From: Eubacteriales bacterium
GTDB lineage: Bacteria; Bacillota; Clostridia; Christensenellales; CAG-138
NCBI GenBank assembly: GCA_028694155.1
Contig: JAQUTY010000003.1
Span: forward strand, 4,178-68,177
Direction: 5' to 3'
Length of the DNA stretch: 64,000 nucleotides
This document shows positions 1 to 64,000 of this stretch, one piece after another. The number at the start of each line of letters is the position of its first letter. Within the stretch, counting starts at the first letter, position 1. Both the position numbers and the translations under genes were made by a program. The notes beneath the pieces were generated by a model. That model saw nothing but the letters and a program-made list of their open reading frames with translations. It made no database searches and was not told where the DNA came from.

Positions 1-33
1 TTTTTTTATTTTTTTATCCAATTTATTTTCAGA

Positions 34-1191
34 CTAGTAGTACAGGTCTGCTGAGAGGTATACAATTTCAGAGATTGATGCGTATGTATCCTTGTGTGCA
101 ACGACCTTATCTATCAATTCTCCGTCTGCGGAATAGTAGAGTTTATATGTGACAGAACGCTTTCCCCGACGGCCTTCTCGCTCGACAACTTTTGTACCTG
201 CAGGAAGGGTTTCATCCAGACGATATTCCGTAGGCTTTTTATCCTCGTAGCCGACCCGTTCCGACTCAACCTCGATATAGTCATATTGTTCACTTTTAGT
301 TCCATAGATACAGATACACAGCTCTTTATTTTCCTCATCGACATTTGTAAATATCGTGATAGGATACTCCGTATTATTTTTGAAGCGAAAATCCTTTATG
401 CCGGTGCTAATAGTTGCATCACGACCAATGGGAACATATGACATGGGCCAGCTGTGATGATGCCTTTCAACAATTTCCAAATCTGCCATCAGAACGGCAT
501 TGAACAGCGTGCTTGACACTTGGCAGACTCCACCGCCATATTCCTCCACATATGTGCCGCCACTAATCGCTGCTGCCTTTTTCCAACCATTCTTCCTGTT
601 TCTGTCGCCTATCGTGTCATTTATGCTGAAAACTTCGTTCGGCTCTACGACAACTCCATCAATCAATGATGCAGCTTTAGTTATATTGAATATTCGGTTA
701 GTTTTTGATAGAGTCGATTTTGAAAAGGAGGTAGTGTATTGTGAGATTAACGAATTATGTTCAATTAGTGAATCGGTTGTTACGTCTGGTTCGATAGTAT
801 CAGCAGCCAACATTATAGTTTGTTTATTGCTTGCAGATATTGCAGACAAAATTTCTTCAGCAGTGACAGAATAACCAGCTACTGATTTAGTTACCTGATA
901 AGGGCTCTCAAATGAGTCTGTTGCAGTCAATTCTGCATTTACGCTCTCTGCAGAGTGAATAGCAGCCAATGCATTGCATTGATCGATCAAGACTGCCTCG
1001 TCATCAACATCGGATATGCGGTACTTAATATTTGATAATTCCAACTCTACCATGTTCATCACTAATCCATCATTAGAATAGTCCAAATAATTGATATGTA
1101 CAGGTGAATTTGGCTTCCCATTAGCGCAGCTAAGACAGGTGATGAGAGTGACAAATAAGATGAAAAATGTTATTAGCTTGTGTTTCTTCAT
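34..1191 (-). CDS. VanW-family protein with C-terminal G5-like domain and lipoprotein-type signal peptide
   Basis: ORF 34..1209. Core GGGVCQVSSTLFNAV...ERHHHSWPMSYVPIGRDATI matches the VanW domain. C-terminal TKVVEREGRRGKRSVTYKLYY resembles G5. N-terminus MKKHKLITFFILFVTLITCLSC. Start placed at the second Met (1191); 1209 is also possible. Confidence 0.8.
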   Translation of the reverse strand: MKKHKLITFFILFVTLITCLSCANGKPNSPVHINYLDYSNDGLVMNMVELELSNIKYRISDVDDEAVLIDQCNALAAIHSAESVNAELTATDSFESPYQVTKSVAGYSVTAEEILSAISASNKQTIMLAADTIEPDVTTDSLIEHNSLISQYTTSFSKSTLSKTNRIFNITKAASLIDGVVVEPNEVFSINDTIGDRNRKNGWKKAAAISGGTYVEEYGGGVCQVSSTLFNAVLMADLEIVERHHHSWPMSYVPIGRDATISTGIKDFRFKNNTEYPITIFTNVDEENKELCICIYGTKSEQYDYIEVESERVGYEDKKPTEYRLDETLPAGTKVVEREGRRGKRSVTYKLYYSADGELIDKVVAHKDTYASISEIVYLSADLYY

Positions 1192-1462
1192 AACAGATAT
1201 TATACCCATAATGAAGGAAAAATCTAAAAATATTGACTATATTTTATCAATTTAGCCAACAAAAATACCTGTGCACAATTACTAAATTACGGCATGAATC
1301 ATTAACAACCCAACTTTAATATTGAATAATGTATACGGATGTTACAATGAGAATTGACCTGCCAATAGGGATTGATGGGTTATAAATGACTTACACCGAG
1401 GGGAAGTGAATTCGGAATGAAGCATAAAAAATATTGTAGTATCAGTTGTTGCGCTGCTGGCT

Positions 1463-1789
1463 GTGTCCTTGATAGCGGCAGGTCTAAGATATGCGTATAT
1501 CAACAGGGATAAGCCATGGTTTTGGTTTCAGCACCTGGAGTACAGGGACAAAGAAGATGCTCAAGCATATGGACTTGCTTGTATCGAGAAGTATTTCCCG
1601 GATTATACAAACGAACAAAATGCCTCGGTATGGACCTTTTACTCTACTGATAATGACGTATGGGTAGTAGGATATTCATTCAAGGAAGGAATGGACGATC
1701 TTTATCCGCAAAGAACGTTCACCGAAGACCTGTCATATGTGCCTTTCAGCCTAATAAATGGCAGGGTGCATGCGCATCGTTATTGGTGA
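1463..1789 (+). CDS. hypothetical small membrane-anchored protein; 5' end uncertain, possibly frameshifted from ATG 1417
   Basis: 108-codon ORF with only a GTG start. The in-frame upstream sequence encodes IVVSVVALLAV (signal-anchor-like). An ATG at 1417 lies one frame off across an A6 run. Confidence 0.45.
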   Translation: MSLIAAGLRYAYINRDKPWFWFQHLEYRDKEDAQAYGLACIEKYFPDYTNEQNASVWTFYSTDNDVWVVGYSFKEGMDDLYPQRTFTEDLSYVPFSLINGRVHAHRYW

Positions 1790-2087
1790 AGCAATCCATA
1801 TCTGCCTAGGAACCATTATCCTTTCGCTTGTTTATATTAAGGGAGCGAGCTGGAAAAGATGGGTATTTCTGGGATTGGTGATAATTTGGATGTTGATTAT
1901 TCTTCATTATGTATTTTTTCTGGTTAGAGTGAGCAATGCAGGATATTATGACAGACTGAGTATGGCAATAGTATTTCCTATGATTGTCCAAACAATCATC
2001 TTTCTACCAACATCTGTAATGTGCGTCATGAGCTTCTACACTCAGAATATCGAGCGAGGGAGGAGTAAAGATATAGGCATGGAGTAG
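1758..2087 (+). CDS. hypothetical integral membrane protein (about 3 TM helices)
   Basis: 109-codon ORF with hydrophobic stretches ILSLVYI, VFLGLVIIWMLIILHYVFFLV and MAIVFPMIVQTIIFLPTSVMCVM. No recognisable family. Confidence 0.45.
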   Translation: MAGCMRIVIGEAIHICLGTIILSLVYIKGASWKRWVFLGLVIIWMLIILHYVFFLVRVSNAGYYDRLSMAIVFPMIVQTIIFLPTSVMCVMSFYTQNIERGRSKDIGME

Positions 2088-2420
2088 CTCGTTTCCACCT
2101 GCATTGCGCTTGACAGCTTTCAGATGCATCAGCTGGCACCTTAACAATCATCCAACTGATGATACGGCTTGGTAATTTGCGGACTCCAGAAGCTTTTTCG
2201 TGGATGGATAAAAGCACAGAGAATACCTTGTATAGCTATCGGATAATTACGGCGGGAATCACAAGTAAAACAAGAACGATAGATATTATGCTCATTGTTG
2301 ACAATTCGAAGATGTATCATCTCTATGTGTATTGCTGATATAGTCTTAATCAAGAGTTAGACAACGGATAAAACATTCACAGCATTTTTGAAGATATTTA
2401 CTAAATTAGTAAAAAAACTA

Positions 2421-2449
2421 TTGACAGATTCAGGATTTTTGACTATATT
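2421..2449 (+). promoter_or_regulatory. sigma-A type promoter of tRNA-Leu
   Basis: TTGACA 2421-2426, 17-nt spacer, TATATT 2444-2449, 9 nt before the tRNA 5' end. Confidence 0.65.
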
Positions 2450-2458
2450 AGTGAAAGT

Positions 2459-2541
2459 GCGGTAGTGCTGGAACTGGCAGACAGGCACGTTTGAGGGGCG
2501 TGTGCGCAGGCGTATGGGTTCAAGTCCCATCTACCGCACCA
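2459..2541 (+). tRNA. tRNA-Leu (anticodon GAG)
   Basis: GCGGTAG acceptor pairs with CTACCGC followed by ACCA. Anticodon stem CACGT/GCGTG with loop TTGAGGG. Long variable arm. T-loop GGGTTCAAGTCCC. Confidence 0.9.
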
Positions 2542-2544
2542 AAG

Positions 2545-2587
2545 AAAGACGTTGATTTTGTTACGGAATTAACGTCTTTTGTTATTT
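2545..2587 (+). terminator. rho-independent terminator after tRNA-Leu
   Basis: AAAGACGTT 2545-2553 pairs with AACGTCTTT 2571-2579, followed by a T-rich tail TGTTATTT. Confidence 0.55.
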
Positions 2588-2601
2588 CAAAAAATTTCCG
2601 C

Positions 2602-2630
2602 TTGACATGCAGGCAAATGAGTGCTATTAT
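2602..2630 (+). promoter_or_regulatory. sigma-A type promoter of the metQNI transcription unit
   Basis: TTGACA 2602-2607, 17-nt spacer, TATTAT 2625-2630. Confidence 0.7.
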
Positions 2631-2667
2631 GCCTAAAAAGATAATATATTCTTGAGAAAGGGAAAAT

Positions 2668-2754
2668 ATGAGCGTTCTATTCGGAACAAACAACATGTAC
2701 ATGTCTATGATGATGCGGAGCAAAGATTGCCGGATCATGCGTTGGCGTGTGTAA
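2668..2754 (+). CDS. candidate Met-rich leader peptide (28 codons) in the metQNI leader
   Basis: ATG 2668 with AAGGG 5 nt upstream. Translation MSVLFGTNNMYMSMMMRSKDCRIMRWRV, stop TAA 2752-2754. 7 of 28 codons are ATG. It lies between the promoter and the leader terminator. Confidence 0.5.
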   Translation: MSVLFGTNNMYMSMMMRSKDCRIMRWRV

Positions 2755-2789
2755 CGATTAGATACGCAAACTGCAGACGAAGCAATCTT

Positions 2790-2815
2790 TGGAAGCCGCG
2801 GGCTTCTGTTTTTTT
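2790..2815 (+). terminator. intrinsic terminator inside the metQNI leader (attenuator)
   Basis: GAAGCC 2792-2797 pairs with GGCTTC 2801-2806 (GCG loop), followed by TGTTTTTTT. It sits 30 nt upstream of the metQ start. Confidence 0.65.
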
Positions 2816-2844
2816 ACTCAAAAATAAACTAAGGAGAAACAATC

Positions 2845-3687
2845 ATGAAAAAAATCATCACTTTGACACTACTGGTACTATTTGCACTGACTCTGGTTGT
2901 CGGCTGCACGGGCAGTAAGGGAATTACGATTGCCGTTCCAAACGATACGACAAATGAAGCGCGTGCGTTGCTTCTGCTTGAGGATCTTGGCTATATCAAG
3001 CTTAAGGATGGCGTAGGAATAACGGCTACCATTTTAGATATTGCGGAGAATCCCTACAACATAAGCATTAAAGAAGTCGAAGCAGCCCAGCTTCCGAACA
3101 TTCTACCCGATGTTGATTATGCGGTTATCAACTCTAACTATGCTATTTCCGCTGACTTAGATCCGCTTAATGATTCACTAGCAATAGAAGGTTCATCATC
3201 ACCATATGCAAACATTCTTGCCTGCAAATCCGGCAATGAGAACAGCGACAAGATTAAGGCTCTTAGTGCAGCTCTTAGGAGCCAACAGGTTGCCGACTAT
3301 ATCACCGCTCAATATGCAGGCGCAGTAGTTAGCGTAGTTGATGATCCTACCGATGGGTTTGATCCAACAGTTGACTATGCTGCTCTTAACGGTACTTCAA
3401 TATCTGTTGCGGCCTCGCCAACTCCTCATGCTGAGATATTGAAAATTGCCGCTGACATTCTTGCTCAAAAAGGAATTGAGCTGCGAATTGTTGAGTTTAC
3501 GGATTATGTTCAACCAAACTTGGTTGTAGAAAGTGGCGAGATTGATGCCAATTACTTCCAGCATGTTCCTTATCTTGATGATTTCAATGCTAACAACAGC
3601 ACCAATATCGTATCTGCTGCGCTTGTACATGTCGAACCCATAGGACTATACGGTGGCAAGCAAAGCAGCCTAAGCGCAATCGGATAA
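2845..3687 (+). CDS. metQ: methionine ABC transporter substrate-binding lipoprotein (MetQ/NlpA family)
   Basis: RBS AAGGAG. Lipobox LVVGC. NlpA-family sequence throughout. Followed by metN and metI. Confidence 0.9.
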   Translation: MKKIITLTLLVLFALTLVVGCTGSKGITIAVPNDTTNEARALLLLEDLGYIKLKDGVGITATILDIAENPYNISIKEVEAAQLPNILPDVDYAVINSNYAISADLDPLNDSLAIEGSSSPYANILACKSGNENSDKIKALSAALRSQQVADYITAQYAGAVVSVVDDPTDGFDPTVDYAALNGTSISVAASPTPHAEILKIAADILAQKGIELRIVEFTDYVQPNLVVESGEIDANYFQHVPYLDDFNANNSTNIVSAALVHVEPIGLYGGKQSSLSAIG

Positions 3688-3699
3688 TGGTGCGCAAGA

Positions 3700-4710
3700 A
3701 TGATAGAGCTAATCAAGCTATCAAAAACGTATAAGACTGACAAGAGCGAGTTTGAAGCACTCAAGGACATTTCGCTTACCATTGCTGACGGCGATATTTA
3801 TGGAATTATTGGCATGAGTGGAGCAGGGAAAAGTACACTTGTACGCTGCATCAATCTTCTTGAAGTGCCATCTTCCGGCGAGATAAGAATAGATGGAAAA
3901 AACATTCAGCACTTAAATGGCGCAGAATTAAGATCTCTGCGGCGATCTGTCTCGATGATATTTCAAGGATTCAACCTGTTGATGCAGCGAAACTGCCTTG
4001 CCAATGTTCGCTTTCCGCTTGAGCTTGAGGGGATGCCAAAAAGACAAGCAAACAAACGTGCATTAGAGCTTCTTGAACTTGTTGGGCTATCTGATAAAGC
4101 CAAGGAGTATCCATCACGGTTATCGGGTGGTCAGCAGCAGCGAGTGGCAATCGCCCGAGCATTGGCAACAGATCCAAAGGTGCTGCTTTGTGATGAGGCA
4201 ACCAGTGCGCTCGATCCTAAAACGACTTCAGACATACTGAGCCTTATCAGGGACATACATGACAAGCTGGGTATCTCTGTCATAGTTATTACACATCAAA
4301 TGAGCGTCATAGAGACAATATGCACAAAAGTAGCTGTGTTGGATAATGGCGTAGTTGTCGAGGAGGGCAGGGTGGACGAAGTCTTTTCTTCGCCACGCTC
4401 TGCTGCGGCAAAAACGCTCGTGTATCCTGAGGGATATTTAGAATACACAAATACGCAGATTGCTGATCGCTGCATACGAGTAGTGTTTAACGGTGCTGAT
4501 GCAGCCGCAAAGCCATTGATAGCAAGAATGGCCATTGACCAGAGCATTGAGGCGAGCATTATCTTTGCGTCAACAAAGAGTATTTCGGGACGCATCTATG
4601 GTTCAATGCTGCTTGGAGTATCATCTGAAGATAACATTGCTGAGCGTACAATCCAATATCTATGCAAGACTGATGATATTCTTGCCGAGGAGGTAATCAA
4701 TGTTGACTAA
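3700..4710 (+). CDS. metN: methionine ABC transporter ATP-binding protein with C-terminal NIL domain
   Basis: Walker A GMSGAGKST, signature LSGGQQQRV, Walker B LLCDEATSALD, and a roughly 100-aa C-terminal regulatory domain. Confidence 0.92.
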   Translation: MIELIKLSKTYKTDKSEFEALKDISLTIADGDIYGIIGMSGAGKSTLVRCINLLEVPSSGEIRIDGKNIQHLNGAELRSLRRSVSMIFQGFNLLMQRNCLANVRFPLELEGMPKRQANKRALELLELVGLSDKAKEYPSRLSGGQQQRVAIARALATDPKVLLCDEATSALDPKTTSDILSLIRDIHDKLGISVIVITHQMSVIETICTKVAVLDNGVVVEEGRVDEVFSSPRSAAAKTLVYPEGYLEYTNTQIADRCIRVVFNGADAAAKPLIARMAIDQSIEASIIFASTKSISGRIYGSMLLGVSSEDNIAERTIQYLCKTDDILAEEVINVD

Positions 4711-5398
4711 TTTAGTACAATCTTCGTTTTCCGAGCTAGGCTCGATAGTGGTAAATGAATTTCCAAGTGCTTTAATTGCAACGCTATTTGTCACGTTGAC
4801 AGCAACGCTGTTTGCAGTGATATTAGGATTGCCCCTGGGTGTTCTGCTGGTAGCAGGAGGGAGCAGCGGAGTGATTAGGCTCCCAAAGGCAGTTGTTCGC
4901 ATTCTAGGATTTATCACCAATATTCTAAGGTCCATTCCATTTTTGATTCTGATGATCATGGTTTTTCCTCTCAGCAGGCTCATAATAGGTACGACAGTGG
5001 GAACGGTCGCTTCAATTGTACCCCTTGTGATTGCTTCATTTCCGTTTGTTGCAAGATTGGTGGAGAGCAGCCTAAGAGAGGTCGACATGGGATTGATTGA
5101 GATGGCAAAGAGCATGGGGGCGACACCCTTTCAGATTATTGTCAAGGTAATGCTTAAAGAGAGCATTCCATCGCTGATATCCAACCTTACAATCGCCATT
5201 ACCACCATACTGGGCTATTCGGCAATGAGTGGAATAATTGGTGGCGGAGGTCTGGGACAAATTGCAATCAATTATGGATATTATAGATACAAGTACCTAG
5301 TGATGGTAGCAGCAGTCCTCGTTCTAATCGTATTGGTGCAACTGTTTCAATCGTTAGGTAATGCACTTGCAAAAAAGTGCAACAAACGCCTGCGCTAA
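4700..5398 (+). CDS. metI: methionine ABC transporter permease
   Basis: Overlaps the metN stop by 11 nt. Polytopic BPD-type permease (EVDMGLIEMAKSMGATPFQII EAA-like loop). Confidence 0.9.
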   Translation: MLTNLVQSSFSELGSIVVNEFPSALIATLFVTLTATLFAVILGLPLGVLLVAGGSSGVIRLPKAVVRILGFITNILRSIPFLILMIMVFPLSRLIIGTTVGTVASIVPLVIASFPFVARLVESSLREVDMGLIEMAKSMGATPFQIIVKVMLKESIPSLISNLTIAITTILGYSAMSGIIGGGGLGQIAINYGYYRYKYLVMVAAVLVLIVLVQLFQSLGNALAKKCNKRLR

Positions 5399-5466
5399 TG
5401 CTTAACAAAGTTCAGCAACCATGCTATAATTGTAATGTAATTTTTGATTGAAGTTTGCGAGGGTGT

Positions 5467-6378
5467 ATGTACGATAGCAAAAAGTATTATGGATTCATAG
5501 TTCGTGGAGATTTGAAAAGTGCGGTTGAGTATGTGAAGGAATTTCCCTTGCAGCACAGGCGATATAAACGCTATGTCAACCTTCTCTGTTCAGTTAAGCC
5601 ACATAGATTTTGCAGTGATAAGGTTATCAACGAGATTTGTAATATCTACGCAAAATATTGGAATAGTGTGTTCTGGCTTCTTAACGAAGGGAATGAAGCT
5701 GAAAGAACTCTGCTTGATGATCTGAATGCTTTTATTTCTGATGGTGTTTACGCCGATATTGATTCGGCAGAAGAAAAACTGAAAATACTGGTTGAAAATC
5801 GTGGTTTTCACTTTCAAGGTGGTATGACACAGGGCTACTGGGGGCCGTATATATGGAAAAAGACGAATCGCAAGATATATTCCGTCAAGCTTCCGCACGC
5901 GTTTGAACGCTATCCTCTTGATATGATGACAGGTTTTGTCTGCTGTAGCTGGATGGACTATATCTCTTTGGGCAGAATTGGGACTGGTGGTTGGGCCGGA
6001 GATGATGGAACATTAGCCTGTGTCAAGAAACGCTATTTTGGGTATATGCATACCTCACGGTTCAAGGTTAATTTTTTGAAGCATGAGGCACAACACGCAT
6101 TTGACAAGCGAAGCAATCCCGATATTACATCCGTACAGCTTGAGTATAGAGCAAAGCTTGTTCAGATTATTTACGGAAAAAATCTGCGAGCCTTTGCAGG
6201 CTTTTTATCTGAAGCTGACGGCAGCAAGGAAGAGAACAGTCACGCATACGCTTCGAACCTGCTGGTGTCTAATCTGACAAAATTGGTTTTTAATGAAGAA
6301 TACGTCAATGACCTCGACAGATGGAAGAAGGAACAAAATAAGATTAAATCCGCAGCACTGAAACTGCTTGATGCCTGA
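5467..6378 (+). CDS. hypothetical protein with HExxH motif (possible metallopeptidase-like)
   Basis: ORF 5455..6378. ATG 5467 is preceded by GAGGG. Motif LKHEAQHAFD. No terminator between metI and this gene. Confidence 0.6.
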   Translation: MYDSKKYYGFIVRGDLKSAVEYVKEFPLQHRRYKRYVNLLCSVKPHRFCSDKVINEICNIYAKYWNSVFWLLNEGNEAERTLLDDLNAFISDGVYADIDSAEEKLKILVENRGFHFQGGMTQGYWGPYIWKKTNRKIYSVKLPHAFERYPLDMMTGFVCCSWMDYISLGRIGTGGWAGDDGTLACVKKRYFGYMHTSRFKVNFLKHEAQHAFDKRSNPDITSVQLEYRAKLVQIIYGKNLRAFAGFLSEADGSKEENSHAYASNLLVSNLTKLVFNEEYVNDLDRWKKEQNKIKSAALKLLDA

Positions 6379-6392
6379 TTGTCTATTACTGC

Positions 6393-6425
6393 AGAGGAAG
6401 GTTCAAATGAATCTTCCTTTTTTCG
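6393..6425 (+). terminator. rho-independent terminator ending the met transcription unit
   Basis: AGAGGAAG 6393-6400 pairs with CTTCCTTT 6413-6420 and runs into TTTTTTTCG. Confidence 0.7.
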
Positions 6426-6468
6426 TTTATTTGTTGTATAATTAGAAAAACACTTCGGAGGCAAGATA

Positions 6469-7395
6469 ATGAATTACGATAACATTGCGTTTTCAATCGG
6501 CGGTTTGAATGTGTACTGGTACGCGCTGTTTCTTGCGGTTGGAATAATTGCAGCAGTCATAGTAGTCGATATCGAAGCAAAAAGGCGCAAACTATATAAG
6601 GATTTAGCCCTTGATCTGTGCATCGTGTCGCTGCCTTGCGGATTGCTTGGGGCTAGGTTCTTTGCTTGCTTGTTTGAAGGGCGTTTTGCAGACTTCTTTT
6701 CTTCGGATTATTCGGGAATGATGCTCTTTGGAGCACTTATTGCTGCTGGCATTGGAATAGCCGTATATTCTAAAATTCGCAAATTTTCCGTGCTTGAATC
6801 ATTGGATTGCGTAACGCTAGGAATGCTCACAGCCATAGCAATAGCAAGATGGGGCGATCTGTTCCAACGTGTCGGTTGTGGTCCTTTTGTCAAGGCAAGC
6901 TGGCTTAAATGGATACCGATTAGCATGCTAAACAATAATAATGAGGTCTGTCTTTCCGTATTCTTCTTGGAGTTTATCGCCTGCGTTGGCATATTCCTGC
7001 TGCTTAGGCTGTTTATCTCAAGGATAAAGACCGAGAAGGGAACTGAATTCTTTGCGGGAACCGCATTATATTGCTTCATTGTATTTTTCTTGGAGTTCCT
7101 TCGTCAAGACCGTCCCGTATTATGGATTCTCAAGACAAATCAATGGTTCTGCCTCGTAATTATTATTGCAATTATTGCTTACCTGATTATAACAAAGAAA
7201 ATGAGAACCACTATATCTTCTCTCATTAAGCCCCAAAGCGAAATGTCGGCAAATGCTGAAGATATTCAACCCTTAGTCGAACAGGATACTGCTGATACTG
7301 CCGACGATGAGCAGGATACTGCTGATACTGCCGACGATGAACAGGATACTGCCGACGATGACGCACAGCCCAGCGAGGACGAACAAGATGAATGA
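6469..7395 (+). CDS. lgt: prolipoprotein diacylglyceryl transferase with acidic repeat tail
   Basis: The N-terminus IAFSIGGLNVYWYALFLAVGIIAA and polytopic profile are typical of Lgt. The C-terminal tail has EQDTADTADD repeats. Confidence 0.8.
   Translation: MNYDNIAFSIGGLNVYWYALFLAVGIIAAVIVVDIEAKRRKLYKDLALDLCIVSLPCGLLGARFFACLFEGRFADFFSSDYSGMMLFGALIAAGIGIAVYSKIRKFSVLESLDCVTLGMLTAIAIARWGDLFQRVGCGPFVKASWLKWIPISMLNNNNEVCLSVFFLEFIACVGIFLLLRLFISRIKTEKGTEFFAGTALYCFIVFFLEFLRQDRPVLWILKTNQWFCLVIIIAIIAYLIITKKMRTTISSLIKPQSEMSANAEDIQPLVEQDTADTADDEQDTADTADDEQDTADDDAQPSEDEQDE
7279..7359 (+). repeat. 30-bp tandem repeat (2.7 copies) inside the lgt 3' end
   Basis: GAACAGGATACTGCTGATACTGCCGACGAT (7279-7308), GAGCAGGATACTGCTGATACTGCCGACGAT (7309-7338), then a 21-nt partial copy (7339-7359). 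Confidence 0.9.
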
Positions 7396-8821
7396 TAATT
7401 CCAGAAATCTGTCAATGCTGACTGATCTTTATCAGTTGACAATGATGTATGGTTATTTCAAAAATGGAATGTCAAAAAACGAGGCCGTATTTGATGTGTT
7501 CTTTCGTCCCAAGGAGAATATTACCTATGCGGTGATGGCAGGACTTGACAGCGTTATTTCTTACATAAACAATCTTCACTTTGACGATGACGATATAGTT
7601 TACCTTCGCTCGCTTAATTTGTTTGACGAGGAATTTCTGGGGTATATTGCCGACCTAAAATTTGTAGGAGAAATATATGGCATACCCGAAGGAACGGTAG
7701 TGTTTCCGTATGAACCGCTTCTGCGTGTTCGTGCACCCATTATGCAGGCGCAACTGGTTGAGACCGCAATCCTTACATTTATCAACCATCAGACTTTGAT
7801 TGCCACCAAAGCAAGTAAAGTTTGTGCTGCCGCTATGGGCGATACGGTAATGGAGTTCGGACTTCGCAGGGCTCAAGGTGCAGACGCAGGAATTTATGGC
7901 GCAAGAGCTGCGATAATTGGTGGTTGCGACTCTACCAGCAATGTACTTACAGGAAAGATGTTTAATATTCCTGTCAGCGGAACTCATGCTCACAGTTGGG
8001 TTATGAGCTTTCCTGATGAATTATCTGCGTTCAGAGCCTATGCCAAAACCTTTCCCCATGCGTGTATGCTCCTTGTTGACACATACGATACGTTGCGTTC
8101 GGGCGTACCAAACGCAATAACCGTATTTAGGGAGCTACGTCAACAGGGCTTAGAACCAATAGGTATTCGCCTTGACAGCGGTGACCTTGCATATTTGAGC
8201 AAACGAGCCAGAAAGATGTTGGATGATGCTGGGTTCCCCAATGTCAAGATATGTGCTTCAAGCGATCTTGATGAGAATGTCATTCGCGATCTAAAAATTC
8301 AAGGAGCCTGCATCAACAGTTGGGGCGTTGGCACAAGGTTGATTACTGCCAATGACAGCCCTGCACTGGGTGGAGTCTATAAGATGTCCGCAGAGGTAGT
8401 TGACGGAAAGATAATACCCAAAATTAAGCTGTCAGATACACTGGCAAAGATCACTAACCCGGGTTACAAGAAAATCTTTCGCATTTATGACGAGCAGCAC
8501 ATGGCGGTTGCCGATTTGATTGCGCTAGATTACGAGACGATAGATTGCACAAAACCGCTGACTATTTTTGACCCTGAGCAGCCCTATAAACGCATGACAA
8601 TATCTAATTTTTCTGTGCGAGAGCTGCTTGTCCCCATCTTCAAAAATGGAGCTCAGGTCTATGAGTCGCCGAACGTTTTTGATATTCAGAAGTACGCAAA
8701 AGAGGATCTTGCCTCAATTTGGGATGAGTATAAGAGATTGATGAATCCACACATCTACAAGGTTGATCTTTCTTATGAGCTGTATGAGCTGAAACAGAGG
8801 TTGGTATCTGTTAATGACTAG
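7388..8821 (+). CDS. pncB: nicotinate phosphoribosyltransferase
   Basis: MNDNSRNLSMLTDLYQLTMMYGYFKNG is the typical PncB N-terminus. The ATG overlaps the lgt stop (ATGAATGA). The track ORF start at 7307 is read-through of the lgt repeats. Confidence 0.9.
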   Translation: MNDNSRNLSMLTDLYQLTMMYGYFKNGMSKNEAVFDVFFRPKENITYAVMAGLDSVISYINNLHFDDDDIVYLRSLNLFDEEFLGYIADLKFVGEIYGIPEGTVVFPYEPLLRVRAPIMQAQLVETAILTFINHQTLIATKASKVCAAAMGDTVMEFGLRRAQGADAGIYGARAAIIGGCDSTSNVLTGKMFNIPVSGTHAHSWVMSFPDELSAFRAYAKTFPHACMLLVDTYDTLRSGVPNAITVFRELRQQGLEPIGIRLDSGDLAYLSKRARKMLDDAGFPNVKICASSDLDENVIRDLKIQGACINSWGVGTRLITANDSPALGGVYKMSAEVVDGKIIPKIKLSDTLAKITNPGYKKIFRIYDEQHMAVADLIALDYETIDCTKPLTIFDPEQPYKRMTISNFSVRELLVPIFKNGAQVYESPNVFDIQKYAKEDLASIWDEYKRLMNPHIYKVDLSYELYELKQRLVSVND

Positions 8822-8834
8822 ATACAAGTCGACA

Positions 8835-9392
8835 ATGAAAATAGTACAACTTGTGGGGATTGCTGCTTTGAGTGTCCTTTTGTTTGGCTGCACAAGTCAA
8901 ACGTCCTATTTGCAGAATACGCAATCGGACGTAGTTGATACTGTTATTCCAACTCAAACGCCGACTGCGTCAGAACCGTCACAAACAGAAAAACCATATT
9001 CTCATACGGTTGAGCTGCCCGAAATTAAGGGCGAGGACTATATCCTAGATAAGCTGGGAGTTCCTATACTTGATTCCAATACCCACTTTGACCAATACTA
9101 TTTGGAATTATCATTGCTCAGAGTATACGAGTACGAAAACTCAACGTTTATGGACGCGATATGCACCAATACCTATTCATCGGATCTTGAAGGGGAAGCA
9201 AGGATATGTTTTTATGGCGAAGACGGCAAGTTATATGCCGAGGGGAAGATTCTTACCGCAGATGGCAGACTCGTCCTACCGGCCGGAGCTTCTACGCCTA
9301 TATATGCAGAAATTATGACCGAAATATCGGTTGTCGGAATGGAGTATTCCATTGAGATAACCACACCTTTCGGCCCAATAGGAGAGGATTAA
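8835..9392 (+). CDS. hypothetical lipoprotein
   Basis: MKIVQLVGIAALSVLLFGC lipobox. No recognisable family. Confidence 0.6.
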   Translation: MKIVQLVGIAALSVLLFGCTSQTSYLQNTQSDVVDTVIPTQTPTASEPSQTEKPYSHTVELPEIKGEDYILDKLGVPILDSNTHFDQYYLELSLLRVYEYENSTFMDAICTNTYSSDLEGEARICFYGEDGKLYAEGKILTADGRLVLPAGASTPIYAEIMTEISVVGMEYSIEITTPFGPIGED

Positions 9393-9395
9393 AGA

Positions 9396-10208
9396 ATGGA
9401 AAACGAATGTAATCACAACTGTGAAACCTGTACTCAAAAGTGCGAGATAAGCAAAGATGCACCCAATGCAATGAGCTCGATTAAAAAGGTCATTGCCGTT
9501 ATGAGTGGCAAAGGCGGAGTTGGCAAGTCAATGATTGCTTCCGCCCTTGCTGTACTTACCCAAAGAAAGGGATATAATTGTGCGGTTCTTGATGCAGACA
9601 TAACAGGCCCGTCAATTCCCAAGTCTTTTGGTATAAATGATAAGGCAATAGGAACTGAAGTGGGTATTTTGCCGAATTTGACCAAGACCGGGCTGCAGGT
9701 AGCGTCCATCAATCTTATGCTTGAGGACGACACCCAGCCTGTGGTTTGGCGTGGGCCTGTCATAGCAGGAGCCGTCAAACAGTTTTGGACGGACGTTATC
9801 TGGAATAACGTAGATGTAATGTATATCGACATGCCGCCAGGCACGGGTGACGTACCTCTCACGGTTCTTCAATCTATCCCCGTTGATGGAATTGTTGTGG
9901 TCACTTCACCACAGACTCTTGTGTCCATGGTAGTCGAAAAAGCTATCAAGATGGCAGGAATGTTGAATGTTCCCATTGTTGGGGTGGTTGAGAATATGAG
10001 CTACTATATGTGCCCAAATTGTGGCTCAAAGCACTCAATCTTTGGAAAGAGCTCCATTGATGAGCTAGCTAAACGTTATCAGATTCAGAATGTGTGCCGC
10101 TTGCCAATTGATCCGAAGTTTGCTGCAGCAGCAGACGAGGGATTGCTGGAACTGATAGATATGCCACAGTTGGATAACCTTGTGGAAGCCATAATTGATA
10201 AAAACTAA
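9396..10208 (+). CDS. Mrp/NBP35-family Fe-S cluster carrier ATPase
   Basis: Deviant Walker A SGKGGVGKS, CPNCG motif near the C-terminus, and an N-terminal Cys cluster CNHNCETCTQKC. Confidence 0.88.
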   Translation: MENECNHNCETCTQKCEISKDAPNAMSSIKKVIAVMSGKGGVGKSMIASALAVLTQRKGYNCAVLDADITGPSIPKSFGINDKAIGTEVGILPNLTKTGLQVASINLMLEDDTQPVVWRGPVIAGAVKQFWTDVIWNNVDVMYIDMPPGTGDVPLTVLQSIPVDGIVVVTSPQTLVSMVVEKAIKMAGMLNVPIVGVVENMSYYMCPNCGSKHSIFGKSSIDELAKRYQIQNVCRLPIDPKFAAAADEGLLELIDMPQLDNLVEAIIDKN

Positions 10209-10209
10209 T

Positions 10210-11493
10210 ATGCTGTCTGACAAGCTGATAAATCAATACATACAGATACTTAAAGAAGAGCTCGTGCCTGCAATGGGCTGTACCGAGCCGATTTCTATTG
10301 CATATGCAGCTGCAAAAGCTCGCCAAGTGTTGGGTCAATTACCTACATCGTGCGTAATTGAGGTAAGTGGGAACATTATTAAGAACGTCAAGAGTGTTCT
10401 GGTACCAAATACGGGCGGATTAAAAGGAATAGAAGCGGCTGCAGCAGCAGGCATCATTGTTGGAGATGCTTCCGCTTCTTTAGAGGTGCTCTCGCATGTT
10501 GAGCTCAGCAAATGCGACTTGATATGCCAATATCTTAAGTCTACGCCAATATCGGTAGTACCTTCTAAATCGCCTTCGATTTTCTATATTAGCGTGAAAG
10601 TTGCTCATCAAAGCGAAAACGCTGAAGTAACCATCGAGGATTATCATACAAATATTACTAGCATTGTAAGGAACGGAGCTCAGCTTTATTGCGCGCAGCA
10701 ACCAAGCTGCAGCAATGACGTGAATCTAACTGACAGGGACGTATTGAATGTAAAGGATATACTCGAATTTGCCAGCATTATTGACCTTAACAGACTTGAT
10801 GATATTATTTCGAGGCAGATAGAGTACAATACTGCCATCTCAAATGAAGGGCTTTGCGGAAACTGGGGTGCCTGCATAGGCAAAACTCTGATGAACATGG
10901 AAAGCTGCGCTGTTTCTATTCGTGCAAAAGCTGCAGCAGCAGCCGGCTCCGATGCCAGAATGGGTGGATGCAGTTTGCCAGTAGTGATTGTATCGGGAAG
11001 CGGCAATCAGGGTCTAACGGCTTCGCTGCCTGTAATTGAATATGCAAAGGAATGGCATTGTGACAAGGACACCCTATACCGTGCATTGATAGTATCAAAC
11101 CTTGTTACCATTCATCAAAAGACCGGAATTGGAAGGCTGTCTGCATATTGCGGAGCTGTCAGCGCAGGCTGTGGCGCAGGTGCTGGAATTGCATATCTGA
11201 GGCATGGAGCTGATTATGAAATGATAGCTCACACGATTGTGAATGCTGTTGCCATTCTTTCGGGCATGGTGTGCGATGGCGCAAAACCATCCTGCGCAGC
11301 AAAAATTGCCTCCTCAGTTGACGCTGGCATTCTTGGGTATTCCATGTACGCTTCAGGGCATCAGTTCTTGGGCGGTGAAGGAATTGTATCAAAGGGCGTT
11401 GAAAACACAATTAAGAATGTCGGAAAAATAGCTCAAGACGGCATGAAGTCTACCGATCAAGAAATTTTGAAAATTATGGTGGGCGACGCATGA
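10210..11493 (+). CDS. UPF0597/YhaM-type L-cysteine desulfidase-like protein (serine dehydratase alpha-like fold)
   Basis: MGCTEPISIAYAAAKA, SGNQGLT and the Cys-containing C-terminal half are typical of the family. ATG 10210 is 2 nt after the mrp stop. Confidence 0.8.
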   Translation: MLSDKLINQYIQILKEELVPAMGCTEPISIAYAAAKARQVLGQLPTSCVIEVSGNIIKNVKSVLVPNTGGLKGIEAAAAAGIIVGDASASLEVLSHVELSKCDLICQYLKSTPISVVPSKSPSIFYISVKVAHQSENAEVTIEDYHTNITSIVRNGAQLYCAQQPSCSNDVNLTDRDVLNVKDILEFASIIDLNRLDDIISRQIEYNTAISNEGLCGNWGACIGKTLMNMESCAVSIRAKAAAAAGSDARMGGCSLPVVIVSGSGNQGLTASLPVIEYAKEWHCDKDTLYRALIVSNLVTIHQKTGIGRLSAYCGAVSAGCGAGAGIAYLRHGADYEMIAHTIVNAVAILSGMVCDGAKPSCAAKIASSVDAGILGYSMYASGHQFLGGEGIVSKGVENTIKNVGKIAQDGMKSTDQEILKIMVGDA

Positions 11494-12644
11494 TTTTTGC
11501 AGATGTAGTAATTGTCCCATGCGAGGATTATTTGCAAGAGCATGTTGATGAAGCTCTTGCAAAAGTGTTGGAACCAATAGGGGGACTTTCTTTTGTTAAG
11601 CCCGGAATGAAGGTTGCCATTAAGGCGAATCTGGTTTCGTTTATGAAGCCGCAATCTGCCGCCACTACCCATCCGGCATTACTGTGCAGTCTAGTAAAGA
11701 TGTTGATAAATCTAGGCGCAGAGGTAACCGTTGGCGATAGCCCCGGAGGTTTGTATAACAAACTTTTTGTAGGGAAAGTGTATTCGGCAACGGGGGTTTA
11801 CGCCGTTGAGGAACTGGGAGGCAAGCTCAACTGGAATTTTGAACAGTCCGAGGAGCATAATGACAATGCGCTGATTGCGAAGGATTTCTTGTATACTGCT
11901 TACTTGAAGGACTTTGACGCGGTGATTGATTTTTGTAAGCTGAAAACCCACGGAATGATGGCTTATTCAGGTGCTGCAAAGAATTTGTTCGGAGTAATCC
12001 CCGGCACAGTTAAGCCTGAGTATCATTTTCGCTATCCAAATGTAATGGATTTTGCCAATATGATAGTGGATCTTGATGAGTTCGTAAAACCTGTACTGTC
12101 AATAATTGACGGAGTTGTCGGCATGGAGGGCAATGGCCCAACAATGGGCACTCCCAGACAAATTGGTATTATAGGAGCATCGTTAAGTCCGCACAAGCTC
12201 GATTTGGCTGCTGCATACATAATTGGACTTAGGCGCGAGAATGTGCCAACCCTGCAGGCGGCATACGAGCGAGGGCTTATCCCTGCCAGCGTAAAGGACA
12301 TGAGCATCAACGTAGATATTGATAATTTCGTTATTGAAGATTTCAAGCGGATTGAAAACTACAACAGCATTATATTCAAGAATGAACTTCCCGGAGTGCT
12401 GGGCAAGGCGTTCGGCGGCATAGTCAACAAGGCACTTTGCTCTGTTCCCGTTGTAAGCAATGCAACCTGTATTGGCTGTGCTAAATGCGAGCAGATATGC
12501 CCGGCAAAGGCAATTCATCTCCGTAATAATCGACCTAAAATCGACCGCTCACAGTGTATTCATTGCTTCTGCTGCCAAGAGTTTTGCCCAAAAGGTGCAT
12601 TGTCTGTTAAGCGACCAATTATTGCGAGAATATTAAATAAGTAA
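11490..12644 (+). CDS. DUF362 domain protein with C-terminal 2x[4Fe-4S] ferredoxin motifs
   Basis: ATGA overlap with the upstream gene. CIGCAKCEQICP and CIHCFCCQEFCP motifs. Confidence 0.8.
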   Translation: MIFADVVIVPCEDYLQEHVDEALAKVLEPIGGLSFVKPGMKVAIKANLVSFMKPQSAATTHPALLCSLVKMLINLGAEVTVGDSPGGLYNKLFVGKVYSATGVYAVEELGGKLNWNFEQSEEHNDNALIAKDFLYTAYLKDFDAVIDFCKLKTHGMMAYSGAAKNLFGVIPGTVKPEYHFRYPNVMDFANMIVDLDEFVKPVLSIIDGVVGMEGNGPTMGTPRQIGIIGASLSPHKLDLAAAYIIGLRRENVPTLQAAYERGLIPASVKDMSINVDIDNFVIEDFKRIENYNSIIFKNELPGVLGKAFGGIVNKALCSVPVVSNATCIGCAKCEQICPAKAIHLRNNRPKIDRSQCIHCFCCQEFCPKGALSVKRPIIARILNK

Positions 12645-12706
12645 TTATGGTTGAAAACGAGTGCTATTTGTGGTATTTTAGAAAAAAAGAGAGCGAGAAT
12701 GTTTGT

Positions 12707-13147
12707 ATGTGGCAGAGTTTTAAGAAATTTGCATTTCGAGGAAACGTCATGGATATGGCAGTGGGCGTTGTAATCGCTACTGCATTTGGAAAGATTGTAT
12801 CGTCCGTTGTCAATGATATTATTATGCCGTTAGTTGGTTTGATAGTTGGCGTTGATTTTGGATCGTGGTATGTTGTGCTCAATGGCGATACAAGTTTATC
12901 GTATGACGCTGCAATAGAAGCAGGATATTCAGTACTGCATTATGGCAATCTTATATCCGTTATCATTGACTTTTTGATAATTGCATTCTTTATTTTCTTG
13001 GTCGTTCGCACGATTAACAAGGCTTCTGAACGATTAAAAAAGCAGGAGGAGCCGGCACCCCTAAAAGAGCCGAGGCTCTGTCCCTATTGCTATTCCGAGA
13101 TAAATGAAAAGGCTACAAGATGCCCTCATTGCACAAGCGAACTATAA
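12707..13147 (+). CDS. mscL: large-conductance mechanosensitive channel with C-terminal zinc-ribbon tail
   Basis: MWQSFKKFAFRGNVMDMAVGVVIATAFGKIVSSVVNDIIMPLVG is the MscL signature. The tail is CPYCYSEINEKATRCPHCTSEL. The ORF start at 12647 was trimmed to ATG 12707. Confidence 0.9.
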   Translation: MWQSFKKFAFRGNVMDMAVGVVIATAFGKIVSSVVNDIIMPLVGLIVGVDFGSWYVVLNGDTSLSYDAAIEAGYSVLHYGNLISVIIDFLIIAFFIFLVVRTINKASERLKKQEEPAPLKEPRLCPYCYSEINEKATRCPHCTSEL

Positions 13148-13166
13148 ATGAAGGAAATGGTGAAAA

Positions 13167-14405
13167 ATGAGTAACAACGTATACGATGTTTTGGAAGAGC
13201 GTGGCTTTTTGAAGCAATGCTCACATCCCGAAGAACTAAAGGAACTTTTAGGCAAAGAGAAGATAACATTCTATATTGGATTTGACCCAACGGCTGACAG
13301 TCTGCACATTGGACATTATGTTGCGCTGATGACTATGGCACATATGCAGCGAGCAGGACATAGACCCATTGCGCTGCTGGGCGGCGGTACGGCGATGATA
13401 GCCGACCCATCCGGCAAGACAGAACTTAGGAAAATGCTCACAGTTGAAGAACTCGATCACAACGCTGCCTGCTTTAAGGCACAGATGTCGAGACTGCTGG
13501 ACTTCTCTGAAGGACAGGCTGTCATGGTCAACAATGCGGAGTGGCTGCGTCCGCTGGTGTTTATGGATTTCATGCGTGATATTGGTGTGCATTTTTCGGT
13601 CAACCGTATGCTTACAGCCGAGTGCTACAAGCAGAGACTAGAGTCGGGATCGGGACTGACCTTCTTTGAAATGAGCTACATGCTCATGCAAAGTTACGAT
13701 TTTTTAGTATTGAATCGAAAGTACGGATGTATGCTGCAGATGGGCGGAGACGACCAGTGGAGCAACATGCTTTGGGGCGCAGACCTAATTCGCCGTAAGG
13801 AACAGCGTCCTGCCTTTGCACTCACTACGACACTGCTCACCACAGCTGATGGCAAGAAGATGGGCAAAACTGAAAAGGGCGCATTGTGGCTTGACAAGAA
13901 CAAATGCAGCGTGTTTGATTTCTATCAGTATTGGAGAAATGTAGCTGATGGCGATGTGGAGCGTTGCCTTGCGCTGCTGACCTTCATTCCAATGGACGAG
14001 GTAAGAAGACTTGGTGCTCTGAAGGATTCTCAGATTAACGAAGCAAAGAAGGTTCTTGCATTTACCTTGACCGAACAGGTTCATGGCACGGAAGAGGCAA
14101 AAAGAGCGCAGGCGGCTGCAGAAGCTCTCTTTGGAAATCAAGGCGACTTGGAGCATATGCCCACAAGAACGCTTACTTTAGAGGAAGTGGCAGAAACAGG
14201 GCTTCGCATTCCTGATTTGCTTGTTCTGTGTAATCTTTCTAAGTCTAAGAGTGAAGCACGTAGACTTATTGACAGCGGAGCTGTATATGTAGATGAATCC
14301 AAAGTTGGCTCATTTGCTGACGCCCTCAGCATTGATGCGCTAAGTGGCGATGGCGTGATCCTAAAGAAGGGAAAGAAAGGCTTTTGCAAGGTAGTCCTAG
14401 CTTAA
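13167..14405 (+). CDS. tyrS: tyrosyl-tRNA synthetase
   Basis: HIGH-type motif LHIGHY, KMSKS-type motif KKMGKT, and a C-terminal S4-like domain. Confidence 0.95.
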
Positions 14406-15034
14406 AAGACTACAAGACTGTATCCGATCAAAGCGAGATTGAGATTGTCATATCAAAGTCTCGTTTCATTGGTCGGTGCTATCCCTGTTCGAGCGAAGAC
14501 GATGCTATATCAATCATCGACAGCATAAGGAAGAAGCATTGGGACGCATCACATAATTGCTTTGCGTATTCGATTGGAAGCAGGGGAGAGCGAGCACGTT
14601 TTTCTGATGATGGGGAACCTTCGGGAACTGCTGGGGCTCCGATGATGGAAGCCATTCGCAATTTAGGGGTAACGAACGTCCTATGTGTCGTGACCCGATA
14701 CTTTGGAGGTATTTTGCTCGGCACTGGTGGTCTTGTAAGAGCTTATGGACGCTGTTGCGCCGATACAGTTAGAAATGCTAACATCGTGAACATGATTGAG
14801 CATGAAGAATATGCTTTCATTATGCCGTATCCAATGTGGGCTAAACTTAGTGACATGTTTGCATACTATGGCACAATACAAGAGACTGATTTTTCCGATG
14901 TAGTCAAAGTCAAGGTGTGGATTCCTGCTTTTACAAGTGAAATGTTTTTGCACGAAGTGTCTGAGCGAACCGATGCTAAAGTGTTAGGAGAAAGGATGGC
15001 AGTTAGTTACAGACCGTATAGGGAGAATAAATGA
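14384..15034 (+). CDS. yigZ: YigZ/IMPACT-family protein (UPF0029)
   Basis: [22 protein letters not shown] and [14 protein letters not shown] motifs. TTG start overlaps the tyrS end. Confidence 0.85.
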
Positions 15035-17052
15035 AGAGATTTTCAGCTATTGTCTTATCAATTATATACTTGTCTGTATTACTGTGCTTTGGCATACCCT
15101 CATCCTATGCAATGAACACTAAAAACATCTCTCTGTCATTGACTGTCGATCCCAATGCAGAGTTGAGTACTGGCGGAGAACTGTCTTGGATTAGAGGCGA
15201 CATAACTAATGGCGGCGCCGAGGCATTCCTTCCGTCATCAGCTACCATATCGTGTAGTGCAATAGGATTTGACCGTTCGCTTGATATAGCCAATGCGATT
15301 CAGGTAGGCACGTCTGGCGAATTTTATTTGAGAAATGTAGACATTCCCGATTCTGGACTTGGAGTGCCGTTGACTTTTGTGCTTACTTGGACTGATGTTG
15401 CGTATGATATTGGCGGATTTCCTATCGAAACAATACAAACAGCGGAAGCGACCATTACTATTGAACGCTTTGTCGAACCTGTGATAACAATTTATCAAGA
15501 GTGCGCCGTTGAGCTAGCAAAGCCCAACGACAAGGTTACAATCGTATATACTCTCGAAAACTCCACGAAGTTCGACATGTATAACTTGGTTCTATATGAT
15601 TCAGAGATTTCGCCTACTACAATCCCACTCACTACCACTTCTTTGCTTGCGGGCACTACACAAACAATAACCTTCCAAGCCATAATGTCCGACAAGGATC
15701 TGGTGTCTCAGCCGATGGTTACATACTCCGTGAGAAACAAAGCCGCGCAAACAAAGGCTACAAATCCGCTGTTGATTTCTTGTGCCATCATTGAACTTAA
15801 TATGAGCATCCAGACCTTTGCTGCGACAGAGGACGGGGTAGAGTTTGCAATTACGGTAAAGAACACGGGCACTCAACCCATTGTCAATATTCAGTTGTAT
15901 GATGAGATAAACTCAATTATTGGAGAACCCTTCGATCTTGACGCTGGGCAGTCAAAGTCATTGAGCATCACAATCCCTGCTGCTGCATCGCAGACACAAA
16001 CAAGATATGTCTCTTTTCATGCAATAGGCACCGATTGCTTTGAAGAAGAATACGTTTATTATGAACAGACAAGTTATCCGATTATTCCCTATGTCGATTC
16101 ATCAAGCATAAACATTCATCTGAGCGTTGAATGTGATGTTGTTAATCAGACCTCTGCCACCATTAAGTTTGAGATTATCAATCGCTCCGAAGTCACTATA
16201 TTGAACGCGTCACTTGTCGAGCTTGAACACTTCGTTGACCAACCTATTGCAACATTTGCCCAGCTAAACTCCGGTTCAACCGCATTCTTGTATGACTTTA
16301 CGCTTGACCAAAGCATAACATCGTTATCATTTGTTCTAAAGGCCTTTGACCCATCGGGCGCACCATGCCAAACGGATATCATTGTGCTTGATCTATCGGT
16401 ACTTATGAATGAAGAAGGAACGGTTCCGCAGATGGGAACAGAGCATACCATCGGAGGTCAATATGACTCCTCAGCAATCACCAATGCTATACGCACGATA
16501 CTGATTGTTGTGATTGTCATTGTCGTTGTCGGACTGATTATAGTTGCCATTCTATATGTTCTTGAGAAAAAAATGCGTCCTCAAGTAGCAGCCAACGAAA
16601 ACACTCTATCTCATACAACCGCCCATCTGTTCGACGATGAGTTGTTAGAATCTGATGAAGCGGATAGCCATGAACCTATAACAAACAACGAGGAGGAGAT
16701 TCTGCCGTTTGACAGCATGGGCTATATTGCGCCTGCAAAGCTCAGATATTTCAGTTCTGATGCGTCAAATCGTTCACCGGTCAAGCCGTATTCTGCTCCG
16801 CCGATTGTATCTACTTCTGTTGACACACCTGTAATACAAACCCAATCACAAATGCGGGCTTCAGATATAATAGCTACGCAAGATACGTTAATTAAGCAAA
16901 TTAGCTTGCCTGTATCAAAATTCGACTCCAGCGTTGTTGCGCAGAGGAACGGGCATCAAAAAGGCTTGGGAGCAAGATCGTTGGATCTTATCCGCAAGCC
17001 AAGACGGTTGCCGTTGACAAAAAATGAAATGTTAAGGGTTAAAGCTAAATGA
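15031..17052 (+). CDS. surface protein with several Ig-like (CARDB/DUF11-like) repeats, one C-proximal TM helix and a cytoplasmic tail
   Basis: Signal peptide [20 protein letters not shown]. Repeated segments of about 100 aa of the form V.Y.L.N.G.........L.D. TM helix ILIVVIVIVVVGLIIVAILYVL. ATGA overlap with yigZ. Confidence 0.6.
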   Translation: MKRFSAIVLSIIYLSVLLCFGIPSSYAMNTKNISLSLTVDPNAELSTGGELSWIRGDITNGGAEAFLPSSATISCSAIGFDRSLDIANAIQVGTSGEFYLRNVDIPDSGLGVPLTFVLTWTDVAYDIGGFPIETIQTAEATITIERFVEPVITIYQECAVELAKPNDKVTIVYTLENSTKFDMYNLVLYDSEISPTTIPLTTTSLLAGTTQTITFQAIMSDKDLVSQPMVTYSVRNKAAQTKATNPLLISCAIIELNMSIQTFAATEDGVEFAITVKNTGTQPIVNIQLYDEINSIIGEPFDLDAGQSKSLSITIPAAASQTQTRYVSFHAIGTDCFEEEYVYYEQTSYPIIPYVDSSSINIHLSVECDVVNQTSATIKFEIINRSEVTILNASLVELEHFVDQPIATFAQLNSGSTAFLYDFTLDQSITSLSFVLKAFDPSGAPCQTDIIVLDLSVLMNEEGTVPQMGTEHTIGGQYDSSAITNAIRTILIVVIVIVVVGLIIVAILYVLEKKMRPQVAANENTLSHTTAHLFDDELLESDEADSHEPITNNEEEILPFDSMGYIAPAKLRYFSSDASNRSPVKPYSAPPIVSTSVDTPVIQTQSQMRASDIIATQDTLIKQISLPVSKFDSSVVAQRNGHQKGLGARSLDLIRKPRRLPLTKNEMLRVKAK

Positions 17053-19450
17053 GGGGATCATTCATGTCAAATATCTTTATGCCACCTTCATCATATACGG
17101 TGTTATAGCTTTTTTCAAAGAAATCCACGTCACATTCATATTCACTGCATCCGTATTCATTTGCCCCGATGTACACATATGCGACATGATACTTTTCAAA
17201 TAGTAACTGGTTGCTTGCTGGGTTCTCGTACATTTGGCGTATATCTGCCTTGCGCTCAGTTGTATCAATTCCATGGTAATAGAGGTATGTATCCGGACCG
17301 CATACGATGCTCCTGCCCGATAGTGCGGACACAGGGTTCATTATCCATGAATAGTCCGTCAAAAATATGTCGCTAGGTTCCGTATTCTTTTGAACAAACT
17401 CGGCGGCGGCAATCTGATTACTATCATATGCCATATACTCGCTGTTAAGCTCACGAATGATCGTCAGCGCTCCGGATATAAACAATGTGATACAAAGAGC
17501 ATATCCGCATAGCGACAGGGCAATCCGCTGCCAAGGATTCTGCATCTTCTTTTTATCTGTGTTTATACCGACTGAACCCATAATATTCATTATCGCAATA
17601 AAAATAAGCAACAAGCACATAAGGGCCGACATGCTATCAGAAATAGGCATTGTCAATTCTGTATATCGCTTGAAGATATTTACCAAGAAATACACAAGCA
17701 TCAAAGCGGTAATGAGTGATGATGCTCCGCTGATAATCGTATTGAAACGTTTACTAAGTTTAATGCTTCTGATAATGTTGCCAATTAGCAGTGCAAGGAC
17801 AAAACCAAGAACAACAATTATGGTGTATGCCGTTGAGAAGTTAAGGTCATATTGGCTCACTTCTTTGGAGCTCAATATCAATTTTAGGATTAGAAATCCC
17901 GCAAGTATAAAGCAACATATTGATACGGCAATTTGCGAGGCAGATAGACGTGAACGCATCGTTGAATGCTTCTTAATATAGCATTTAGCTTTATGATAAA
18001 GATAGCCCAACAGCTTTGCAACAAGTCCACAACTGAAAGCATACCAAACAAACAACAGCTTGTTATTGTCATAGTTGTTTGGTTGAAAGAGCATAACCTC
18101 TGATATGAGCCACAAAACGAGTACGCCAGAGTAAATTTTTCTATCATTTTTAGACAGGCAGAAAAATGCAAACGGCATGAGAATGAATATCCAGCCCATG
18201 TTCTTAATATAGAACCACAGGTACGAATCAAGCTGATTGGCCCAGTTGAGACTTAGCCTGAGCATTTCGCCCTCGGTCGTTTGCTTTAGTGTAAATACAA
18301 CCAGTTGCGGCACAGCAAGAAGCACCGCAATACCTGCATATATGAGCCAAGAAATGATTTTATCCTTATTTTGCTTGTACTTCAATAGATCCCATACAAA
18401 ATAAACCGCACTGATGATTGCAAGGGCGACAAAGGAATGTGTGTGAATAAGGGGCATACCGCCTGCAATGATGGCAAGTGGAATGATGTTCTGCCGGTTG
18501 TTCCGCTTCATAAAATCGAGAACAAGATATAGGCAGGGGAACAGGAAAGCCCAACCGAACAGCGTTGCCCGTTGTGGAATGAGCATATCCACAATGGGGT
18601 TGACCCATCTAAGCCCAATGGCAGGAATGTTGGTAGGTGTTTTATAGAACCCCGTCAGCAAGGTGTTTAGATTGGTTGAACCTGAGGTTGAAAGCAGAGT
18701 GGAAAGTGTAGTATTTGAACCGTTTATTAGATCAAAGAAATATGCAAATCCAAATCCGCCGCCAACAAAGAATATAACAGTTGCAAACAGGCTGCGCCAT
18801 TTCCGCTTGAGCCATACTTCAAACAGGTTGTAAACGCCAAGAATTACTAGCGCATATGCCCAAATTGCAGGAATTAAATATGCACTCCGCAGGCTTGACC
18901 CCAAAAGCAGCATCGTGGAGCTTGAAGTCTCGCACATGAAGGGATAACTCATTGAGTGTCCCGCAAAAATACTGTATTGAGGAGGGAAGAATCCCTGTTC
19001 GGCAATGCTTGATATGAACCCAAGGTGCATACTAAGATCGCCGTGAGTGGTCTGCCCGACATAATAACTTCCATTCTTAGTCTCAATTATATGGGTAGAA
19101 AATAAAATGCAGCCTACAATAAAGATAGCAATTAGTGGTAATAAAGGGCATACGTCTTTTAATAGTCTGTGGGAGAGATTACGCTTGCGACCAAGTATAA
19201 AGCATACACCACCGCCGGCAATGGCAACAATCAGAGCAAATATTTGTGCCGTAAGCGTAAAACCGATAAAGAAAGCAAAGAGACTGGGAAGCCATGTGAG
19301 CATAAATAGCCCAAGTACAAATCCTAGCCACAATCTTCTGGAAAAACGTTGATTGGAAAAAACAAGCTCAGATATCATCACTCCGCTTAGTGCAAAAGTG
19401 AGGGCATACAATATTGGGATTATTAAGCCGGATAATGAAGTCGAATACAT
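17045..19450 (-). CDS. large polytopic membrane protein (about 20 TM helices) with C-terminal soluble domain, function unknown (GT-C-like topology is speculative)
   Basis: 801-codon ORF, hydrophobic throughout except the last roughly 130 aa. No catalytic motif could be assigned with confidence. Confidence 0.6.
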   Translation of the reverse strand: MYSTSLSGLIIPILYALTFALSGVMISELVFSNQRFSRRLWLGFVLGLFMLTWLPSLFAFFIGFTLTAQIFALIVAIAGGGVCFILGRKRNLSHRLLKDVCPLLPLIAIFIVGCILFSTHIIETKNGSYYVGQTTHGDLSMHLGFISSIAEQGFFPPQYSIFAGHSMSYPFMCETSSSTMLLLGSSLRSAYLIPAIWAYALVILGVYNLFEVWLKRKWRSLFATVIFFVGGGFGFAYFFDLINGSNTTLSTLLSTSGSTNLNTLLTGFYKTPTNIPAIGLRWVNPIVDMLIPQRATLFGWAFLFPCLYLVLDFMKRNNRQNIIPLAIIAGGMPLIHTHSFVALAIISAVYFVWDLLKYKQNKDKIISWLIYAGIAVLLAVPQLVVFTLKQTTEGEMLRLSLNWANQLDSYLWFYIKNMGWIFILMPFAFFCLSKNDRKIYSGVLVLWLISEVMLFQPNNYDNNKLLFVWYAFSCGLVAKLLGYLYHKAKCYIKKHSTMRSRLSASQIAVSICCFILAGFLILKLILSSKEVSQYDLNFSTAYTIIVVLGFVLALLIGNIIRSIKLSKRFNTIISGASSLITALMLVYFLVNIFKRYTELTMPISDSMSALMCLLLIFIAIMNIMGSVGINTDKKKMQNPWQRIALSLCGYALCITLFISGALTIIRELNSEYMAYDSNQIAAAEFVQKNTEPSDIFLTDYSWIMNPVSALSGRSIVCGPDTYLYYHGIDTTERKADIRQMYENPASNQLLFEKYHVAYVYIGANEYGCSEYECDVDFFEKSYNTVYDEGGIKIFDMNDPLI

Positions 19451-19574
19451 CTGTTCATCGCCTTTATTTTTTCTTCATTATACACGATAATGTAGAAAAA
19501 GAAAATACTTCCTTTTGACTTGCGAAAAATACATGTTCATGATATGATTTATAAAACATTAAGGAGGACATATT

Positions 19575-21200
19575 ATGCCATATTGCGAAAAATGCGGAGA
19601 GAAATTAGATGCCGCTCAGGTCTTTTGTTCCAATTGCGGCTCAAGAGTAGACAATTTGAATGCTTTTGCTTCCAAACAGAGTCAGCCTGTCGACAACACT
19701 GTGCTTGAGAGTCATGAACCTTATAAGGAGCCTGCAAAGCCTCGCAGGAATAAATCAAAAAAAGGCATACTAGTCGCCTGCTTATCTGCTGTTGTAGTCA
19801 TCGCCGTGGTCGTTGCACTTATTCTCGTACTTGGAAACAAGGGGGGGGAGAACAAAGCACCGGTAGTTCGTATTCCTTCTGATGCGACTCCTGTTGAAGC
19901 GGTGAATATTCTGACCGAGAACCTCGTGGAGTCAGCCAAATACAAGCTAGCCAATGAGAAAGAAGTGCTTCCTCAGATACTGTCAACAGACTGCACACTG
20001 TCCGTATCCCTCGACGATGTGAATATTCCGTCAATGGGTGCATATGCTTCTGTTTTTTCTGAATTGCTCAAAACTGTCACCATTGATGCAGGCGTGTATG
20101 CAGACACAAGCAAGGGCGAATTGCTGCTGGATCTTGCACTGTTGAATGATGGCACTGACCTGATAAATGAAACTTTTACCCTTACCGAAGAAGGTATTGG
20201 AGTATACAACCAAGCAGCCGGCGAGTACATAATCATGAGCTGGAACGACATGCATATAAACAATAGCATAAGTGGCGCATTTGGTGCCCAAATGGATATT
20301 GAGTTTATTTATGATGATCTAAAGAACATTATCTCTGAGCTGTTTGTCGATGACGCTGTATCCGTTAAAAAGGACGTGGAAGTTAATATTGACGGAGAAA
20401 AAGTGGTTTGCGATAAGTATACGGTAGCTCTTAACGAGGAAAATTTAAGTGCTATGCTAAATGCTCTTGCGGATTACGTTGAGACTGATGAGGAGCTGTT
20501 CGCTCTGATGAATTCTTTTTCAGGGAATGATAAGCTCTACAAAGACGACATGAAGGTTGCTGCCGATGAGCTTAGGTACGAAATCTCGTGGATTTGTGAT
20601 TATCTAACCAGCTCACAAATAGGCATTGATATTTATGAGAAAGACAGCGCTGTAGTACAGTTGATAATTGGATCTGATCAGGTAAGCCTCGGCTACGTTA
20701 AGTATGATAATTATTTAAGATTATATTATGACGCTACAACTTACTCCGGCCAAGCCTTTGAGCTTGTTGCCGATGGAAAGGATGAGGACACGGGAATCTG
20801 CACGATCCGTTACAGCGATGGATATTATACGGATTTTACTATTGAGATTGTGTATGACTATGATGCCAACGATTTGACGCTTCTGGGCATTCCTTACGGC
20901 GTGTACTCAATTGAACTAAAAGAAGGCTTTGATGAGTTGGACGGCGCTAAGTTCATAGCAACGGTTGAAAAGGAAGGTAAAGGATCAAAGTACACACTCA
21001 ATGTCCGTAACTTCCATGTCGATGACGTCAGCATTAACGATGCGTCCATCATATTAACTTCAACCGGTAAGGATACGGCAAGTGATTGGCCCGATGTAGC
21101 CCCCACCTATGGCGATAGGTATGGTGATGAGTTCCAAGAGGTGCTCTCTGCCGGACTCAGCAACAAGCTCATGAACCTGCTCAGTATGTTCGGCGCCTGA
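19575..21200 (+). CDS. zinc-ribbon / single-pass membrane protein with large extracytoplasmic domain
   Basis: RBS AAGGAGG. N-terminus MPYCEKCGEKLDAAQVFCSNCGSRV. TM helix GILVACLSAVVVIAVVVALILVL. Confidence 0.7.
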   Translation: MPYCEKCGEKLDAAQVFCSNCGSRVDNLNAFASKQSQPVDNTVLESHEPYKEPAKPRRNKSKKGILVACLSAVVVIAVVVALILVLGNKGGENKAPVVRIPSDATPVEAVNILTENLVESAKYKLANEKEVLPQILSTDCTLSVSLDDVNIPSMGAYASVFSELLKTVTIDAGVYADTSKGELLLDLALLNDGTDLINETFTLTEEGIGVYNQAAGEYIIMSWNDMHINNSISGAFGAQMDIEFIYDDLKNIISELFVDDAVSVKKDVEVNIDGEKVVCDKYTVALNEENLSAMLNALADYVETDEELFALMNSFSGNDKLYKDDMKVAADELRYEISWICDYLTSSQIGIDIYEKDSAVVQLIIGSDQVSLGYVKYDNYLRLYYDATTYSGQAFELVADGKDEDTGICTIRYSDGYYTDFTIEIVYDYDANDLTLLGIPYGVYSIELKEGFDELDGAKFIATVEKEGKGSKYTLNVRNFHVDDVSINDASIILTSTGKDTASDWPDVAPTYGDRYGDEFQEVLSAGLSNKLMNLLSMFGA

Positions 21201-21838
21201 TGAATAGCATCTGTCAACTCAATAATATTGAAAAAAGATTGGGAAACACGCTCGTACTTGGGCCTGTTTCCCTGTCTCTGTTTTCTGGGGAGATAGTTGG
21301 AATAGTAGGTTCTAACGGCGCAGGCAAGTCTACCCTTTTGAATGTGATTGCAGGCGTCTATGCTCCTACTGCCGGTACAATAAACTTTCACGAGGGCAAC
21401 AAAACCATTGTTGGCTTTGTACCTCAGGACATTGCGCTATATGAATCAATGACTGGAAGACAGAATCTATCTTTCTGGGCAGACGTATACAAGGTTCCTC
21501 GTGACATCAAAAAAAAGCGTATAGATTGGATGCTTGACCAACTTCATCTGACTGATAAGGCGAAATGCCCCGTATCAAGTTATTCCGGAGGAATGAAGCG
21601 AAGATTGAACCTTGGCGTATCCATGCTGGTTATGCCTCAAATTCTACTTTTAGATGAACCAACAGTTGGAACGGACGATGAATCTGCATCAGTCATTTAT
21701 GAGATGATGCGGAGGGTTAAGCAGATGAACGGGACTGTTGTTTTTATAAGTCATCTGCATGATGAAGTTAATGCAATTTGTGACCGTGTGATTCATCTTG
21801 ATCATGGCAAGATTATCGAGAGCATAACTGCTTGTTGA
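21200..21838 (+). CDS. ABC transporter ATP-binding protein
   Basis: Walker A GSNGAGKST, signature YSGGMKRRL, Walker B LLLDEPT. The start abuts the stop of the upstream gene. Confidence 0.9.
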   Translation: MNSICQLNNIEKRLGNTLVLGPVSLSLFSGEIVGIVGSNGAGKSTLLNVIAGVYAPTAGTINFHEGNKTIVGFVPQDIALYESMTGRQNLSFWADVYKVPRDIKKKRIDWMLDQLHLTDKAKCPVSSYSGGMKRRLNLGVSMLVMPQILLLDEPTVGTDDESASVIYEMMRRVKQMNGTVVFISHLHDEVNAICDRVIHLDHGKIIESITAC

Positions 21839-21846
21839 CTTAATTG

Positions 21847-23028
21847 ATGAAGAATTTTTTTGCGTGTTTCAAAAAGGATTTATTGCTGTTTACGGCACGA
21901 GGTCGTGGCATCATTGCTGCGGTTCTATTTCCAATCGTAATGCTTGCAACTCTTCAATTCGGGTTCTCCGAAGTAGCTCAAGTAAGAGATTTTATTAAGC
22001 CATTTGATATTGTTGTTGAGGACTTTGATCAAACGCCAATGTCCAGTATGCTTGTTAATAAGCTCGAAGAAATGAGCATATTTGATAAGGTGGAGGTGGT
22101 GACCGAGCCAAATAGTAGAGACTATTTTTCCGAACAAATAGTCTGCGTAATGACAATACCAAAAGATTTTTTCTATGATATGTTTACGATGGAAGGCTCC
22201 GCTATCATTCGGCTCAATGGCGGCATGCCTGATGAAGCAAACCTGTGCGAATCAATTATCTTACCAATTCTAAACGTAATAAAGGAAACGAATAAGAGCT
22301 TTTGCGCCGAGTACGAATTGAGATATGGCGATATTTCCAATATTACGGGACAAGCAGATTGGATGGAAAAAATGTCCAATCAACTTTTGCAAGATATTTT
22401 TGATCTAATACAGGACATGAATAAGCGTCATTACATTGAAGGAACTGCATTGCAAACCCTATCAATGCTTTCGGCCTGTGTGATTTTTTTAGTATGCTTC
22501 TTGATTCCCTTGTACACTCTCAAGACTTTGCCCGAGGACCTAAACACAGGCATGCTCAATAGATATAGAGCTTCAAAAGGATCTATTTTTGCGCTAATAG
22601 CATCAAAATTTGCTTCCGCGCTCTGCATATTTATAGTGGTAGCAACGCCGTTTTGCATGGTTTTATTTTCGTCCAATGCGCTTATGGCACTGTTGTCAAC
22701 CTTAATAATATTTATCGCCTGCTTTTCAGTTCTTATGCCTCTAGCGTTGATTATTAGGGACTGTTCTAAGTACATGCTACTATCAAATGTATATTTAGTT
22801 GCATCAATCCTGCTAAGTGGCTGCATCTATCCAATCCAACTATATCCACAATGGGCGCAATCAATAGCTAAACTGTTCGCACCATATCATCTGCAACACG
22901 ACTATTATCGAATTGTCACTGATGCTCCGATAAGCATAAATTTGACAGTGTTTATAGCAATAGTAGTGGGAGTAGCTGCTACCGCCTTGGTCTTGCTTGT
23001 AAGGAGGGCGAAACATGCGAAGCATTAA
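21847..23028 (+). CDS. ABC-2 type transporter permease
   Basis: N-terminal TM helix, large loop, then 5 C-terminal TM helices, which is typical ABC-2 architecture. Confidence 0.75.
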   Translation: MKNFFACFKKDLLLFTARGRGIIAAVLFPIVMLATLQFGFSEVAQVRDFIKPFDIVVEDFDQTPMSSMLVNKLEEMSIFDKVEVVTEPNSRDYFSEQIVCVMTIPKDFFYDMFTMEGSAIIRLNGGMPDEANLCESIILPILNVIKETNKSFCAEYELRYGDISNITGQADWMEKMSNQLLQDIFDLIQDMNKRHYIEGTALQTLSMLSACVIFLVCFLIPLYTLKTLPEDLNTGMLNRYRASKGSIFALIASKFASALCIFIVVATPFCMVLFSSNALMALLSTLIIFIACFSVLMPLALIIRDCSKYMLLSNVYLVASILLSGCIYPIQLYPQWAQSIAKLFAPYHLQHDYYRIVTDAPISINLTVFIAIVVGVAATALVLLVRRAKHAKH

Positions 23029-24148
23029 ATGGGCCATTAAAAAGACAGTTTTTTCTCTTGGAGGATATGCTTCTATACTCGTTATACTTGCTGTATCTGC
23101 GGTTTCATTTTTAACGATCGAAAGGGTTCTTCATCAAGCACCATCAAACACATATATGCTTGGAATCGTAAACTTTGACGAGGGGGAACTGGGAGATGAG
23201 GTCGTTGAGCGAATGGGCAATGTGAATGGCATTACATTGACTGAACTTAACAGCACAGAAACTGCCCAAAGAATGATTGAAAATGGGCAGCTTGAAGCAT
23301 GGGCGCAGATACCCGCTGATTATAGTCAAACCATTAAGAGCCTACAAAAAGTAGAGCTTATATACCATTCGGCATCGGGTTCGCTATCGGAACAGTTTGG
23401 CAGGGAGACGCTATCCTTTGAAAACATACGCTTACTCATACGATATGAAACTTATCAAAGGTGCAGAGAACTGTATGATAATGATGAAGAATGTGCTCGT
23501 CAAGTAGATGCACAAATGAAAAAAATGGACTCCATCGTTGAAAATCAATATACTCTTACGCGCTCTGACGATATTCCCCGGACTGCCATTTCAAAATCAC
23601 TGTTTAGTAAGGTATTTGCAAAGCAAACAGGTGTTGTAACTCTTTTAGTTACATTTGTTTGCGCCGCCATGCTGCAATATATGACTCGTGCAGATGTATG
23701 TGGTTCCCGAAAACGTTCTCTGTCTATAATCAATGCGAGGAGATTTGTATTTGCATCTGACTATTTAGCGTACATTTTTGCAGCTTTAATTATTATTGTA
23801 GTTGCAAAAATTTGCATGAGAAAGCTCTCTTACTTGGATTGTTTAAAGATGCTCCCGTATGTACTATGTATCAGCAGCATTTGTCATTGCTATGCTCAAA
23901 CACGGAAAACCAACGGTGCTATCGATATGCTTACTCCCTTTGTAGTGCTGGCGACCTGTTTTATTGGCGGCTGCTTCTTTGATATTGGTTCGGTATCAAG
24001 CACAATGCAGATAGTTTCCTGCATTTCACCCGCGGGCCTGCTGATATATGGCATAGATAACGCATCGGCGTATCCGTCAATCATTCTTCTTGTCCTAAGC
24101 GTTGTATTCCTAACGCTTGGATATATACGCAATAAAAAAAGTCAGTAA
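23015..24148 (+). CDS. ABC-2 type transporter permease (second subunit)
   Basis: Same architecture as the preceding gene, with a 14-nt overlap. Confidence 0.75.
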   Translation: MRSIKWAIKKTVFSLGGYASILVILAVSAVSFLTIERVLHQAPSNTYMLGIVNFDEGELGDEVVERMGNVNGITLTELNSTETAQRMIENGQLEAWAQIPADYSQTIKSLQKVELIYHSASGSLSEQFGRETLSFENIRLLIRYETYQRCRELYDNDEECARQVDAQMKKMDSIVENQYTLTRSDDIPRTAISKSLFSKVFAKQTGVVTLLVTFVCAAMLQYMTRADVCGSRKRSLSIINARRFVFASDYLAYIFAALIIIVVAKICMRKLSYLDCLKMLPYVLCISSICHCYAQTRKTNGAIDMLTPFVVLATCFIGGCFFDIGSVSSTMQIVSCISPAGLLIYGIDNASAYPSIILLVLSVVFLTLGYIRNKKSQ

Positions 24149-24181
24149 CATATTTGTTACCGACTTGAGTGTTAATCCTAA

Positions 24182-25039
24182 TTATTTTGTCATAAATAGG
24201 ACTCCTATCGTATTTGGCCCACAGTGCGAACTGATGGTGCTGCTTGCTCGTGTTATATGCAACTCCTTGAAATTCTGTAAGGACATGACCTTCTGTTTTG
24301 CGGCTTCTATTAGAGCATCGTCGCTCATACCTGCATGAGTGATGAATACTCGTGTAAGGTCAATATCTTCGCGACCTTCCAACATTTGAGTCATGTATTT
24401 AAGGACACATTTATCGTATTTTCCAACATATTTTTTACCAACGCTCATAGAACCACACTTCTCGTTGATAACCTTTATCTGAGGTTTGATGCTCATTAGA
24501 TTGGCACCAAGGGACGCAAGACTTGAGCACCTGCCGCCTGCATGAAGAAATTCAAGAGTGTCAAGAACGAAGCTGGCACTGTTTTTCATATTAAGTGCGC
24601 TTACTTCCTCGAATATCTGCTGCGCACCCATGCCCTGAGCAATGCGATCTCCTGCCTGACAAACTAAAAGACCAAATCCGGTAGACAGACTGCAAGAGTC
24701 TATAACGTAAACATTTTTCAGCTCTTGGGATGCCAAGAGTGCATTTTGATAAGAACAAGATAGCCCTGACCCAAGAGAAATGTGTACTATGGAGTCGCCA
24801 TCGTTTACAAACGGAGAAAACAGATCAATATACTCGGCAATACTGCCGGCAGCGGTTTTAGGGAGCATCTTCTTTGTTTGCCACAGATCGTAGAGCATAT
24901 CCGTGTCGAGATTTTCGTCGTCCAAATAGTCTTTGCCATCAATCAAAATGTGAAGGGGAAACAGCTTAACTGAATATTTCTGTTGAAGTTCTTTTCCAAT
25001 ATCGCATGGGCTGTCAGCTGTCAAAATAACTCGGTTCAT
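24182..25039 (-). CDS. DegV-family fatty-acid-binding protein
   Basis: MNRVILTADSPCD... is a DegV-like sequence. RBS AGGAGG lies 4 nt upstream of ATG 25039. The track start 25063 was trimmed. Confidence 0.88.
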   Translation of the reverse strand: MNRVILTADSPCDIGKELQQKYSVKLFPLHILIDGKDYLDDENLDTDMLYDLWQTKKMLPKTAAGSIAEYIDLFSPFVNDGDSIVHISLGSGLSCSYQNALLASQELKNVYVIDSCSLSTGFGLLVCQAGDRIAQGMGAQQIFEEVSALNMKNSASFVLDTLEFLHAGGRCSSLASLGANLMSIKPQIKVINEKCGSMSVGKKYVGKYDKCVLKYMTQMLEGREDIDLTRVFITHAGMSDDALIEAAKQKVMSLQNFKELHITRASSTISSHCGPNTIGVLFMTK

Positions 25040-25086
25040 TTTTCCTCCTAAAAAACACAGCACCTTAAGTGAGGTGTTGAAAAATA

Positions 25087-25163
25087 TGGTGGAGCTTAGG
25101 GGATTCGAACCCCTGATCTCTACACTGCCAGTGTAGCGCGATAGCCAACTTCGCTAAAGCCCC
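25087..25163 (-). tRNA. tRNA-Ala (anticodon GGC)
   Basis: Reverse complement GGGGCTTTAGC...CTACACTGGCAGTGTAG...GGGGTTCGAATCCCCTAAGCTCCACCA. G3:U70 pair present. Anticodon loop CTGGCAG. Confidence 0.9.
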
Positions 25164-25179
25164 TTGACCAACGTAGGGT

Positions 25180-25208
25180 ATTATAATATGTTTTTCACCG
25201 TTTGTAAA
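25180..25208 (-). promoter_or_regulatory. sigma-A promoter of tRNA-Ala
   Basis: Minus strand TTTACA (25208-25203), 17 nt, TATAAT (25185-25180). Confidence 0.65.
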
Positions 25209-25293
25209 GAGATTTTTGAATGAGAGTGAACTTTTTTGTTTTTTTAGACAATAATAAGTTTTTATGCTATAATGTTTGCTGAGGTATGTTTGT

Positions 25294-27993
25294 ATGTCAA
25301 TGAACCAAGGGAACAACAAATCACGCACGGGTACGCAGGGTATTCTGTTGGATAGAAATCACCAGCAGGAGCCTTTGCTAAAACTTACCGTTAGGCGTAC
25401 AAAGAAACCATTTGCTCTTGATGTTGTGTTCTCTGTGTTGAAACTTTTGCTTCTTGCATTAGCTGTCTGTGGCTTCTGCGGATTGGGGCTTGTGCTTGGA
25501 ATAGTCAAGGCATATGTTGATTCATCGCCCGTTTGGGATGTATCTCAACTTACAAAAAGTGACAGAACATCGTACATTTATGATATGTACGGTCAGGAGA
25601 TTACAACCTTGTCCGCCATCGAATACAGGGATTGGGTCGATGGCGAGGACATTCCCGACATGCTTAAAAACGCATTCATTTCCGTTGAAGATGTACGCTT
25701 CTATAAGCATCAGGGAGTAGACTTCAAACGCTTGTTTTCTGCCGCATTGGAAATTCTTGGCAACAGCAACTCTTCCGGAGGAAGCACAATCACTCAGCAG
25801 TTGATTAAAAACAAGATTCTGGGCTCAGAGCGCACATACAAGCGCAAGGTTCAAGAGGCATATCTTGCCTTGCAGCTTGAACAGGTGCTCGACAAGGATT
25901 CCATTTTGGAGGCCTACCTCAATGACATTTATCTTGGCGAGTCAAACTACGGCGTATGTGCTGCCGCAAAGGACTATTTTGGCAAGAATCTGAATGAGCT
26001 TACAATTCGCGAATGTGCTATGCTTGCAGGCATGACGCAGAATCCATACAAGTATAATCCACGGAAGAATATGTATAAAAGGACGGCTACCTCGTTTGAC
26101 GTAACTAATGAGAGAACTGATTTGGTGCTGGAAAGAATGTATCAAAACGGAGCAATCTCCGTTGAGCAGTATCGTGCAGCACTTACTGAAAATGTGCAAA
26201 TATTGGAGTTCAGTGAAACATCACAAATGTACGACATGGCATATTTTGTTGAGTATGCTGTCAGCGATGTAATTACTCATATGATGGAAAAGGACGGCGT
26301 CGCCGATACCTCTGCAAATCGATTGATATATGAGAATAAACTGCGTACAGGTGGCTACAAGATCTACACAACGGTCGATCCTAATATCCAGCACACCGTT
26401 CAAACCACGCTCTCAACTTGGGACGCTTATCCCGAACTGGCGGATCCAAGCCAAGCATTATTGACCGAAACAATATCTGACGGCGTTGTCATTGAAACAG
26501 TCGAGCCACAAGCTGCAGCAGTGGTCATGGATTATTCCACAGGCGAGCTTCGTGCGATTGTTGGGGGACGAGATGAACCATTGATTCGCAAGGGACTTAA
26601 CCGAGCTTATCAAAGCTATACGGAGGTTGGCTCATCAATAAAACCGATTGCAGTGTATGGCCCTGCCCTAGACCTTGGCGCATCTCCGTCTACGATTATT
26701 GCAAATGTTGATGGAGCAATTGATGGCTGGGGCGGAGAAAAAGGATATCCCTCTGGCGGATTATCTTCAAAGTATTATGGCGTCACCACCATAAGGAAAG
26801 GCATCATACAGTCTTTGAATGTTGTTGCGGCAAGAACCCTGTTCGAGTATGTCACGCCCAGCGTATCGGTTGAGTATCTAAATAGAATGGGACTGTCCTC
26901 GGCTCACATCAATGCTGACGGTCCGGGACTTGCGCTAGGAACTTCGGGAATAACGCCAATACAGATGGCAGCCGCTTATTCTGCCATAGCAAACAAGGGG
27001 TACTATTTGGATCCGCTTTCGTTCGATCGTGTTGAGGATGCTGATGGCAACATTGTTCTTGATGCTGATGTTATCCGTGGTACTGCCATGCGTGTGTATA
27101 CTCGAGCTTCGACCTCGTATTTTCTCATAGATATTCTAAAAGAAGCGGTCGAGACAGGCACGGGTAAGAACGCACGAATCGAGGGCTATGAGGTAGCAGG
27201 GAAGACCGGAACGAACTCTGATTATTCGAGCGTGTATTTTGCAGGGGTCACCTGTAAGTATGCTGCTGTTGTGTGGATAGGGCATGATCAACCTGCAAAC
27301 AAGCTGGAAACCGGTGCGACAGGTGGCGATTATGCAGCTCCATTATGGCAGAGCTTTATGTCACAAATAATGGTAGGTGAGGAGAGCTTACCGATTACGG
27401 ACGAAACGCCTTCAACGCTGGGATTGGTTCAGCGTGCAGTATGTCCCGTGTCCGGAATGCTCGCAACTGATGCTTGCTTGCAATACGCTGATGAGCACTC
27501 AGGCTTCAACGTGATTACAGACTGGTTTGACTATCAGTCTGTTCCAACCGAGTATTGTGACATGCATGTTACGCTTGATATTTGCACTAGGACGCATTGC
27601 CTTGCCAGTCCTGCCTGCAATGCAACAGAGGTAACACCTATGACGTTTGTCCTTATCAGACCCGACTCGCAGTTCTACTCACTGACTGAGGAGGTTCTTG
27701 CAAAGGTCTTTGGCGACACTTACAGAAAGACTGACAAGTCAATTGATGCCTTTATTGCGGAGTTCCCGATATGTACCGATTTTACATCTCTTGACACTCT
27801 AAAGGCCCAAAGCACACAACTTATGGGAGACGTGCGAACGTTTATTGACACAGCGACTAACTTGAGTGCAGCTCATAAGTCTGCTCTGGAAGAAGCATTG
27901 GAACAGCTCGAAGCAACTACTACTTACAGCGATATGTATGCTAAGTTTACGGCGCTGCACAACCTTTTCACTGAGATTAAAGCATATTACTAA
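25294..27993 (+). CDS. bifunctional class A penicillin-binding protein (PBP1A family) with Cys-rich C-terminal extension
   Basis: Glycosyltransferase motifs EDVRFYKHQGVD and GGSTITQQL. Transpeptidase motifs SSIKP, SLN and KTGT. ATG 25294 follows GAGG. Confidence 0.92.
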   Translation: MSMNQGNNKSRTGTQGILLDRNHQQEPLLKLTVRRTKKPFALDVVFSVLKLLLLALAVCGFCGLGLVLGIVKAYVDSSPVWDVSQLTKSDRTSYIYDMYGQEITTLSAIEYRDWVDGEDIPDMLKNAFISVEDVRFYKHQGVDFKRLFSAALEILGNSNSSGGSTITQQLIKNKILGSERTYKRKVQEAYLALQLEQVLDKDSILEAYLNDIYLGESNYGVCAAAKDYFGKNLNELTIRECAMLAGMTQNPYKYNPRKNMYKRTATSFDVTNERTDLVLERMYQNGAISVEQYRAALTENVQILEFSETSQMYDMAYFVEYAVSDVITHMMEKDGVADTSANRLIYENKLRTGGYKIYTTVDPNIQHTVQTTLSTWDAYPELADPSQALLTETISDGVVIETVEPQAAAVVMDYSTGELRAIVGGRDEPLIRKGLNRAYQSYTEVGSSIKPIAVYGPALDLGASPSTIIANVDGAIDGWGGEKGYPSGGLSSKYYGVTTIRKGIIQSLNVVAARTLFEYVTPSVSVEYLNRMGLSSAHINADGPGLALGTSGITPIQMAAAYSAIANKGYYLDPLSFDRVEDADGNIVLDADVIRGTAMRVYTRASTSYFLIDILKEAVETGTGKNARIEGYEVAGKTGTNSDYSSVYFAGVTCKYAAVVWIGHDQPANKLETGATGGDYAAPLWQSFMSQIMVGEESLPITDETPSTLGLVQRAVCPVSGMLATDACLQYADEHSGFNVITDWFDYQSVPTEYCDMHVTLDICTRTHCLASPACNATEVTPMTFVLIRPDSQFYSLTEEVLAKVFGDTYRKTDKSIDAFIAEFPICTDFTSLDTLKAQSTQLMGDVRTFIDTATNLSAAHKSALEEALEQLEATTTYSDMYAKFTALHNLFTEIKAYY

Positions 27994-28028
27994 GTCACAC
28001 CATGATTGACATTAAAGGAGGAAATTAC

Positions 28029-28712
28029 ATGGATACCAGAATTTTATTGGCAGACGATGACCCGAACGTTCATGAATCTTTGAAGATTTATTTGGATGCG
28101 GAGGGTTTCGAAACAGTGGATGTTTATGACGGAGTTTCTGCGCTCAAAGCCTTGGATTCATCCATATCCCTATGCGTACTCGACATTATGATGCCGGGAA
28201 AGTCGGGCACGGACGTATGCCGAGAGATTAGAAAAGAGTCTCAGGTTCCAGTCATCATGCTCACCGCAAAGGGTGAGGAAGTAGATAGGATTGTGGGTCT
28301 TGAGCTTGGCGCAGACGACTATATCGTCAAGCCTTTCAGTCCAAGAGAAGTTGTCGCAAGAATTAAGGCAATATTGCGCAGAGCAGAAGCCCAAAGGGCG
28401 GAACCAAACAAGAATCATTTGCAATTCAATGGCTTGTCTATCGACCTGAACAGTTATACGGTTTTACTTCGTGACGAGCCGGTTATCTGCACTCCAAAGG
28501 AGATTGAGATTCTCTTCATGCTTGCTTCCAATCCGGGGCAAGTATTCACAAGAGATACGCTCCTATCAAAAGTCTGGGGATATGACTTTGCAGGTGAAAC
28601 GAGGACGGTTGACACTCACATTAAACGGCTGCGTGCAAAGCTGGATTCAACAGGGCTAGGATGGACAATTAAGACTATCTATGGTGTAGGATATAAGTTC
28701 GAGTTGGAATAG
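28029..28712 (+). CDS. OmpR-family response regulator
   Basis: RBS AAAGGAGG. Receiver domain ILLADDD...LDIMMPG...KP. Winged-helix C-terminus GYDFAGETRTVDTHIKRLRAKL. Confidence 0.92.
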   Translation: MDTRILLADDDPNVHESLKIYLDAEGFETVDVYDGVSALKALDSSISLCVLDIMMPGKSGTDVCREIRKESQVPVIMLTAKGEEVDRIVGLELGADDYIVKPFSPREVVARIKAILRRAEAQRAEPNKNHLQFNGLSIDLNSYTVLLRDEPVICTPKEIEILFMLASNPGQVFTRDTLLSKVWGYDFAGETRTVDTHIKRLRAKLDSTGLGWTIKTIYGVGYKFELE

Positions 28713-28716
28713 AACT

Positions 28717-30594
28717 ATGAAGGGCGTTTACTTTAAGAAAGTATTGTTGTTAATGGTAGTATTTATGCTGGTAGCAAATATACTGCTTTTGTCGGCGTAC
28801 TCATTCTTTGGTAAACGCACATACTTGGAACTTGAGATTGACAGTCTCCAATCCCTACTGGATTCTGCTCAAAAGTTCTATGCACTAAGAGGTGTTTCAT
28901 ATTCGGATGTTGAGGTGTATACAACAGTATTGATGCTGATAGAGAGTACCTCTGATGCTCGTATATTCTATCTTATTGGTGCATATACAAACATTGAAAA
29001 AGATGAATACATGCTTGGCGTACTTGAAAAAGTGCTTCAAGGAGAGTCGGTATCGGACACTAATTCCAAAGCCATGGGCGCAACAAAGTCCATTTGCCTG
29101 GCAGCACCATTGAGAAACGGGATGCAGCGCATTGAGGGAGCTATCATTTTAGTTAAGCAAACACAACACGTTGACCGAGCGTTCGATAAGCTCAATTCCG
29201 TTCTTTGGATAATGGCGGCGTTTCTGCTTCCGCCACTGATTTTGATTGCTTACGTTGGAGCACAACGGCTGTCAAAACCTATGCGTGATATGACCAACAT
29301 TGCAATTCAGGTCACCAACGGAAAATACAATGTCAGGGCGAACGAGAATCTAAATGGTGAAATGGGTATTTTTGCCCGCGCTATGAATCGCATGAGTGAG
29401 GAGATTGAAAAAACAATTTTCCAGCTAAACAGTGAGAAACGTCAACTGGGCTACATATTAACGAGCTTTTCTGATGGTGTTGCCGCCATTGACGAGATGG
29501 GAAATCTAACGCACTATAATCCAGCCCTGATGAGAATGTTTGGCTCTGTTAATGTTAGCAGTCCTATCGATCTTGTTCCGGATAGGACTATATGGGATAC
29601 TTTCTATGCTGTTATTGATACAAAAGAGCAGCGTACACTTCAGTATTCTCTGCCGGGCGAACGAATGCTTTGGATCTCGATAGTACCCGTTATGTCCGAT
29701 GATGAGGATTGTATTGGTGCCGTTGGGTTGTTCAAGGACATGACGGAGATAGAAAAACTCGAACGTGTCCGCAGAGATTATGTTGCTAACGTCAGCCACG
29801 AGCTCAGAACTCCGCTTACGGCTGTTCGAGGTCTGCTCGAACCGCTTGCCGATGGCATGGTCAAGGATGACGCCACAAAGCAACGCTATTACAGCATCAT
29901 GCTAAAAGAAGTGGAGCGATTATCCAGACTGATAACCGACACCTTGCAGCTTTCTCGCTTGCAATCGGGCACCGAGTATATGGAGGTAAAGACCTTCGAT
30001 ATTGACGAGATGCTGAACGATATCGTGCAAAACTACAGAAACACGGCTGTAAGTAAGGGAATTGAGCTTAGTTTGATTACCAACAAGTTGGACAAGGTAA
30101 TCAGCGATGCAGACAGAATTGAGCAGGTATTGATTATTCTGCTGGATAATGCCATGCGTTATGCCGGTCAACGAGAAAATGGCACAGTTGAAATTACCAC
30201 GTCGGAAGATATTCATGATGTGTATGTTTCCGTATCCGATAATGGCTGCGGCATTAAGGAGGAAGACCTTCCTTACATCTTTGAACGTTTTTATAAGGTC
30301 GATAAGTCTCGAAAAGAAGGCGGAACGGGGCTGGGACTTTCTATTGCAAAGCAGATTATTGATAAGCTTGGTGAGCAAATACTCGTTGAGAGCAGGGTAG
30401 GGGAGGGAACTAGATTCCAATTCTCCCTGAAAAAATATGTTGCAAACGCTATTCCACTAGGCCCTGTTGAAAATGCCACAGTGTATGAGTCGGATGCTTC
30501 CATATCCGCCGATGATGTGCCGGAAATAAATGTTGACGCTCATTATGAGATAATCGCTCAAAAGAAGCCGACATCACGCAAGAAGCGCAAGTAA
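28717..30594 (+). CDS. sensor histidine kinase (2 TM, HAMP, PAS-like, HisKA, HATPase_c)
   Basis: H-box SHELRTPLT, N-box LLDNAMRY, G-boxes DNGCGI and GGTGLGLSI. Confidence 0.92.
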   Translation: MKGVYFKKVLLLMVVFMLVANILLLSAYSFFGKRTYLELEIDSLQSLLDSAQKFYALRGVSYSDVEVYTTVLMLIESTSDARIFYLIGAYTNIEKDEYMLGVLEKVLQGESVSDTNSKAMGATKSICLAAPLRNGMQRIEGAIILVKQTQHVDRAFDKLNSVLWIMAAFLLPPLILIAYVGAQRLSKPMRDMTNIAIQVTNGKYNVRANENLNGEMGIFARAMNRMSEEIEKTIFQLNSEKRQLGYILTSFSDGVAAIDEMGNLTHYNPALMRMFGSVNVSSPIDLVPDRTIWDTFYAVIDTKEQRTLQYSLPGERMLWISIVPVMSDDEDCIGAVGLFKDMTEIEKLERVRRDYVANVSHELRTPLTAVRGLLEPLADGMVKDDATKQRYYSIMLKEVERLSRLITDTLQLSRLQSGTEYMEVKTFDIDEMLNDIVQNYRNTAVSKGIELSLITNKLDKVISDADRIEQVLIILLDNAMRYAGQRENGTVEITTSEDIHDVYVSVSDNGCGIKEEDLPYIFERFYKVDKSRKEGGTGLGLSIAKQIIDKLGEQILVESRVGEGTRFQFSLKKYVANAIPLGPVENATVYESDASISADDVPEINVDAHYEIIAQKKPTSRKKRK

Positions 30595-30664
30595 ATATAT
30601 CCAATTAGTCTATTCACCCTTCTGTTACATATATTGTACAAGCATTGCACAGGAGGAGAAGAAA

Positions 30665-31576
30665 TTGGATTACATAAGCAGAAGCACCAGAAACAAGAAG
30701 GAAACAAAGAACATCGGCAGGGGTGTTTTTGTAGTAGTTGCATCGTTGACAATGATATTGTTCGTAGTATTATCCATTGCCAATAAGGGCTGCTCATGTG
30801 GATTATTGTCATCGATATTTGGAAATGATAAGCAGAAGGAGAATGAACGAATATCCGAGGCCATTTCCCAGCAGGAAGACAATCTAGCCAGCGCAAGCCC
30901 ATCGGCTACTCCCTTTAAGTCTGGTTCCGATCAACTGAAACTTGAGCAGCGTGTATACTATATTTTGCAGATGGGACAATATACCGACCCAAAACAGGCG
31001 AACGAACAATCTGTCCTGATTCGTCCTATGGGTGCAGCGGGATATGTGTATGCAGACGACTCGGTCAAGAGGGTATTTGCGGCTATTTACACCGAGGAAA
31101 AAGATTTGCAGAAGGTGCTGGAACAGGTAAGAACGGACGGATATGAAGCTTCCGCATTTCTTCTTACATCGGACGAACTTGTGATAGACGTGGTTGGTGA
31201 TACTGCTCAAAATGCTAACATTATCGATGCAATATCAATGTCAGTTGAGATACAAGATCAACTTGCGGAAATTGCGCTGAATTTCGACAAGGGCGAACTG
31301 TCCGCTACTCAATGCAAAAATAGAATCAGTGGATTGCACGAACGATTAAATACTGCTCTGGACAAGATAACTCTGAACAGTACGGATAATATCAAAAAGA
31401 TAACTGAATACCTTTCCGATCAATGCGAAATACTCTCGACTTTTCGAACCATTGATGATACAATCAGTGAGGGAGAAATTTCCTCGGCAGTAAAGCAACT
31501 GCAAATACGTACCATAATTAGATATATAGATTTTATAAGGAATATTGATACCAGTGAGCCATCTAAAGAAAGTTGA
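30665..31576 (+). CDS. membrane-anchored SPOR-domain protein
   Basis: RBS AGGAGG then a TTG start. TM helix VFVVVASLTMILFVVLSI. SPOR-like segment YYILQMGQYTDPKQANEQSVLIRPMGAAGYVYADDSVKRVFAAIYTEEKDLQKV. Confidence 0.65.
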   Translation: MDYISRSTRNKKETKNIGRGVFVVVASLTMILFVVLSIANKGCSCGLLSSIFGNDKQKENERISEAISQQEDNLASASPSATPFKSGSDQLKLEQRVYYILQMGQYTDPKQANEQSVLIRPMGAAGYVYADDSVKRVFAAIYTEEKDLQKVLEQVRTDGYEASAFLLTSDELVIDVVGDTAQNANIIDAISMSVEIQDQLAEIALNFDKGELSATQCKNRISGLHERLNTALDKITLNSTDNIKKITEYLSDQCEILSTFRTIDDTISEGEISSAVKQLQIRTIIRYIDFIRNIDTSEPSKES

Positions 31577-32000
31577 AATATATACTGACGGAGCTTGTTC
31601 AAAAAATCCCGGACCCGGTGGCTGGGCGTGTGTGCTTCTGTACAATGAGCATCGTAAGGATATGTACGGTAGCTGTGCAGACACAACCAATAATCGCATG
31701 GAACTGACGGCTGCAATTATGGGACTTAAAGCATTAAATGAATCCTGTTCGGTAACGCTGTACACAGACAGTGCATATCTGTGTAACGCAATTAACCAAG
31801 GCTGGCTTGCTAATTGGTCGAGCAACGGTTGGAAAACTGCTGCAAAAAAAGAAGTAGAGAATCAAGATCTTTGGAAAGAATTTTCCGAGCAAATGAGCCG
31901 ACATAATCTTACCATGTGCAAAGTCAAAGGACATAGCGATAATGAGCTAAATATAGTATGTGACAAACTGGCAAAAAAGGGAGTTTCTGAGTGCAAATAG
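31554..32000 (+). CDS. rnhA: ribonuclease HI
   Basis: VEIYTDGACSKNPGPGGWACVL, NNRMELTA, TDSAY and KGHSDNELN motifs. The start codon is uncertain (GTG 31554 or TTG 31545). It overlaps the upstream gene. Confidence 0.88.
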   Translation: MSHLKKVEIYTDGACSKNPGPGGWACVLLYNEHRKDMYGSCADTTNNRMELTAAIMGLKALNESCSVTLYTDSAYLCNAINQGWLANWSSNGWKTAAKKEVENQDLWKEFSEQMSRHNLTMCKVKGHSDNELNIVCDKLAKKGVSECK

Positions 32001-32112
32001 CAAAAAAGTAAATATTTGGTTAACAACTCTGCGTTAAACTTGTATTTAGCGCAGAGTTGTATTATAGTTAATTTGAATAAAGGGTGCACCCTATATTGAA
32101 AGGATTCTGGAT

Positions 32113-33165
32113 TTGAACACTTATCAGACGCAGAAAAAGAAAACGAATACTGAGAAGCTCCGAGCAATTCTGTCTGAGCTGCCAACGTTTTGCGGATACT
32201 TTTTTCGCAGCGTAGAAACTAGAACCAGTATTTTAACAAGATGTGGGTATGCTTTGGACTTGAAGGGTTTTTTCACGTTTCTAGTATCGGATGTTGATTT
32301 GTTCGCTGGAAGGGATATCCTCTCCCTCACCCTTGCAGATATCGAAAAGGTTAAAGCCCTAGATATAGAACTATATCTGGATAAAATGACATTATATACA
32401 AATAATGATGTTGAGCGCGAGAACAGCGAGAGTGCAAAAGCACGCAAGCTCTCCGCAATTCGTTCTTTTTTCAAGTACTACTACAAGCAAGAAATGATAA
32501 GCCAGAATGTTGCGTCCCTTGTTGACATTCCCAAGATTCATGAGAAGGCTATTATCAGACTTGACGCAAACGAGGTTGCCGATCTATTGGATATAGCCGA
32601 GGACGGAGATGGATTATCAAAAACTCAGAAACGATTTCACAAAGCCACAAAGATTAGAGATGTTGCCATTCTTACTCTGTTTCTGGGCACGGGAATCCGA
32701 ATCAGCGAGCTTATCGGTTTAGATATTGAGGATATTGACTATGAAAATAGTATGTTCTTAATTACCAGAAAAGGCGGCAATCAGGAACGTTTGTCATTTG
32801 GCGATGAAGTTAAGCGTGCGCTTCTTGAGTACATGGAGCAGCGAACGAAAGTCGCTCCTTATCCCGGTCATGAACACGCACTGTTTCTGTCTTTACAACG
32901 CAAGCGTATATCCGCACGAGCAGTGGAGAATCTAGTCGTCAAATATGCATCAACTGCATCTCCACTCAAAAAGATAACGCCGCACAAGCTGCGCAGCACC
33001 TATGGTACTATGCTCTATCACGAGAGCAACGACATATATCTTGTTGCCGATGTTCTTGGGCATAAGGACATCAATACTACAAGAAAGCACTACGCTGCCC
33101 TATCGGAAGAGAAACGCCGAACCGCTGCAAAGATGATAAAGCTCAGAGAGGACGATCCTCACTGA
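32113..33165 (+). CDS. tyrosine site-specific recombinase, XerC/XerD-like
   Basis: Catalytic region RISELIGLDIEDID, HKLRSTYGT, LGHKDINTTRKHY. TTG start. No phage or IS genes nearby. Confidence 0.8.
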   Translation: MNTYQTQKKKTNTEKLRAILSELPTFCGYFFRSVETRTSILTRCGYALDLKGFFTFLVSDVDLFAGRDILSLTLADIEKVKALDIELYLDKMTLYTNNDVERENSESAKARKLSAIRSFFKYYYKQEMISQNVASLVDIPKIHEKAIIRLDANEVADLLDIAEDGDGLSKTQKRFHKATKIRDVAILTLFLGTGIRISELIGLDIEDIDYENSMFLITRKGGNQERLSFGDEVKRALLEYMEQRTKVAPYPGHEHALFLSLQRKRISARAVENLVVKYASTASPLKKITPHKLRSTYGTMLYHESNDIYLVADVLGHKDINTTRKHYAALSEEKRRTAAKMIKLREDDPH

Positions 33166-33340
33166 CATCTTCCTCATCAAAGTATACGCCATCAATCAAT
33201 ATTTCTGCGAACTCCTTATTATCTCCGTCTAGGCATTTGAAACAATTATCGCACATCTTAGTGGGATCAAGCTCACAACGGTCATCACACTGGTGGCAGT
33301 TGTTGCACTCCTTATCGGGCTGCAAAATGCACATTTTCAT
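33143..33340 (-). CDS. small Cys-rich acidic protein divergent from lexA (CxxCxxCxxxC plus CxxCxxC)
   Basis: ATG 33340 is preceded by GGAGG and 6 T. Translation MKMCILQPDKECNNCHQCDDRCELDPTKMCDNCFKCLDGDNKEFAEILIDGVYFDEEDVSEDRPL. A LexA box lies immediately upstream. Confidence 0.6.
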   Translation of the reverse strand: MKMCILQPDKECNNCHQCDDRCELDPTKMCDNCFKCLDGDNKEFAEILIDGVYFDEEDVSEDRPL

Positions 33341-33350
33341 AAAAAACCTC

Positions 33351-33364
33351 CGAACAAACGTTTG
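33351..33364. promoter_or_regulatory. LexA operator (SOS box) shared by lexA and the divergent small gene
   Basis: CGAACAAACGTTTG fits GAAC-N4-GTT(C/T). It overlaps the putative lexA -35 (TTGCAT 33362-33367, 17 nt, TGaTATGCT). Confidence 0.7.
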
Positions 33365-33421
33365 CATATTCCAAATAATTGTGATATGCTAGTTTTATCA
33401 CAATCGGGAGGAAAAATCAAC

Positions 33422-34039
33422 GTGAAAAAGCTGGACAATGCACCAATGGTCATTTATCGGTTTATCTGCGAGTATTTCAAGCAGAATAATTTTCCTCCGA
33501 CCATTCGTGAGATTTGTACGCACGTCGGGTTGAGCTCCCCCTCCACCGTACATCGACACATGAAAACGCTTCAACAGCAAGGGCTCATTGACAAGGATCC
33601 GCACAAGCAACGTGCATACGTTATCAGCAATTATCAGAATGCAAGCGAAGACGCAATCCCACTGGTTGGCAGCGTTGCAGCAGGCATTCCCATAAATGCG
33701 CTCGAAAATATTGAAGAACTTATAGCCGTTCCGAATATGCTTACCGGAGGGCTGCCCAGTGATGAGACGTTCATGTTAAAGGTCAAGGGAATGAGCATGA
33801 AGAACGCCGGCATCATGGACGGGGACATCATTGTTTTGGGCATCGGGCAAAGTGTATGCAACGGCGATATAGTAGTTGCAAGAATAGATAACGAAGACGT
33901 CACCGTAAAACGCTTTCAGCGCAAGAATGACGTCATAATATTGATCCCTGAGAACTCGGAATTTGCACCGTTAATTATTCCCCAAGAGCGTGTTGAGATT
34001 ATTGGCAAGGTGGTTGGACTTATGCGTCCATATCATTAG
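33422..34039 (+). CDS. lexA: LexA repressor
   Basis: GTG 33422 after GGGAGG. wHTH FPPTIREICTHVGLSSPSTVHRHMKTLQQQGLI. Cleavage site VAAG. Peptidase residues GMSM and KR. Confidence 0.92.
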   Translation: MKKLDNAPMVIYRFICEYFKQNNFPPTIREICTHVGLSSPSTVHRHMKTLQQQGLIDKDPHKQRAYVISNYQNASEDAIPLVGSVAAGIPINALENIEELIAVPNMLTGGLPSDETFMLKVKGMSMKNAGIMDGDIIVLGIGQSVCNGDIVVARIDNEDVTVKRFQRKNDVIILIPENSEFAPLIIPQERVEIIGKVVGLMRPYH

Positions 34040-35270
34040 CTGCCAGCAGCGACCTTGCCACTTCAACTGCAGCGCATCTGCCATGTTCATATGTCAAGCC
34101 GCCCTGAATATACACAATGTATGGTTCACGAATTGGGCCATCGGCACTCAACTCGGTCGTGGCACCCTGCACGAATGCACCTGCCGCCATGATTACTCTA
34201 TCTTCATATCCGGGCATATCCCACGCCTCAGGCGTAACAAAACTGTCAACAGGTGCGGCCTGCTGAATTGCCTTGCACATCCGCTTCATTCCTTCGGGTG
34301 AGTTTAATTTCACCGCCTGAATAATATCAGAACGATTATCAGATGATTTTGGCATAGATTCATAACCCATAATCTCGAACACTCTTGCAAGTAATGTAGC
34401 TGTCAAAAGGCACTGTCCCGTAGTATGAGGTGCCATGAACAGTCCTTGATAAAACGGGCGATAGGATGCTGCATAAGATCCCACTTCCCTGCCCATTCCG
34501 GGAACAGTCAGTCGGTCAGCCACTTTATTAATGTAGTTTGCTTTTCCAGCAATATATCCTCCGGTTGGAGCAATTCCTCCGCCCGGATTCTTTATCAGCG
34601 AGCCTGCAATTACATCTGCCCCTACGGCAGTAGGCTCAAGCTGTTCGGTAAATTCACCATAACAGTTGTCAACAAGAACGCATACATCGGGTCTTTTTGC
34701 TTTCACTATTTCAAGGCATTGACCTATTTGTGCGATTGAAAGAGCAAGTCTCCAGCTATATCCCCTAGACCGTTGCAAATAGACAACAGAAATATTCTTA
34801 TCGTCAAGTTTGTCGGTAATTGCATTGAAATCAAAGCCTCCATCTTCCATCAATGGAATTGAAACGAACTGCACTCCGTTGCTATTGAGTGTGTTTGTAG
34901 CTTCTCCGCAAAGACCAATAGCTGTCTGTAACGTGTCGTAGGGATCACCTGTAATTGATAACACGGTTGAATTAGGTACTGCAAGACCGCTTAGCGCAAG
35001 ATAAATAGCATGAGAACCATTAACTATCTGCGGACGAACCAAAGCATCTTGGCAGAACATTGCCTGCGCAAACACCTTATCAAGCGTGTCCCTTCCAACA
35101 TCGTCATAGCCATAACCGTTGGTCGGCGAAAAATGCCGAGCTGAAACCCGATTGTCATTAAATGCCTTAATAACACGCTGTTGGTTAACATACATCAGCT
35201 CATCTATCTGAGTTCGTTGTGTGGCGGTTTGTTCGTGTGCAAGTTGCACAAGTTCATTTGCAGTAAGCAT
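34020..35270 (-). CDS. ynbB: YnbB-type PLP enzyme (aluminium-resistance / methionine gamma-lyase-like family)
   Basis: N-terminus and length match the YnbB family. Its position between miaA and lexA is conserved in Firmicutes. Confidence 0.8.
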   Translation of the reverse strand: MLTANELVQLAHEQTATQRTQIDELMYVNQQRVIKAFNDNRVSARHFSPTNGYGYDDVGRDTLDKVFAQAMFCQDALVRPQIVNGSHAIYLALSGLAVPNSTVLSITGDPYDTLQTAIGLCGEATNTLNSNGVQFVSIPLMEDGGFDFNAITDKLDDKNISVVYLQRSRGYSWRLALSIAQIGQCLEIVKAKRPDVCVLVDNCYGEFTEQLEPTAVGADVIAGSLIKNPGGGIAPTGGYIAGKANYINKVADRLTVPGMGREVGSYAASYRPFYQGLFMAPHTTGQCLLTATLLARVFEIMGYESMPKSSDNRSDIIQAVKLNSPEGMKRMCKAIQQAAPVDSFVTPEAWDMPGYEDRVIMAAGAFVQGATTELSADGPIREPYIVYIQGGLTYEHGRCAAVEVARSLLAANDMDA

Positions 35271-36216
35271 TGTTCTCTCCTTTGTTACTTATGTAACTGA
35301 TGATACTCTCCACCGCGTCATCGATGGTACTATAGTCGTCAAGCGAAAACCACGTTGTTTCCTTGTCACGCTTGAACCAAGTTAATTGTCTCTTGGCAAA
35401 ATGTCTGGTGTCCTTGATGCAGAGTTCTTTTGCCGTGGGCAGGTTGTAATCCCCATTTAGATAACCAACTATCTGCCTGTATCCGATAGCCTGCATTGCA
35501 GGCGAAGCGGGCGTAACTCCCCTATCTACGAGATTTTGGACTTCGGCTATCAGACCCTTGTCAAACATCATGTTAACTCGTTTCTCTATTCGGTTGTACA
35601 GACGTTCCCTATCCATAGTCAGCCCGATTTTTACACTTGAATACAGTTTATTTGACTGAACTGCTTCAAAGCCCGATTGATATTCAGACATTGTTTTTCC
35701 GCTGCATACATAAACCTCCAGCGCACGAATCACTCGCTTATAGTCGTTTGGATTAAGTCTATCTGCTGTTGCAGCATCAATCAATAGGAGCTTTTTATAG
35801 GCTTTAGAAGGGTTATCCTCATACTCCTTCTCAAGTGATTCCCGAATTTTTTTATCAGACGGATACGCAAAAGAAAGGTCTGAATATATTGCATCAACAT
35901 ATAGCCCACTTCCCCCGATTATCAGCGGTGTTTTACCTCTTGAGCCAATATCACAGATTGCAAGTCTTGCAAGGCGTTGATATTCGGCGACGGAAAATGA
36001 TGTATCCCTGGGGTCAACGCAGTCTATTAGATGGTGCTTCACCATTTCCTGCTCGGTCTTTGAAGGCTTTGCTGAACCAATATCCATATCACGGTAAACC
36101 GAAACGGAATCAGCAGAGATAATCTCACAATCAAAGTGTTTTGCAAGCATTATTGATATTTCGGTTTTATGACAGGCGGTCGGCCCAACAAGGCAGATAG
36201 TATCCGTTGAGATCAT
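35254..36216 (-). CDS. miaA: tRNA dimethylallyltransferase
   Basis: LVGPTACHKTEISI P-loop, ISADSVSVYRDMDIGSAKP, GGSGLY, and a conserved C-terminal half. Confidence 0.92.
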   Translation of the reverse strand: MISTDTICLVGPTACHKTEISIMLAKHFDCEIISADSVSVYRDMDIGSAKPSKTEQEMVKHHLIDCVDPRDTSFSVAEYQRLARLAICDIGSRGKTPLIIGGSGLYVDAIYSDLSFAYPSDKKIRESLEKEYEDNPSKAYKKLLLIDAATADRLNPNDYKRVIRALEVYVCSGKTMSEYQSGFEAVQSNKLYSSVKIGLTMDRERLYNRIEKRVNMMFDKGLIAEVQNLVDRGVTPASPAMQAIGYRQIVGYLNGDYNLPTAKELCIKDTRHFAKRQLTWFKRDKETTWFSLDDYSTIDDAVESIISYISNKGENNAYCK

Positions 36217-37982
36217 TATTGTATCCTTTTGAACATCTTTTCTATGTCAGTTTTATCCAGCTTGGTAATTATCGGTCTGCCATGCGGACAGGTTAAGGGA
36301 ATGACATTTGCTGAATACTCTTTGAGTAATGCCAAAATTTCTGTCTCTGTTAAGACATCGCCACCTTTTACTGCATGTTTGCAGGCGCATTGAATCATTT
36401 TTTCGTTCAATAGTTCCTTAGGCACATTGTCCTTCTGCTCGGCAATTATTTCAATGCAGTCGAGTAGGTATCTTTCATCAAATATTTTCCCGTTGAGCTG
36501 TGGTACCGACTTGATCTTTATTCTGTTGGATTCGAGTTCCTCCCATACGAAGCCCAAAGCTTCTAATTGTTCTTTTGATGCTTCCAATCGTTCGTAATCG
36601 CTGGGTATCACGGTCATTGTTTTAGGCACTAAAAGATTTTGCGCTGCAAATACCATTGACTTATTGATGATTTTCTCGTACAAGGCACGTTCGTGCGCAG
36701 CGTGCTGATCGACAAAGTACACAGAGTTCTTCCATTCAATCAGCCAGTATGTTGAGAAAATACAACCGACCACCTTAATATCTGAGTCCTCCGTCAGCAA
36801 TGATAATGGAGCAGCATATTGTCGCACTTTGTCTAAAACCTCATAGTAGCCGTCAGAATGCACAGGACTGTATACGGTCTCACGCATGACAGGGTGCGAA
36901 CCATTAAAAGTACTCTTTGAAATTTCAACTTGTTCTTGAACCTGTGTTGGCTGATAGTTTGTCGTATTAGGAGTAGAAATGAATACAGAAGTATTCAGGT
37001 TTGCAAGAGCATTCGCGCAAGCAGAGTAAATGCAGCTATTGACACGAGCTTCATCAGTAAAACGCACTTCAATCTTTGCAGGATGCACATTGACGTCAAC
37101 CTCTTGACAGGCAATCGTAATCTTTAGTATTGCAAAGGGGAATCTGCCGATGGTGAGCTTGGTTTCATATGCTCTAGAGAGAGTAAACGAAATTGCGGAC
37201 GATTTAATGTATCTGCCATTTACAAAAATCGACTGGTAGGTGCGGTTGGATTTTGATATTTCTGCATTGCCGACATATCCACCGATCTTGACATATCCAT
37301 TATCGAAGTCGATTGGCAACAGATTATCAGCAATATCCGAGCCATATACTGAATAGACGACGCTCATTAAATTTCCATCGCCAGTCGTTTGATACACCGT
37401 TTTACCATTGGATATGTATCTAAACTCAATCTCTGGGTGCGCCATCATCACTCTGGACATATAATCGCCAATGTAGCCTGCTTCCGTGCGCGGTGACTTC
37501 ATAAACTTTAATCTTGCAGGTATATTCAGAAATAGGTTGCCAACACGCAACGATGTTCCAATGTTGCAGACGGTATCCTCGATTGGTTCCAATACTCCCA
37601 TATTTACGGACAGCTTTGTCCCACATTCCTCGCCAACAACCTTTGTTATAAGAGTAACCTCCGCCACCGAAGCAATTGAAGCTAAAGCCTCACCACGAAA
37701 GCCAAGAGTCTTGATGCTGTATAGATCACCTGCATTGGATATTTTGCTCGTTGCGTGGCGCAAAAAAGCAGCTATGCAGTCATCACGCTGTATTCCGCTG
37801 CCATTATCGGCAACAAGTATTGAGGTCATTCCGCCATCCTCAATCTCAACTGATATTACAGTTGAACCGGCATCGATTGAATTTTCGACTAATTCCTTGA
37901 CAACGGAGGCAGGACGCTCAACAACCTCGCCTGCGGCTATTTGATTAGCAACATGTTGCGATAATACTAGTATCTTTGGCAT
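36216..37982 (-). CDS. mutL: DNA mismatch repair protein MutL
   Basis: GHKL ATPase N-terminus IAAGEVVERPASVVKELVENSIDAG and DNGSGI. C-terminal endonuclease-type domain with DQHAAHER. Confidence 0.95.
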   Translation of the reverse strand: MPKILVLSQHVANQIAAGEVVERPASVVKELVENSIDAGSTVISVEIEDGGMTSILVADNGSGIQRDDCIAAFLRHATSKISNAGDLYSIKTLGFRGEALASIASVAEVTLITKVVGEECGTKLSVNMGVLEPIEDTVCNIGTSLRVGNLFLNIPARLKFMKSPRTEAGYIGDYMSRVMMAHPEIEFRYISNGKTVYQTTGDGNLMSVVYSVYGSDIADNLLPIDFDNGYVKIGGYVGNAEISKSNRTYQSIFVNGRYIKSSAISFTLSRAYETKLTIGRFPFAILKITIACQEVDVNVHPAKIEVRFTDEARVNSCIYSACANALANLNTSVFISTPNTTNYQPTQVQEQVEISKSTFNGSHPVMRETVYSPVHSDGYYEVLDKVRQYAAPLSLLTEDSDIKVVGCIFSTYWLIEWKNSVYFVDQHAAHERALYEKIINKSMVFAAQNLLVPKTMTVIPSDYERLEASKEQLEALGFVWEELESNRIKIKSVPQLNGKIFDERYLLDCIEIIAEQKDNVPKELLNEKMIQCACKHAVKGGDVLTETEILALLKEYSANVIPLTCPHGRPIITKLDKTDIEKMFKRIQ

Positions 37983-37991
37983 CGCTCTCCC

Positions 37992-40586
37992 CTATCTTCT
38001 CAATGATTCATTGTAGTCATACAGTTTTTTGAGCGCATCCATAGGCGTCATTGCGTTTGGATCGCTGTTGCGAATATCGTCAAGAACTGTTTTCTCGGTC
38101 GTTGAAATCTGCGGTTTCTGCTCATGCGACGAGTGACTGTCACCCTGATAAAGAATATCGGAATGTTCAAGCTCTGCCAATATCTCTTTTGACCTTTCTA
38201 CAACTGAGGTAGGCAATCCTGCCATTTTTGCCACCTGAATGCCAAAGCTCTTGTCACCGCTTCCACGAACAATTTTGCGTAAAAATAGAATTTCATCACC
38301 GATCTCTTTTACGGTAATGCGATAATTTTTCACGCCATCGAGCTTGCCCTCAAGCTCGCTCAACTCGTGATAATGTGTGGCAAAGAGAGTTTTTGCGCCA
38401 CATAGAATAGGATTTGCAATATGCTCAAGCACAGACCATGCAATACTTAGTCCGTCAAAAGTACTTGTGCCACGACCTATCTCATCAAGAATCAGCAGGC
38501 TCTTATTTGTTGCGTTATTTATGATATTGGCCATCTCGCTCATCTCTACCATAAATGTGCTTTGACCTCCCGACAGATCATCGCTCGCACCGATTCTTGT
38601 GAAAATTCTGTCCACAATGCTGATACTTGCTTCCGATGCAGGTACAAATGAACCAATATGTGCCATGAGCGTAATTAGTGCGACTTGACGCATATAGGTG
38701 CTCTTTCCTGCCATATTGGGGCCGGTAATAATCAGCAATCTGTTGTCATGCAAATCCAATGTGACGTCATTGGGGATAAACGCTTCTTTCATGCAGCTTT
38801 CCACCAAGGGATGTCGTCCGTTGGTTATCGTGATTGCATCATCGTTGGTAATCTTTGGACGAACATAATTCTTTCCATGCGCAACATCCGCCAAAGATTG
38901 ATAGCAATCAAGCTCGGCGATAAGAACAGCATTTAGCTGTATTCGTTCAGAACACGAAAGAAGTACGTTTTTGATATCAGCGTATAGTCTTGCCTCAAGT
39001 TCTATCAGCTTATCATGCGCTGTCAAAATCTTTTCTTCCAGCTCTTTTAGCTGAGGCGTAATGTATCTTTCAGCGTTTGCAAGGGTTTGCTTGCGCTCGT
39101 AGTAATACGGAACTTGCTGCTTGTTTGCTTTGGATATTTCTATGTAATAGCCAAATACCCTGTTATATCCTATTCTCAGGTTTTTGATCCCGGTAGTGTC
39201 ACGCTCATCTGCTTCCAGCTTGTCAAGCCAGCTCTTGCTTTGCGCCCGTATGTTTCTAAGCTCATCAACATTGGAATTATAACCATCGCGAATATAACCG
39301 CCATCCTTCTGTACGGCAGGCGAATCAGTTGCAATAGCAGCTTCAAGCATTGACGAAATATCCTCCATTGGGTCAAGCCGAAAAGAAGCATCGCAAAGCG
39401 CCGCTGCCTGCTCGTCCTGCAGGAGCATCTGTATCGGTAGAATATGTTTTAAGCTTTCCGTAAGTGCAATGCAATCACGAGGGGTTACCGTCTGATAGGC
39501 AATGCGACTTGAAAGACGTTCTATGTCATACATGCTTTCAAGATTCTCTCGGACTCTTTTTCTGAGTTGGAAATTATCAAAAAAAGTGTCAACTGCATCT
39601 TGGCGTCGCATGATCTGTTCATAGCTCTGCAACGGACAATCTATCCAACTTCTCAGCATTCTACCTCCCATAGCGGTGCAAGTATGGTTCAACAAGCTAA
39701 AGAGCGTGAATTTTGTATTTCCACCGTAACGAATTGGAGCAGTTAACTCCAAATTTCTGCGAGTTACGGGATCAAGCTGCATAAACGCAGATCTATTGAT
39801 AAGCTTGAGATTGTGTATATGCGAGAGTGCGTTCTTTTGGGTGTCCTCGAGATAACGCATCAATGCACCTGATGCAGCTATTGCCAAATCCAGTCCACCC
39901 AACCCAAATCCATCAAGAGAAGCGACCTTAAAGTGCTTTGTAAGCCTGTCCTTAGCGTTTGCACAAGAAAAATACGCATTAGGTACTTTTTCAAGATAGC
40001 AAGCAGACATAAGTCGGTTTCTGAAGTTCTGATCTGCATAAGTATTTTCATCAAGAATCATCTCGGTTGGAGCAATACGACTAAACTCATCAAAGACTAC
40101 ATATTCAGCACAAGTGCTGTTGATCTGATAGGTGCAAAACTCTCCCGTTGACACGTCCGCATAAGCAATGCCCAACCCTTGCTTTACAAGAATCATTGCC
40201 ATAATATAGTTGTTTTTAGACTTATCAAGCATCTTTTCTTCAATGACCGTCCCCGGTGTGATTACACGAGTGACTGCACGCTCAACAAGCCCTTTTGCAA
40301 GTGCAGGATCCTCCATCTGTTCGCAGATGGCAATTTTATGCCCATTGGCAACCAGCTTAGTAATATATGTGTCAACAGAATGATATGGAACGCCACACAT
40401 AGGCGCACGCTCATCCAATCCGCAGTCTCTGCCCGTTAGTACAAGCTCCAGTTCCTTAGATGCTGTAACGGCATCGTCGAAAAACATTTCATAAAAGTCG
40501 CCCAGTCGATAAAACAACAGGCAGTCAGAATACCGTTGCTTGACTTCCATATACTGCTGCATCATCGGGGTCAGGGTTCCGATCAT
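37992..40586 (-). CDS. mutS: DNA mismatch repair protein MutS
   Basis: MTPMMQQY, GDFYEMF, Walker A GPNMAGKST, STFMVEM and DEIGRGTST. Confidence 0.97.
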   Translation of the reverse strand: MIGTLTPMMQQYMEVKQRYSDCLLFYRLGDFYEMFFDDAVTASKELELVLTGRDCGLDERAPMCGVPYHSVDTYITKLVANGHKIAICEQMEDPALAKGLVERAVTRVITPGTVIEEKMLDKSKNNYIMAMILVKQGLGIAYADVSTGEFCTYQINSTCAEYVVFDEFSRIAPTEMILDENTYADQNFRNRLMSACYLEKVPNAYFSCANAKDRLTKHFKVASLDGFGLGGLDLAIAASGALMRYLEDTQKNALSHIHNLKLINRSAFMQLDPVTRRNLELTAPIRYGGNTKFTLFSLLNHTCTAMGGRMLRSWIDCPLQSYEQIMRRQDAVDTFFDNFQLRKRVRENLESMYDIERLSSRIAYQTVTPRDCIALTESLKHILPIQMLLQDEQAAALCDASFRLDPMEDISSMLEAAIATDSPAVQKDGGYIRDGYNSNVDELRNIRAQSKSWLDKLEADERDTTGIKNLRIGYNRVFGYYIEISKANKQQVPYYYERKQTLANAERYITPQLKELEEKILTAHDKLIELEARLYADIKNVLLSCSERIQLNAVLIAELDCYQSLADVAHGKNYVRPKITNDDAITITNGRHPLVESCMKEAFIPNDVTLDLHDNRLLIITGPNMAGKSTYMRQVALITLMAHIGSFVPASEASISIVDRIFTRIGASDDLSGGQSTFMVEMSEMANIINNATNKSLLILDEIGRGTSTFDGLSIAWSVLEHIANPILCGAKTLFATHYHELSELEGKLDGVKNYRITVKEIGDEILFLRKIVRGSGDKSFGIQVAKMAGLPTSVVERSKEILAELEHSDILYQGDSHSSHEQKPQISTTEKTVLDDIRNSDPNAMTPMDALKKLYDYNESLRR

Positions 40587-40918
40587 TTTTCACCTCTAGA
40601 GTTACATTCTTTCGTGCAAGTTGAACAATCACACTCACACGCATACGTTTGGAGCTTTGCAAAAGCATTTTGAAGGTTGCAATAAGCTGGATTTTTGCGA
40701 ATCTCGTTGCCCAAATACTCAATATCATTTGTAAGGCTAATGGCTACTTGTGCATCATAGTTCTCATCCTGCATGAGCTTTGTCAGCTTATCAACAGAAT
40801 TGTCATATTCCTTGAGCATTGAGCAAAGCCCTGTATCCGCCTCCATATCTTTTCTGGCGTCCATATAGGCATGAAAATCGCGCACATAGTCGTCCTTTTT
40901 ACCTAGAGCTTGTGTCAT
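40583..40918 (-). CDS. YlbF/YmcA-like protein with C-terminal Cys cluster
   Basis: The position between miaB and mutS is the same as ymcA (ricA) in Bacillus. Helical and acidic. Tail YACECDCSTCTKEC. Family assignment rests on synteny and composition only. Confidence 0.55.
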   Translation of the reverse strand: MTQALGKKDDYVRDFHAYMDARKDMEADTGLCSMLKEYDNSVDKLTKLMQDENYDAQVAISLTNDIEYLGNEIRKNPAYCNLQNAFAKLQTYACECDCSTCTKECNSRGEK

Positions 40919-42291
40919 ACTATCTCTCCTATCAATGAGTTTTTCTTGCAGGCCGTGATTCTTACATTTACATACTTGCCGACCAAATCTGGATCGCCCC
41001 TAAAGTAAACCATCTTAAAGTTTGATAGCTTACCAAAGACTGTACACGTCTCACGCTGATCATAGCCTTCTACAAGCACCTCTCCAATATGGTCAATGTA
41101 TTTCATATTGTCTGTCACAGTCATTTCGGCTTGCAGGTCGTTTAATCTTTTAAGCCTCAACTTCTTTTCCGCTTCATCAACCTGCTCCTCCATCGTGGCA
41201 GCCTTTGTGCCTTGTCTCTTGGAATACTTGAAAGTAAATGCAGCCGAATAGCCAACCTCTTTTATTAGCGACAGTGTCTGCAAAAAATCATCCTCTGTTT
41301 CCCCGGGAAATCCCACAATCACATCGGTAGTGAGTTCAAAATCGTGAGAAACGGATCGAAGTTTATGAACTATATCGAGATACTGCTCACGAGTATACTT
41401 GCGGTTCATCGCTTTAAGTATTCTGTCGCTGCCGGATTGAACGGGTAGATGCACATGGTGACATACCTTCGGATTGTTTCTTATTGCATCAATTACTGCA
41501 TCGGACAAGTCCTTTGGATGCGAGGACATGAAACGAATGCGTTTTAGTCCTTCAATCTGATTAAGCACGGTTAGTAATTCAGCAAAGCTAGAAGAGCGAG
41601 TATCATTTCCATAAGAATTGACATTCTGACCCAATAGAGTTATCTCCGTATAGCCCTTTGAAACGAGCTGTTCAATCTCGTTTACGATGGCGTCAACAGA
41701 CCTTGAACGTTCTCTTCCCCGAACATATGGTACTATGCAGTAAGAGCAAAAGTTGTTGCACCCATACATGATGTTGACATAAGCCGAGGTGGATACATCT
41801 CGAACCGATGGCAAGCCTTCAACGACCGTTACATCATTGTTGCTGAGCAGACACACCCTGTCGCCCTCTAAAACGTGTTTTATCATCTCTGGGAGGCGAT
41901 GAAGTACATTTGTCCCAAATACTAAATCAACAAATGGGAACCGCCTTTGAAGCTTCTTTGCAACATTATCCTGTTCCATCATACAGCCGCACACACCAAT
42001 AATCATTGACGGATGAGCTTCTTTGGCTTCTTTCAACGCTCCGATATTTCCAAACACACGCTTCTCCGCATGGTCACGAATACAGCAGGTATTAAAAAGA
42101 ATGAGATCTGATTCATTCTTATTATCTGCGAGCGTATATCCGCAGCTTTGAAGCAGTCCGCCTATCGTTTCGCTATCGCGAACGTTCATTTGACAGCCAT
42201 ATGTTTCTATATAGTATTTTTTGCCCAATGGTTCAAGCTCGGCTTTCAGCTCACTTGCCACACTGAAAAACTCGTTTGCGTTTTCGGTCAT
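40915..42291 (-). CDS. miaB: tRNA-i6A37 methylthiotransferase MiaB (radical SAM)
   Basis: YIETYGCQMN UPF0004 domain, radical SAM CNNFCSYC, C-terminal TRAM domain. Start at ATG 42291, 6 nt after GAGGAG. Confidence 0.93.
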   Translation of the reverse strand: MTENANEFFSVASELKAELEPLGKKYYIETYGCQMNVRDSETIGGLLQSCGYTLADNKNESDLILFNTCCIRDHAEKRVFGNIGALKEAKEAHPSMIIGVCGCMMEQDNVAKKLQRRFPFVDLVFGTNVLHRLPEMIKHVLEGDRVCLLSNNDVTVVEGLPSVRDVSTSAYVNIMYGCNNFCSYCIVPYVRGRERSRSVDAIVNEIEQLVSKGYTEITLLGQNVNSYGNDTRSSSFAELLTVLNQIEGLKRIRFMSSHPKDLSDAVIDAIRNNPKVCHHVHLPVQSGSDRILKAMNRKYTREQYLDIVHKLRSVSHDFELTTDVIVGFPGETEDDFLQTLSLIKEVGYSAAFTFKYSKRQGTKAATMEEQVDEAEKKLRLKRLNDLQAEMTVTDNMKYIDHIGEVLVEGYDQRETCTVFGKLSNFKMVYFRGDPDLVGKYVNVRITACKKNSLIGEIV

Positions 42292-42318
42292 GTTCATCTC
42301 CTCATAATAAATCATTCT

Positions 42319-42347
42319 ATTATACAACATAACTCATATTTCAACAA
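42319..42347 (-). promoter_or_regulatory. sigma-A promoter of the miaB operon
   Basis: Minus strand TTGTTG (42347-42342), 17 nt, TGtTATAAT (extended -10, hexamer 42324-42319). Confidence 0.65.
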
Positions 42348-42393
42348 GAGCTATGAATCAATATAAAATAAAAATCTGACGATTCTTATGCAA

Positions 42394-42426
42394 AATCCAC
42401 GAGGAATTTTTCTTCCCTCGTGGATT
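42394..42426 (-). terminator. strong hairpin terminator (possibly bidirectional)
   Basis: AATCCACGAGG 42394-42404 pairs with CCTCGTGGATT 42416-42426 (11 bp). A TTTT tail on the minus strand and CATTTTATT on the plus strand. Confidence 0.65.
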
Positions 42427-42712
42427 CATTTTATTCACTGACCCACAGAATACCTGGGTCCTATAGTGCGGGGCCAGGATACGGACGAATAGCTGCCTTC
42501 ATACATAGGCAGAGTGGGCCAAAGCTCTGCGTCGCTGCCCAAACAGTAATTGTAGTGTCATTGCGTATTCTGAACCTTACTTTATACTGATACTAGGAAA
42601 CATAATTCTGTATGAATAAATTAATTCATATCGAATCCAATGAGTTCGTGTGTTTTGATGTACGTAATTAATATATACCATTCTCCATCATATTTGATAA
42701 CGTCATAATGGG

Positions 42713-43186
42713 CTATTTCACAATCTCTAATCCACTCTGCAGGCACACATTGACGTATGCAGTATATATATACCATGCTCCATCATATTTGATAACGTCA
42801 TATTCGTTCATCCCCAAATCCCAATCCCTATCCCAATAATACGCATCCCAATAATCCATGCTCGAAAAGCCTTCTCGATCGAAATACTTTGGCACAGTCA
42901 CGCATAACACAGAATAAGCATCTTCAAGTTTTCGACTATTGAGCTGACTATTCTCGCAACGGGAAGCAAGGCTTACAAGTTCCTCAGGGTTATATCTGAC
43001 AGCGTCAAGAACAGTAATTTCTAATTCATAATCCGCCTTTGATTGTTTCCACCTGGCTTCCTCAAGATAGTTATTTTCAAAAAGAGTCCAAAAGTCTCCT
43101 TCCCCGTCCATATCATACAATTCCAGTTCTTCAACAACATCACCCGGAACGAGTTTCATTGCGTATTCGAGGTCGTATGTGTTCAA
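42713..43186 (-). CDS. hypothetical acidic cytoplasmic protein (157 aa)
   Basis: ORF with no signal peptide and no recognisable family. Its last 12 to 13 conserved codons are repeated just downstream. Confidence 0.6.
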   Translation of the reverse strand: MNTYDLEYAMKLVPGDVVEELELYDMDGEGDFWTLFENNYLEEARWKQSKADYELEITVLDAVRYNPEELVSLASRCENSQLNSRKLEDAYSVLCVTVPKYFDREGFSSMDYWDAYYWDRDWDLGMNEYDVIKYDGAWYIYTAYVNVCLQSGLEIVK

Positions 43187-43222
43187 GTACTTCTCATAGT
43201 TCTTGATTGCCCCCTGATATCC

Positions 43223-43501
43223 CTAACTGCCGCAAATGAAACAAAGCAGAATGATGAGAACAATGACACCGGCTACAGCCGCACCAGAAATCAAACACAT
43301 TTTCTTGGATAATCTACTGGACTTGCGTACTTTTCTTTGGCGCACTCCCGAATGTTGCGATAAATAGTAATCTTGCCGAGCATTGTAGTCGCTCTGTTGC
43401 AACGGCAGCGCAGAATCATTTCTGGCACCACAATTTTGACAAAATCGATTGCCGTTCAAATTGGCACCGCAGTAAATACAAAACGTCTTTCTCTTTTCCA
43501 T
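43223..43501 (-). CDS. zinc-ribbon / C-terminal TM-anchored small protein
   Basis: FCIYCGANLNGNRFCQNCG zinc ribbon. C-terminal TM helix ISGAAVAGVIVLIILLCFI. Confidence 0.65.
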   Translation of the reverse strand: MEKRKTFCIYCGANLNGNRFCQNCGARNDSALPLQQSDYNARQDYYLSQHSGVRQRKVRKSSRLSKKMCLISGAAVAGVIVLIILLCFICGS

Positions 43502-43507
43502 ATTCTC

Positions 43508-44788
43508 TTATCCTAACTTTTTATATAGTTGTACGTTTGATAGATAGGGATAATACTGCCACACTACTCCCTTAATAATCTCAATTCGCATTTCAGTTAC
43601 CCCTGATAATTCGGCAGAGAACTTGATAGGGAGAATGCCCTTGCCTAACATAATAGATTCATACAGGAGAATTCCATCGCCATATATCTTAATCTGTCCT
43701 ATATCTTCATAGTTTTTCAATGATTCACTTACAAATGCCGTGCCAGAAATCATGTCATACTTCCCATCAATCAAGTAAACAAAGGTTACGGGTCGATAGC
43801 CATCTGACACTTCATAGTATTCATTATGAATGTCTCCCCGGTTGTCACTAATTTGTTTCTGTCTATATCTTAAATCGCGACCTCCTTCTTGGTAAAACGT
43901 GGTAAGTTCGTATAGCTCGGTGGGCTTGCAAGTCATATATTCAGCCTTCGCCTTGTCAAGTTCGATATTGTTGGGCAAGTCCACAATGGCTGCATTGATT
44001 ATTGCAATTGCTCCTGCAAAGTCGTACCCGTTATTGTAACATTGCTTCGCTGAGTCGAGTACGTATATAACATATTTCTCCTCACAATCAGCCCTCTTTG
44101 TCAGCAGGGTTTCATTTCCGGTATGCTTGGACAGTGCATCCGACAGTATATTCAACGCTGTTTTATAGTCATTTTCCAAGATTTTATCATCAACCTCAGT
44201 TACTATAGCGAGTATTTCCTTGCTCTTTTCGTATTCTTGATATGCAGAAATAAGACTGTCCAGTTCAGTTGTTCCATCAAAATCATCCTTGCAGGTTTTG
44301 AGAATTGCTACAGCCCCCTGATATTCTCCCCTGGAGACTAAATCAGCCGCTTCATTCTTCACTTTTTCTATGTGGTACCCCTTGGCTTGGTTTCTCCGCT
44401 CTTGGGAATTAGCATAGAAAGTATCCGCAGAATATATCTGTCCAAACAGCTTATACGCCAATAAAAAATTACCTTCCGACATACACTGTTCAGCCTGTGC
44501 ATATGCAGATTTTGATTCGCTTATAAGTGCTAGATCGTCGCGGGCTCCATCCACAATTTGATATGTCTGAGGGTTTTCATTCCCAACTTTCTCAATTCTT
44601 CTCGACGCTTCGTCTACCCCATATATTCCGTTGTTATAATCCTCTATAATGTTATCAAGAATAAGTTGGACTTCAGCCGACTGATCCACCACATCTACAT
44701 TGTTCTCATCAGGATTACATCCAAAAGTGAATAGGCATGCAATACACACGAGCATTGATATACCTATGCCTGATACTTTTCTCTTCAT
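43508..44788 (-). CDS. lipoprotein with helical-repeat (TPR-like) region and C-terminal beta-sandwich (NPCBM-like) domain
   Basis: AGGAGG 7 nt upstream of ATG 44788. Lipobox LFTFGC. Domain assignment is tentative. The track ORF start 44944 was trimmed. Confidence 0.65.
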   Translation of the reverse strand: MKRKVSGIGISMLVCIACLFTFGCNPDENNVDVVDQSAEVQLILDNIIEDYNNGIYGVDEASRRIEKVGNENPQTYQIVDGARDDLALISESKSAYAQAEQCMSEGNFLLAYKLFGQIYSADTFYANSQERRNQAKGYHIEKVKNEAADLVSRGEYQGAVAILKTCKDDFDGTTELDSLISAYQEYEKSKEILAIVTEVDDKILENDYKTALNILSDALSKHTGNETLLTKRADCEEKYVIYVLDSAKQCYNNGYDFAGAIAIINAAIVDLPNNIELDKAKAEYMTCKPTELYELTTFYQEGGRDLRYRQKQISDNRGDIHNEYYEVSDGYRPVTFVYLIDGKYDMISGTAFVSESLKNYEDIGQIKIYGDGILLYESIMLGKGILPIKFSAELSGVTEMRIEIIKGVVWQYYPYLSNVQLYKKLG

Positions 44789-44872
44789 AATTATTCCTCC
44801 TACGTCCAATTTTGTGTCCCAACAGATACATCTATCCTCAATAATACATTTGTTGAATAAAGGATATAGAAC

Positions 44873-44901
44873 ATTATACTCAATATCTTGAGTATTGTCA
44901 A
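44873..44901 (-). promoter_or_regulatory. consensus sigma-A promoter for the lipoprotein cassette
   Basis: Minus strand TTGACA (44901-44896), 17 nt, TATAAT (44878-44873). Confidence 0.7.
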
Positions 44902-45311
44902 TATGTTGATTGATGAAGTGTGAGGGCGGTTGTGTCAGTGTCAATCATTGGAGTCACTACTACTCCTTGTGCGTCTTTTCGTATGTCAGCATCCGTTGAC
45001 AATAGTGCGCTTCTGTGGTATTATGTCTCTGCAAGAGTTTGTCCCTCCTTGGTTATTTGGTTGGCAAGTCAATTATACCATACCGGGGACTTTCTCTTGC
45101 TCTTTTTTGTTACCTATGTATTGTATCCTAACATATGAATCAATATAAAATTAAAATCCCAAAACTATCGTCTTGGGACTCATCTTGGCAAGTAACACAA
45201 GTTTGATACCAACTTCACCCGCCAGTGGCTTTTCCGTTTGCTTCGTTTGCCGAGTTCACGCACTTTATAATTGACATCTCCACAAACTGGAATTTGTCAA
45301 GAAAAACAGGG

Positions 45312-46148
45312 TCACATCGAGTACGCATAGACGTTATGAAAATCGCTGCCTATAATAAGATTATCGTGCAGAAGTGCGCCCTTGTTGTACTGCCCGGTAG
45401 GAATCTCAATCCTGCCCTGCATTTCAAACGTTTGCTTGTCCCATAAGGATATACCGTTGTTGGCAATTACCAATGAGTCCCGATATATGCCGATGATCCG
45501 TGTCATGCCCTTCACGGCGTGATTCACGGAACGGATAACAGCAAGTGTCTTTATATCTATTGCCTTTATTGTCGTGTCTTGCGATACCGTATATAGTATG
45601 CCGTCGTCATATACAATGCTGTAAATATTTTTCCTGCAGGGTTTGGCCGCCCGCAGCATCTGCATATTGGTTTTATCCACTTCCACCAATCCGCCGTTGA
45701 CGGTTGCCGTATAAAGGAAATTACCGACAATGCAGTGTTCCCATGAGCTTTCTTCACAAATATCATGTTTGCTGACGGATAACGTTTCGATATTTAGAAC
45801 AGCCATCTTGCCGTTTCGAACATTGATATATGCGTCATGCTCATCAAATCTTACAACACCTAAATCGGAGGATAGATCCTGTCCAATCCGCATAATCTCC
45901 ACGACGTGCAAATCCGTTTTGTCTATCACAAGCAAATCACAGTAATCGGCTGCAACAATGTATTTGCCGCATACCGCGAAATTTCGGGACTTCCCATCTT
46001 TTGCAAAAACAACAGCTTGTCCCACAAGGCGCATATCGGTGATATCATACTTAAAGAAAGACCTCTTTGCGCGAATATACAGATATTGCCCGTCAATCGC
46101 CATGTTCAGTCCATCGTTTTCAATGTCAAGAATTTTTGTCGCAATCAA
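45312..46148 (-). CDS. hypothetical beta-propeller-like repeat protein
   Basis: 278 codons with recurring beta-strand-rich units of about 40 aa (e.g. GQYLYI, GKYIVAAD, GNFLYTAT, DGILYTVS). The TTG start overlaps the mazG-like stop (TTGA). Confidence 0.55.
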   Translation of the reverse strand: MIATKILDIENDGLNMAIDGQYLYIRAKRSFFKYDITDMRLVGQAVVFAKDGKSRNFAVCGKYIVAADYCDLLVIDKTDLHVVEIMRIGQDLSSDLGVVRFDEHDAYINVRNGKMAVLNIETLSVSKHDICEESSWEHCIVGNFLYTATVNGGLVEVDKTNMQMLRAAKPCRKNIYSIVYDDGILYTVSQDTTIKAIDIKTLAVIRSVNHAVKGMTRIIGIYRDSLVIANNGISLWDKQTFEMQGRIEIPTGQYNKGALLHDNLIIGSDFHNVYAYSM

Positions 46149-46492
46149 ACCGTTTCTCCTTCATTTTTTCGTTTGTCCGCGACAAACTGTTCCAAATTTG
46201 TTCTGTGATGATATTTTTCTGAGGCCACCATATCCTTGGCGAGAATAATATTATTCATATCAATCCCATTTAGGGCGGCAATGGCTATCGTGTAATGAAT
46301 CACATCGGCCAGTTTATTCCCCAGCAGCACCTGTAAATCTTCGCCTCCGATTGATTTCCTTCCCGCTTTTTTATTCAACACCTCGGCTGCATCTCCGATT
46401 TCCTCAACTAGCTTCATAAATAAGCTTTGGTCGTTTCCTCCGTTGTAATTGTCAAGTAAGTATGCCTCTAGCTCTTCAATAGTGACTTTCAT
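46145..46492 (-). CDS. MazG-like nucleotide pyrophosphohydrolase (small, all-alpha NTP-PPase)
   Basis: LVEEIGDAAEV and LADVIHYTIAIAALNGIDM motifs. RBS AGAGGTG. Confidence 0.75.
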   Translation of the reverse strand: MKVTIEELEAYLLDNYNGGNDQSLFMKLVEEIGDAAEVLNKKAGRKSIGGEDLQVLLGNKLADVIHYTIAIAALNGIDMNNIILAKDMVASEKYHHRTNLEQFVADKRKNEGETV

Positions 46493-46528
46493 TTAATGCA
46501 CCTCTGTAAATTCCGATTTGTTGAGCCT

Positions 46529-46557
46529 ATTTTATCAAATAAAAATGACTTTTTCAA
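46529..46557 (-). promoter_or_regulatory. sigma-A promoter of the mazG-like operon
   Basis: Minus strand TTGAAA (46557-46552), 17 nt, TAAAAT (46534-46529). Confidence 0.6.
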
Positions 46558-46689
46558 CCTAATACAGTGAGGTATCAAGTAAACTATTAAGTATGCAAAG
46601 AACCGTTTAACGAGTACAAAAGTGCTAACACTCTGATGACCGTCAGACAGTAATTTCCTTTATACACGTCAAACGGCAGAATACAAAAA

Positions 46690-46728
46690 AGCCCGCAAAA
46701 CGCCTTATGGCAAGACCTTTTGCGGGCA
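46690..46728 (-). terminator. rho-independent terminator (second of a tandem pair downstream of the tRNA operon)
   Basis: GCCCGCAAAA pairs with TTTTGCGGGC, with a TTTTTT tail on the minus strand. Confidence 0.7.
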
Positions 46729-46739
46729 AGTGGGCAAAA

Positions 46740-46779
46740 GTAAGAACGCAAGCATCGTATCAATGTTTGCGTTCTTATC
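46740..46779 (-). terminator. rho-independent terminator directly after tRNA-Leu(CAG)
   Basis: TAAGAACGCAA pairs with TTGCGTTCTTA, with a CTTTTG tail on the minus strand. Confidence 0.65.
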
Positions 46780-46866
46780 TGGTGCGGGAAACAGGACTTG
46801 AACCTGCATGAAATTGCTTTCACACGGACCTGAACCGTGCGCGTCTGCCAATTCCGCCATTCCCGC
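46780..46866 (-). tRNA. tRNA-Leu (anticodon CAG)
   Basis: Reverse complement GCGGGAATGGCGGAATTGGCAGACGCGCACGGTTCAGGTCCGTG... Long variable arm, ends TTCCCGCACCA. Confidence 0.9.
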
Positions 46867-46874
46867 TAATAAAA

Positions 46875-46959
<85 letters not shown>

Positions 46960-46989
46960 ACGTATTTATTAAAGGTATTAAGTTGTCAA

Positions 46990-47065
46990 TGGAGCTGGAG
47001 ATGGGACTCGAACCCGCGACCTGCTGATTACAAATCAGCTGCTCTACCAATTGAGCTACTCCAGC
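46990..47065 (-). tRNA. tRNA-Thr (anticodon TGT)
   Basis: Reverse complement GCTGGAGTAGCTCAATTGGTAGAGCAGCTGATTTGTAATCAGCAGG... One C-A mismatch in the T stem. Confidence 0.85.
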
Positions 47066-47070
47066 AAAGT

Positions 47071-47146
47071 TGGTGCCTCAGAGTGGACTTGAACCACCGA
47101 CACAGGGATTTTCAGTCCCTTGCTCTACCAACTGAGCTACCGAGGC
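47071..47146 (-). tRNA. tRNA-Phe (anticodon GAA)
   Basis: Reverse complement GCCTCGGTAGCTCAGTTGGTAGAGCAAGGGACTGAAAATCCCTGTG... Confidence 0.9.
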
Positions 47147-47149
47147 ACA

Positions 47150-47226
47150 TGGCGACCCGGAGGGGGCTCGAACCCCTGACCTCCAGCGTGACAGGCTGGC
47201 ATTCTAACCAACTGAACTACCGGGCC
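47150..47226 (-). tRNA. tRNA-Asp (anticodon GTC)
   Basis: Reverse complement GGCCCGGTAGTTCAGTTGGTTAGAATGCCAGCCTGTCACGCTGGAGG..., ends GCCA. Confidence 0.9.
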
Positions 47227-47247
47227 ATCTTGTCTCGAACAGCAATT

Positions 47248-47324
47248 TGGTGGGCCTTCAGGGACTCGAACCCCGGACCAATCGGTTATGAGCCGACCGC
47301 TCTGACCAACTGAGCTAAAGGCCC
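47248..47324 (-). tRNA. tRNA with CAT anticodon (body resembles lysidine-type tRNA-Ile2; elongator Met not excluded)
   Basis: Reverse complement GGGCCTTTAGCTCAGTTGGTCAGAGCGGTCGGCTCATAACCGATTGG... Confidence 0.85.
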
Positions 47325-47332
47325 AATGTTAC

Positions 47333-47408
47333 TGGTGACCCCGAGGAGACTCGAACTCCTGTTACCGCCGTGAAAGGGCGGTGTCTTAGACCGCTTGACC
47401 ACGGGGCC
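47333..47408 (-). tRNA. tRNA-Glu (anticodon TTC)
   Basis: Reverse complement GGCCCCGTGGTCAAGCGGTCTAAGACACCGCCCTTTCACGGCGGTAAC... Confidence 0.9.
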
Positions 47409-47418
47409 ACAATACAAT

Positions 47419-47495
47419 TGGTCGGGGTGAGAGGATTTGAACCTCCGGCCCCATGCTCCCAAAGCACGTGCGCTACCGGACTGCGCTACACCCCG
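47419..47495 (-). tRNA. tRNA-Pro (anticodon TGG)
   Basis: Reverse complement CGGGGTGTAGCGCAGTCCGGTAGCGCACGTGCTTTGGGAGCATGGGG... Confidence 0.9.
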
Positions 47496-47527
47496 AAGTG
47501 CTTCGCCTTGCTTTTCGCGACCAAATT

Positions 47528-47556
47528 AATATACAACAAGGAAACAAAAATGTCAA
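47528..47556 (-). promoter_or_regulatory. sigma-A promoter of the 8-tRNA operon
   Basis: Minus strand TTGACA (47556-47551), 17 nt, TATATT (47533-47528). Confidence 0.7.
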
Positions 47557-47594
47557 CAACTAAATCGAATTTTTTTGAAAAATGTTTTTTATTT

Positions 47595-48806
47595 TCAAAA
47601 CACAATCCACATCAGTATTGACAGTCCCATAAGTACCAAGCCCACATAAGGCAGTTTCTTTCTGTTGGGCAGGTAATATGGAGACAAAAAGAATATTCCT
47701 ATGAACCATAGTGTTATTGATGCAATATTTGGGGACTTGATGGACAGAGTCCCAACGTCTATTAACTGCATCAACCAGTTTATTGCATATATCATGCCTT
47801 TTGGAACATATGCAACAACAAAAGCAACAGCAGGGCTAATAAAGAATACAACCACTGATAACATCGAAAACACGATTAAAAGCGATGCTATTGGCATAAT
47901 TAGGAGTGTTGCTAAAATTGCAGTTGCTGATACTTCGCCAAAGAACGCAGCAAACCAAGGTAGAAGCGTTACATTTACGGCTATGCCTGATGCCAATAAA
48001 TTGTTTAGACCTTTATGCTTGATGCCAAGTAAATCTGATATCGGCGGTGCGAGCATAAAAATCCCATACATTGCACCATATGACAGTAAGAATCCGGCCG
48101 ATGAAACGGAATCAGGAAAAATGAGTACAGTTACAGTTAAAGCAATGCAGAATGCGGATAGGTAGTCACTCTTTCTTCTTGCAAGTTTTGCAGACATAAC
48201 CACCAGAATCATTATTGCTGCTCGTATCGTAGATGGCGAGAAGTCCGTGATTATGATGTATAGCAGCAAGAAGGCAACTAATACGGACGCCTTTAGCCAT
48301 CTTGAGGTTCCACGCAGCACACGAAGAATTGCGCCGCAAAGAATTGAGATATGTAGCCCCGATATGGCGAATAGATGGATAATTCCATTGTTAATATATA
48401 TCTGATAAAGCCAACGTGGAATCTCATATTTCTCACCCAACAGCAATCCTTTGACTATTCCCGAATAGTTTCCGTACAGGCTGTCAACATTACCTTCAAG
48501 GCTTTCCCTAAGCGACCTGGTCCAACTAAATACTGACGAGGAATCAAAGTCAATCACAATATTTTGAAAGAAATACACTCGACAAAGCATCAATAGTGCA
48601 AACAGACAGAACAATGACGCTTTTGAATAATTGCGCCAAAGAAGTACAGTTGCAACAATAAGAGCCAGTGCAATGGCAATTATAAACAGATCGCTTGAAA
48701 TGTTCGACAAACAAAAACCGAACAACACTCCCAACACGAGAACTATCGCAGGTCTGTTATTTATGATTTTCGTATCTCTTATCGTATTGTCTAACGAATC
48801 TGTCAT
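47595..48806 (-). CDS. ComEC/Rec2-family membrane protein (competence-channel core only, no beta-lactamase domain)
   Basis: Polytopic protein. HLFAISGLHISIL and AGFLLSYGAM motifs are typical of the ComEC competence domain. Only 403 aa. Confidence 0.75.
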   Translation of the reverse strand: MTDSLDNTIRDTKIINNRPAIVLVLGVLFGFCLSNISSDLFIIAIALALIVATVLLWRNYSKASLFCLFALLMLCRVYFFQNIVIDFDSSSVFSWTRSLRESLEGNVDSLYGNYSGIVKGLLLGEKYEIPRWLYQIYINNGIIHLFAISGLHISILCGAILRVLRGTSRWLKASVLVAFLLLYIIITDFSPSTIRAAIMILVVMSAKLARRKSDYLSAFCIALTVTVLIFPDSVSSAGFLLSYGAMYGIFMLAPPISDLLGIKHKGLNNLLASGIAVNVTLLPWFAAFFGEVSATAILATLLIMPIASLLIVFSMLSVVVFFISPAVAFVVAYVPKGMIYAINWLMQLIDVGTLSIKSPNIASITLWFIGIFFLSPYYLPNRKKLPYVGLVLMGLSILMWIVF

Positions 48807-48845
48807 ACATAAAAAGCGAGGGCATTTAACCCTCGCAATATGGTA

Positions 48846-51482
48846 CTATCTCTCTTTTATGAGCAATTCTCTGCGATGCTGCAGCTTTGAAAGCATATCC
48901 CGATACATCTCGAGCTTTCGCTGTTCTTCGGCAACTACGTTGGCAGGCGCCTTTGCAACAAAGCTGGGATTGGACAGCTTGCCGTTTGCACGATTCATCT
49001 CGTTTTCGGCGTTCTTTAGCTCTCCTTCAATTCTGCCAAGCTCGACTTCTATATCCACAAGCGATGCAAGCGGAATGATTGCCTCTGCCCCATCGCACAC
49101 AAGATGAATGTCGCTTGCCTTTTGGCTCTTCGTTTCTGCGCAGATGACAATTTCGCTAATTCCTGCAAGTCTCATAAAGTATGGCTTTGCCGTCTCAAAA
49201 GCAGTGGCATCTTTGACAATGATTTCGGCGGATATCTTTTGTGAGGGCGGAACCTTCATCTCGGCTCGAAGATTTCGAATTGAGCGGATCAAGTCCATCA
49301 CTATGTCCATATGCTTCATATCATCTACAAAGACACAGTTTTCATCGGTCTTAGGCCAATTGGACAGCATAATGGTCTTATCAGAGTTGGGAAGCTGCTG
49401 ATAAAGCTCCTCGGTGATAAACGGCATGAATGGGTGCAGGAGCTTTAACGACTTAGTAAGAACGTCAATAAGAACTGCTAAAGTGTTGTTTTTCTGATTC
49501 GCTTGGTCGCTGTATAAGGCCGGTTTTGCCATCTCAATATACCAGTCGCACAGTTCTGTCCAAATGAAGTCATAAATCTTTTGTGCTGCAATGTTGAGTT
49601 CATGTGCATCAAGATTCGAGGTCACCTCTCCGATTATGTTATCCATGCGTGTAAGTATCCACTTATCCGCCAGAGTAAGGAGTTTTTCATCGATAGAGTA
49701 TTCCACATCGTCTTCTACACTCATCAGAACAAATCTGGAAGCATTATAGACCTTGTTGCAGAAATTACGGGCAGCTTCAACCTTCTCGATATAAAAGCGC
49801 ATATCATTACCTGCGGAATTCCCTGTAATCAGCGAAAAGCGCAGTGCATCCGAACCGTAGTCCTTCACTATCTCAAGCGGATCTATGCCGTTTCCAAGCG
49901 ATTTCGACATTTTTCTGCCTTGAGAATCACGCAACAGACCGTGGATATATACCGTGTCGAAGGGCTTCTCCCCCATCACCTCATAACCAAACACGATCAT
50001 TCGAGCAACCCAGAAGAAAATTATGTCGTAACCTGTAATCAACGTGCTCGTGGGGTAAAAATACTTCAATTCCTCCGTGTTGTCCGGGTACCCCAGCGTA
50101 GAGAAGGGCCACATGCCGGAGCTGAACCATGTATCCAGCACGTCCTCATCTTGACGCATGGGCTGACCGCATTTGGGGCAAAGCTCCACATTCTCCTCAG
50201 ACACAACAGTCTCGCCGCAGGCATCGCAATAGTAGGCAGGTATACGATGACCCCACCAAAGCTGACGCGAGATGCACCAATCACGGATATTCTCCATCCA
50301 GTTATAGTAAGTCTTGGTGAATCTTTCGGGAACGAACTTAATCTCTCCATTTCGTACAGCTTCCAAAGCAGGCTTGGCAAGTGGTTTCATGTCCACAAAC
50401 CACTGCTTTGACACTATGGATTCGCTGGTTGTATGGCATCTGTAGCAGGTGCCAACATTATGCTTGTAGTTTTCAATCTTGACTAAATTGCCACAAGCTT
50501 CTAGTGCGTCCACCAACTGCTTTCTGCATTCAAAGCGGTCAAGCCCTTCAAACCGTCCGCCAAGCTCATTTATGTGACCGTCATCTGTAAAGACTCGCAT
50601 AATAGGCAGTCCACATCTCTGACCCACCTCAAAGTCGTTAGGATCGTGTCCCGGAGTGATTTTTACAGCACCAGTGCCAAAATCCATTTCGCAATACTCA
50701 TCAGCGACAATAGGAATTTCACGGTTTACCACAGGAATGATTACGGTCTTGCCTATGATATCGGTGTATCTTTCATCTTTTGGATTGACCGCTATGGCAG
50801 TATCGCCAAGCATTGTCTCGGGTCGTGTTGTTGCCACAGTAATGCTGTAACTCTTATCGGGTGCATCATAACGAATATGCCAAAGATGGCTGTCCTGCTC
50901 CTGATACTCAATTTCAGCGTCCGAAAGAGCCGTCTTGCAGCAAGGACACCAGTTAATAATTCTGTCGCCCCTGTAAATAAGCCCCTTGTCATACAAACGC
51001 TTGAATACCTTGAGCACTGCTTTGTTGCAACCATCGTCCATGGTGAAACGCTCACGTTCCCAATCGCATGAAGAGCCGAGTTTTCTTAGCTGTTTGACGA
51101 TTGTTTTTCCATATTCATTTCGCCAATCCCATGCACGCTTCAAAAAGGCTTCTCTGCCAATGTCTTGCTTGTGAATGCCTTCCTTTGCCATCTGCTCGAC
51201 AATCTTGACCTCGGTTGCGATGGATGCATGGTCTGTGCCCGGCAGCCAGAGCGTCTCATATCCCGACATACGCTTATAGCGAATCAAAACATCTTGCAAA
51301 GAGTTGTCAATCGCATGTCCCATATGTAGCTTGCCTGTAATGTTGGGTGGTGGAATCACAATGCAATATGGTTTCTTTTGTGGATTTGGCTGGGCATGAA
51401 AGAAGCCGGACTCCTCCCACCATGAGTACAACCTGCTCTCCACTGACGAATGGTCATAACTTTTTGGTAGCTCTTGTTTCAT
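48846..51482 (-). CDS. valS: valyl-tRNA synthetase
   Basis: HMGH (HIGH) and KMSKS motifs, CP1 editing domain, C-terminal coiled coil. ATG 51482 follows GAGGTG. The track start 51521 lies inside the T-box terminator. Confidence 0.96.
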   Translation of the reverse strand: MKQELPKSYDHSSVESRLYSWWEESGFFHAQPNPQKKPYCIVIPPPNITGKLHMGHAIDNSLQDVLIRYKRMSGYETLWLPGTDHASIATEVKIVEQMAKEGIHKQDIGREAFLKRAWDWRNEYGKTIVKQLRKLGSSCDWERERFTMDDGCNKAVLKVFKRLYDKGLIYRGDRIINWCPCCKTALSDAEIEYQEQDSHLWHIRYDAPDKSYSITVATTRPETMLGDTAIAVNPKDERYTDIIGKTVIIPVVNREIPIVADEYCEMDFGTGAVKITPGHDPNDFEVGQRCGLPIMRVFTDDGHINELGGRFEGLDRFECRKQLVDALEACGNLVKIENYKHNVGTCYRCHTTSESIVSKQWFVDMKPLAKPALEAVRNGEIKFVPERFTKTYYNWMENIRDWCISRQLWWGHRIPAYYCDACGETVVSEENVELCPKCGQPMRQDEDVLDTWFSSGMWPFSTLGYPDNTEELKYFYPTSTLITGYDIIFFWVARMIVFGYEVMGEKPFDTVYIHGLLRDSQGRKMSKSLGNGIDPLEIVKDYGSDALRFSLITGNSAGNDMRFYIEKVEAARNFCNKVYNASRFVLMSVEDDVEYSIDEKLLTLADKWILTRMDNIIGEVTSNLDAHELNIAAQKIYDFIWTELCDWYIEMAKPALYSDQANQKNNTLAVLIDVLTKSLKLLHPFMPFITEELYQQLPNSDKTIMLSNWPKTDENCVFVDDMKHMDIVMDLIRSIRNLRAEMKVPPSQKISAEIIVKDATAFETAKPYFMRLAGISEIVICAETKSQKASDIHLVCDGAEAIIPLASLVDIEVELGRIEGELKNAENEMNRANGKLSNPSFVAKAPANVVAEEQRKLEMYRDMLSKLQHRRELLIKER

Positions 51483-51729
51483 ATCAATCACCTCAAGATA
51501 AAAATAGTCCCGCATCGTCAAAGGACGAAGCGGGAGCTCGCGGTACCACCTTTGTTAGACGACATATAGATCGTCTCACTCGAAGCTATAACGCAGCTGC
51601 TGCGGGTACAACTAATTGTTCATTGCACCGACTCCAAAGCGACATTCAACGATTTCGTTCCAAAGGGCTCTTACAGCAGCTGAGTCCTCTCTCTGTTGGC
51701 GATTGCGTCTACTCCTCTTTTTCCACGTC
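51483..51729 (-). promoter_or_regulatory. T-box riboswitch leader, Val specifier (GUU), with terminator
   Basis: Minus-strand T-box AACAAAGGTGGTACCGCGAG (plus 51537-51556). Stem I AGAGAG and GTAAGAG elements. CAGCTGCTG/CAGCAGCTG helix. GTT-A specifier at 51592-51589. Terminator stem 51508-51535 plus a T run. Confidence 0.9.
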
Positions 51730-51735
51730 TTGTTG

Positions 51736-51764
51736 ATGATATTACTAATACCGACACTTGTCAA
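51736..51764 (-). promoter_or_regulatory. sigma-A promoter of valS
   Basis: Minus strand TTGACA (51764-51759), 17 nt, TATCAT (51741-51736). The -35 overlaps the stop codon of the upstream gene. Confidence 0.65.
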
Positions 51765-53581
51765 GACCCATTTTTTGCTGCCCATTCCAGCATCTTGGGC
51801 TTGATTAGGTTGAAATAAGCTGGGCCTAAATCGAGGTATGCTTTGTGATACTCGACCAAATCATACACCGATATACTCTCACATTCATTCGATATTGCAA
51901 TCTGGTTGCAAAAGCCAAGTGCATACTTGAAATAGTATGTCGGCATATTGATAGAATTAGTATACATATAGTTGGCGTAGGTTGAGCAGCTATACTTGTC
52001 GAGATATTCTGTGAGTTGCTCAAAAGAAAAATCATAATAGTTGACAAGAATACTCGATATTGCACCCAACAAAATAAACATATTGTCATCGGCGCACACC
52101 GATTGGCAGTAATTCGTCCCAATTTGCTCAGAGTACATTGCGGTATACAGTTCTGCATTCATTGCCCAACCTTCGACATAGCCAATAGGCTCCATCACCT
52201 GCACAAATAGGCTTGCATTGCCAATAGAGCCTTGGTATGTATGCTGATACATATGACCTACATATCCCTCATGTGCCAGCACGAACAAATCAGACTCGTA
52301 TTTCGGATTGAGGAGTATAGTATTGTCCTGCCAACAATCCAAAGGCGGAACCAGATAGGCTGCCGGGCTAAAGGTATTTTGCTGCTCGTTGGGAATTACT
52401 GCATATTTTACATCGACATCGGGACATGATGGAAGAAAGTTATCTGCGATGGAGCGCAGATACAGTGCATCGGATTCTACCGTGCCCGTCGTAATGCGTG
52501 AAGGATATTCAAAAACTGTGGGGTCTTGCGCATAGATTGTGGCTATCATCAGTTGCATATCCTCTACTTGGGATTCCAATAGCTCACGGGCCTCATTTAC
52601 AAGCAGATTGGAAGAGCTGTCTATCTTTAGCATCACCTCAAAATATTTCCTTGCGCTTGAATCCTGATTGATTATTCCTGCCGATTGTCTGCAATATTGT
52701 CTAAGCTCAGACAAGCCAAGATACAAGTTTTCAAACCCACCCAGATATGAATTTACCACTAATTCCTGTTGGCGAGCGCAATACACCTCTATCTCCACCT
52801 GCGATATGTCCTCAATGTCGGATATGGTCTCTTCAAAGGACGGGATTAAGAAACAGTTCTCCGCACTACTTACAATAGAATATAGGTCAGAGAGTATTCT
52901 GTCCAGCGCATCTTCTGTCATATAAATACCCATGTTCGCACGCTGGCGTTCGTGTTCAAGTATCTGCTCAAGATAACGAGGTACATCAGCAAGCAACTCT
53001 AAATACAGTTCAACATCTTCTTTGGTTTCTAAGCGGAATAATTCAAAGAATATTGGAAGGTTCGCCTGTATACCCACATACAGATCGAGTGGTTCACGAT
53101 AGATATAGACCTCTTCATATTGGATTTGCAGCTCCAAGTACTGTTTGATTACGCTGTATGCAAAGGAATGATCTTCGTTAAGCTCATCGGGATTAATCTC
53201 ATTAAGTTGGGAAAGAAAGCCCTGAAGCGTAATTATCGAGCTCAATGAATGTTCTTGAGAGTAGTCTCCCAGAGTATTGGGGACAAGGGAAACATCAATG
53301 TTATATGCGCTGGGGTCCTTAATGGCTTGGTGCAGATATGTTGCGTCCTGTGTAACATACCAAATAAACATCTCTCTATCAATCTGGTCGAAACGCTCTG
53401 CATCTGAAACAACGCTTGGTGTGCTGTAAATATTCGTATCAGAGGGTTGTGCTGAGTGCTGTTCTGCCGTGGAATCAGAAATCCCCAAATCGTCACGCAC
53501 TTTCTCGTGACAGGCAAGAGAACCGACAAGCAGTATGACGCAAAGTAAAATTGATATTAGCTTTAAAACATATTTACTCAT
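51761..53581 (-). CDS. DUF885-family lipoprotein (metallopeptidase-like HExxGH)
   Basis: MSKYVLKLISILLCVILLVGSLAC lipobox. HEGYVGHMYQH motif. ATG 53581 overlaps the rluD stop. The track start 53713 was trimmed. Confidence 0.75.
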   Translation of the reverse strand: MSKYVLKLISILLCVILLVGSLACHEKVRDDLGISDSTAEQHSAQPSDTNIYSTPSVVSDAERFDQIDREMFIWYVTQDATYLHQAIKDPSAYNIDVSLVPNTLGDYSQEHSLSSIITLQGFLSQLNEINPDELNEDHSFAYSVIKQYLELQIQYEEVYIYREPLDLYVGIQANLPIFFELFRLETKEDVELYLELLADVPRYLEQILEHERQRANMGIYMTEDALDRILSDLYSIVSSAENCFLIPSFEETISDIEDISQVEIEVYCARQQELVVNSYLGGFENLYLGLSELRQYCRQSAGIINQDSSARKYFEVMLKIDSSSNLLVNEARELLESQVEDMQLMIATIYAQDPTVFEYPSRITTGTVESDALYLRSIADNFLPSCPDVDVKYAVIPNEQQNTFSPAAYLVPPLDCWQDNTILLNPKYESDLFVLAHEGYVGHMYQHTYQGSIGNASLFVQVMEPIGYVEGWAMNAELYTAMYSEQIGTNYCQSVCADDNMFILLGAISSILVNYYDFSFEQLTEYLDKYSCSTYANYMYTNSINMPTYYFKYALGFCNQIAISNECESISVYDLVEYHKAYLDLGPAYFNLIKPKMLEWAAKNGS

Positions 53582-54509
53582 CAAAAAGCTCCTTTGCCCA
53601 ATATAAATCGGAGTTGTATTTTCTAAGCACATCCAAAAAATAATCAGGTATACTAGCGTAAAACACACGGACCTTCTTTGTACGGGGGTGTACAAACTGC
53701 AACCTGTAACCATGAAGCATTTGACCCATCAAACCGAGCTTGCTGTCCTGCGAGCCATATACGTTGTCACCAACCACAGGGTGCTGTATATGTGCCATAT
53801 GCACCCTTATCTGATGGGTTCTGCCCGTCTCCAGATTGAGTCTTAGAAGCGTTACCGAACCAAAACGTTCAAGCACCTTCCAATGAGTAATTGCGGTTTT
53901 ACCATCAGCATCAACTGCCATGCGCTTGCGATCGGTTCTATGTCTGGCGATAGGGGCGTTGACCGTTCCGCTATCTTCCCTAAGATTGCCATGAACAAGA
54001 GAAATATAGCTCCTGCGTGCAGAGTGCTCCGCAAATTGCTTGGATAGCTCCTCATGCGTGTAATCGTTCTTTGCTACTACAAGCAAACCGCTTGTGAACT
54101 TATCTATTCGGTGAACTATTCCGGGTCTAATCGTATCATTAGCATTTGAGAGAGTACCGATATGATACATTAAAGCATTAACAAGAGTGCCGTTCGTGTT
54201 GCCCACCGCTGGGTGGACAACCATTCCCTGCGGCTTATTGACAACGCATAAATCATCATCTTCGTAAAGAATATCAAGAGGAATATCCTGTGGGACGGCT
54301 TCCAAGCTAGGCTGATCAGGTATAGTTACTGCTATCATGTCCTCGGTGGCCACTACTGCATTCTTCTTGCAAACAGCTCCATTGATGGTGACATAGCCGT
54401 CTTTTATCAATGATTGTATGCGTGAGCGAGAACAATCAGTATTCATAGATAGAAATGAATCTATCCTCTCTCCTCCGATGTTTACTTTGATAGCAATATA
54501 ATCACTCAT
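53574..54509 (-). CDS. rluD: 23S rRNA pseudouridine synthase, RluA/RluD family
   Basis: N-terminal S4 domain. Catalytic HRIDKFTSGLLVVAK. HQIRVH motif. Confidence 0.9.
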   Translation of the reverse strand: MSDYIAIKVNIGGERIDSFLSMNTDCSRSRIQSLIKDGYVTINGAVCKKNAVVATEDMIAVTIPDQPSLEAVPQDIPLDILYEDDDLCVVNKPQGMVVHPAVGNTNGTLVNALMYHIGTLSNANDTIRPGIVHRIDKFTSGLLVVAKNDYTHEELSKQFAEHSARRSYISLVHGNLREDSGTVNAPIARHRTDRKRMAVDADGKTAITHWKVLERFGSVTLLRLNLETGRTHQIRVHMAHIQHPVVGDNVYGSQDSKLGLMGQMLHGYRLQFVHPRTKKVRVFYASIPDYFLDVLRKYNSDLYWAKELFDE

Positions 54510-54999
54510 CTTCCTTCGTTTTCTTTAAGGTTTTGATATCTTGCTCAATAACGGAGAATACATTCTTCTTAATAAAGAGAACTTCGATGACAAGAAGAAT
54601 TGTCCCAATCACAATCGAGCTGTCAGCAATATTGAACACAGGGAACGAGACAAAGGTTACCTCGATCATGTCACGAACATAGCCTAAAAGAACTCTGTCG
54701 ATAAGGTTGCCCACTGCGCCTGCGAAAATCAACGCAACGATAATCCGTGAGAGCGTAGTAAAATTCTTGTGGTTCCTGATGGTGAGCCAAACGAGCAAAC
54801 CACAAAAAATGAACGTAATAATGATTAGGACTATTGTGGCGTTGGATAGTATTCCCCATGCTGCCCCACGGTTTTGCACATACGTTAGTTGCGCAACGCC
54901 GTCAATCAAAACGATGGGCGATTGACAAAAAATTTCAGCTAAATATTTACTCACCATGTCGATGATGATAATTACGGCTGCTATAATGATCTCAAGCAT
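54502..54999 (-). CDS. lspA: lipoprotein signal peptidase II
   Basis: NRGAAWG, GAVGNLIDR and FNIADS motifs. 4 TM helices. Confidence 0.92.
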   Translation of the reverse strand: MLEIIIAAVIIIIDMVSKYLAEIFCQSPIVLIDGVAQLTYVQNRGAAWGILSNATIVLIIITFIFCGLLVWLTIRNHKNFTTLSRIIVALIFAGAVGNLIDRVLLGYVRDMIEVTFVSFPVFNIADSSIVIGTILLVIEVLFIKKNVFSVIEQDIKTLKKTKEDE

Positions 55000-55001
55000 A
55001 G

Positions 55002-55574
55002 TTAGCCCTCCAAACGTTCGCCATAAAGCATAGTATACACATCGGCTGCACGCAAAACCTTAACAACATATTTTGACGTTTCGGGATATGGAATGTAAGT
55101 AAGTTTTCCCTCATCGTTCACTCCATAACTGCTTTGCCATTCCAATGCCTTGCGTGGTCCGGCATTGTATGCTGCAAGCGCAACACCGACATTTCCGTCA
55201 AAATCTTCAATCATTTTGGCTATATAGTAGCACCCAAACTCAATATTAACATTTGGGTCAGCCAGCATTGACTCATTGTAGTTAGCAAAGCCAATCTCAG
55301 ACGCAATCTCATCACCGGTCGATGGCATAATCTGCATAAGTCCCGTTGCCCCCACATGACTGCGTGCATTTACGTTGAAGCTGCTCTCTGTATAGATGAT
55401 GGCGCATACCAGCGAGGTGTCGAGATTGTATTTTTCAGCATACTTCTCGATCGTTTCTTCATAATTGAGCTTGTACCGCATTTTCAAAACGGCTGGTGCC
55501 GCATAAAATATGATCACCAATATTAAAGCTAAGACTAAAACACATATCAATAAAAACAATACTTTCTTGTTCAA
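55002..55574 (-). CDS. membrane-anchored lytic transglycosylase (SLT domain)
   Basis: IIYTESSFNVNARSHVGATGLMQIMP and AYNAGP motifs. N-terminal TM helix. Confidence 0.88.
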   Translation of the reverse strand: MNKKVLFLLICVLVLALILVIIFYAAPAVLKMRYKLNYEETIEKYAEKYNLDTSLVCAIIYTESSFNVNARSHVGATGLMQIMPSTGDEIASEIGFANYNESMLADPNVNIEFGCYYIAKMIEDFDGNVGVALAAYNAGPRKALEWQSSYGVNDEGKLTYIPYPETSKYVVKVLRAADVYTMLYGERLEG

Positions 55575-56170
55575 TGACCCTCTTCCCTTCCCATGTCTGC
55601 CAATATTATTTGTGCCTGTCGGCTTAACGCACTAATGCTGCCGTTGTTTACACAAATGTAATCTGCGCAGCTCATTCGCTCGAAATCTCCGAGCTGCGCC
55701 TTCATTCTATCACAAATTTGCTTATCTGTCATTCCCCTACTCGATTTGAGCCTATTTCTGCGAATACTTGTATCAGATACGACAACAACCACCGCATCAA
55801 CAAGGTCAATCATGCCACTCTCAATAAGCAGTGGAACGTCCCAAACCACCACATCGTTAAGCAAATCAGACCTTTTTTTCAGCTCCTCCAGCACAAGAGG
55901 ATGAACTATTGAGTTAAGTCTTTTTAATGCATCTGCGCACGCAAATACTACTTTACAAAGCGCAGCACGGTCAATGGTCCCATCGGGCGATAGAACTTCA
56001 ATTCCAAAAGCATCGACAATAGCTTTTTTGCACAAAGAGCTGTGAATGTACAGCTCATGGACAATACTGTCTGCATCCAGAACGCAAATACCCAAGGCTT
56101 CAAATTGCTGGGCGAAGCTACTCTTGCCGCTGCCTATTCCTCCTGTAAGTCCTATAATGAAAGTGCTCAT
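55571..56170 (-). CDS. coaE: dephospho-CoA kinase
   Basis: IIGLTGGIGSGKS P-loop. ATGA overlap with the polA stop. The track start 56248 was trimmed. Confidence 0.9.
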   Translation of the reverse strand: MSTFIIGLTGGIGSGKSSFAQQFEALGICVLDADSIVHELYIHSSLCKKAIVDAFGIEVLSPDGTIDRAALCKVVFACADALKRLNSIVHPLVLEELKKRSDLLNDVVVWDVPLLIESGMIDLVDAVVVVVSDTSIRRNRLKSSRGMTDKQICDRMKAQLGDFERMSCADYICVNNGSISALSRQAQIILADMGREEGH

Positions 56171-58710
56171 TTTGTCTCGTACCAGTTTATGCCCTGTTTG
56201 GCTTCGGCAATAAGCGGAACCTTTAGTTCTGCAACCTTCTCCATGCACTTTGTAAGCACCTTTGCTACCTCATCAGCACAGTTTGGAGAGCAATCCACAA
56301 TCAGCTCGTCATGAACCTGAAGCACAAGTGTGGCATCGAGTTTTTCCTTTTTTAGAGTATTGGCAACATCAATCATTGCCATCTTCATAATATCTGCTGC
56401 ACTGCCCTGAATGGGCATGTTCATAGCAATTCGCTCTCCAAAGGATCGAATGTTGTAATTGCTTTGCTTTAGCTCGGGAATTGGGCGCAGTCGTGAAAAG
56501 ATAGTCTTTGCGTATCCGTTCAATTTAGCATTCTCAACGCTCATATTCATATACTTTTTCACGGACGGATAATTGTCAAGATAATCCTTTATGTATTTCC
56601 CTGCCTGCTTGACAGAGATACCAAGGTTTGTTGAAAGTCCAAAGTCGCTGATGCCATAGATAATGCCGAAGTTGACAGCCTTTGCTGCACTTCTCTGCTC
56701 TGGTGTAACCGCATCAAAAGGAACGTCAAAAACTTCCGATGCCGTTCTGCGATGTATATCCTCATTGTTCAAAAATGAGTTGACAAGACCCTCATCTCCG
56801 CTGATATGCGCCAAAAGTCTAAGCTCAATTTGCGAATAGTCTGCGCCAACAAGAACGTTGCCATCAGACGGAACAAATGCCTTTCGTATCTCCCGTCCTT
56901 CGCCTGTTCTGACGGGAATATTCTGAAGATTGGGGTCTGTGCTGGATAATCTTCCCGTTGCCGTTACGCATTGCTGGAAATGAGTCCTTATCCTGCCGTC
57001 ACTGTCAATGCACTTTTGAAGCCCATCGGCAAAGGTGCTGTCAAGCTTGCTGTAAAATCTGTATTTAATGATTAACGGCACGATTTCGTGCTTATCGGCA
57101 ATCGCTTCAAGCGATTCTGAGTCTGTCGAATACCCACTCTTGGTCTTTTTATGTGTGGGTAAATTTAGTTTCTCGAACAATATTGTTGCAAGTTGCTTGG
57201 TAGATAAAATGTTAAACTCGCATTCGGCAAGTTTGAATATGCGAGCAGATAGTTTTTTCATCTGTTCTGCAAATTCATTATGTATTGCCAAAAGTACCTC
57301 TCTGTCAACTTTTACTCCCGTACGTTCCATTTGGTATAGCACTTTTGCAAGTGGAAGTTCAATGGACTGATACAGGTGCATAAGTTCATTTGTTTCCAAC
57401 TGCCGCATCAGCTCATCGCTAAGCCTAAACAGGTCGGCGGCGGCATACTCATTTATTCCAAGAGCATCTTGCATGAGCACATTTAGATCAGGCGCGGGTC
57501 GGTTTGCGTGAAGGAGATAATCAACTATCATGGCATCGAACTCGACGTTTATATCATCAGTGTTAGCATAGTGATAAAGAGCCTTGCAATCATAAGTCAA
57601 CACTTTTGACTTTGTCATGATTGGAATAAGCGCAGAGGCTACGTCCTGTGGAGTGATAGCACAATCAAACAAGCTATCGCCATTTTGAACAACATAGCTT
57701 ACTTGCCAATTGACGGCAAAGCTGATGCTGTCACCGAACAAAACGGCAAGGCTATCAGTTGTCGTCATTTTTTCTATGGCTTTGTGCAAGTCGTCAAGAC
57801 CGCAAAGCACGATCTTCTCACTTGACTTTGATGCTATTGTCGGCTGCTTGCTTGACTTTGGCAGCTTGCCTGCAATATTTCTAAGCTCCAGCTCCATGAG
57901 CTTGTCGTATGCTCCAAACATTCGTTGAGCGTCGAACGCACAATCATCAATAGACAATCCCAGCGGAGCGTCCGTATCTATTGTACCAAGCCAATAACTC
58001 AAAAAGGCGTTGTCCTTTTGTTCAACAAGCCTATCGTGAAGTTTGCCGCTGATGCTGTCAATATTTTGATAAACTCCCTCTAGCGTTGAATAATCATTTA
58101 GGAGCTTGAGAGCAGTTTTCTCACCCACACCGGCAACTCCGGGAATGTTGTCTGAAGCATCGCCCATAAGTGCCTTTAGATCGCGCATCTGGCAAGGCTG
58201 CAATCCATACTGGTCATACAACACCTTGCGGTCATACTGAATTGTCTCGGTTATACCCCTTTTTGTCAATATAACCTTTGTCGAATCGGATATAAGCTGA
58301 AATGAATCCCGGTCACCGGTGACCAACAGAGCCTCTACGCCTTCTTTGCCACACGTTTTTGCAATCGTGCCCAAAATATCGTCCGCCTCATATCCCACAA
58401 GCTCGCAAATTTTTATTCCCATCAGCGTGAGAAGTTCCTTTATCTGCGGAATCTGTCGACGCAATTCTTCGGGCATTGGTTTGCGCCCAGCTTTATATTC
58501 TTGATATTTGTTGTGGCGAAATGTTGGTCCATGAACATCAAAAGCGACAAGAAAATAGTCGGGCTTTAGCTCAATGAGCTTCAAAAGCATTGCGCAAAAA
58601 CCATGCAGAGCGCCAGTAGGCGCACCATTTCTTGTGGTCATCTCCGCAAGAGCATAATGCGCCCTATACATCAAGCTATATCCATCAATCGCTATAAGAC
58701 GTTTCATCAA
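56167..58710 (-). CDS. polA: DNA polymerase I
   Basis: 5' nuclease domain (LVTGDRDSFQL). Polymerase motifs A (DYSQIELRLLA), B (RSAAKAVNFGIIYG) and C (QVHDEL). Confidence 0.96.
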   Translation of the reverse strand: MMKRLIAIDGYSLMYRAHYALAEMTTRNGAPTGALHGFCAMLLKLIELKPDYFLVAFDVHGPTFRHNKYQEYKAGRKPMPEELRRQIPQIKELLTLMGIKICELVGYEADDILGTIAKTCGKEGVEALLVTGDRDSFQLISDSTKVILTKRGITETIQYDRKVLYDQYGLQPCQMRDLKALMGDASDNIPGVAGVGEKTALKLLNDYSTLEGVYQNIDSISGKLHDRLVEQKDNAFLSYWLGTIDTDAPLGLSIDDCAFDAQRMFGAYDKLMELELRNIAGKLPKSSKQPTIASKSSEKIVLCGLDDLHKAIEKMTTTDSLAVLFGDSISFAVNWQVSYVVQNGDSLFDCAITPQDVASALIPIMTKSKVLTYDCKALYHYANTDDINVEFDAMIVDYLLHANRPAPDLNVLMQDALGINEYAAADLFRLSDELMRQLETNELMHLYQSIELPLAKVLYQMERTGVKVDREVLLAIHNEFAEQMKKLSARIFKLAECEFNILSTKQLATILFEKLNLPTHKKTKSGYSTDSESLEAIADKHEIVPLIIKYRFYSKLDSTFADGLQKCIDSDGRIRTHFQQCVTATGRLSSTDPNLQNIPVRTGEGREIRKAFVPSDGNVLVGADYSQIELRLLAHISGDEGLVNSFLNNEDIHRRTASEVFDVPFDAVTPEQRSAAKAVNFGIIYGISDFGLSTNLGISVKQAGKYIKDYLDNYPSVKKYMNMSVENAKLNGYAKTIFSRLRPIPELKQSNYNIRSFGERIAMNMPIQGSAADIMKMAMIDVANTLKKEKLDATLVLQVHDELIVDCSPNCADEVAKVLTKCMEKVAELKVPLIAEAKQGINWYETK

Positions 58711-60030
58711 TTACTCGCGAACTATATCATAAATCATCGGACGATATTCAGGTTTGTCCTCCGAAATTGTGAACGCTGAGTAGAACATATCAATGGCTTC
58801 CTGAAGTCTCGCTTCATCGTTGACATACATCGTGCAAAGAGCATCAGTAAGCTCTACACGATCGCCCAAACGCTTTTTCATTACAAGACCGACAGCAGGG
58901 TCAATCACATCTTCCTTTGTCGCACGTCCTGCACCCAGCATCTGTGCGGCTGTACCAATGCGTTCTGCATGGATTGAACTGATATAACCAGCCTGTTTTG
59001 GCATTATGTCGATATGACGCTTAACGCTGCAAAGCTCGTCAATTCGATCCATACAGATATACGACGCATCGCCGCCTTGAGCAGTAATCATCTGTTGCAG
59101 CTTCTTGAGACCTGCGCCGCTGTTAAGAGCGTTTTCTAGCTTCGCCCGTGCTTCCTCCTCAGTGGAGGCAAGATTGCTAAGAAGCATCATGTTGACACCA
59201 AGCAGCATGCAGACCTCATAAAGGGGATCGCCCTTTGCGATCTTGCCCGAAAGAAGTTCGACCGCTTCTCTAACCTCAAGTGCATTGCCCACCGCAAGAC
59301 CGAGAGGTTGATTCATGTCGGTAATAACTGCTACGCAATGTCTGCCGACCAATGCACCTATTTGCACCATCAAATGCGCAAGAATTTGTGCATCGGAGAC
59401 CGTTTGCATAAATGCTCCAGAGCCGGTTTTAACGTCCAAAACTATTGCATCTGCACCTGCTGCTAGCTTTTTGCTCATGATGCTTGAGGCAATCAAGGGA
59501 ATACTGCTGACAGTACCAGTAACATCACGCAGGGCATACATCTTTTTATCCGCAGGAACAAGATTGCCTGTCTGCCCGATTACGGCAACGCCAATATTGT
59601 TGACTATCTCTTTGAATTTCTCCATAGGTTGCTCGATGTTTACTCCGGGAATAGATTCGAGCTTGTCCAAAGTGCCGCCAGTATGACCAAGTCCTCTGCC
59701 CGACATCTTTGCAACCGTACCTCCGCAGGCGGCAACCAACGGGGCTACAACGAGAGTTGTAGTGTCACCAACACCGCCTGTTGAATGCTTATCTACCTTG
59801 ATTCCCCTAAGATCGGACAAATCAATAACATCACCAGAATGCATCATTGCCATTGTCAAGTCGGCAGTCTCCTGTTCGGTCATTCCATTAAAAACAACCG
59901 CCATCATGAATGCTGACATTTGATAATCCGGTACAGAACCAGACACAAAATTATTAACGACGAATTTGATCTCCTCATTCGTCAGGGCTTCTTTTGACAC
60001 CTTCTTTTCGATCAGATCGACCATGCGCAT
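58711..60030 (-). CDS. pdp: pyrimidine-nucleoside (thymidine) phosphorylase
   Basis: KHSTGGVGD, SGRGLGHTGGTLDKLE and a C-terminal PYNP domain. RBS GAGGAGG. Confidence 0.93.
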   Translation of the reverse strand: MRMVDLIEKKVSKEALTNEEIKFVVNNFVSGSVPDYQMSAFMMAVVFNGMTEQETADLTMAMMHSGDVIDLSDLRGIKVDKHSTGGVGDTTTLVVAPLVAACGGTVAKMSGRGLGHTGGTLDKLESIPGVNIEQPMEKFKEIVNNIGVAVIGQTGNLVPADKKMYALRDVTGTVSSIPLIASSIMSKKLAAGADAIVLDVKTGSGAFMQTVSDAQILAHLMVQIGALVGRHCVAVITDMNQPLGLAVGNALEVREAVELLSGKIAKGDPLYEVCMLLGVNMMLLSNLASTEEEARAKLENALNSGAGLKKLQQMITAQGGDASYICMDRIDELCSVKRHIDIMPKQAGYISSIHAERIGTAAQMLGAGRATKEDVIDPAVGLVMKKRLGDRVELTDALCTMYVNDEARLQEAIDMFYSAFTISEDKPEYRPMIYDIVRE

Positions 60031-60082
60031 AAGTATATCCTCCTCAAAATTAACTACATATAATCATATCACTAAATATGTC

Positions 60083-61564
60083 TCAGCGCAACGAATTTTT
60101 AACCTGATCGGCGTTCAACATATGCCTTATCGCGGACTTTACAACACTTTTGTCGGGATACGGACTACAACATTCAACCAAAAAAACATTGTCATACCGT
60201 GAAGTAAATTCCTTAGCCTCTTTTGAAAAGTGTCCTGCCAATATTGCAAGTGGCTTACCCTGACCTTGGCATATCTCTACAATTCGCTTCACCAGCTTGT
60301 TGTGCTTGACCGTTTGAATGTCCATGCTTCCCTCGCCCGTGATAACTAAATCAGCATTTTTAACGCTTTGGGCGAAGTTCAACCTGTCAAGTACATAGTT
60401 TGCACCATCAACAAGCTCTGCATTCAATATAGCAGCACAAGCATAGCCGATTCCTCCGCCGCTGCCTGAACCACACAGCGTAGCAGCAGACGGCATATTT
60501 TTTGACAACATCTCAAGACGTTCTTCAAGAACCCTGCAGCCATCTTCAGATGCGCCCTTTTGCCTTGCGTATACGTTTATCGCTCCATCTTCGCCTAACA
60601 AAGGATTGTTGACGTCACACACTGCTCGGAATGAGGCATCTTTGAGTCGTGTGTGCACATTGTCCGACACCACATTGAAATCGCAGTTGAGCTCAAATCC
60701 CAGAGCCTTTAGCATTCCAATACCACCATCAGCGGTTGTTGTTCCTCCGATGCACAGGGTAATATCCGTATAACCGCTGTTAAGTGCGTGGGCAATCATC
60801 TCACCCACTCCATATGATGTTCTATCTTTAATATTTATGTTTGAATCAAGATGAGAAAATCCAACGCATTGTGCACATTCAATAACAACTTGTCTGTCCG
60901 TTAGCACACCATATCGTACGACAATCTCATTCATAGAAGCATCATGCGCTTTGCAATACTCATACCTGCCGTGGCAAGAATATACCAATGCATCAACAGT
61001 CCCCTCTCCGCCGTCTCCCACGGGAACTGAAACGGTTTTGCAATTTTCGCATTCGTGCAGAGATGAAGCAATCAAAGCATTCAATTCGAGGGACGAATAC
61101 ACGCCCTTCATCGAATCGGCTGCAATTAAGAATGACGAATAGGGAATAGGCAATTTGTGAGAATCAACGCATTTAGGAAGAACCTGTTCGGCATCGCCTT
61201 CAATAACGACTGTTCCGTCAGCTAATAAATCACCTAATTTGATGCAATTGCTTGCAAAGCCTTCGACAATATTCTCCTGCAAAATTGGTTCGAGAGGATC
61301 GAGCTGCGACAAAAGTTTCGAGTTACTCTTGACTGTTTTAGAAAGAATCCTGCCTTCTTTAATGTTACTGACAGAAATCGTACAAACATAATGAGATGCA
61401 TCGCACTCGTGCTCAGCGGGAATATACAATTCATACAGCTCAAGCCTATTTATCCTTGCATGTACAGATGCTTCCAGAACTAAACGCCAGAATTCTTTCT
61501 TTTGTTCAACGGAAGGATTATCTGCAATGAATTGCAAACCAATAATAAAACCCGTAAAGATCAT
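60083..61564 (-). CDS. glycerate kinase with roughly 145-aa N-terminal extension of unknown function
   Basis: The glycerate kinase core starts near FLIAADSMKGVYSSLE and includes VPVGDGGEGTVDAL, IGGTTTADGGIGML and ITGEGSMD. ATG 61564 is 5 nt after GGAGG. Confidence 0.8.
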   Translation of the reverse strand: MIFTGFIIGLQFIADNPSVEQKKEFWRLVLEASVHARINRLELYELYIPAEHECDASHYVCTISVSNIKEGRILSKTVKSNSKLLSQLDPLEPILQENIVEGFASNCIKLGDLLADGTVVIEGDAEQVLPKCVDSHKLPIPYSSFLIAADSMKGVYSSLELNALIASSLHECENCKTVSVPVGDGGEGTVDALVYSCHGRYEYCKAHDASMNEIVVRYGVLTDRQVVIECAQCVGFSHLDSNINIKDRTSYGVGEMIAHALNSGYTDITLCIGGTTTADGGIGMLKALGFELNCDFNVVSDNVHTRLKDASFRAVCDVNNPLLGEDGAINVYARQKGASEDGCRVLEERLEMLSKNMPSAATLCGSGSGGGIGYACAAILNAELVDGANYVLDRLNFAQSVKNADLVITGEGSMDIQTVKHNKLVKRIVEICQGQGKPLAILAGHFSKEAKEFTSRYDNVFLVECCSPYPDKSVVKSAIRHMLNADQVKNSLR

Positions 61565-61670
61565 GGATACCTCCATATTTTTTTGTTATTATATCATGTT
61601 TCAACTGCAATCTGAATAAGTTTTGAAAAATTTCATATTGTAATGACGAATAATCATGTATAATGTCGTC

Positions 61671-62975
61671 ATGAAAGAAAGCAGAAGACAGAAGCGTGGC
61701 GACTCTGCGCTAAAATCATCACTGATATTTCGAGCAGTAATTATGACTTTATGCTCAGTTCTGCTGGTCGTATGTTTACTGTTTATAATTTCCATATATG
61801 CAAATTCAAACAAGGCAGACCTTGCCGAAGCGGAGGATCGCACAAGTCTGTCTGCCCAGCCAACAATAGAAGCAACAAATATTCCCGATGTCGAGACCCC
61901 CACTCCCAAAATCTCGGCACCTAATGATACTCCACAGCCTACGGATGAAATTATTGTTTCTGAGTATTACACTATTGTTCTTGGAGATGAAAATACATCT
62001 GTTGCCAACCTTCAAGTGCGGCTTATGGAACTTGGATATATGGATTATGACGAGCCTTCAAGCACATTTAATTATGCAACCCAATCAGCCGTCATGTTAT
62101 TTCAACGTGCTCAAGATATGGAGATGACAGGTATCGCTGACAGCACCCTGCAAGAGTTGATATTCTCTGATCAAGCACCTGCATATCAAGTGAAAATATC
62201 CGACTCCGGTGCAGACATTCGCAGCCTGCAATATAGATTGAATGAATTGGGTTATTATGACGCAAAAATAAGCGGATATTTTGGTCCAAATACCGAAGCG
62301 TCCGTATTAAGCTTTCAAATGCAGAATGGTCTTTTGGCAAATGGTGTAGTGTCCTATGAAGATTGGCAGCTGCTATATTCTTCCGATGCTTTAGCGTCTG
62401 TTAGATATGAGGAAGTCACGCCTAGCCCAACTCCCACAAAAGCGCCACGAACTCCAAAGCCGTCTACCAATTCGGGAGCAAGTACACCAAAGCCGTCAAA
62501 TACGGGGTCCGGAAGCAATCCTACCTCCACGCCAAAGCCCACTTCCTCCACAACTGGAGGCGGCTCGTCCTCGTATTCGCACAGCCCCAGCGGTATCATT
62601 GAATGTGCAAAAGATCAAATGGGCAAGTCGTATGTTTGGGGCGATGAAGGTCCCAATACGTTCGATTGCTCCGGATTGGTCTATTTCTGCCTTAAATCAT
62701 GTGGCGTGAGTACAAGCCGTGTAACCGCAAGGAGCTTTTCTCAAAAGTCCAGTTGGGAGCTTGTCTCCTCCATAGACGATCTTCGTGAGGGCGATTTGGT
62801 ATTCTTCAAAAGTGATACATCTGATGGCGTAAATCACACCGGCATTTACATTGGAGGCGGTCGTTTCATACACGCATCATCTTCTAAGGGTGAAGTTGTA
62901 AGAAGCTCATTCTCTTCCGATTCAACCCAATACTGGAACAGAAATTTCGTTTGCGGTAGACGAGTATTTGGATAA
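61671..62975 (+). CDS. NlpC/P60 peptidoglycan endopeptidase with two PG_binding_1 repeats and a Pro/Thr/Ser linker
   Basis: TM anchor. LQVRLMELGYMD and LQYRLNELGYYD repeats. Catalytic FDCSGLVYF...HTGIYIG...IHAS. Confidence 0.88.
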   Translation: MKESRRQKRGDSALKSSLIFRAVIMTLCSVLLVVCLLFIISIYANSNKADLAEAEDRTSLSAQPTIEATNIPDVETPTPKISAPNDTPQPTDEIIVSEYYTIVLGDENTSVANLQVRLMELGYMDYDEPSSTFNYATQSAVMLFQRAQDMEMTGIADSTLQELIFSDQAPAYQVKISDSGADIRSLQYRLNELGYYDAKISGYFGPNTEASVLSFQMQNGLLANGVVSYEDWQLLYSSDALASVRYEEVTPSPTPTKAPRTPKPSTNSGASTPKPSNTGSGSNPTSTPKPTSSTTGGGSSSYSHSPSGIIECAKDQMGKSYVWGDEGPNTFDCSGLVYFCLKSCGVSTSRVTARSFSQKSSWELVSSIDDLREGDLVFFKSDTSDGVNHTGIYIGGGRFIHASSSKGEVVRSSFSSDSTQYWNRNFVCGRRVFG

Positions 62976-63862
62976 TGGATATTTGCTCGCTCTGCCCCAG
63001 AAATTGTAAGGTTGACCGCCAAAAGTCGCAAGGCTTTTGCGGTTGTTTTTCTTTACCAAACATTGCAAGAATTGGTCTGCACCATTATGAAGAACCGCCC
63101 ATAAGCGGAACGAACGGTTCCGGTGCCATATTTTTTTCGGGCTGCAACCTAAGATGTGTGTTTTGTCAGAATGTTCCTCTTCGTGACAGCTCCTTTGGGG
63201 AACAATTTGACCAGATAAAGCTGGCAGACGCCATGCTTGAGCTGCAAGATATGCAAGCTCACAACATAAACCTGGTCACTCCGACACCGCATATCAAGAC
63301 AATTTCAAAAGCCCTAACCGTGGCAAAAAAACGTGGACTAACAATCCCAATTATCTACAACACAAATGCTTATCTGACCGATGAGGCACTCAGCATGCTG
63401 TCAGGATTGATCGACGTATATCTGCCTGATCTGAAGTATAAAAGTACTGAACTGTCAAAAAGATTCTCCGGTGCAGAAAACTATTTTGACAATGCCATAA
63501 CTGCAATATCGACTATGCGACAACAGGTTGGGAATCTGACACTAGATCAAAACGGACTTGTAAGCAAAGGTGTTCTTATTCGGCACTTGGTGCTGCCCGG
63601 CTGCACATTCGATACCCGTGACATTTTGGACGAGATACTGGCAAGGTTTAATTCCGACGCATATATTTCTTTGATGCGCCAGTATACCCCAACCAGCGGA
63701 CTTTGCGCACCACTTAACCGACGCTTGACCGATCGTGAATATCAAGGCTGCATCGATTATTGCGTTGCGTTGGGTCTTAACAATGTATTTTTGCAGGATA
63801 AAGAATCAGCTTCGTTCAAATATACTCCACAGTTTTCTAACAAGGTAGTTATCTCAAAATGA
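62975..63862 (+). CDS. radical SAM protein, PflX-like (pyruvate formate-lyase activase homologue)
   Basis: CNLRCVFCQN CxxxCxxC motif. N-terminal CSLCPRNC. TIM-barrel-length protein. Confidence 0.85.
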   Translation: MDICSLCPRNCKVDRQKSQGFCGCFSLPNIARIGLHHYEEPPISGTNGSGAIFFSGCNLRCVFCQNVPLRDSSFGEQFDQIKLADAMLELQDMQAHNINLVTPTPHIKTISKALTVAKKRGLTIPIIYNTNAYLTDEALSMLSGLIDVYLPDLKYKSTELSKRFSGAENYFDNAITAISTMRQQVGNLTLDQNGLVSKGVLIRHLVLPGCTFDTRDILDEILARFNSDAYISLMRQYTPTSGLCAPLNRRLTDREYQGCIDYCVALGLNNVFLQDKESASFKYTPQFSNKVVISK

Positions 63863-64000
63863 AGTTCTCGATGAAATATGCCACGCCGTCTTCTTTACAG
63901 GACGGAAGAATCATATTTGCTTGAGCTTTCACAACAGGATTTCCGTTTGCTACGCAGCATCCACACCCTGCCCATTCAATCATATCTAAATCGAGTGTAT
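63849..64000 (-). CDS. Cof-type HAD-IIB phosphatase, C-terminal part (gene continues beyond the window)
   Basis: Minus-strand translation ...DLDMIEWAGCGCCVANGNPVVKAQANMILPSCKEDGVAYFIENFILR, stop at 63851-63849. Not in the ORF track because no start codon lies within the window. Confidence 0.6.
   Translation of the reverse strand, partial: TLDLDMIEWAGCGCCVANGNPVVKAQANMILPSCKEDGVAYFIENFILR

Follow-up and report, generated by a model that had tools for sequence, protein, structure and literature searches.

Results

The stretch of DNA analyzed here, referred to as the window, comprises 64,000 nt of a Eubacteriales bacterium (GCA_028694155.1, contig JAQUTY010000003.1), and all positions given below are window-based. 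On its forward strand lies the methionine importer operon metQNI (2845-5398), whose genes were assigned by their Pfam domains: metQ (2845-3687; Lipoprotein_9), metN (3700-4710; ABC_tran plus NIL), and metI (4700-5398; BPD_transp_1). The upstream neighbor of the metQ leader is a tRNA-Leu(GAG) gene (2459-2541; ARAGORN), followed by a forward-strand terminator of 17 pairs plus a T-run (2544-2580; terminator scan) that shields the leader from upstream transcription.

Within the leader, a first-pass annotation had described a near-consensus promoter, a short upstream ORF (uORF) of 28 codons with seven Met codons, and an intrinsic terminator, and checking the sequence returned every one of these features where it had been placed. 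The sigma-70-type promoter (2602-2630, forward strand) matches 11 of 12 consensus positions, with TTGACA at 2602-2607 and TATTAT at 2625-2630 separated by a 17-nt spacer and a TG preceding the -10 box (TG-n-TATTAT); judged from its position, transcription would start at ~2637. The uORF (2668-2754, forward strand; supported by the sequence and by BLASTN relatives) consists of 28 codons plus TAA and encodes MSVLFGTNNMYMSMMMRSKDCRIMRWRV. Its Shine-Dalgarno (SD) sequence AGAAAGGG occupies 2655-2662, 5-6 nt before the ATG, and includes AAGGG at 2658-2662 (5 nt 5' of the ATG) as well as a longer anti-SD match, AGAAAGG, at 2655-2661. The ATG codons are numbers 1, 10, 12, 14, 15, 16, and 24, five of which (10, 12, 14, 15, and 16) are clustered within 2695-2715 and represent the proposed stall sites. 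This cluster reads MYMSMMM, and the uORF contains a single Cys. The intrinsic terminator (2790-2815, forward strand; terminator scan) has a stem at 2790-2808 with the core GAAGCC (2792-2797)/GGCTTC (2801-2806) and a GCG loop, the stem being followed by a G plus T7 (T7 at 2809-2815). At -8.3 kcal/mol, it is the weakest but one of the family described below, most other members of which have terminators of -12 to -26 kcal/mol. The SD sequence of metQ itself (AAGGAG, 2831-2836, forward strand) is predicted to stay free of leader structures.

The ATG cluster is far above chance expectation. All seven ATG trinucleotides of the 208-nt leader fall in the uORF frame, and a density of five ATG per seven open in-frame codons was reached by only 3 of 100,000 leader shuffles (p about 3e-5). 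The pattern ATGNNNATGNNNATGATGATG occurs once in the 64 kb, against an expectation of 0.04, and a six-frame scan of the window identified just one further place with at least five ATG per 12 codons. No other gene in the 64-kb window is preceded by a Met-cluster uORF in its intergenic leader.

The first-pass annotation had seen neither S-box nor T-box motifs in the leader, which was borne out by covariance-model scans. When family models from Rfam 15, NCBIfam 20, and Pfam-A were applied, positions 2400-2900 gave no Rfam match even at E<=10 except for the neighboring tRNA-Leu. The T-box model (RF00230) did not match the metQ leader of the window, but does find a T-box elsewhere in the window (51518-51734, 118.5 bits). 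SAM riboswitches (SAM-I/S-box, SAM-II to VI, SAM/SAH) were absent from the window leader at gathering thresholds or at E<=10, and none was detected among 60 related loci scanned. Likewise, neither the window peptide nor those of three relatives matched NCBIfam or Pfam at E<=1.

Comparison with orthologous loci showed that the arrangement recurs widely. Among the upstream regions of 169 metQ orthologs, 99 contain an SD-led short ORF with a Met-codon cluster, so that the uORF and its Met run, the conservation of which the first-pass annotation had left for a later check, are found again with the frame strictly kept; such mini-genes precede metQNI in some 100 related Clostridia of gut and rumen. 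The 99 loci, selected by an SD-like match (score >=4) 3-12 nt before the start codon, collapse to 72 distinct uORFs, most of which have AGGAG or GGAG as SD sequence. Together these contain 595 ATG triplets in frame, compared with 31 and 5 in the other two frames, and not one in-frame stop in 2570 codons, versus 252 and 55 stops out of frame. An intrinsic terminator follows 71 of the 72, located 15-56 nt past the stop codon. With a median of seven internal Met codons, Met makes up 20% of the uORF residues, as opposed to 0.3% in MetQ, and the Met cluster is the sole strongly conserved coding feature of peptides that range from 18 to 56 aa in length. Even close relatives can differ by a single ATG codon (MMMM in L148 versus MMM in L159). 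MetQ itself lacks internal Met residues in the window and in 34 of 71 uORF loci, consistent with a protein synthesized when Met is short.

The main type of these peptides has the consensus MKKLxxxxMMMMxMCMCxMCMxxxAxFSxxLS and 8.7% Cys. An exhaustive peptide profile search returned 95 clusters at 50% identity, nearly all of 29-45 aa, and in many assemblies gene callers predict the family uORF as a protein of 31-45 aa. Three context look-ups started from peptides placed the uORF directly upstream of metQ-metN-metI in nine of nine places, with varying upstream neighbors, and hence yielded no regulon beyond metQNI. A T-box takes the same position before at least six other orthologous metQ genes, and in three of these an AUG specifier could be read. 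Many relatives additionally carry a second uORF conserved at the peptide level, ending in ...FEKLVRANFRFGRM followed by a stop or Cys and containing an invariant CGAAUGUG; this second uORF may provide an added control layer and possibly encodes an arrest peptide.

The window belongs to a sub-type of four distinct sequences, i.e. the window and three other lineages. In BLASTN, its leader matched L081 with 78% identity over 138 nt (E 1.6e-24), with shorter matches to L050 (E 1.6e-5) and L086 (E 2e-3), and there is a weak link to L078. A TTGACA-17-TAnnAT promoter is likewise positioned ahead of the uORF in L081, L086, and L171. While the architecture of the main type is shared—an SD-led Met-cluster uORF and a terminator directly before metQNI—an nhmmer profile built from 67 main-type leaders did not match the window, whose peptide is 26% identical to the first main-type peptide. 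The 5' half of L086, on the other hand, matches the main-type profile (E 9e-7). As judged from sequence similarity, the window thus appears tied to the main type only stepwise (window to L081, L050, and L086, and from there to the main type), through either common descent or convergence. When close MetQ homologs were searched for more window-type leaders, only repeats of L086 or main-type leaders were retrieved.

Two helices within the peptide-coding RNA had been put forward by the first-pass annotation, which left open which of them acts as antiterminator. The first to consider is a 10-bp helix adjoining the terminator, in which CAAAGATTGC (2721-2730) pairs with GCAATCTTTG (2782-2791) at 10 of 10 positions. 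Alignment and folding add a GCGG:CCGC extension (2715-2718 with 2796-2799) that lengthens it, giving a 5' strand B (GCGG-AG-CAAAGATTGC; 2715-2730, forward strand, codons 16-21) and a 3' strand C (GCAATCTTTG-GAAG-CCGC; 2782-2799, forward strand). Strand C covers the base of the terminator 5' arm (2790-2791) and its top and loop (2796-2799). Since the extended helix overlaps the terminator, it is the predicted antiterminator, mutually exclusive with termination in our models. Its overlap with the terminator is small, amounting to two basal and two apical stem positions, and the B:C duplex has -22.0 kcal/mol versus -8.3 for the terminator. RNAalifold returned the same B:C helix from the sub-type alignment. 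Across the four sub-type sequences, 94.5% of the alignment cells are paired, with three compensatory pairs that all stem from one sequence, as compared to 30-40% in slid controls, and 12 of 500 shuffles reach the observed covariation score.

The same relation holds family-wide: the 3' part of a uORF complements the 5' arm of its own terminator better than those of other loci (-17.6 vs -14.9 kcal/mol; permutation p<=1e-4). Relative to the last clustered Met codon, this pairing segment begins 23 nt downstream (median), and a median of 3 nt separates its end from the stop codon. In the window, the first base of strand B is also the final base of the last clustered Met codon, and the strand is 22 nt away from the stop; in the typical family geometry, B is found 12-25 nt further downstream. 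The window leader as a whole folds better than shuffled versions (z = -3.5).

The other helix, ATGATGCGG (2710-2718) with CCGGATCAT (2730-2738), does pair at eight of nine positions and is contained in a hairpin predicted by minimum free energy before strand C exists (2698-2718 with 2730-2751, loop 2719-2729; forward strand). It is plausible as a region 1:2 element but is not conserved throughout: the helix is present in the window, L050, and L081 (seven of nine pairs) and missing from L086, and the early hairpin is predicted for the window and L081, not for L086. At best, this hairpin might serve as a region 1:2 anti-antiterminator. The opposite assignment, with the 10-bp helix as anti-antiterminator, would call for another partner of the terminator arm within 2731-2781; none was found, and with B masked the predicted P(terminator) was 0.8-0.99.

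To model the position of the ribosome, only the RNA 3' of it was folded. For the window, P(terminator) was 0.0-0.2 with the ribosome at Met 10 or Met 12 but 0.8-0.9 at the later positions, from Met 14 up to the stop codon. Read-through is thus predicted for stalls at Met 10 and 12 only, as a ribosome at Met 14-16 would cover part of strand B. For L086, four early Met codons gave 0.0-0.5, compared with 0.9 for a ribosome at the stop and 0.91 without translation. For L081, L050, and most of the main type, the terminator wins at equilibrium in every case, which makes these models uninformative there. Over the family, pairing of the terminator 5' arm was 0.70 with the ribosome at Met codons versus 0.43 at the stop (p=8e-13). 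The untranslated full-length window leader is predicted to favor the antiterminator (P(terminator) 0.10-0.28); given this and the weak terminator, default termination in the window would depend on kinetics. An alternative scheme, equilibrium folding of the whole leader with a 28-nt ribosome mask and cross-ribosome pairs allowed, was discarded: it was uninformative for most members because terminators always win, and for the window it predicted an antiterminator wrapped around a ribosome at the stop codon, which is implausible.

Discussion

We propose, with a probability of roughly 0.65, that the metQ leader acts as a ribosome-mediated leader-peptide transcription attenuator, sensing the charging of elongator tRNA-Met and thereby controlling metQNI, most likely by switching the importer on when Met-charged tRNA is short. 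A Met-codon attenuator had already been suggested by the first-pass annotation; the idea fits all computed features and has gained comparative support from the 99 of 169 loci and the almost invariable terminator. While the sequence features, the conserved frame, Met cluster, and terminator, the covariation of B with C, and the lack of any match to a known RNA family are observed, uORF translation, stalling, how ribosome and polymerase are timed relative to each other, and a response to methionine are inferred. Transcription would begin at ~2637 and a ribosome would load on the uORF. With ample Met-tRNA, it would pass the five clustered Met codons and strand B (2715-2730) and reach the stop codon at 2752. 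There, its position between B and C during transcription of C and the terminator would block B:C pairing, the terminator (2790-2808 plus T7) would form, and the transcript would end at ~2815. With scarce Met-tRNA, the ribosome would instead stall when codon 10 or 12 (Met) occupies its A site, which would open the early hairpin (2698-2751) and free B. Pairing of B with C (2782-2799) would then sequester the terminator 5' arm at its base and top, and polymerase would continue into metQNI.

Could the Met codons be recognized as RNA, with the ORF being incidental? A ligand or an oligomeric RNA-binding protein might, in the manner of a riboswitch or of TRAP, bind the periodic AUG triplets or a hairpin formed by them. 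AUG-UGC-AUG and AUG-UAC-AUG are quasi-palindromic, the Met-Cys codon runs form hairpins in most main-type leaders, and Cys and, to a lesser degree, Tyr are enriched between Met codons (37 and 10 of 120 M-x-M positions, respectively). Triplets spaced 3 or 6 nt apart also share one frame automatically, and the better-than-shuffled folding of the window leader would likewise be in line with a structured RNA. Yet, in sequences that otherwise differ, a strong SD sequence and a start codon lie in frame 7-12 codons upstream of the cluster, the peptide N-terminus (MKK...) resembles an ordinary translation start, in-frame stops are absent from all 2570 codons, and the uORF stop precedes the terminator. 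Moreover, no Rfam family matches, and the MYMSMMM cluster of the window, devoid of Cys codons, forms only a 4-bp hairpin. For a TRAP-like protein specifically, the AUG spacing is irregular (3, 6, 9, and 12 nt), and an in-frame SD sequence and start would not be expected. We therefore regard direct recognition of the RNA as unlikely.

About equally improbable, in our estimation, is that uORF and terminator sense overall translation capacity, or damp expression constitutively, without being specific for Met. Structurally, the result would be the same for anything that slows the leading ribosome ahead of strand B, and known leaders such as that of ermC sense the state of translation and not a single amino acid (cited in PMC2965389). 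What argues against this is the strong bias of the uORF toward Met relative to MetQ, the Met cluster being its only strongly conserved coding feature, the downstream operon, which is always metQNI, and the AUG specifiers of the T-boxes found in the same position.

The geometry of the window sub-type raises the further question of whether its logic might be reversed, such that a stall on MMM (codons 14-16) masks B and causes termination, with metQNI being on when Met is available. In all four sub-type sequences, strand B starts 4-5 nt past the last clustered Met codon, and P(terminator) is 0.8-0.9 at Met 14-16 as opposed to 0.10-0.28 without a ribosome. Still, the ribosome encounters Met 10 and Met 12 first, where stalls free B, and the stop-codon state also terminates (0.8) when cross-ribosome pairing is disallowed. 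The classical geometry of the main type, the use of T-boxes—induced by uncharged tRNA—by orthologs, and a MetQ without internal Met further disfavor this scenario, which we rate as more doubtful still. Least credible of all is a functional Met/Cys-rich micropeptide (metal-binding, redox-active, or a RiPP precursor) co-transcribed with metQNI ahead of an ordinary inter-cistronic terminator: although gene callers annotate the uORF in many assemblies as a protein of 31-45 aa and Cys- and Met-rich peptides are able to bind metals, the peptides vary from 18 to 56 aa, that of the window is only 26% identical to the first main-type one, Pfam and NCBIfam matches as well as nearby processing or export genes are absent, and pairing of the RNA with the co-varying terminator arm accounts for the conserved C-terminal "FSxxLS".

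A leader-peptide attenuator at metQNI would share much with trpL, hisL, pheL, leuL, thrL, and ilvL of Proteobacteria: a promoter-proximal, SD-led short ORF in which codons for the regulated amino acid are clustered, alternative pairings (1:2, 2:3, and 3:4), and an intrinsic terminator before the first structural gene. The main type also resembles these in where its antiterminator strand ends, namely at the stop codon of the uORF; the window departs from them, with strand B adjoining the codon cluster 22 nt before the stop. Unlike in the classical cases, the regulatory codons are Met codons, the operon encodes a transporter instead of biosynthetic enzymes, and the hosts are Clostridia; the searches of Rfam, Pfam, and NCBIfam revealed no sequence similarity of the window leader to these attenuators. 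Leader-peptide attenuators have also been reported or predicted in Gram-positives, among them the leu/phe leader of Lactococcus. Others are the His leader before hisS/hisZ in bacilli, in which ribosome-dependent attenuation replaces the T-box of relatives (PMC2965389), and the Leu-rich ilv-leu attenuator peptide of S. aureus (PMC5794164). These Gram-positive leaders employ the same mechanism within Firmicutes, but differ in amino acid, genes, and taxa and bear no sequence relationship to the metQ leaders, which form a far larger family (72 distinct uORFs; 95 clusters at 50% identity). In Actinobacteria, predicted Cys leader peptides precede cys/cbs operons; they lack a terminator hairpin, and Rho dependence has been proposed (PMC1262725). 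The short ORF with runs of sulfur amino-acid codons before sulfur amino-acid genes is common to both systems (PMC1262725), whereas the metQ leaders nearly all possess a strong intrinsic terminator and Met is the dominant codon.

The Met T-box (RF00230) is comparable in its site before metQ, in sensing the charging of tRNA-Met, and in the choice between terminator and antiterminator; it binds uncharged tRNA directly, however, with no need for translation, and its signature is missing from the window leader. SAM riboswitches, too, are transcription attenuators before methionine genes, yet the signal proposed here is tRNA charging and not SAM. Control of met genes in Firmicutes is attributed to S-box riboswitches (the usual case), T-boxes, or proteins, and the known specificities of leader peptides are Trp, His, Phe, Leu, Thr, and Ile/Val, with Cys by prediction. 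Full-text literature searches found no Met leader peptide or attenuator, in keeping with the remark of the first-pass annotation that it was aware of none. The balance tips, if slightly, toward this being the first methionine-sensing leader-peptide attenuator, and a large undescribed family (72 distinct uORFs; ~95 clusters at 50% identity) that replaces the Met T-box at metQNI in uncultured gut and rumen Clostridia.

If true, leader-peptide attenuation would acquire a new amino-acid specificity, Met, and with it a puzzle, as initiation on the leader needs Met-tRNAfMet while elongator Met-tRNA is limiting. MetRS also charges the initiator tRNA, so a Met shortage could limit leader initiation as well; a working attenuator would mean that the cell can monitor elongator Met-tRNA independently of the initiator tRNA. 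In Bacillus subtilis, RNA polymerase outruns the ribosome, which would make ribosome-coupled attenuation harder in Firmicutes. The metQ leaders would imply that ribosome-polymerase coupling is good enough for attenuation in many Clostridia and that this mode of control is common in a Firmicutes lineage. The natural variation among the leaders (main type, window sub-type, and tandem second uORF) should be useful for studying the evolution of such switches and the replacement of T-boxes. Dozens of "hypothetical" 30-45 aa ORFs in gut and rumen assemblies would find an explanation, and a regulator of the main methionine importer would be identified for many abundant, uncultured gut and rumen bacteria.

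Results

The metQ leader in the window

Read directly, the leader is identical in sequence and position to its description in the first-pass annotation. On the forward strand, a promoter-like site (2602-2630; TTGACA, 17 nt and TG-n-TATTAT, 11 of 12 positions matched) is followed by the Met-codon-rich upstream ORF (uORF; 2668-2754), which encodes MSVLFGTNNMYMSMMMRSKDCRIMRWRV and is preceded by AGAAAGGG, by a terminator-like hairpin with a T7 run 3' of it (2790-2808; -8.3 kcal/mol), and by metQ (2845-3687; Pfam Lipoprotein_9), metN (ABC_tran plus NIL) and metI (BPD_transp_1). The Met cluster is not due to chance: all seven ATG trinucleotides of the 208-nt leader fall in the uORF frame, five ATG per seven in-frame codons were reached in 3 of 100,000 leader shuffles, and the pattern occurs once in the window vs 0.04 times expected. 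Besides, the leader folds more stably than shuffled versions of itself (z = -3.5). The metQ promoter is adjoined upstream by a tRNA-Leu(GAG) gene (ARAGORN; 2459-2541, +) which carries a promoter-like site (2421-2449) and a terminator (terminator scan; 2544-2580, +) of its own.

No S-box (SAM-I) or T-box core motifs had been found in the metQ leader by the first-pass annotation, and the Rfam 15 scan agreed: it gave no match there at gathering thresholds, and at E ≤ 10 over 2400-2900 tRNA-Leu alone was significant. The absence of this tRNA gene (44 bits in the local run; gathering score 29) from the whole-window list at gathering thresholds is probably a filter artefact. That list does include tRNAs, of which the window holds a cluster of eight genes (46783-47495, -) and a solitary one (25090-25163, -), as well as a T-box (51518-51734, -; 118.5 bits) with an apparent GUC (Val) specifier, which precedes an ORF of ~880 aa (48846-51480, -) that is presumably valS. 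Therefore, the organism uses T-boxes elsewhere, yet not for metQ.

A family of Met-rich uORFs precedes metQ

Related metQ loci (L-numbers) were collected from species-representative genomes (L001-L080), metagenomes (L088-L167) and look-ups of closer MetQ homologues. Upstream sequence of 300 nt or more was available for 169 loci, of which 99 carried a short ORF with an SD-preceded start codon and at least four ATG per 12 codons, under host labels that include Oscillospiraceae, Lachnospiraceae, Ruminococcus, Anaerovoracaceae, Christensenellaceae and others. The 72 distinct uORFs span 18-56 codons (median 36), typically have their first internal Met at codon 8-10, and contain 595 ATG in frame vs 31 and 5 in the other frames, with no in-frame stops vs 252 and 55. 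Met and Cys account for 20% and 8.7% of their residues, as compared to 0.3% and 0.6% in MetQ proteins. An intrinsic terminator lies 15-56 nt past the uORF stop in 71 of the 72 (median -18.7 kcal/mol).

Starting from the peptide, we retrieved 50 protein clusters, all labelled 'hypothetical protein' and lacking any Pfam domain, and an exhaustive profile search yielded 95 clusters at 50% identity; in all nine contexts, obtained from three look-ups, the ORF stood directly 5' of metQ-metN-metI, with unrelated upstream neighbours. At E ≤ 1, neither NCBIfam nor Pfam models matched the window peptide or three relatives, 20 related uORF-bearing loci had no Rfam match within their leaders, and no S-box was found in any locus scanned. 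Six of the 40 scanned loci without a Met-rich uORF, mostly from Lachnospiraceae, contain a T-box at the equivalent position directly 5' of orthologous metQ (L005, 2376-2627; L009, 2656-2904; L012, 469-717; L013, 2651-2903; L018, 2707-2956; L046, 2579-2826), with an AUG (Met) specifier in all three inspected. T-box and leader peptide are a natural swap at one locus, metQ. Other RNAs seen nearby were a TwoAYGGAY RNA (103 bits) in L005, on the opposite strand between T-box and metQ (2718-2882, -), and a cobalamin riboswitch 3' of metI in L055 (5800-5997, +), a possible regulator of an adjacent gene related to B12 or methionine synthase.

The window MetQ (280 aa) has no internal Met; MetN and MetI have 8 and 9 Met. 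MetQ is likewise free of internal Met in 34 of 71 uORF loci, with a mean of 0.83 vs 1.32 in loci without a uORF, which looks like methionine sparing in the importer's most abundant component. Some 30 MetQ homologues (P0004-P0033; 72-75% identity, measured for four) are 380-448 aa long instead of ~280 aa; their N-terminal extension of 100-160 residues could be a genuine additional domain, or result from start codons mis-called so that the ORF runs through a leader.

Coding and RNA constraints

Could the uORF region be a pure RNA or protein-binding motif? RNA constraints do appear in these sequences besides coding. The Met-Cys or Met-Tyr alternation (AUGUGCAUG, AUGUACAUG) of the main type, seen in most relatives, is quasi-palindromic and folds into a hairpin of ~10 bp in most of them (e.g. 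MCMCSMCM and MYMC; L040, 2713-2829; L031, 984-1112; L075, 2673-2786), and x in MxM is C in 37, M in 17 and Y in 10 cases across the uORFs. The Cys codons may be co-sensed or structural, e.g. as part of a pause hairpin; the window cluster, MYMSMMM, is without this alternation. In addition, the RNA encoding a conserved 'FSxxLS' at the C-terminus (...TCCGATnnGCTTTCC...) can pair with the 5' arm and loop of the terminator or, as an alternative, with the SD region. However, the uORFs combine a strictly open frame, an MKK-type N-terminus, an in-frame SD-led start 7-12 codons 5' of the Met cluster, whole-codon indels (close relatives L148 and L159 differ by one ATG, MMMM vs MMM) and a stop before the terminator. 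Translation predicts these features, whereas a pure RNA or protein-binding motif does not.

A second conserved short ORF was present in 85 of the examined metQ loci (e.g. L082, about 1720-1776; L173, L175, L055, L067, L049), though not in the window, where the aligned place (2755-2763) reads degenerate CGATTAGAT. Its peptide follows an SD and reads M-x-x-[DY]-F-E-x-L-[VI]-R-A-N-[FY]-R-[FN]-[GE]-R-M, with TGA next in 31 loci and a Cys codon in 54. While CGAATGTG is invariant (Arg always CGA), the remaining codons show synonymous variation, suggesting that the peptide is under selection. Its position in long-spacer leaders is 3' of the first terminator and 5' of metQ (33/47), 19 of 62 loci without a Met-rich uORF have this ORF as well, and the Met-rich uORFs of L081 and L086 end with the same ...RM-TGA. 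The second ORF seems to form a distinct layer of regulation, perhaps as an arrest peptide or a Met/Cys-codon sensor.

Predicted antiterminator pairing

Across the family, the segment from the last clustered Met to the stop formed more stable pairing with the terminator 5' arm of its own locus than with those of other loci (36 loci, -13.85 vs -11.92 kcal/mol, p = 2e-4; 71 loci, -17.60 vs -14.89 kcal/mol, p ≤ 1e-4), and therefore the two strands co-vary. The antiterminator strand begins a median 23 nt past the last clustered Met and ends a median 3 nt before the stop, so that the modelled main-type geometry is classical: the strand would be free when a ribosome stalls at the cluster and covered with one at the stop. 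When transcripts ending ahead of the terminator 3' arm were folded, the 5' arm was paired with probability 0.70 for a ribosome at the cluster Met codons, as against 0.43 for one positioned on the stop codon (p = 8e-13) and 0.61 when the upstream sequence was shuffled (p = 9e-6 vs 0.70).

The window was not detected with the main-type DNA profile and forms a sub-type with L081 (MNLTFERKYMCMSMMMRNKDCRILHRRAHRM), L086 (MSAITRENMKMYMCMCMTMRSRDCCFVRRGMVRM) and L050 (MAILSKVFSMAMCMRMMRTVSCRIMRLCV). Leader homology is clear to L081 (78% over 138 nt, E 1.6e-24) and weaker to L050/L126 and to L086, whose 5' half is recognised by the main-type profile (E 9e-7). RNAalifold on the four sub-type sequences recovered the 10-bp helix proposed by the first-pass annotation (2721-2730 with 2782-2791), which sits immediately next to the invariant stem of the terminator. 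Extended by GCGG:CCGC (2715-2718 with 2796-2799), it joins strand B (2715-2730) to strand C (2782-2799), the two proposed antiterminator strands, with 94.5% of cells paired among the four sequences vs 30-40% in slid controls. Three pairs are changed on both sides, all three compensatory changes coming from L050, and 12 of 500 shuffles reached the observed score (n = 4). The B:C duplex (-22.0 kcal/mol vs -8.3 for the terminator) occupies two basal stem, two apical stem and two loop positions of the terminator 5' arm; in L050 and L086 the two structures overlap more extensively. The second proposed helix, ATGATGCGG/CCGGATCAT, held in part: it is the core of a long, imperfect hairpin (2698-2718 with 2730-2751, loop 2719-2729) predicted to form in the untranslated leader before strand C, equally in L081, while L086 and L050 sequester strand B differently.

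Discussion

Under the proposed working, Met starvation would stall the ribosome early in the cluster, allowing the antiterminator to form and metQNI to be expressed. When only RNA 3' of the ribosome was folded (ribosome edge 12 nt past the first A-site base), terminator probability in the window was 0.0 at Met 10, 0.2 at Met 12, 0.8-0.9 at Met 14-16 and 0.8 with the stop codon in the A site; for L086 it was 0.0-0.5 at four early Met codons, 0.8 at the last two and 0.9 at the stop. In this model, classical attenuation logic fits the window for the first Met codons only: the first nucleotide of strand B is the final base of the cluster's last Met codon, and a ribosome stalled within the MMM run would mask this strand. 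A block by the terminating ribosome assumes that B and C cannot pair around it, since B lies 22 nt before the uORF stop. Without translation, terminator probability was 0.28 in the window and 0.91 in L086; equilibrium models for L081, L050 and most main-type members always gave the terminator. As the window terminator is weak and equilibrium folding of its complete untranslated leader favours the antiterminator, default termination must be kinetic there. Induction under Met shortage is supported by the AUG T-boxes that orthologues use at the same position and by MetQ without internal Met.

By mechanism, the window element is probably a leader-peptide attenuator of the same type as trpL and hisL. 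The mechanism class itself is known, and the Met leader family matches no curated family. Predicted Cys leader peptides of Actinobacteria lack terminators (PMC1262725), in contrast to the Met uORFs. A His leader was reported in bacilli by a study stating that regular leader peptides were at that time unknown outside Proteobacteria and Actinobacteria (PMC2965389), and in S. aureus an attenuator peptide rich in Leu has been described (PMC5794164). Our literature search, covering papers available without subscription, found no Met leader peptide.

One further aspect concerns the coupling of transcription and translation. In B. subtilis, RNA polymerase outruns ribosomes. If this is general in Firmicutes, Met leaders would need a pause, for which, speculatively, the Met-codon hairpin is a candidate element.

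Follow-up and report, generated by a model that had tools for sequence, protein, structure and literature searches.

A tandem-Cys4 mini-protein gene divergent from lexA in Clostridia and its probable control by LexA

The gene divergent from lexA is the usual site of the Gram-positive DNA-damage checkpoint, yet we know of no lexA-divergent checkpoint described in many lineages of Clostridia. What, then, is the small gene that faces lexA in the stretch of clostridial DNA studied here (64 kb, hereafter the window)? The locus resembles that of Bacillus subtilis, where lexA diverges from yneA-yneB-ynzC across a common operator of the GAAC-N4-GTTC type, and the analogous lexA-divergent pairs with sosA in Staphylococcus, chiZ in Mycobacterium and divS in Corynebacterium. 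YneA, SosA, ChiZ and DivS are membrane-anchored and not Cys-rich, and YneA and ChiZ carry LysM domains. The small protein of the window is soluble and acidic, is built of Cys4 modules and has no detectable homology to any of the four. An earlier note on this DNA suggested that it could be an SOS effector different in kind. We asked whether the gene is real, whether LexA would control it and what sort of protein it encodes.

A conserved family of small Cys-rich proteins

The divergent ORF has 65 codons, eight of them for Cys, and its 3′ end overlaps the convergent xer-like gene by 23 bp (Table 1), as the earlier note had read it. The 65-aa translation is MKMCILQPDKECNNCHQCDDRCELDPTKMCDNCFKCLDGDNKEFAEILIDGVYFDEEDVSEDRPL, with Cys at positions 4, 12, 15, 18, 22, 30, 33 and 36. 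Most homologous loci, too, show an RBS-like purine run 5′ of the ATG (GGAGG, GGTGA and similar). A 74-codon reading from a start at 33367 was rejected: it has no RBS, lies inside the LexA box and disagrees with homologues, which begin MKxC.

Table 1. Coordinates of the features at the lexA locus, in positions of the window
Feature	Position	Strand	Remarks
xer-like tyrosine recombinase	32113..33165	+	PF00589; convergent with the small gene
Small gene	33143..33340	-	65-codon ORF read from sequence; conserved family, purifying selection
Small-gene RBS, GGAGG	33347..33351	-	6 nt 5′ of the ATG; read from sequence
LexA (Cheo-type) operator, CGAACAAACGTTTG	33351..33364	both genes	top site of the genome; conserved
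Putative lexA promoter	33362..33390	+	-35 TTGCAT 33362-33367, 17-nt spacer, extended -10 TGaTATGCT (-10 at 33385-33390, read from sequence)
Candidate small-gene promoter	33375..33403	-	-35 TTGTGA 33403-33398, 17-nt spacer, -10 AATTAT 33380-33375
Inverted repeat, TTGTGATA-N9-TATCACAA	33379..33403		read from sequence
Alternative small-gene promoter	33392..33420	-	TTGATT 33420-33415, 17-nt spacer, TGaTAAAAC (-10 33397-33392)
lexA	33422..34039	+	205 aa, GTG start 33422 behind GGGAGG; TIGR00498 5.4e-58, PF01726 and PF00717
ynbB-like PLP enzyme (Met_gamma_lyase family)	34020..35270	-	PF06838 1e-162

An exhaustive search for homologues returned 264 clusters at E <= 1e-3; a word-index search found only two and under-reports the family. 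Carriers make up 40 of 61 relatives, 97 of 401 genomes of the class (about a quarter of the sampled Clostridia) and 60 of 401 genomes of the phylum, with essentially always one strong match per carrier genome. For the small gene as a whole dN/dS is 0.22, and within the Cys domain it falls to 0.11; the Cys residues are invariant, which bears out purifying selection. The possibility that the ORF is spurious was rejected on conservation and dN/dS. Judged by these comparisons, the small ORF is a real gene of a single-copy family found in Clostridia and related classes.

We defined the family from an alignment (A1) as proteins with one to three C-x7-C-x2-C-x2-C modules that contain L-D-P-x-K and C-D-N-C, followed downstream by [YF]-x-x-I-x-I and then by acidic residues. 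The window protein, the query that heads A1, has all the invariant columns and belongs to the family. Cultivable carriers include Clostridium sporogenes, C. novyi, C. cochlearium, Monoglobus and Ruminiclostridium, and further members come from Christensenella-type MAGs. Members are annotated as hypothetical everywhere, and our literature searches found no paper describing the family. A study of the gut SOS meta-regulon works at the COG level and does not mention it (PMC3998124).

The protein has a pI of 4.1 and no hydrophobic stretch, its maximal 19-residue hydropathy being 0.19; it is cytoplasmic, acidic and Cys-rich. It has neither the transmembrane segment nor the C-terminal LysM domain that mark YneA, and no Pfam or NCBIfam match. 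The earlier note had set it apart from the membrane-anchored type, and indeed it is unrelated to YneA, SosA and ChiZ.

The operator and the geometry of the two promoters

The operator CGAACAAACGTTTG fits the palindrome GAAC-N4-GTT[CT] and lies in the promoter region. Boxes with up to one mismatch are not enriched in the 64-kb window (4 found against 5.2 expected). A matrix built from homologous loci ranks CGAACAAACGTTTG as the top site of the 1.8-Mb genome at 25.7 bits; the next site, at 22.8 bits, has the same layout of a -10 followed by a box. An equivalent box is kept in 77 of 79 related loci with lexA adjacent, where the consensus on the small-gene strand is ATTG-CAAAC-AWWT-GTTCG. Because of its top score in the genome and this conservation, the LexA-type site is real on the evidence of phylogenetic footprinting rather than of local statistics.

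The last 3 nt of the box overlap the -35 of the putative lexA promoter, as had been proposed, and relatives have a matching geometry, TTGCAA-17-TGnTATAAT. The encoded LexA has an Ala-Gly pair for cleavage (VAAG) and the catalytic Ser (GMSM) and Lys (VKRF), and from these residues looks cleavage-competent; recA is present in the genome. No box was found 5′ of recA, uvrA, uvrB, ruvB or recN, and the extent of the SOS regulon in this genome is uncertain since recA, uvrA and uvrB lack one. The box is primarily lexA's own operator.

On the side of the small gene, the end of the box lies 10 nt from the ATG, and the box and the GGAGG RBS have one base in common. The operator thus sits directly 5′ of the RBS, as the earlier note had it, and between the RBS and any possible promoter. 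Both promoters listed for the small gene are candidates read from the sequence and are weak by consensus. Under the TTGTGA/AATTAT candidate the box would fall at about +4 to +17, and under the TTGATT/TGaTAAAAC alternative at about +21 to +34. Twelve Christensenellaceae loci have TTGACT-17-TATACT with the -10 ending exactly 11 nt 5′ of the box, a geometry that matches the TTGTGA/AATTAT candidate. The inverted repeat, only partly conserved in a locus of the same genus (L020), we read as the opposed TGnTA extended -10s of divergent promoters. A consensus promoter scanner run over 33000-33600 called no promoter for either lexA or the small gene.

In 35 loci of the window's clade, the twelve of Christensenellaceae among them, the box ends 8 to 32 nt 5′ of the ATG, so that transcription of the small gene has to begin at the operator or pass through it, which makes LexA repression of the small gene likely in this clade. 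Our in silico mark of an SOS member, an operator that overlaps the promoter or stands between promoter and start codon, is found in the window and in the 35 clade loci. It is missing from the ynbB-linked lineages and from 42 other lexA-adjacent loci, in which the box lies upstream of the small gene's own promoter. Small ORF and box are both kept across the lexA loci of relatives, a comparison that the earlier note had proposed, and the geometry holds.

The one metatranscriptome run that includes the organism has no contig over 33210-33695, which spans the 5′ half of the small gene and the intergenic region. In a Clostridium relative, lexA is covered in four RNA runs, and the small gene by low-depth contigs only, in one faecal metatranscriptome.

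We propose that LexA bound at the operator would repress lexA and the small gene together, because the operator overlaps the lexA -35 and precedes the small-gene ATG. The overlap with the -35 would provide lexA autoregulation, and every small-gene transcript would begin at or read through the operator. DNA damage would then trigger RecA-stimulated self-cleavage of LexA and release both genes, and the small gene is probably switched on in this way. We infer LexA binding, damage induction, metal binding and an accessory role in SOS inside the cell. As a whole, we somewhat favor the explanation that this is a real tandem-Cys4 mini-protein gene with an ancestral home in the SOS locus, which came under LexA repression in this clade where yneA was lost.

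Locus history and the place of YneA

Among 80 class-level loci, 44 have lexA and/or yneA in their context. A YneA-like gene, with a transmembrane segment and LysM, adjoins the small gene in at least seven sampled families (f35, f36, f46, f53, f58, f59 and f71) and also in other classes of the phylum. NF010723 was the best match of the three such neighbors tested, two of which scored above its cut-off. In f36 and f71, LexA boxes lie on the yneA-like promoter just 5′ of the small gene, with no lexA nearby. Downstream, the most constant neighbor of the family is the xer-like gene, whose best NCBIfam matches in the window (XerS, XerC and XerD) are all below cut-off. The ynbB-like gene is the last of a mutL-miaA-ynbB run. 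A search for yneA in this genome found none. Our reading of these arrangements is that the ancestral order may have been ynbB, lexA divergent from yneA, the small gene and a convergent xer, and that the window's clade lost yneA, leaving the small gene to inherit the SOS promoter slot. With respect to SOS promoter, box and RBS, the small gene of this clade takes exactly the position that yneA has in other Clostridia.

The strongest competing explanation, which we regard as a real though clearly less probable one, is that adjacency to lexA is only inherited synteny. The box would serve lexA autoregulation, the protein would be a constitutive housekeeping metalloprotein such as a metal buffer or chaperone, and any effect of LexA would be a by-product of intergenic compaction after the loss of yneA. 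Consistent with this, the box is absent in 19 of 21 loci without an adjacent lexA (L048 and L087, which do have one, are loci cut off by the end of a contig), and in 17 of the 80 class-level loci the small gene comes after ynbB and lacks a box. In most lineages the small gene is served by a TGnTATAAT promoter of its own, and many of them have no LexA box. In L181 and L182 yneA and the small gene have a terminator between them, a terminator and an own promoter insulate the two in other classes, and the His/Cys-rich tails of some members (below) suggest general metal handling. LexA control is not a family-wide trait. What the synteny explanation accounts for poorly is the clade itself, where the 8 to 32 nt between box and ATG are too short to fit a promoter. 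The box of Christensenellaceae stays fixed at -32/-33 from the small-gene ATG while its distance to lexA varies, the locus L030 keeps a separate box for each of its two promoters, and the gene stays in the lexA/yneA locus across orders and classes. The earlier proposal of an SOS effector different in kind is partly supported: the Cys-rich character of the protein, unlike YneA, stands, and against the proposal are the many lineages with an own promoter and no box.

A stronger claim would make the small protein the SOS checkpoint effector of YneA-less clades, a cytoplasmic division inhibitor that titrates a part of the divisome (FtsZ or its tethers) in place of YneA. We consider this unlikely. 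It would explain why the gene occupies the exact promoter slot of YneA in a genome where yneA was not found, and why the proteins of yneA-less Clostridiaceae and Christensenellaceae have gained long C-terminal extensions. At the C terminus, the majority of Clostridiaceae copies read E-[FY]-P-G-[LFV]-hydrophobic and then turn basic, a pattern similar to the C-terminal FtsZ peptide of those genomes, DLE[IV]P[AT]FLRR. This likeness is a short motif that could be due to chance, however, and the window protein lacks a tail of the Clostridiaceae type. The protein also lacks a membrane anchor and is not homologous to SulA, YneA, SosA or ChiZ, and many lineages have both the family and true YneA. The co-occurrence with a YneA-like gene in at least seven families also disposes of the small protein as a lineage-specific YneA replacement. 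Since it occurs together with NF010723 YneA in many Clostridia, we describe it as a neighbor of YneA, not a homologue or general substitute.

The Cys4 modules and what they may do

The small protein consists of two Cys4 modules, one from C4 to C18 and one from C22 to C36, then a short, conserved beta-strand (F-A-E-I-L-I-D-G-V) and a tail of acidic residues. Where the earlier note saw a ferredoxin-like motif, the repeated unit is instead a tandem pair of C-x7-C-x2-C-x2-C modules with the consensus C-x-L-D-P-x-K-[IV]-C-D-N-C-x-x-C. The two halves have 9 of 15 consensus positions in common at a period of 18 residues. C22, K28, C30, C33 and C36 are invariant in the family alignment; between C18 and C22 lie anywhere from 1 to 4 residues. 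Two modules are the rule (132 of 150 representatives); 17 representatives have a single module and one has three, with three-module forms also in P0025 and L014; the modules are autonomous, since they occur in one to three copies per protein. About 7 of the 150, as well as L019 and L103, carry His/Cys-rich CDC/HHH tails at the N or C end. The window copy is without the C-terminal tails found in many relatives.

An AF2 model is confident over residues 1-40 (pLDDT 86-94) and consists there of loops, with isolated bridges before the first and second Cys of each module. Drawing on the Cys pattern, the His/Cys-rich tails of relatives and this loop-and-knuckle model, we suggest that each module probably harbours a single metal centre, which would be Zn or [4Fe-4S]. 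Scans of the window protein and 74 relatives against Pfam and NCBIfam gave nothing above threshold, only noise such as weak Fer4, DUF1289 and SHLD2_C. A profile search of the PDB had its best match at E 0.08, to the zinc knuckle of eS26, which is not significant.

With Fer4 ferredoxins and 16-residue maquettes the protein has in common a CxxCGxC triad plus a remote Cys, and eight Cys within about 35 residues. We took the Fer4 gathering threshold, the CxxCxxCxxxCP spacing and a (beta-alpha-beta)2 fold as the marks of a ferredoxin. The window protein has no Pfam Fer4 match and no CP signature, the matches of other members are sub-threshold, and the modules are local and autonomous. A mini ferredoxin-like Fe-S carrier for the sulfur and tRNA-modification genes ynbB, miaA and miaB, unrelated to SOS, is thus very improbable: the triads do resemble 4Fe-4S ligation, about 10 of 74 members have sub-threshold Fer4 matches (best E 0.025) and ynbB directly precedes the small gene within 11-59 nt in f44 and f62, but these are only two of about 20 sampled families, no Fer4 match reaches threshold, the modules are autonomous with a variable spacing to the fourth Cys, and Foldseek with the AF2 model gave 0 matches in the PDB and 0 in BFVD, with no ferredoxin fold.

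Eukaryotic CXXC-type zinc fingers are basic DNA binders. What the small protein has in common with these fingers and with bacterial metallothioneins is a high Cys fraction and a pair of CxxCxxC triads able to coordinate two Zn ions, with a distal fourth Cys for each, and some family members have His/Cys-rich tails, but metallothioneins lack the strongly conserved non-Cys residues of the small family (L, D, P, K, D, N), and no homology to CXXC zinc fingers or bacterial metallothioneins was detected. DinI, SbmC/GyrI and YacG, modulators of DNA transactions that are SOS-linked or of zinc-finger type, are small, acidic and cytoplasmic; DinI and SbmC are LexA-regulated, and YacG combines a Cys4 zinc finger and an acidic tail that contains Trp. 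These three show how a factor of this type might work through a binding partner, although the small protein has no Pfam or NCBIfam match to any of them at E <= 1 and the tandem C-x7-C-x2-C-x2-C is not theirs. We picture the small protein as a module for binding other proteins, not as an enzyme or a DNA-binding protein.

Going further, we speculate that the family is a hitherto unrecognised, intracellular class of SOS-locus effectors in Clostridia, in which a tandem Cys4 core with Zn or Fe-S, sensitive to redox state or metal, is joined to lineage-specific C-terminal docking peptides, with a mimic of the FtsZ peptide in Clostridiaceae. Such proteins would have taken the LexA-controlled checkpoint slot where YneA was lost, the window's clade included, and would act from the cytoplasm on division or a DNA transaction. 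We offer this broader picture tentatively, as one that is clearly more likely to be wrong than right.

The locus illustrates how the loss of yneA may hand an SOS promoter to a neighboring gene. If the small protein is only a syntenic housekeeping metalloprotein, it still represents an unnamed, widespread family of small proteins that deserves a Pfam entry. Should it prove to be an SOS effector, it would stand as the first in Bacillota that is cytoplasmic and metal-dependent, and would tie the metal or redox state of the cell to the DNA-damage response.

A widespread and unnamed family of small Cys-rich proteins

The small ORF divergent from lexA is a real, widespread and unnamed gene. On re-reading the sequence, the ORF, its Cys content, the LexA box, lexA and the overlap with the convergent xer-like gene were all as the earlier note had described them. 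The encoded protein has eight Cys residues (at 4, 12, 15, 18, 22, 30, 33 and 36), a pI of 4.1 and no hydrophobic segment. It has no match in Pfam or NCBIfam and is in no curated family, and a description of the family was not found in the literature. A word-index search returned just two relatives; run exhaustively against 1.8 billion representatives, HMMER returned 264 clusters at E <= 1e-3. Six-frame genome searches placed the family in 40 of 61 relatives, 97 of 401 genomes drawn evenly from the class and 60 of 401 from the phylum, with one strong match per genome, and it occurs in at least 485 species of the GTDB species collection. Hosts include Clostridium cochlearium, C. novyi, the C. 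sporogenes/botulinum group, C. fermenticellae, C. taeniosporum, Monoglobus pectinilyticus, Ruminiclostridium herbifermentans, Petroclostridium and many Christensenella-type and Clostridia MAGs; named members are annotated only as "hypothetical protein" or "Zn-finger domain-containing protein". C22, K28, C30, C33 and C36 are invariant, and C4, C12, C15, C18, D31, N32 and I47 are at least 90% conserved. Median dN/dS among Christensenellaceae orthologues is 0.22 (Cys domain 0.11, remainder 0.28). Given the family's spread, its invariant Cys residues and this dN/dS, the gene is conserved and under purifying selection, which removes one of the doubts that the earlier note had raised.

The Cys residues lie in an internal tandem duplication whose period is 18 residues. 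Module 1, C4-x7-C12-x2-C15-x2-C18, has the family consensus C-[VI]-L-D-x-x-K-[IV]-C-[DN]-[ND]-C-G-E-C, and module 2, C22-x7-C30-x2-C33-x2-C36, has C-[DE]-L-D-P-x-K-[IV]-C-D-N-C-[FMG]-[KR]-C; the two consensuses are identical at 9 of 15 positions. Two modules are present in 132 of 150 representatives, a single one in 17 and three in one; protein P0025 and locus L014 also show the three-module form. Since members with one, two and three modules exist, we read each module as an autonomous unit, unlike the interleaved ligands of a 2x[4Fe-4S] ferredoxin. The C18-C22 linker ranges from 1 to 4 residues, and the description of the motif as ferredoxin-like gives way to one of tandem C-x7-C-x2-C-x2-C modules. 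In proteins with a single module (L020, L010, L018, L110, L179 and L180), the first Cys4 module is gone and C-x7-C-D-N-C-x-x-C remains; L020, from the same genus as the window, retains module 2 only. These forms show that the second module is the indispensable one.

Metal binding by the small protein is, judging from these motifs, very probable, most likely with one metal centre per module. [4Fe-4S] clusters are classically held by a CxxCGxC triad with a remote Cys, a set that also holds Zn in CXXC fingers. Several members carry His/Cys-rich tails at the N or C end, for example HHHHDCDCGCDHHHH or CDCEDCHDECDCHEHDCDC, which point to a possible role in general metal handling. Long His/Cys/Asp-rich tails with CDC, HHH or CGH repeats occur in proteins P0055, P0060, P0104, P0107 and P0112 and at loci L019, L103 and L173, and such tails are typical of metal-storage or metallochaperone proteins. 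The AF2 model of residues 1-40 (block-mean pLDDT 86-94) consists of loops; in each module isolated bridges directly precede the first two Cys, and a short helix follows C33-C36. A Foldseek search of PDB and BFVD returned no structural match, and a profile search of PDB gave nothing of significance. The modules are followed by a conserved strand, [YF]-A-x-I-x-I-x-x-[VI], and then by acidic residues. C-terminal extensions differ by lineage, with D-S-D-E-S-W-K ... R-T-L-x-x-x-Y-G-x-R-x-R-R in Christensenellaceae and Y-I-D-D-I-D-G-L ... E-E-F-P-G-L-I-K-I-K in Clostridiaceae, whose members (L101-L110, L131-L180) are 120-160 aa long. The window copy has no extension and is truncated in comparison with the tailed family members.

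The predicted LexA operator and its position

Features of the window locus and related sites in the same genome
Feature	Position	Strand	Remarks
xer-like recombinase gene	32113-33165		convergent; 23-bp overlap with small gene (33143-33165)
Small gene	33143-33340	minus	65 residues: MKMCILQPDKECNNCHQCDDRCELDPTKMCDNCFKCLDGDNKEFAEILIDGVYFDEEDVSEDRPL
Small-gene RBS	33347-33351		GGAGG; 6 nt before ATG
LexA box	33351-33364		CGAACAAACGTTTG; one base in common with small-gene RBS
Putative lexA promoter	33362-33367 (TTGCAT)		17-nt spacer, then TGaTATGCT; overlapped by box; plausible
Candidate small-gene promoter 1			TTGTGA-17-AATTAT; would put box at about +4 to +17
Candidate small-gene promoter 2			TTGATT-17-TGaTAAAAC; would put box at about +21 to +34
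Inverted repeat	33379-33403		TTGTGATA-N9-TATCACAA
lexA	33422 (GTG start)		preceded by GGGAGG
ynbB-like gene	34020-35270		convergent; PF06838; 20-bp overlap with lexA (34020-34039)
Second-best LexA-type site	contig 6, 228006-228019		outside window; perfect palindrome CGAACGTTTGTTCG
recA	contig 6, 63974-65038		
uvrB	contig 3, about 111768-113855		
uvrA	contig 7, about 197205-200063		

The identity of LexA is unambiguous (TIGR00498, 5e-58; PF01726 and PF00717), and the Ala-Gly cleavage site and the protease Ser and Lys are kept. The 3' ends of lexA and the small gene both overlap convergent genes, leaving no space for terminators. Judged within the 64 kb alone, the box is not statistically remarkable; with a matrix built from homologous-locus boxes, it ranks first in the 1.8-Mb genome (25.7 bits vs 22.8 for the next site). 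lexA is divergently adjacent at 79 of 100 loci of the order, and in 77 of these 79 a box lies between the genes. Its consensus on the small-gene strand is ATTG-CAAAC-AWWT-GTTCG, in which the lexA -35 element appears as the flanking TTGCAA. The proposed LexA site thus stands as a conserved predicted operator overlapping the lexA -35.

The loci fall into two layouts. In type A (35 loci, among them the window and L020), only 8-32 nt separate the end of the box from the small-gene ATG, which leaves no space for an intervening promoter. Twelve Christensenellaceae loci have exactly 11 nt between the end of a near-consensus TTGACT-17-TATACT promoter and the box downstream, so that the box lies at about +4 to +17; one locus, L030, has a separate box for each of two divergent promoters. 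In type B (42 loci), the box lies 38 nt or more ahead of the ATG, and 28 of these loci have the small gene's own promoter between box and ATG, an arrangement in which the box would serve lexA only. In the window, neither candidate small-gene promoter was called by the promoter scanner and both are weak by consensus; with either one, a transcript bearing the RBS must begin at or traverse the operator. The inverted repeat, only partly conserved in L020, can be read as two opposed extended -10s, lexA's TGaTATGCT and the small gene's TGaTAAAAC. We consider LexA control of the small gene in this genome likely. In one metatranscriptome containing the organism, no contig covered 33210-33695. For a Clostridium relative, the small gene was seen at low depth in one faecal metatranscriptome only, and lexA was covered in four runs.

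The contig 6 site has the layout of the window clade (TATAAT, 6 nt, box, RBS) and lies 22 nt before a 128-aa gene without a Pfam match (region 227598-228019), which is probably a second LexA target. A search of about 220 nt in front of each of recA, uvrA, uvrB, ruvB and recN in this genome found no box. LexA may control no more here than lexA, the small gene and a few unknown genes; alternatively, the search matrix may be too narrow.

Locus context and history across Clostridia

We tallied the context of 80 loci from about 20 families of the class. The small gene is directly divergent from lexA at 19 loci (14 of 14 in Clostridiaceae, and in sampled families f8 and f96). At 18 others (f35, f46, f58, f53) lexA is divergent from a yneA-like gene that precedes the small gene, sometimes with an extra membrane-protein gene between them. 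One locus (L122, f59) shows a third wiring of the SOS locus, the small gene following lexA on the same strand after a 19-nt gap with yneA divergent. At six loci (f36, f71) the small gene follows a yneA-like gene with a textbook SOS promoter and lexA is not nearby, as in L148 (TTGACA-AGAACAAATGTTCT-TATAAT-CGAACAAATGTTTG-GGAGG). At 17 loci (f44, including Monoglobus, and f62) it follows ynbB and the box is absent, and the remaining 19, from several families, have other contexts. The most constant downstream neighbour is the convergent Xer-like gene. The yneA-like products are TM and LysM proteins; the YneA equivalog model NF010723 was the best match for all three tested, two of them above its cut-off (67.9 and 66.2 bits vs 60). 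At L116 (f53) yneA and the small gene are separated by the gene (2387-3040 of that locus) for a 217-aa polytopic membrane protein. The stop codon of this gene and the small-gene ATG overlap by 4 nt, which suggests that the small protein is translationally coupled to an envelope protein within an SOS operon.

A genome search found no yneA in the window's genome. The simplest history has the ancestral order ynbB, lexA divergent from yneA, small gene and convergent xer, followed by loss of yneA in Christensenellales and Clostridiaceae; in the window clade, the small gene would have come directly behind the former yneA SOS promoter and box. In most yneA-bearing lineages the small gene keeps its own TGnTATAAT promoter in a short post-yneA spacer, and this promoter is preceded by a terminator hairpin in other classes of the phylum. 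Its adjacency to lexA could also be incidental synteny, with the small protein serving a housekeeping role, a reading that we hold to be rather unlikely.

A proposed role in the SOS response

It is improbable that the small protein is a cytoplasmic division inhibitor replacing YneA. Most Clostridiaceae copies end in E-[FY]-P-G-[LFV]-hydrophobic followed by basic residues, and FtsZ of the same genomes (L186-L189, L196) ends in D-L-E-[IV]-P-[AT]-F-L-R-R; given this resemblance, the tail may act as a decoy for FtsZ tethers. The likeness is short and possibly due to chance, and the window protein has no FtsZ-like tail. Very improbable is a role as mini-ferredoxin for the ynbB/miaA/miaB neighbourhood; the small protein was tested against the Pfam ferredoxins and is not a member.

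We favour, with moderate confidence, a LexA-repressed small gene that is released by DNA damage and yields a protein-binding product with two metal centres. Going by established LexA biology, dimers of the repressor at the box would cover the lexA -35 and hold back the small gene at initiation or early elongation, and RecA-stimulated LexA autocleavage after DNA damage would de-repress both genes. The product would be a soluble acidic protein whose Cys4 centres could confer sensitivity to redox or metal status. As an enzyme or DNA binder it is too small and too acidic, and it more likely binds another protein.

The lexA-divergent SOS unit of Gram-positive bacteria is already known, and the window locus has the same arrangement. 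The small protein belongs to none of the families YneA, SosA, ChiZ and DivS. In other lineages the gene resides together with YneA-like genes. What appears to be new is a divergent promoter shared with lexA that would drive a non-homologous, cytoplasmic, predicted metal-binding mini-protein.
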